From positions 1 to 5,005 of IMG/VR virus record IMGVR_UViG_3300008807_000633: 5,005 nucleotides of DNA. One strand, written 5' to 3'. This stretch comes from a virus. Below, in pieces: positions 1 through 5,005 of the stretch. The notes under the pieces were generated by a model. It made no database searches. It was not told where the DNA came from and saw only the letters and a program-made list of their open reading frames with translations. The stretch's first letter is position 1. The number at the start of each line of letters is the position of its first letter. Made by a program: the position numbers and the translations under genes.

Positions 1-99
1 AGACACCGGCGCAAGCGCGCCGGTTTTGAGGCGCTTTTCAAGCGCGGGGCGAAGTGCCATATAAACCAGCGCCTTCAGTTCATCATCCAGAATGATGTC
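1..99. repeat. Terminal redundancy, copy 1 (identical to 4907-5005)
   Basis: I compared the two copies block by block and found every base of 1-99 equal to 4907-5005. The repeat lies inside a coding region (the 145-aa ORF), which is what a linearised circle would produce. Confidence 0.95.
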
Positions 100-189
100 A
101 CCATTAATCGTGACGATTGTTGCCATGGTAGAAAGCTGCTTGTGCAGCTCCATCATTTTGTAACTCAGATCAAGTTTTGAAGCTTTCAT
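1..189 (-). CDS. Hypothetical acidic protein, 5' part (first 63 codons) of a 145-aa ORF that continues across the circular junction into 4906->4658
   Basis: ATG at 189-187. It is preceded by AAGGAGGTG (202-194) and by an in-frame TAA (192-190), so no upstream extension is possible. My hand translation is MKASKLDLSYKMMELHKQLSTMATIVTINGDIILDDELKALVYMALRPALEKRLKTGALAPVS..., and the frame is open to base 1. The ORF track shows only the internal Met (4966) because the window cuts the gene. Confidence 0.8.
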   Translation of the reverse strand, partial: MKASKLDLSYKMMELHKQLSTMATIVTINGDIILDDELKALVYMALRPALEKRLKTGALAPVS

Positions 190-215
190 TTAGCACCTCC
201 TTTTGGTGTGAATTA

Positions 216-255
216 ATTATAGCGCTGCACTAAAGTTTTGTGCAAGCTTTTTTTT
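216..255 (-). promoter_or_regulatory. Sigma70-type promoter with an upstream A-tract, driving the 145-aa ORF and probably the whole genome-length transcript
   Basis: The minus strand reads AAAAAAAA(255-248)GC-TTGCAC(245-240)-18 nt-TATAAT(221-216). The SD follows about 14 nt downstream and the ATG is at 189. The -10 is a perfect consensus and the -35 matches TTGACA at 5/6. The A8 tract sits where an UP-element proximal subsite would lie. Confidence 0.65.
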
Positions 256-286
256 CACCAAAAGATTAAAAGATTTTAAAGCATTT

Positions 287-338
287 GGGCGTTGCCCTTC
301 GGGCCGAGCTGAAGCCCTAACGCTCTTGCCCTCCGGGC
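287..338. repeat. Two copies of a short GC hairpin motif, TTGCCCT(T/C)CGGGC, within a larger foldable segment
   Basis: TTGCCCTTCGGGC at 292-304 and TTGCCCTCCGGGC at 326-338 lie 34 nt apart. Each folds as a GCCC/GGGC stem. In addition, 287-293 (GGGCGTT) can pair with 319-325 (AACGCTC), enclosing the first hairpin. GGGC 301-304 and GCCC 314-317 offer a competing stem. Confidence 0.6.
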
Positions 339-349
339 GCTGCTTCGCC

Positions 350-389
350 TTTTCAAAAGCGAAACAAAAACACGTTTCACTTTTGAAAA
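350..389. repeat. 10-bp inverted repeat, TTTTCAAAAG ... CTTTTGAAAA, separated by 20 nt
   Basis: 350-359 is the exact reverse complement of 380-389. The repeat lies in the spacer between terminator and promoter. Confidence 0.6.
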
Positions 390-412
390 TTCCCCTTTAA
401 ACACCAGACAAC

Positions 413-439
413 AAAAAAGGGCGGTAAACGCCCTTTTTT
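413..439 (-). terminator. Rho-independent (symmetrical, potentially bidirectional) terminator downstream of VP3
   Basis: The plus strand reads AAAAAA(413-418) GGGCG(419-423) GTAAA CGCCC(429-433) TTTTTT(434-439). On the coding strand this is a GC stem followed by a U6 tract, about 90 nt after the VP3 stop codon. Confidence 0.7.
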
Positions 440-449
440 GAATTTTGAA

Positions 450-491
450 GCCGCAAGCGGCTATAAGTTGCGCGACCGCCGCAAGCGGCTA
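450..491. repeat. Direct repeat (2 x 14 nt, GCCGCAAGCGGCTA), each copy containing a 4-bp-stem tetraloop hairpin
   Basis: 450-463 and 478-491 are identical. Each contains GCCG-CAAG-CGGC, which is GCCG-CTTG-CGGC on the coding strand. The flanks are also similar (GTTGCGCGACC versus ATCGCGCACC), suggesting an imperfect tandem duplication of about 28 nt. Confidence 0.75.
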
Positions 492-503
492 AATCGCGCA
501 CCA

Positions 504-520
504 CGGGGCATCCTGCCCCG
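504..520. other. 7-bp GC-rich hairpin immediately after the VP3 stop codon
   Basis: CGGGGCA (504-510), TCC loop, TGCCCCG (514-520). It lies 11 nt downstream (coding sense) of the VP3 TAA at 533-531. Confidence 0.6.
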
Positions 521-530
521 GCCCCCTGAT

Positions 531-923
531 TTAGCTGCTCGGCTTTGCCTCGACAGCAGAAGCCGGTTGATCAGTAGGAAGTGTTTCAGGCTTCTGTTCA
601 GCCTTCACGCGCGCAGCTTCGAGATAATCCGAGTAGCTGCGCATTGCAACAACCGACTCAGCCACCAGCTCAGTAAGATCACGATTGAGCGCGGACACAT
701 CATCATAAACGCCTTGCTTCATTACCGGAGGTAAAAACCCGGTTTTTTCATAGCGCGCAATGATCTTGTTGATATCACACGCATCCGCATCCGCCTGGAT
801 TGTCTTTGATTCACCAACAGGTTTGGCCTGGACACGCAACCGCTCGCCGGGCTGCATGCAGAACGGAGTTTCGATCAAATGCTCAACATCATGATACCGA
901 TTCATTTCACCATTAATCGACAT
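531..923 (-). CDS. VP3: VP3 internal scaffolding protein (130 aa)
   Basis: ATG at 923-921, 4 nt after the VP2 TGA (930-928), preceded by AAGGTGA. The product is MSINGEMNRYHDVEHLIETPF...ADADACDINKIIARYEKTGFLPPVMKQGVYDDVSALN..., and the CDIN-x5-Y-x-KTG block followed by an acidic/helical C-terminus is the pattern I recall for gokushovirus VP3. TAA stop at 533-531. The 228-aa track ORF is an out-of-frame GTG-started extension over VP2. Confidence 0.8.
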   Translation of the reverse strand: MSINGEMNRYHDVEHLIETPFCMQPGERLRVQAKPVGESKTIQADADACDINKIIARYEKTGFLPPVMKQGVYDDVSALNRDLTELVAESVVAMRSYSDYLEAARVKAEQKPETLPTDQPASAVEAKPSS

Positions 924-927
924 AAAA

Positions 928-1677
928 TCACCTTTTGTGTAAGAACGTTGCAGGACGATCAGCGCCTTTATTCCAGCGCCACAAGTTTTGATACCACTCC
1001 CATGCGCCCTTGGCAGAATTTTTTGCCTCAGCAGCATGATCTGGAAGGCGTTCGACAAAATTCTTAACCGTAGACTTTCCGGACTGAACAGCGCCGGGAA
1101 TTTCTTCGAGCACTTTTTCAACAAACGGTTTTGCTGCCGTATACGCAGCCCTTGTAACCTCCAGCATATCAGCCTCGGCCTTTTGCGCGCGCGACTGCTC
1201 TGACATATAAATTTCACGCTGCAATGACTCGGCTTTCTGCTGATTCATAAGCTCACGCTCGGCTTTCTTGTTTTCCACCTCCTCCACAGATACAGCAGCA
1301 TCCGTAGCAGTTTTGTTAGTCTGAACACGAACCTGATCCTGTTGTTCACGCAACAATTTCAATTCCTCATTAAGCCGAATCTTAGACGTCGCAGCGTTAA
1401 CAGCCTCCGGAACACCAGCATTTTCATTTTGCATAACAGCGCTGGATCCCGCTGGAGACGATGCAGGATTGCCAAGCGCTAAAATACGATTCAACCCAGC
1501 CGCCTTGAGATCAGTAGCCGCTCTACGATAAGCCGTATTCGACATTTCACGCTGAAAATCCATCTGCTCCCGTGCTATAGCAAGATTCGCAGCATTAGCA
1601 TCCTTTTGCCCTTCACGACCAATTAAGCCGCCAACAATGTTGGCGGCAGCTCCAATACCCGCAGAAATGAGACTCAT
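928..1677 (-). CDS. VP2: VP2 minor capsid / DNA pilot protein (249 aa)
   Basis: ATG at 1677-1675 with GAGG (1686-1683) 5 nt upstream, directly after the VP1 TGA (1687-1685). There is a Gly/Ala-rich hydrophobic N-terminus (MSLISAGIGAAANIVGGLIG), then REQMDFQREMSNTAYRRAATDLKAAGLNRILALG, matching the conserved VP2 core motif (SNTAYQR...D.KAAGLNP) as I recall it. A long coiled-coil-like E/K/Q-rich segment follows. The track start at 1737 is a GTG inside VP1. Confidence 0.85.
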   Translation of the reverse strand: MSLISAGIGAAANIVGGLIGREGQKDANAANLAIAREQMDFQREMSNTAYRRAATDLKAAGLNRILALGNPASSPAGSSAVMQNENAGVPEAVNAATSKIRLNEELKLLREQQDQVRVQTNKTATDAAVSVEEVENKKAERELMNQQKAESLQREIYMSEQSRAQKAEADMLEVTRAAYTAAKPFVEKVLEEIPGAVQSGKSTVKNFVERLPDHAAEAKNSAKGAWEWYQNLWRWNKGADRPATFLHKR

Positions 1678-1684
1678 AGAAACC

Positions 1685-3304
1685 TCAGAAATGATCAATA
1701 AGCCCTGGAACAGAATAAACAGGCATGGGACGATCACACTTCAGATCAAACCAGGCATCACACAAGAAATGTGGCTCAGCAGGCACGGCAATGCAACGAT
1801 CAATAGGCGGATTGTCCTCAATAAACGACTCATTAAGAACAGGCGCCGCCGAAAAATCCTGGGCACAATGCCAGACGTCCAGGCTAGACGCTACATCGGA
1901 GTTAAACATGCCTGTAATACGCGACGGTTTGTAACGATATTCCGCGTAACGTTCCTGGTAACCGAAAACCGTCTCATCGCCGGCCGGAACACCGGTAATA
2001 AAAATTTCCCGACGCAACACAGTTTGCTCGCCAAGATGCACTAGGGCTGGCCAATAAAAATCGTAACGCGTACGGCGAAACCAAAAACGCTCAACACCCT
2101 GCTGATAAGTAAGATCGGCGCGAGCAGAAACCAACCCGATAATAACACCGTGTTCCTCGAAAGACTTCTGAAAACCACCGTTATTGACGCCAGTACCAAA
2201 AGCAGCAAGGTTTCCTTGAGGTGTAGTACCAGTAATAGCAGTTTGAGGAACGCTGTTGATATTCACGCGCGTAGTTCCACCACCCAAATATTCAGGACGC
2301 TGCAACCGAGCGTCAGAAGACGACACACCGAAATGAGCCAATATAATCTCGGTGTAACGGGTACCACCACGAGCATCACGCTCCAACAACCGCTGGATCT
2401 GAAACGCAGTGCGCAACGAATTAATATCAATAGACGACGCTGAAGACAAATCAGCGTAAAGGTTAGAAGGATAAACTTGAGCAGTACCAGCTCCAGGCGC
2501 AGTACCAGAAATAGAAGTGCCAAATGACGGAGATGCATTTGATCCAAGCATGCCGGCTACAGCATTCGAACCATCTGACGCATTATTCCAGAACAGAGTG
2601 CTACGCGCACCAGAAACAGTATCACTCGAGGAAGTGAGAACAGGAGCCTGACTACCAATAGGTACAACCACCGGCGAGCCTTTCTGCGCCCAAGGCAAAC
2701 ATGACGTAAAATAATCATGACGTTTACCACGACGCCGCAAAACATAGTTCGCAAGAACGTCAGGACCATCACCAGTATTAACCACAAGCGAATTAACCAG
2801 GTTTTGGTCTCGATACCACTCGTTGTAAATCAGATTGTACGCACGAAACGGCAGAGCGTTAACGTTAACAACGGTCGCGCTAGCGCGAGTCGGGATACCG
2901 AAATAGCAAGCCAAATGATCAGCCGCTAAATTCAGCGGCACAGGAACCGTAGGAATAGTGAAAACGGTAGAATCACCTGGATTAGTCTGTTCTCCATTAA
3001 ACTTTTTCCAGTTGCTCCACAACAGGCGGTAAGGGACAAACCAAAAATGGGAATCCAGGTAAATGTTATCCATAATCGGCTTGATCGGAGTAGCAAGCCG
3101 GCAAAAAAACGTCGCCCGCATAGTGAAAGTATCACCAGGCAACACTTCATCAACATAAACCGGCACAAGATAGCCGGCGTCAAACGTAGTCTTGAGACCG
3201 TGCGACCGGTCAAAACGAGAACGGGGAATTTCAGCGCGCGGAACAAAAGAAAAATGTTGCTGAGAATTCATTACAGACGGCTGAACAAACGGTTTATCAA
3301 ACAT
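1685..3304 (-). CDS. VP1: VP1 major capsid protein (F-type jelly roll), 539 aa from ATG 3304 (544 aa if ATG 3319 is used)
   Basis: This is the longest ORF. It carries the hallmark gokushovirus VP1 blocks IPRSRFDRSHGLKTTFDAGYLVPVYVDEVLPGDTF, LDSHFWFVPYRLLW, ARGGTRYTEII..HFGV...DARLQRPEYLGGG and RYDFYWPAL. ATG 3304 has GAGG (3317-3314) 9 nt upstream, whereas ATG 3319 has no SD. A third in-frame ATG at 3271 cannot be excluded. TGA stop at 1687-1685. Confidence 0.95.
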   Translation of the reverse strand: MFDKPFVQPSVMNSQQHFSFVPRAEIPRSRFDRSHGLKTTFDAGYLVPVYVDEVLPGDTFTMRATFFCRLATPIKPIMDNIYLDSHFWFVPYRLLWSNWKKFNGEQTNPGDSTVFTIPTVPVPLNLAADHLACYFGIPTRASATVVNVNALPFRAYNLIYNEWYRDQNLVNSLVVNTGDGPDVLANYVLRRRGKRHDYFTSCLPWAQKGSPVVVPIGSQAPVLTSSSDTVSGARSTLFWNNASDGSNAVAGMLGSNASPSFGTSISGTAPGAGTAQVYPSNLYADLSSASSIDINSLRTAFQIQRLLERDARGGTRYTEIILAHFGVSSSDARLQRPEYLGGGTTRVNINSVPQTAITGTTPQGNLAAFGTGVNNGGFQKSFEEHGVIIGLVSARADLTYQQGVERFWFRRTRYDFYWPALVHLGEQTVLRREIFITGVPAGDETVFGYQERYAEYRYKPSRITGMFNSDVASSLDVWHCAQDFSAAPVLNESFIEDNPPIDRCIAVPAEPHFLCDAWFDLKCDRPMPVYSVPGLIDHF

Positions 3305-3635
3305 TGGCCTGGACCTCATCGGAAGAAATTTGATCTTTCACGGAATCGTCATGCTCAGCGACAAACTGAATAAATTTCGGCAACTCGACAATGGGCAATC
3401 TTGAACAAATAATGACAGTTGACCCATCTTTGGGAACCTCTTGCGTTAAAACCAAAACACAATGATCATCCGGATTGGCACCCTCAGCAGAAAACGCACG
3501 CTGAAGCAATGACACTAAAAACGGGGGAGTACCCGACAGTGGTTCGGAGCGCTCTCCAGTAGTCTTGTGTACCAACTGAACAGTCATGTCGTAAGCCAGT
3601 AAATTAAAAACAGGCTGAATCGTCTTTTCGTTCAC
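3297..3635 (-). CDS. VP5: VP5-like small non-structural protein (112 aa), GTG start
   Basis: GTG at 3635-3633 overlaps the VP4 TGA (GTGA) and follows a strong SD, AAGGAGA (3649-3643). The gene sits between VP4 and VP1, as ORF5/VP5 does in gokushoviruses. There is a loose match to the VP5 pattern PPF...A.R.F....P(E/D)D(Y/H).L (here TPPFLVSLLQRAFSAEGANPDDHCVLVL). The coding call is solid, but the family call is weaker. Confidence 0.7.
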   Translation of the reverse strand: MNEKTIQPVFNLLAYDMTVQLVHKTTGERSEPLSGTPPFLVSLLQRAFSAEGANPDDHCVLVLTQEVPKDGSTVIICSRLPIVELPKFIQFVAEHDDSVKDQISSDEVQANV

Positions 3636-4486
3636 TTTATTTTCTCCTTAAGTTTGCGCTCATATAGGCGCTGTTTGAGGTAGACCTCCTTAGCGGCGGC
3701 CTCCCGGTAAATTTCAAAAAAACCCTGCTCCCGTAGCCGCTTCTCAACCTTAGCCTTGCGCATCTGTTTAACGTGGAACAATTCATACTCCATCCAAGAT
3801 AAATAACGAGGTGGCACAGCTTCCTCTTTGCCCTCGATAACGACGAAACCATTATTAGCCACATCTTTCCAATATTTCTGAATCCAACGGTAGCCAATTC
3901 CACCGTCTGGACGACGACCGCGTGACATGAGGCAAAATGTATCCGCGTCGCCTATCTTTTTATTAACATATCCGGCGACGTAACAGCAGGACGCCATAGT
4001 AACAGGCGCGCATGAAACAAGACCTGCCCCCCACGCTTCCGCAAGCTCAGGGTTACAGAACAGATTTTCGTTAATCTGTATATTTTTATACGACAGGAAA
4101 TCCTGACCAAAAATAAGCGCGTGATAATGCGGACGACGAGTGCTGCCACCATACTCACCACACGCAAAATAGCGGAAATCGTATTCATGACGAAGCCTCT
4201 TGAAAAAATCCTGTAAATGCTTTTTGTGTATTTTTCCGTCGCCAAGATGCTTATCATCCAGCGTCAACGTAAGGAACGCGTTTTGATCATATAAACTGGA
4301 TTCTTGATAACACCGAATAGCCCACATGCGGGACACATCGGCTCTACAGCCGTCGCATTTGCCGCAAGGCACCTGGAGGGCCTGATCGGAAAATCCTTGA
4401 CTCCGGTTAAACACCAAGGAGCGCTTGCCAGTTTCAAGATTAACACGTTTCGCCCTCCAGGCATCTCGCGGGTAAAAGCAGCCCAT
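3632..4486 (-). CDS. VP4: VP4 rolling-circle replication initiator (HUH endonuclease, 284 aa)
   Basis: Motif I is FLTLTL (aa 71-76). Motif II (HUH) is HYHALIF, with CAT TAT CAC at 4129-4121. Motif III is YVAGYVNKK, with two catalytic-type tyrosines (Y169 at 3982-3980, Y173 at 3970-3968), as in phiX174 protein A (YVAKYVNK). The N-terminal CGKCDGC cysteine cluster is typical of gokushovirus VP4. The ATG at 4486-4484 overlaps the upstream stop as TAATG, and GGAGGT lies at 4503-4498. Confidence 0.93.
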   Translation of the reverse strand: MGCFYPRDAWRAKRVNLETGKRSLVFNRSQGFSDQALQVPCGKCDGCRADVSRMWAIRCYQESSLYDQNAFLTLTLDDKHLGDGKIHKKHLQDFFKRLRHEYDFRYFACGEYGGSTRRPHYHALIFGQDFLSYKNIQINENLFCNPELAEAWGAGLVSCAPVTMASCCYVAGYVNKKIGDADTFCLMSRGRRPDGGIGYRWIQKYWKDVANNGFVVIEGKEEAVPPRYLSWMEYELFHVKQMRKAKVEKRLREQGFFEIYREAAAKEVYLKQRLYERKLKEKIK

Positions 4487-4587
4487 TAGAACCGAATACC
4501 TCCACGGAAAGGCATATAACGATTGCTGCGGTGCGAGCGCGTTGCGCTCCGTGTGAAATTGCCATTACCAGTCGGTTTGCGTTTCAT
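4486..4587 (-). CDS. Small Arg/Lys-rich DNA-binding/packaging protein (33 aa; ORF8/VP8-like, functional analogue of phiX174 J)
   Basis: This ORF is too short for the ORF track, so I translated it by hand: ATG 4587-4585, MKRKPTGNGNFTRSATRSHRSNRYMPFRGGIRF, TAA 4488-4486. GGAGGTG (4598-4592) lies 4 nt upstream. There are 9 K/R residues and no acidic residue. The C-terminal P.RGGIR(F/L) ending and the position just upstream of VP4 match the small basic protein of gokushoviruses as I recall it. Confidence 0.75.
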   Translation of the reverse strand: MKRKPTGNGNFTRSATRSHRSNRYMPFRGGIRF

Positions 4588-4614
4588 TTGACACCTCCAA
4601 AAGTGTCGTTGTCA

Positions 4615-4651
4615 GTGAGACGAGAAGGATCAAGTGCCGTTCTCGTCTCAC
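4615..4651 (-). promoter_or_regulatory. Perfect 12-bp stem-loop between the 145-aa ORF and the small basic gene; function unknown (candidate replication-origin hairpin, attenuator or mRNA-stability element)
   Basis: GTGAGACGAGAA (4615-4626) is the exact reverse complement of TTCTCGTCTCAC (4640-4651). The 13-nt loop on the coding strand reads CGGCACTTGATCC. The hairpin starts 6 nt after the TGA of the 145-aa ORF. No U-tract follows, so it is not a canonical intrinsic terminator. Confidence 0.6.
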
Positions 4652-4657
4652 ACGTTA

Positions 4658-5005
4658 TCATGGATTTTCAAAGGGCGCAACAAGCTTGCGCTTACCACTT
4701 TTGGACAATGCACCCGTGGGTTGCGCAGACTGATCTGACGCTGCAGTACCATGGATCGATGCACCATTTTCCACAGACTGTTGAACCTTTTTTTCCTGTT
4801 CGGTGTCCTTTAAAATATCACCGGCTCCGACAGTATATTGACGGTCGATTTCCTCTAACAGATCAAGCTGATTTTCGGTGCCATCCTGGATGAATTCGCC
4901 ATTGACAGACACCGGCGCAAGCGCGCCGGTTTTGAGGCGCTTTTCAAGCGCGGGGCGAAGTGCCATATAAACCAGCGCCTTCAGTTCATCATCCAGAATG
5001 ATGTC
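4658..5005 (-). CDS. Hypothetical acidic protein, 3' part of the same 145-aa ORF (5' end lies beyond the window edge, at 189 in copy 1)
   Basis: The frame is open from the window edge down to TGA at 4660-4658. The track protein MALRPALEKRL...KSGKRKLVAPFENP is residues 44-145 of the joined ORF. There is no hydrophobic segment. The centre is acidic (EFIQDGTENQLDLLEEIDRQ, DILKDTEQEKK), followed by a low-complexity S/A/Q/G stretch and then a basic KSGKRK tail. Confidence 0.8.
   Translation of the reverse strand, partial: DIILDDELKALVYMALRPALEKRLKTGALAPVSVNGEFIQDGTENQLDLLEEIDRQYTVGAGDILKDTEQEKKVQQSVENGASIHGTAASDQSAQPTGALSKSGKRKLVAPFENP
4907..5005. repeat. Terminal redundancy, copy 2 (identical to 1-99)
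   Basis: Same as above. The repeat runs exactly to the window end. Confidence 0.95.

Follow-up and report, generated by a model that had tools for sequence, protein, structure and literature searches.

Organization of the Locus

The genes at the locus run on the minus strand of the window, i.e., of the whole 5,005-nt stretch of viral DNA analyzed here, and this strand is referred to below as the gene strand. The VP4 gene (3632..4486, minus strand) encodes an HUH rolling-circle replication initiator that matches the Pfam family PF23343 REP_ORF2-G2P (E = 9e-19) and phrog_942, replication initiation protein (E = 8e-78). PF23343 was the sole Pfam match, without any helicase domain, and a PDB sequence search with VP4 returned no relative, nor is there a solved structure of any relative. 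VP4 carries the two-tyrosine motif YVAGYVNKK; the motif comparison agrees with the original prediction that this active site is shared with the phiX174 A protein (CYVAGYVNKKIGD in the VP4 of the window versus FYVAKYVNKKSD in phiX A, with Y-x-x-x-Y in both).

Directly upstream of VP4 lies the gene of a small basic protein of 33 amino acids (4486..4587, minus strand; MKRKPTGNGNFTRSATRSHRSNRYMPFRGGIRF), the stop codon of which overlaps the VP4 start (TAATG). It is preceded by a ribosome binding site, GGAGG, at 4598..4594, less than 20 nt past the hairpin described below. We consider this protein ORF8/J-like. It shows a weak PHROG match (phrog_10695, E = 1.7e-4), homologous ORFs of the form M[KR]R..RGGIR[FL] are located between hairpin and VP4 in the related loci L001-L008, and the equivalents in phages Chp2 and phiMH2K are annotated as ORF8 and J-like DNA-binding protein. 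On the other side of the hairpin, a 145-amino-acid ORF of unknown family starts at 188 (ATG 188..186, minus strand) and runs through the 99-nt terminal redundancy of the window (1-99 identical to 4907-5005); its C-terminal two thirds occupy 4658..5005 (minus strand) and its stop codon (4660..4658) ends 6 nt upstream of the hairpin. This ORF has no Pfam or PHROG match, and no similarity to VP5 of phiMH2K, which has the same gene-order position. The hairpin had originally been assigned to a VP3-VP4 intergenic region with VP4 just downstream. Neither neighbor holds: the upstream gene is the unannotated 145-amino-acid ORF rather than VP3, and the 33-amino-acid ORF (4587..4486) intervenes before VP4. 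A second non-coding region, situated after VP3, is far more structured (z = -5.6).

A Perfect Hairpin With the CTTGAT Core in Its Loop

An inverted-repeat search of the window identified a hairpin at 4615-4651, with 12 perfectly matched bp in the stem and 13 nt in the loop, in line with the hairpin that had been noticed at this position from the sequence alone. On the minus strand the element reads GTGAGACGAGAA-cggCACTTGATcc-TTCTCGTCTCAC, with a 12-nt 5′ arm (4640..4651) that is 100% complementary to the 3′ arm (4615..4626). The loop in between, CGGCACTTGATCC (4627..4639, minus strand), contains the core CTTGAT at 4634..4629 and can be written as cggCACTTG^ATcc, where ^ marks the predicted cut. 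The same stem, including its 3′ arm, is formed when the 91-nt context is folded as single-stranded DNA (-15.8 kcal/mol, z = -3.19), and none of 200 dinucleotide shuffles folds as well. We calculate that chance alone would produce a perfect 12-bp inverted repeat, with no more than 20 nt between its arms, only about 0.005 times per 5 kb. An Rfam search gave no family matching at the hairpin. A long-range inverted repeat of 10 nt (4596-4605/4696-4705) brackets the hairpin, at about the level of chance (roughly 0.5 expected, own arithmetic).

The heptamer ACTTGAT is found within the loop at 4629-4635 on the minus strand, exactly where it had been reported, and the accompanying caution that a 7-mer may arise by chance was well placed. 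Within the window alone ACTTGAT is not enriched (2 matches versus 0.68 expected; 32 of 200 shuffles give at least two), and the other copy, at 169-175, simply corresponds to the codons K-L-D of an ORF. The claim of an origin rests on comparative data.

Conservation Across Gokushovirus-Like Genomes

A nucleotide search with the whole window against GenBank phages matched only short VP1 patches and revealed no close relative; the loci of relatives were therefore retrieved by protein-guided search. A module composed of a variable stem, a conserved CTTG-AT loop and a TGACA box is present in all 89 gokushovirus-like genomes examined. The module is strand-specific: a unified scan located it on the gene strand in 83 of the 89 genomes, compared to 0-5 shuffled genomes, while among the remaining six the box is one nucleotide further off in three and the module occupies the other strand in three. 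In each of the eight closest IMG/VR relatives, whose VP4 proteins are 40-55% identical, the hairpin is positioned 137-204 nt upstream of VP4; the stem sequences are unrelated, and the loops read ..C(A/C)CTTGATC... In an unbiased count of all hairpin loops in 81 related genomes, CTTGAT is the top-ranked 6-mer, occurring in loops on the gene strand in 28 genomes and on the other strand in 5, versus 0-2 genomes after dinucleotide shuffling. A covariance model matched the module in 66 of 85 gokushovirus-like genomes at E<=1, with a single match per genome (two in a dimeric contig) and all matches 87-537 nt upstream of VP4; in the window, the match to the model (R1) spans 4607-4651 on the minus strand (49.5 bits, E = 1e-8). 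The CTTGTA and CTAG loop classes were recovered by a wider motif together with the covariance model.

The loop follows the consensus C-T-(T/A/C)-G-(A/T)-T. Over 51 anchored modules, counted from the G at position 0, the conserved bases are C(-3) in 50/51, T(-2) in 51/51, T(-1) in 44/51, G(0) in 50/51, A(+1) in 34/51 and T(+2) in 43/51. The variants CTAG, CTCG and CTTGT are tolerated, and the core is thus not strictly the phiX sequence. The element is also carried by Chp2 (...tctaCTTGAT...gGTGATA), phiMH2K (...ctaCTTGTTgtaa...) and SpV4 (...attaCTTGTTata...tTGACG) at the equal gene-order position. Loop and box are kept in phages that infect Chlamydia, Bdellovibrio, Spiroplasma and bacteria of gut and soil. 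The presence of the module in cultured phages whose hosts differ so widely points to a protein of the phage, not of the host, as the factor that recognizes it. No obvious module was seen in a Rhizobium microvirus with a distant VP4.

The stems at the hairpin position differ in sequence among relatives, while pairing is kept. The MAFFT alignment anchors on loop and box, which leaves the paired bases outside common columns, and the modules were for this reason split into two symmetry classes, A3 and A4, in which 78 and 70% of the cells, respectively, are paired. These percentages are conservative, as one gap column misregisters 2 and 5 sequences. The covariation scores of 0.676 and 0.604 compare to 0.216 and 0.202 in shuffles, none of 500 shuffles reaches the observed values, and the scores fall to 0.09-0.29 when the partners are slid. 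Among close relatives, single compensatory swaps occur in the stem. The alignment of relatives, proposed with the original prediction as a check for covarying stems around an invariant loop, thus gave a strongly positive outcome.

The TGACA Box and a Second Dyad

The third element of the module, the conserved box ACTGACAACG, is located at 4607..4616 (minus strand), with TGACA at 4614..4610, corresponding to +17 to +21 after the predicted nick. The consensus is (A)CTGACA(C), and its spacing is nearly fixed: the box starts at +17 in 37 of 51 modules and at +18 in 10, independently of a stem length that varies from 7 to 14 bp in the same 51 modules, and it aligns gap-free in MAFFT. In the window, TGACA (4614..4610) pairs with TGTCA (4593..4589) in a weak second dyad (4589..4614, minus strand) of only 5 bp, which appears in the single-stranded DNA fold; an inner pairing is possible between GACAC (4607..4603) and GTGTC (4594..4590), and the dyad encloses the ribosome binding site GGAGG. 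More generally, the box serves as left arm in an inverted repeat of at least 5 nt in 37 of 67 modules, compared to a mean of 7.2 and a maximum of 15 in shuffled controls. We regard the box as a putative binding (“key”) sequence of VP4, for which no binding data are available. A reading of CTGACA as a -35 promoter hexamer was rejected, as no -10 element lies at the right distance and a promoter scan was negative; the inverted modules described below also count against it.

Comparison With the phiX174 Origin and Other Rolling-Circle Systems

To our knowledge, accounts of gokushovirus replication rely solely on the analogy with phiX174, and the literature, as far as open-access text is concerned, yielded no paper that describes an origin for these phages. 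Origin function has been mapped experimentally in phiX-type phages only. The NC_001422 record annotates the phiX174 rep_origin at 4306 within ccccaaCTTGATattaataacactatagaccac, with the nick at CAACTTG^ATA, and the phiX174 sequence cited in support of the original prediction was correctly quoted. Common to phiX174, G4 and alpha3 is CAACTTG^ATAWTARTAACACTATAGACCAC, and their mapped origins follow the pattern CAACTTG^ATA...A..GAC..C. The two conserved blocks of the gokushovirus consensus, cCcaCTTG^AT-N12-A-c-TGACAcC, are collinear with this pattern and agree with it at positions -4 to +2, +15, +18 to +20 and +23. Downstream of the core the agreement amounts to five of seven informative positions in fixed register (p about 0.013, own estimate); the GAC at +18 to +20 coincides with the gokushovirus box, whereas the similarity outside GAC is partial. 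Both systems belong to the same family, have (A)CTTG^AT on the gene (viral) strand in a unit that ends near +23, and encode a Rep with the YVA-YVNKK two-tyrosine motif, which in the window is the nearby VP4. The comparison thus supports the original hypothesis of an origin, and the TGACA box, which had been missed, strengthens the link with phiX174, with cleavage by VP4 remaining an inference.

The differences are nevertheless substantial. The phiX174 origin resides inside gene A and has an AT-rich, unstructured spacer without a hairpin, whereas the gokushovirus module falls between genes, the 3′ arm of a 7-16-bp stem takes the place of the spacer, and the box is often a dyad. In addition, the covariance model gave no significant match in the four Bullavirinae searched (phiX174, G4, alpha3 and Lilleen). 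With neither a hairpin nor an intergenic location in phiX174, the argument for homology rests on about 12 shared positions.

With the Ff phages there is a likeness in that VP4 falls into a Pfam family named for ORF2/G2P. The Ff plus-strand origin has the same layout: gpII nicks in the loop of hairpin D, next to partly dyad-symmetric gpII-binding repeats. The Ff nick sequence, TTCTTT^AATA, differs from that of the module, and gpII has a single catalytic tyrosine arrangement. The core is also found in plasmids: CTTGATA is described as the nick site conserved in the dso of Rep_1 (pC194-type) plasmids (PMC10378824), the origin sequence of pC194 being TTCTTATCTTGATAATAAGG (PMC7072734). Origins of the pC194/pUB110 type resemble the module in their identical nick core, their HUH Rep and the position of the dso upstream of rep (PMC5703833), yet the Rep belongs to PF01446 instead of PF23343, the flanking sequences are unrelated and the pC194 Rep employs one Tyr plus Glu (PMC5703833). 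The general layout of a dso, with a nick locus in a palindrome and an adjacent bind locus upstream of rep (PMC5703833, PMC5714925), is met by the module with its covarying hairpin and fixed-distance box, again in the absence of binding data. In CRESS-DNA viruses and pMV158/pT181 plasmids, too, a loop exposes the nick site as single strand, Rep-binding repeats lie next to the stem, and Rep aids cruciform extrusion (PMC5703833, PMC5714925). Different from CRESS-DNA viruses, the module lacks the nonanucleotide NANTATTAC and has a longer loop and another motif, and VP4 has no SF3 helicase. Within the Microviridae, hairpins that closely precede Rep, share identical loops and show compensatory changes in their stems were described for reekeekee- and roodoodooviruses by Olo Ndela et al. 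(2022), who leaned to a complementary-strand origin that “cannot be certified” (PMC9865509); the loop sequences of those hairpins were not compared with the module.

Inverted Modules

Three independent lineages, represented by L043, L050 and KT264788, carry a complete module on the strand opposite to all genes. The arrangement recurs in eight independent records of the KT264788 clade (Gokushovirus WZ-2015a), which is widespread in human, monkey and pig guts. Four records of this clade were inspected (KT264788 and three others); all four contain the module, and compensatory stem changes with an unchanged loop are present in three. The module of KT264788 is not only inverted but also lies downstream of VP4, and in MG641183 it follows the minor capsid gene without adjoining Rep. 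A search for E. coli gokushovirus prophages with the KT264788 sequence gave no match.

On the gene strand, the excess of A over T is greater in the three inverted genomes than in any other of the 89, and each exceeds all eight of its nearest relatives in this respect. Such a shift is compatible with a switch of the strand that is single-stranded for part of the time. This test of strand composition is suggestive only, since the TA skew shifts strikingly but the GC skew defies a simple deamination logic.

A Putative Viral-Strand Origin and Its Alternatives

Based on these comparisons, we propose that hairpin and TGACA box together (4651..4607, minus strand) constitute the viral-strand origin (dso), the counterpart of the 30-bp phiX174 origin, and that VP4 cuts it between G4631 and A4630. 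We assign this reading a probability of roughly 0.7. Binding and cutting by VP4 at the module, as well as a role of extrusion, are inferred, with no biochemical or in vivo evidence, and the exact cut position is inferred by analogy with the phiX174 nick.

In the mechanism that we envisage, VP4 would bind the TGACA box, often a dyad, on the supercoiled replicative form, and the inverted repeat would extrude or melt, rendering the loop single-stranded. One tyrosine of YVAGYVNKK would then cut ...CACTTG^ATCC... between G4631 and A4630 and stay on the 5′ A, while the 3′-OH primes leading-strand synthesis. Once a round is complete, the second tyrosine would cut and join the regenerated site, which has refolded into a hairpin on the displaced strand, and the circular viral strand would be released for packaging with the ORF8/J-like protein. 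At 8-17 nt, the loops are large for a cruciform to extrude spontaneously, which counts against an origin of this kind.

It also counts against a viral-strand origin that a complementary-strand (minus-strand) origin would equally look like a conserved hairpin on the packaged strand. In that case, the hairpin of the packaged single-stranded DNA would be recognized by host primase, the PriA primosome or RNA polymerase for conversion to the replicative form, as in the phiX174 n′ site, the G4 oric or an sso. The hairpin is indeed conserved and non-coding and sits on the presumably packaged gene strand, its dependence on orientation fits an sso as well as a dso even when the inverted cases are included, and the hairpins upstream of Rep in other microviruses were read in this way (PMC9865509). 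We nonetheless judge this explanation unlikely: loop and box are kept across unrelated hosts, while host priming signals are host-specific and VP4 is shared, and the core is the viral-strand nick core of phiX174 and pC194-type plasmids and not that of any priming signal. The module is moreover short (about 45 nt) compared to the larger known elements; the phiX n′ site measures about 55 nt, ssoA 130-200 nt, and the G4 oric consists of three hairpins. The separate structured region after VP3 could serve as sso instead. Slightly less credit still is given to a DNA site of another phage protein function without nicking, either an operator of ORF8-VP4 bound by VP4 or another protein, or a packaging/maturation signal. 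A box that is often a dyad is typical of operators, the module lies just upstream of ORF8-VP4 in most genomes, and the second dyad of the window encloses the ORF8 ribosome binding site. The placements in MG641183 and KT264788, however, make a position-dependent role unlikely, and neither operator nor packaging signal would explain a conserved single-stranded loop that matches a nick core. Packaging of phiX174 is coupled to the origin, so that a “packaging signal” is not truly distinct from a dso.

The position of the hairpin on the transcribed strand between ORFs, 6 nt past a stop codon and with a ribosome binding site within 20 nt, would also suit an element acting at the RNA level, i.e., an intrinsic terminator or attenuator after the 145-amino-acid ORF, a hairpin for RNase processing or RNA stability, or an element controlling the translation of ORF8/VP4. 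Such a function is very improbable and largely refuted by the intact modules on the non-transcribed strand in three lineages, where an element of the RNA would no longer exist; furthermore, no U-tract follows the stem (the sequence there is TGACAACGAC), a terminator scan was negative, there is no Rfam match, and a conserved loop with a box at fixed distance are not features of a terminator. The use of dif-like palindromic sites has been documented for microviruses (PMC3091885), and a palindrome outside coding sequence, such as this element, brings to mind a XerCD recombination site for integration as in Bacteroidetes and enterobacterial microvirus prophages. Yet dif keeps its 11-bp arms and varies its center, whereas here the arms vary and a center of 8-17 nt is kept; the strictly lytic Chp2, SpV4 and phiMH2K carry the module, and no prophage junctions fall within the hairpin among the loci examined, which leaves this option with hardly any support.

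Implications for Gokushovirus Replication

Gokushovirus-like microviruses are the most numerous single-stranded DNA phages in gut, marine and soil viromes. A universal module of 45 nt with a predicted cut site makes the question of their origin directly testable, including in the cultured phages Chp2, phiMH2K and SpV4.

A wider and clearly more speculative hypothesis, which we hold to be possible but doubtful, is that the module serves all gokushovirus-like microviruses as strand-determining origin and is a homologue of the phiX174 origin, the hairpin display being possibly ancestral, and that the inverted lineages (L043, L050 and the WZ-2015a clade) package the strand complementary to their mRNAs, as would follow from a module that works in either orientation. 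If true, these lineages would be the first negative-sense Microviridae, and the inverted modules would show that genome polarity in the Microviridae is not fixed.

If the viral-strand origin proposed here is confirmed, the module would provide a landmark for the annotation of circular genomes and the orientation of contigs, a minimal origin for gokushovirus replicons or phagemids for Chlamydia, Bdellovibrio or Spiroplasma, and new HUH-tag specificities. It would also place the origins of phiX174, of pC194 plasmids and of the hairpin type in a single evolutionary series.

Results

The window comprises a circular microvirus genome, complete at 4,906 nt, and an exact terminal redundancy of 99 nt (positions 1-99 equal 4907-5005), and since it is a circularly permuted genome, ORFs crossing its ends are truncated in simple ORF lists. 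All genes are carried by its minus strand, called the gene strand here. A promoter-like site (244..216) precedes a 145-aa ORF with its own RBS, which starts at ATG 188, crosses the redundancy and stops at 4660..4658 (100-188 plus 4658-5005). It is followed by the hairpin (4615-4651), a gene for a basic 33-aa protein (4587..4486, RBS GGAGG), the predicted HUH replication initiator VP4 (4486..3632; PF23343 REP_ORF2-G2P and phrog_942), a 112-aa ORF without family match lying between VP4 and VP1 and overlapping at both ends (3297-3635), VP1 (Phage_F, E = 2e-181), VP2, VP3 (Chlamy_scaf) and a structured non-coding region of 340 nt with a terminator-like hairpin. No close nucleotide relative was found among GenBank phages, the best VP4 match there being Trichosanthes kirilowii gokushovirus (49.7%).

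The 33-aa ORF, absent from the gene list and missed by the original prediction, is an ORF8/J-like DNA-binding protein (MKRKPTGNGNFTRSATRSHRSNRYMPFRGGIRF). Its PHROG match is weak, its stop overlaps the VP4 start codon (TAATG), and its counterparts in relatives conserve M[KR]R..RGGIR[FL]. Because ORF8 intervenes, VP4 is not the next gene downstream of the hairpin, as had been assumed; likewise, what precedes the hairpin is the 145-aa ORF and not VP3. This ORF has no family match in Pfam or PHROG and no similarity to VP5 of phiMH2K, which holds the equivalent position; it interrupts the usual non-coding region between VP3 and the hairpin and ends 6 nt before the latter. The non-coding DNA after VP3 (395-535, minus strand) is strongly structured as ssDNA (z = -5.6) and features a GC hairpin (CCGGGGCAGGATGCCCCG), two copies of TAGCCGCTTGCGGC (491..478 and 463..450), each a mini-palindrome centred on CTTG, and a terminator-like CAAAAAAGGGCG-TTTAC-CGCCCTTTTTTG (440..412) with A/T runs on either side. 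This region could act as complementary-strand origin and terminator.

The hairpin itself was described correctly: its arms (4615-4626 and 4640-4651) are complementary at 12 of 12 positions and enclose a 13-nt loop, reading GTGAGACGAGAA-CGGCACTTGATCC-TTCTCGTCTCAC on the gene strand, and it dominates the local ssDNA fold (z = -3.19; 0/200 shuffles as good). The loop does present ACTTGAT (4635..4629), proposed as a phiX174-like nick site, and the facts cited for phiX174 are accurate with respect to both the origin sequence in its record and the active-site motif. Taken alone, this 7-mer is not significant within the window (two seen versus 0.68 expected). A TGACA box (4614..4610) adjoins the stem on its 3' side, and the 69-nt intergenic gap consists of hairpin, box and RBS. 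Both the hairpin and the 3'-terminal part of the 145-aa ORF lie between the arms of a perfect, long-range 10-nt inverted repeat (4596-4605/4696-4705, TCCAAAAGTG/CACTTTTGGA), which is at about chance level (~0.5 expected).

Related IMG/VR microvirus contigs were retrieved by VP4 protein-guided searches, initially 8 and then 80, with VP4 30-58% identical. The 8 closest share the order VP3, non-coding DNA, hairpin, small basic ORF and VP4, with the hairpin 137-204 nt upstream of VP4. Their stems are unrelated (ACCAGAT, GGACGATAA, GGGCTTGTA, AGGCATGCA, AAGGCGGGAA and others), and their loops include gcCACTTGACCa, gtcCACTTGATCC, agCACTCGACCa and acCACTTGATCC. When perfect-hairpin loops of 81 genomes were searched without assuming a motif, CTTGAT was the top 6-mer: 28 genomes had it on the gene strand and 5 on the other, against 0-2 when dinucleotide-preserving shuffling was done ten times. 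The corresponding counts of CTTG[AT][TC] were 45 and 8 (shuffles 0-4). The cultured gokushoviruses carry the element at the equivalent place: Chp2 between VP3 and ORF8 (2904-2941, CTAGCGTATAACAG-tctaCTTGAT-CTGTTATACGCTAG-gTGATA), phiMH2K between VP5 and the J-like gene (3296-3335, loop ggaccctaCTTGTTgtaa) and SpV4 at 512-544 (loop attaCTTGTTata, then tTGACG).

Anchoring 51 modules (variable stem, loop core and downstream box) on the G of CTTG, position 0, revealed conservation of C(-3) T(-2) T(-1) G(0) A(+1) T(+2) and of a second block, A(+15)-n-T-G-A-C-A-c-C, whose box part occupies +17 to +23. Despite stems ranging from 7 to 14 bp, the first base of the box is at +17 in 37/51 and at +18 in 10/51. 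The hairpin axis is nearly constant, with CTTG within ~2 nt of the loop apex, and 41 modules align nearly gap-free on both blocks in MAFFT. In 37/67 modules the box also serves as left arm to an additional inverted repeat, e.g., ACTGACagGGTCAGT (shuffled controls: mean 7.2, maximum 15); that of the window is weak (TGACA-N16-TGTCA) and surrounds the ORF8 RBS.

Aligning relatives, the check suggested for the original prediction, supported it: loop core and box are conserved and the stems covary. In two register classes, 78% and 70% of cells are paired versus 52% and 45% in shuffles, and covariation scores reach 0.676 and 0.604 versus 0.216 and 0.202 (0/500 shuffles as high; slid-partner controls 0.09-0.29), with 11/12 and 10/10 pairs changed on both sides. 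A covariance model built on hairpin and box matched the window at 4607-4651 (minus strand, 49.5 bits, E = 1e-8) and found the module in 66/85 gokushovirus-like genomes, at a single site in each apart from two in a dimeric contig. The 86th source searched, phiX174, gave no match, and four Bullavirinae, phiX174 among them, gave no significant one. The genomes missed have CTTGTA-type or AT-rich versions, recovered by pattern. The search also brought to light a CTAG loop class, where CTAG replaces CTTG in one clade (CTACTAGATGT); a large clade has GCAGATTAT-cctCTTGTAT-ATAATCTGC-taGGTGAC, and loop-core variants occur in L021, L033, L034, L040, L047, L049, L056, L064 and the L060-L082 group of compared genomes.

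In a unified scan the module was on the gene strand in 83/89 genomes (0-5 shuffled genomes); in the other six the box is 1 nt further off or the module is inverted. It extends to the distant Eel River pequenovirus, human gut gokushovirus SH-CHD2 and Alces microvirus MP11 (MG641183), and was not seen in a Rhizobium microvirus. In MP11 (2449-2489; 16-bp stem, loop tctCTTGTT) it comes immediately after the gene for the minor capsid protein, with ~1.4 kb separating it from the Rep end, so the module need not lie next to Rep.

Three unrelated lineages have a complete module on the strand opposite all genes: L043 (462-507, minus), L050 (2759-2803, minus) and Gokushovirus WZ-2015a (KT264788, 3529-3575, minus), in the last just past the VP4 stop. 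Those of L043 and L050 are perfect, with 11-bp stems at the usual place, loops tccTACTTGATg and tctCTTGAT and boxes ACTGACACC and AGGTGACAGG. Across the WZ-2015a junction, 8 independent GenBank records from faeces of humans, monkeys and pigs are collinear. In three further members of this gut clade the module persists, its stem altered by compensatory changes (CTCAGCC/GGCTGAG, CTCGGCC/GGCCGAG, CTCCGCC/GGCGGAG) and its loop core and box unaltered. Among 89 genomes, the three inverted ones have the lowest (T-A)/(T+A) skews on the gene strand (chance of filling ranks 1-3: 1 in 113,564); these genomes are not mutual nearest relatives, and each lies below all of its 8 nearest VP1 relatives. Their GC skew lacks the shift that simple deamination of a flipped packaged strand predicts.

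Discussion

We propose, with a probability of roughly 0.7, that this module is the viral-strand origin, in which a hairpin presents a nick-plus-key site of the phiX type. That VP4 binds and cuts there, where exactly it cuts, and that the module works as an origin are inferred and not shown. Phages phiX174, G4 and alpha3 have CAACTTG^ATAWTARTAACACTATAGACCAC in common (^, cut; nick annotated at 4306 in the phiX174 record). The gokushovirus consensus, cCcaCTTG^ATgttt.t.g.Ct.AcTGACAcC with its predicted cut, agrees at -4 to +2, +15 (A), +18 to +20 (GAC) and +23 (C), i.e., at 5/7 informative downstream positions in register (p ~0.013, binomial estimate). Since the blocks agree in the same register, the module looks, by sequence comparison, like a phiX 30-mer in which a 3' stem arm has taken the place of the AT-rich spacer. 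VP4 has the two-tyrosine motif of phiX A. In Rep_1 (pC194-type) plasmids, CTTGATA is the reported conserved nick site of the double-strand origin (dso; PMC10378824; pC194 origin sequence in PMC7072734), and a dso generally combines a palindromic nick locus, extruded with the help of Rep, with an adjoining bind locus, usually upstream of rep (PMC5703833, PMC5714925).

The main rival is a complementary-strand origin, which we consider unlikely: the conserved core is identical to a nick core, the module is short and is kept in phages of unrelated hosts, and much stronger structure (z = -5.6) is present elsewhere in the genome, in another non-coding region. The closest published report concerns two clades of tiny microviruses, in which hairpins preceding Rep are conserved and were tentatively tied to complementary-strand synthesis (Olo Ndela et al., 2022; PMC9865509). 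An operator or other protein site fits the data more poorly and is slightly less probable still. An RNA element is improbable, as inversion is tolerable for a strand-specific DNA site and not for a terminator or mRNA element, whose function would be lost; the inverted modules therefore indicate action as DNA. Poorest of all is the fit of a dif site, which hardly merits consideration.

The TA-skew shift is suggestive of a link, as yet unexplained, between module orientation and strand identity, and lineages with an inverted module may be antisense-packaged microviruses. In the full-text literature that was searched, which did not include the original SpV4, Chp1/Chp2 and phiMH2K papers, neither a gokushovirus origin nor this module is described. 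Because the reach of the module is family-wide, the old question of the gokushovirus origin is now directly testable.

Follow-up and report, generated by a model that had tools for sequence, protein, structure and literature searches.

ORF145, an additional gene on the minus strand of an uncultured gokushovirus genome (IMG/VR record IMGVR_UViG_3300008807_000633), is a real and selectively maintained gene, as judged by comparison with the sequences of its relatives. It belongs to a previously unannotated family, one more case of the small lineage-specific ORFs already known from gokushoviruses. In all the collections that we searched, this family is confined to a single clade of uncultured gokushoviruses, where it is fixed and not patchy. 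We tentatively read its product as a modular adaptor in the service of the virus, one that would help replication-coupled packaging or assembly; it is the reading we prefer, while holding it to be somewhat short of probable.

Gokushoviruses rank among the most abundant phages with ssDNA genomes. To our knowledge, no more than six of their genes have been given a role, even a putative one, and we know of no gene for lysis or host takeover among them. The clade described here combines a fixed, selected and probably highly expressed extra gene with the lack of a recognisable VP5, and ORF145 offers a concrete target for probing replication, packaging and host interaction outside the phiX174 model.

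Reading frame and expression signals on the closed circle

The window, by which we mean the whole stretch of 5,005 nucleotides analysed, ends with an exact copy of its bases 1-99 and therefore represents a 4906-bp circle with terminal redundancy (Table 1). On the minus strand, 189..1 continues into 4906..4658 as an intact ORF of 145 amino acids with its stop at 4660..4658, from which the translation quoted in the first-pass annotation is recovered exactly. The minus strand carries all genes of the window, in the circular order promoter, ORF145, hairpin, ORF8, VP4, 112-aa ORF, VP1, VP2, VP3 and terminator. ORF145 ends 3 nt before the base of the hairpin stem; the next gene is ORF8, whose stop overlaps the start of VP4.

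Table 1 Positions of genes, protein segments and signals in the window
Feature	Position	Strand	Remarks
ORF145 codons 1-63, start ATG 189..187	1..189	-	most of the conserved N-terminal domain; homologues P0122-P0130
ORF145 codons 64-145 and stop TGA 4660..4658	4658..4906	-	N-domain end, linker, tail
N-domain end	4906..4898	-	
Acidic linker	4897..4706	-	
Linker motif Y-T-V-G-A-G-D, residues 87-93	4817..4837	-	consensus [DE]-x-Y-[AT]-[VI]-G-x-G-[ED]
Basic tail SKSGKRKLVAPFENP	4705..4661	-	
C-terminal motif, K/R cluster then L-V-A-P-F-E-N-P, residues 134-145	4661..4696	-	from alignment
Shine-Dalgarno sequence AAGGAGGTG	195..203	-	5 nt before ATG (189..187)
Sigma-70-like promoter TGCACA-17-TATAAT (or TTGCAC-18-TATAAT)	216..244	-	common to nearest relative L028
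Hairpin, 12-bp stem (4615-4626 with 4640-4651), 13-nt loop CGGCACTTGATCC	4615..4651	-	probable viral-strand origin
ORF8/J-like basic protein, 33 aa (MKRKPTGNG...RYMPFRGGIRF)	4486..4587	-	phrog_10695, E = 1.7e-4; tblastn in relatives
VP4	4486..3632	-	
112-aa ORF	3635..3297	-	
VP1	3319..1685	-	
VP2	1677..928	-	
VP3 (Chlamy_scaf, PF09675 match at 8.8e-13)	923..531	-	
Intrinsic-terminator-like hairpin GGGCG-TTTAC-CGCCC, then T6, after VP3	413..439	-	
Terminal redundancy	4907..5005	.	exact copy of bases 1-99; assembly overlap of the circular genome, no extra sequence

The Shine-Dalgarno sequence of ORF145 is the longest match among the seven genes of the window and an in-frame TAA (192..190) directly precedes its ATG, which bears out the initial remark that this gene has the best translation signals in the genome. 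Its placement as first gene after the promoter stands as well: the promoter-like site at 244..216 is the best minus-strand match, with 10/12 positions, and is shared by the nearest relative. Overall, promoter-like sites are no more numerous in the window than in shuffles. From its position and signals, ORF145 would be the first cistron after the promoter and is probably the best-translated one of the genome.

On the coding strand we found one good promoter match (244..216) and one terminator-like hairpin (439..413), and no others. This suggests that the genome forms a single genome-length transcription unit, with ORF145 first and its end at that hairpin. If the genome is one transcription unit, the promoter-proximal place of the gene indicates high, not early, expression. 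The signals suggest that ORF145 is indeed highly expressed; in phiX174, the most highly expressed genes are the scaffolding and structural ones.

The ORF145 family and the VP5 gap

With the ORF145 protein as query, an exhaustive HMMER (phmmer) search over 1.84 billion cluster representatives returned four small homologues, with E-values of 2e-17 to 6e-9, and a profile built from those four retrieved nine homologues (P0122-P0130; E 1e-30 to 2e-44). The top phmmer match, P0121 (4276 aa, E = 9e-18), was discarded as an artefact: it sums 29 repeat domains of less than 3 bits each, and the family profile does not match it. In total the family counts about 10 members plus two remote ones; the identity of family proteins to the window protein is 34-49% overall. 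The protein is not a singleton, and one of these relatives, P0124 (139 aa), already has a GenBank entry, where it is the 'hypothetical protein' of Microviridae sp. MH616712.2.

All homologues sit on microvirus-sized contigs. We inspected the contigs of eight members. As far as these reach, their genes are arranged as VP3, non-coding region, ORF, ACTTGAT hairpin, ORF8 and VP4, an arrangement seen in the window and in L020, L021/L022, L023, L024, L025, L027 and L028; L026, a partial contig, has the hairpin and no ORF8. The nearest relative genome is contig L017, with a VP1 78% identical to that of the window. A second contig of that run, L028, probably belongs to this genome and encodes a member of 110 aa, 52% identical to the window protein over residues 1-69. 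The remote members, L018 and L019, are ORFs of 94-96 aa in the same slot of genomes whose VP1 is 67-68% identical to that of the window; their match to the family profile is weak (18 bits) and covers the same core, G-x-x-x-L-[DE]...K...F.A..P....R.

A homologue is present in 11/11 loci with a sequenced slot, while VP1 identity falls to 64-78%. Its stop keeps a fixed distance of 18-21 nt before the loop motif in 9/11 loci, the frame remains open through many linker indels, and no broken frame was seen in otherwise intact relatives whose slot is sequenced. ORF145 is more than a chance frame, because homologues exist and the dN/dS of their N-terminal domain is 0.12-0.4 (Nei-Gojobori). The original call of a functional gene thus agrees with what the relatives show: wherever their slot is sequenced, they retain an intact gene that is under purifying selection.

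Other searches were less productive. Neither a word-indexed protein search nor tblastn against GenBank phages gave a match to the single protein, and nothing was found in peptide scans of IMG/VR (with the single protein or the family alignment) or in a scan of GTDB genomes with the family alignment. Whole-genome megablast against GenBank phages returned short VP1 pieces only, and the exact VP1 of the window is not on record. Scans of IMG/VR and metagenomes based on VP1 yielded relatives at <= 58% VP1 identity; closer ones came only from the large protein collection.

A Phage_ORF5/VP5 homologue occurs in 15/15 distant gokushovirus genomes (VP1 ~55% and VP4 ~35% identical to the window), and the same profile search recognises no VP5 in the genomes of the clade. 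The clade has two ORFs of its own: the ORF145 family and an ORF of 84-113 aa between VP4 and VP1 (3635..3297 in the window), with conserved QLV..G.RSE...HYVLVL...RPLI motifs. The ORF145 family and VP5 are perfectly anticorrelated, yet a single clade amounts to one evolutionary event.

ORF145 could be a highly diverged VP5, i.e. a phiX174 C-like switch protein displaced to a phiMH2K-type position: no VP5 is recognisable in the clade, and in phiMH2K that gene occupies the VP3-to-ORF8 slot, which is the slot of ORF145 here. VP5 (PF20577, the analogue of phiX174 protein C) is a small non-structural protein, as ORF145 is taken to be, but the two differ in predicted secondary structure and domain layout. 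Profile-profile comparison by hhalign of the family with 17 VP5 sequences aligned one column (P = 0.32), and the family profile stays below 4 bits on the ORFs of phiMH2K and Chp2. The only collinear alignment to VP5, itself non-significant (P = 0.035), is given by ORF 3635..3297, which sits in the position of Chp2 ORF5. By these comparisons the latter appears to be the more natural VP5 substitute, and descent of ORF145 from VP5 scarcely probable.

Protein architecture and possible role

The ORF145 protein has three parts: an N-terminal domain of 66 aa, an acidic hypervariable linker and a basic C-terminal tail. In the alignment, residues G30, D31, I32, L34, D35, E37-A40, P48, R53, G57, P61 and V62 of the N-domain are invariant, and the homologues share without exception the pattern GDI.LD.ELKA...P....R...G...PV. 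Its low dN/dS, with synonymous sites near saturation, argues for conservation at the protein level. In the linker the dN/dS is near 1, under an alignment that is unreliable there; its length ranges from 28 to 64 aa among members, with many in-frame indels.

AlphaFold2, given an alignment of 10 sequences, places a helix at residues 5-21, a beta-hairpin at 26-33 and a second helix at 36-56. Over most of residues 1-60 the pLDDT is ~70-79, and it falls below 50 in the bulk of the remaining residues; with that number of sequences, the model is of medium confidence. Residues after the N-domain are predicted to be disordered. The single-sequence model, with a pLDDT of 48, was unusable.

The product was first described as acidic, which is true only mildly of the whole protein (pI 5.2, net charge -4) and strongly of its linker (-9), the N-domain (+2) and the tail (+3) being basic. 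This charge layout recurs in nine close members, with a net -4 to -12 in the linker and +2 to +4 in the tail; the linker of remote member L018 has 9 residues and is uncharged.

Two short motifs lie beyond the N-domain. The linker motif is kept in five members and stands at different linker positions in L020, L023, L026 and L027. The C-terminal one follows the consensus of a K/R cluster and [YL]-V-x-[GP]-F-x-x-P: it reads KRKLVAPFENP in the window, KRKRxxYVDGFEKP in five close relatives and YVEPFVRP in L020, where both its coding DNA and its distance from the hairpin differ. Even where they differ in position and DNA, the two motifs are still conserved as peptides. Four members (L021, L028, L018 and L019) have no C-terminal aromatic motif, which hence cannot be strictly essential. 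The final codons of L023-L027 also make up a palindrome at the DNA level, GGCTTTGAAAAGCC, whose third codon positions are invariant, so that some DNA-level constraint beside the hairpin is possible in these relatives.

As a lead only, we note that the C-terminal motif resembles the ORF8 motif RYMPFRGG. In comparison with known peptide motifs, it misfits a beta-clamp, SSB-tail, ClpX-degron or FtsZ C-terminal peptide in spacing and key residues.

Searches for a known counterpart of the protein in Pfam, PHROGs, NCBIfam and PADLOC gave noise only, at E >= 0.008 (polyphosphate kinase, EF-Tu and an exonuclease PHROG). No Pfam model matches ORF145, including Phage_ORF5 (PF20577) and Chlamy_scaf (PF09675), the former giving nothing at E <= 10; as a positive control, it recognises Chp2 ORF5 at 87 bits (5.6e-25). 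Profile searches of the PDB returned nothing or a match of 24 residues to QmcA (SPFH family) at E = 1.1, which we judged to be due to chance. Foldseek found no match at E < 1 for the 10-sequence model in PDB and BFVD, a test limited by the disordered tail and the moderate confidence of the model.

Among microviruses, the best score of the family profile in six-frame ORFs of phiX174, Chp2 and phiMH2K (hmmsearch --max) was 3.5 bits, at E = 1.4. It has no detectable similarity to phiX174 A*, B, C, D, E, J and K, to Chp2 ORF4-8 or to phiMH2K ORFs N and W-Z. The unannotated family aside, the first-pass annotation was right to find no recognisable microvirus counterpart, be it in VP1-VP5/ORF8, phiX174, Chp2 or phiMH2K, and the profile and Foldseek searches it proposed gave no significant match to a known structural protein.

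We tentatively propose that ORF145 acts for the virus. It encodes a soluble cytoplasmic protein made of a folded, weakly basic domain of ~66 aa, a disordered acidic linker and two short motifs. This protein may act as an adaptor or tether by contacting other proteins, in which case its N-domain would bind one partner, or itself, and its tail motifs a second partner. Needed in stoichiometric amounts, it could assist replication-coupled packaging or the assembly of procapsids, with a functional, not sequence, likeness to phiX174 proteins B and C in a clade without recognisable VP5. We prefer a virus-directed role because of the clade-wide presence of the gene, translation signals that suggest stoichiometric use, a scaffold- or tether-like layout and the missing VP5.

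In phiX174, the internal scaffolding protein B is small, abundant, non-structural and tolerant of variation, and ends in a short conserved aromatic peptide. ORF145 is like protein B, and like phage scaffolds with a C-terminal coat-binding peptide, in architecture only and by analogy; it has no sequence similarity to protein B, the family profile giving E > 1 against all phiX174 ORFs. The adaptor reading has against it the lack of any homology or fold match to a scaffolding, C-like or other characterised protein, and the genome of the window already encodes a scaffold, the Chlamy_scaf VP3. The layout itself is common to the family: the proteins of MH616712.2 and P0122, P0123 and P0125-P0130 share with the window the N-domain pattern, acidic linker, basic C-terminus and gene order, but their linkers vary in length and some have no C-terminal aromatic motif.

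The gene was initially thought likely to act on the host, for which we obtained no positive evidence. A host-directed effector (takeover, anti-defence or superinfection exclusion) would use the tail motifs to mimic host ligands and the N-domain to block or recruit a host factor. It would suit a lineage-specific gene with no homologues found outside the clade, strong expression signals and a hypervariable linker holding short linear motifs. ORF145 also diverges faster than the capsid and Rep proteins: to the nearest relative, its N-domain is 52% identical and VP1 78%, and this difference to VP1 also fits a host-interaction arms race. However, the gene is present in every clade member examined and has no patchy distribution; it matches no known anti-defence or takeover family in the collections searched, and PADLOC anti-phage defence models recognise 0/10 members at E <= 1. 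Host scans were without result, so that no target can be proposed, and in a one-operon genome the proximity to the promoter is no sign of early timing. A host-directed role is doubtful in its own right and almost as likely as the virus-directed one.

A lysis role, also put forward at first, is unlikely, and a single-gene lysis protein that supplies the function missing in gokushoviruses very much so. Soluble lysis proteins such as Q-beta A2 exist and may serve as a precedent for a protein like ORF145. It has no other assigned role, and no lysis gene is known in gokushoviruses (PMC7062461). On the other hand, the protein lacks the transmembrane helix of phiX174 protein E and other membrane-embedded single-gene lysis proteins, and has no transmembrane or amphipathic membrane segment (the maximal 19-residue Kyte-Doolittle mean is 0.93 in the window and <= 1.35 in relatives) and no peptidase or lysozyme domain. 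The strongest translation signals of the genome would lead to premature lysis, and the family is confined to one clade, yet every gokushovirus must lyse its host.

A composite proposal joins several of these elements. ORF145 and ORF 3635..3297 would together replace VP5 and couple the Rep-origin complex to the procapsid, or else ORF145 would be a host-acting factor for lysis or takeover; either way it would be a tripartite adaptor without known relatives. We consider this formulation unlikely.

The hairpin after the gene

The 12-bp stem-loop that was said to set ORF145 off from the conserved module is confirmed as a stem. It is not a mere divider, though, but a conserved gokushovirus element that contains the core of the phiX174 nick site. 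Folded as DNA, it reaches -13.6 kcal/mol (z = -4.1). Its loop carries ACTTGAT at 4635..4629 on the coding (viral) strand, and TGACA (4614..4610) forms the 3' flank. It is not a standard terminator, as no T-run follows the stem.

In the rep_origin annotation of phiX174, CAACTTG^ATA at position 4306, ACTTGAT is the core of the nick site; by analogy, a nick would fall between 4631 and 4630 in the window (CACTTG^ATCC). The match of this 7-mer alone is not significant (0.68 expected by chance). The same loop motif stands in the hairpin of 18 gokushovirus genomes, including Chp2 at about 2905-2945, on stems of 9-14 bp with 14 different, fully compensated sequences; TGACA follows the stem in 16/18. 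From the stop codon through the hairpin, DNA is almost invariant in eight family-bearing loci despite widely diverged proteins.

We conclude from this pattern that the hairpin is probably the viral-strand origin. As in phiX174, ACTTGAT is on the viral strand of the window; the phiX174 origin lies inside gene A, whereas the motif of the window is in a hairpin loop, intergenic and upstream of ORF8 and Rep. A literature search found no description of a gokushovirus origin hairpin. Scans with the origin pattern gave 4 matches in IMG/VR and 31 in GTDB (~35 chance matches estimated for GTDB); none of them forms a hairpin or adjoins microvirus genes, and they identified no prophage and no host.

The ACTTGAT-loop hairpin may serve as a common landmark for annotating and orienting metagenomic gokushovirus genomes, a by-product that may be more immediately useful than ORF145 itself. 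Together with the absence of VP5 in the clade, the probable origin hairpin is a more solid by-product of this analysis than any function for ORF145.

The gene has the only good promoter match on one side and the putative origin on the other, and lies directly upstream of ORF8 and Rep. This position would also suit a DNA-binding protein that regulates the promoter, the origin or the expression of Rep, similar to the small, promoter-proximal Cop repressors that rolling-circle plasmids carry, or to an accessory protein that binds the origin. The basic N-domain and tail would be compatible with this role, and L020 and L023-L027 carry a second TTGATCC/CACTTGA element, which overlaps the Shine-Dalgarno sequence of the gene. 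This upstream element is absent from the window, however. Moreover, we detected neither a helix-turn-helix or ribbon-helix-helix nor any other signature of DNA binding, the N-terminus is predicted to form a helix and not a ribbon strand, and a long acidic linker would be unusual in a small repressor. A regulatory function is accordingly improbable in our estimate.

The window has a second ACTTGAT of its own at 175..169, within the codons for K-L-D. We rejected it as a DNA element, as relatives use other Leu codons there: the choice of codon for the conserved Leu6 varies among them, consistent with conservation at the protein level.

A hairpin with a phiX174-like loop and its flanking elements

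Directly after ORF145, the 145-aa ORF with homologues in one gokushovirus clade, stands a hairpin whose loop matches the phiX174 nick-site core. It is found in 18 gokushovirus genomes (the window; also L001, L002, L005, L006, L008, L011, L018-L028 and Chp2), where its stems take 14 distinct, compensated forms and TGACA usually comes next. Judged from sequence, the hairpin is probably the viral-strand origin; it could serve as a general landmark when annotating gokushovirus genomes.

Six relatives carry the element CTCAATGTTTGATCCACTTGAGG within 25 nt upstream of the ATG of the ORF145-family gene, overlapping its Shine-Dalgarno. This element shares TTGATCC and CACTTGA with the origin loop, is able to fold as a 5-bp hairpin hiding GAGG, and may exert translational or Rep-linked control. 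It is not present in the window or in L028, the nearest relative, both of which have a consensus Shine-Dalgarno there. In L023-L027, the ORF145-family gene closes with 14 nt that form a perfect palindrome, GGCTTTGAAAAGCC, which codes for G-F-E-K-P with invariant third codon positions and directly adjoins the origin flank TGATAACGTG on its upstream side; the window retains only CTTTGAAAA. Possibly, the palindrome is a protein-binding site laid over coding sequence.

Coordinates of hairpins, sequence elements and small ORFs
Feature	Genome	Position	Strand	Detail
Probable origin hairpin	window	4615-4651	minus	(C/T)ACTTGAT in loop
Probable origin hairpin	Chp2 (NC_002194)	about 2905-2945		(C/T)ACTTGAT in loop
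CTCAATGTTTGATCCACTTGAGG element	L020	about 2995-3020
CTCAATGTTTGATCCACTTGAGG element	L023, L024, L025, L026, L027
ORF8/J-like gene	window	4486-4587	minus	33 aa, basic (MKRKPTGNGNFTRSATRSHRSNRYMPFRGGIRF)
Additional small ORF	L021	399-584		61 aa
Additional small ORF	L018	4237-4371		44 aa
VP4-VP1 clade ORF	window	3297-3635	minus
Counterpart	L017	789-1100
Counterpart	L018	957-1256
Counterpart	L019	1499-1753
Counterpart	L021	1927-2268
Counterpart	L024	1425-1682
Tetraloop hairpins	window	about 290-345		GCCC-TTCG-GGC type
AT-rich hairpin	window	about 352-392		17 bp, TTTTCAAAAGTGAAACG...CGCTTTTGAAAA
Terminator-like hairpin	window	439..413	minus	GGGCG/CGCCC, then T6
GCCGCTTGCGGC	window	about 443-500		two copies
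CGGGGCAGGATGCCCCG hairpin	window	about 503-520

Neighbouring reading frames

The ORF8/J-like gene of the window, whose stop overlaps the VP4 ATG (TAATG), falls below the 40-aa threshold of the ORF list. No ORF8 was seen after the hairpin in the 878-nt contig L026; past the hairpin, at about 660-878, runs a reading frame similar to the Rep N-terminus (MLCGFPMMAWRYE...), and ORF8 may be absent from this genome or relocated. The conserved RYMPFRGG of the ORF8/J-like gene resembles the ORF145 tail motif [YL]-V-x-P-F, a lead towards what might be a common binding site. Directly upstream of the family gene and overlapping it, L021 and L018 each have an additional small ORF to which nothing in the window corresponds.

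The clade has one more ORF of its own, 84-113 aa long, between VP4 and VP1. This ORF keeps the motifs QLV..G.RSE, HYVLVL and RPLI and has no match in Pfam or PHROG. A recognisable VP5 (PF20577), present in 15/15 distant relatives, was not found in the clade. The VP4-VP1 ORF could be VP5 in a diverged form or a substitute for it; its hhalign comparison with VP5 was not significant (P = 0.035).

Among phmmer matches to the ORF145 protein, the top-listed P0121 (4276 aa, repeat-rich) was rejected as a homologue, since its E = 9e-18 arises only from adding together 29 repeat copies of <3 bits apiece. The case counsels caution with whole-sequence E-values for repetitive targets.

The non-coding region

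On the minus strand, the non-coding region of the window (190-530) is densely packed with hairpins, some of which may be the complementary-strand origin. The core of the AT-rich hairpin, AAACGTGTTTTTGTTT, is found again in L026-L028.
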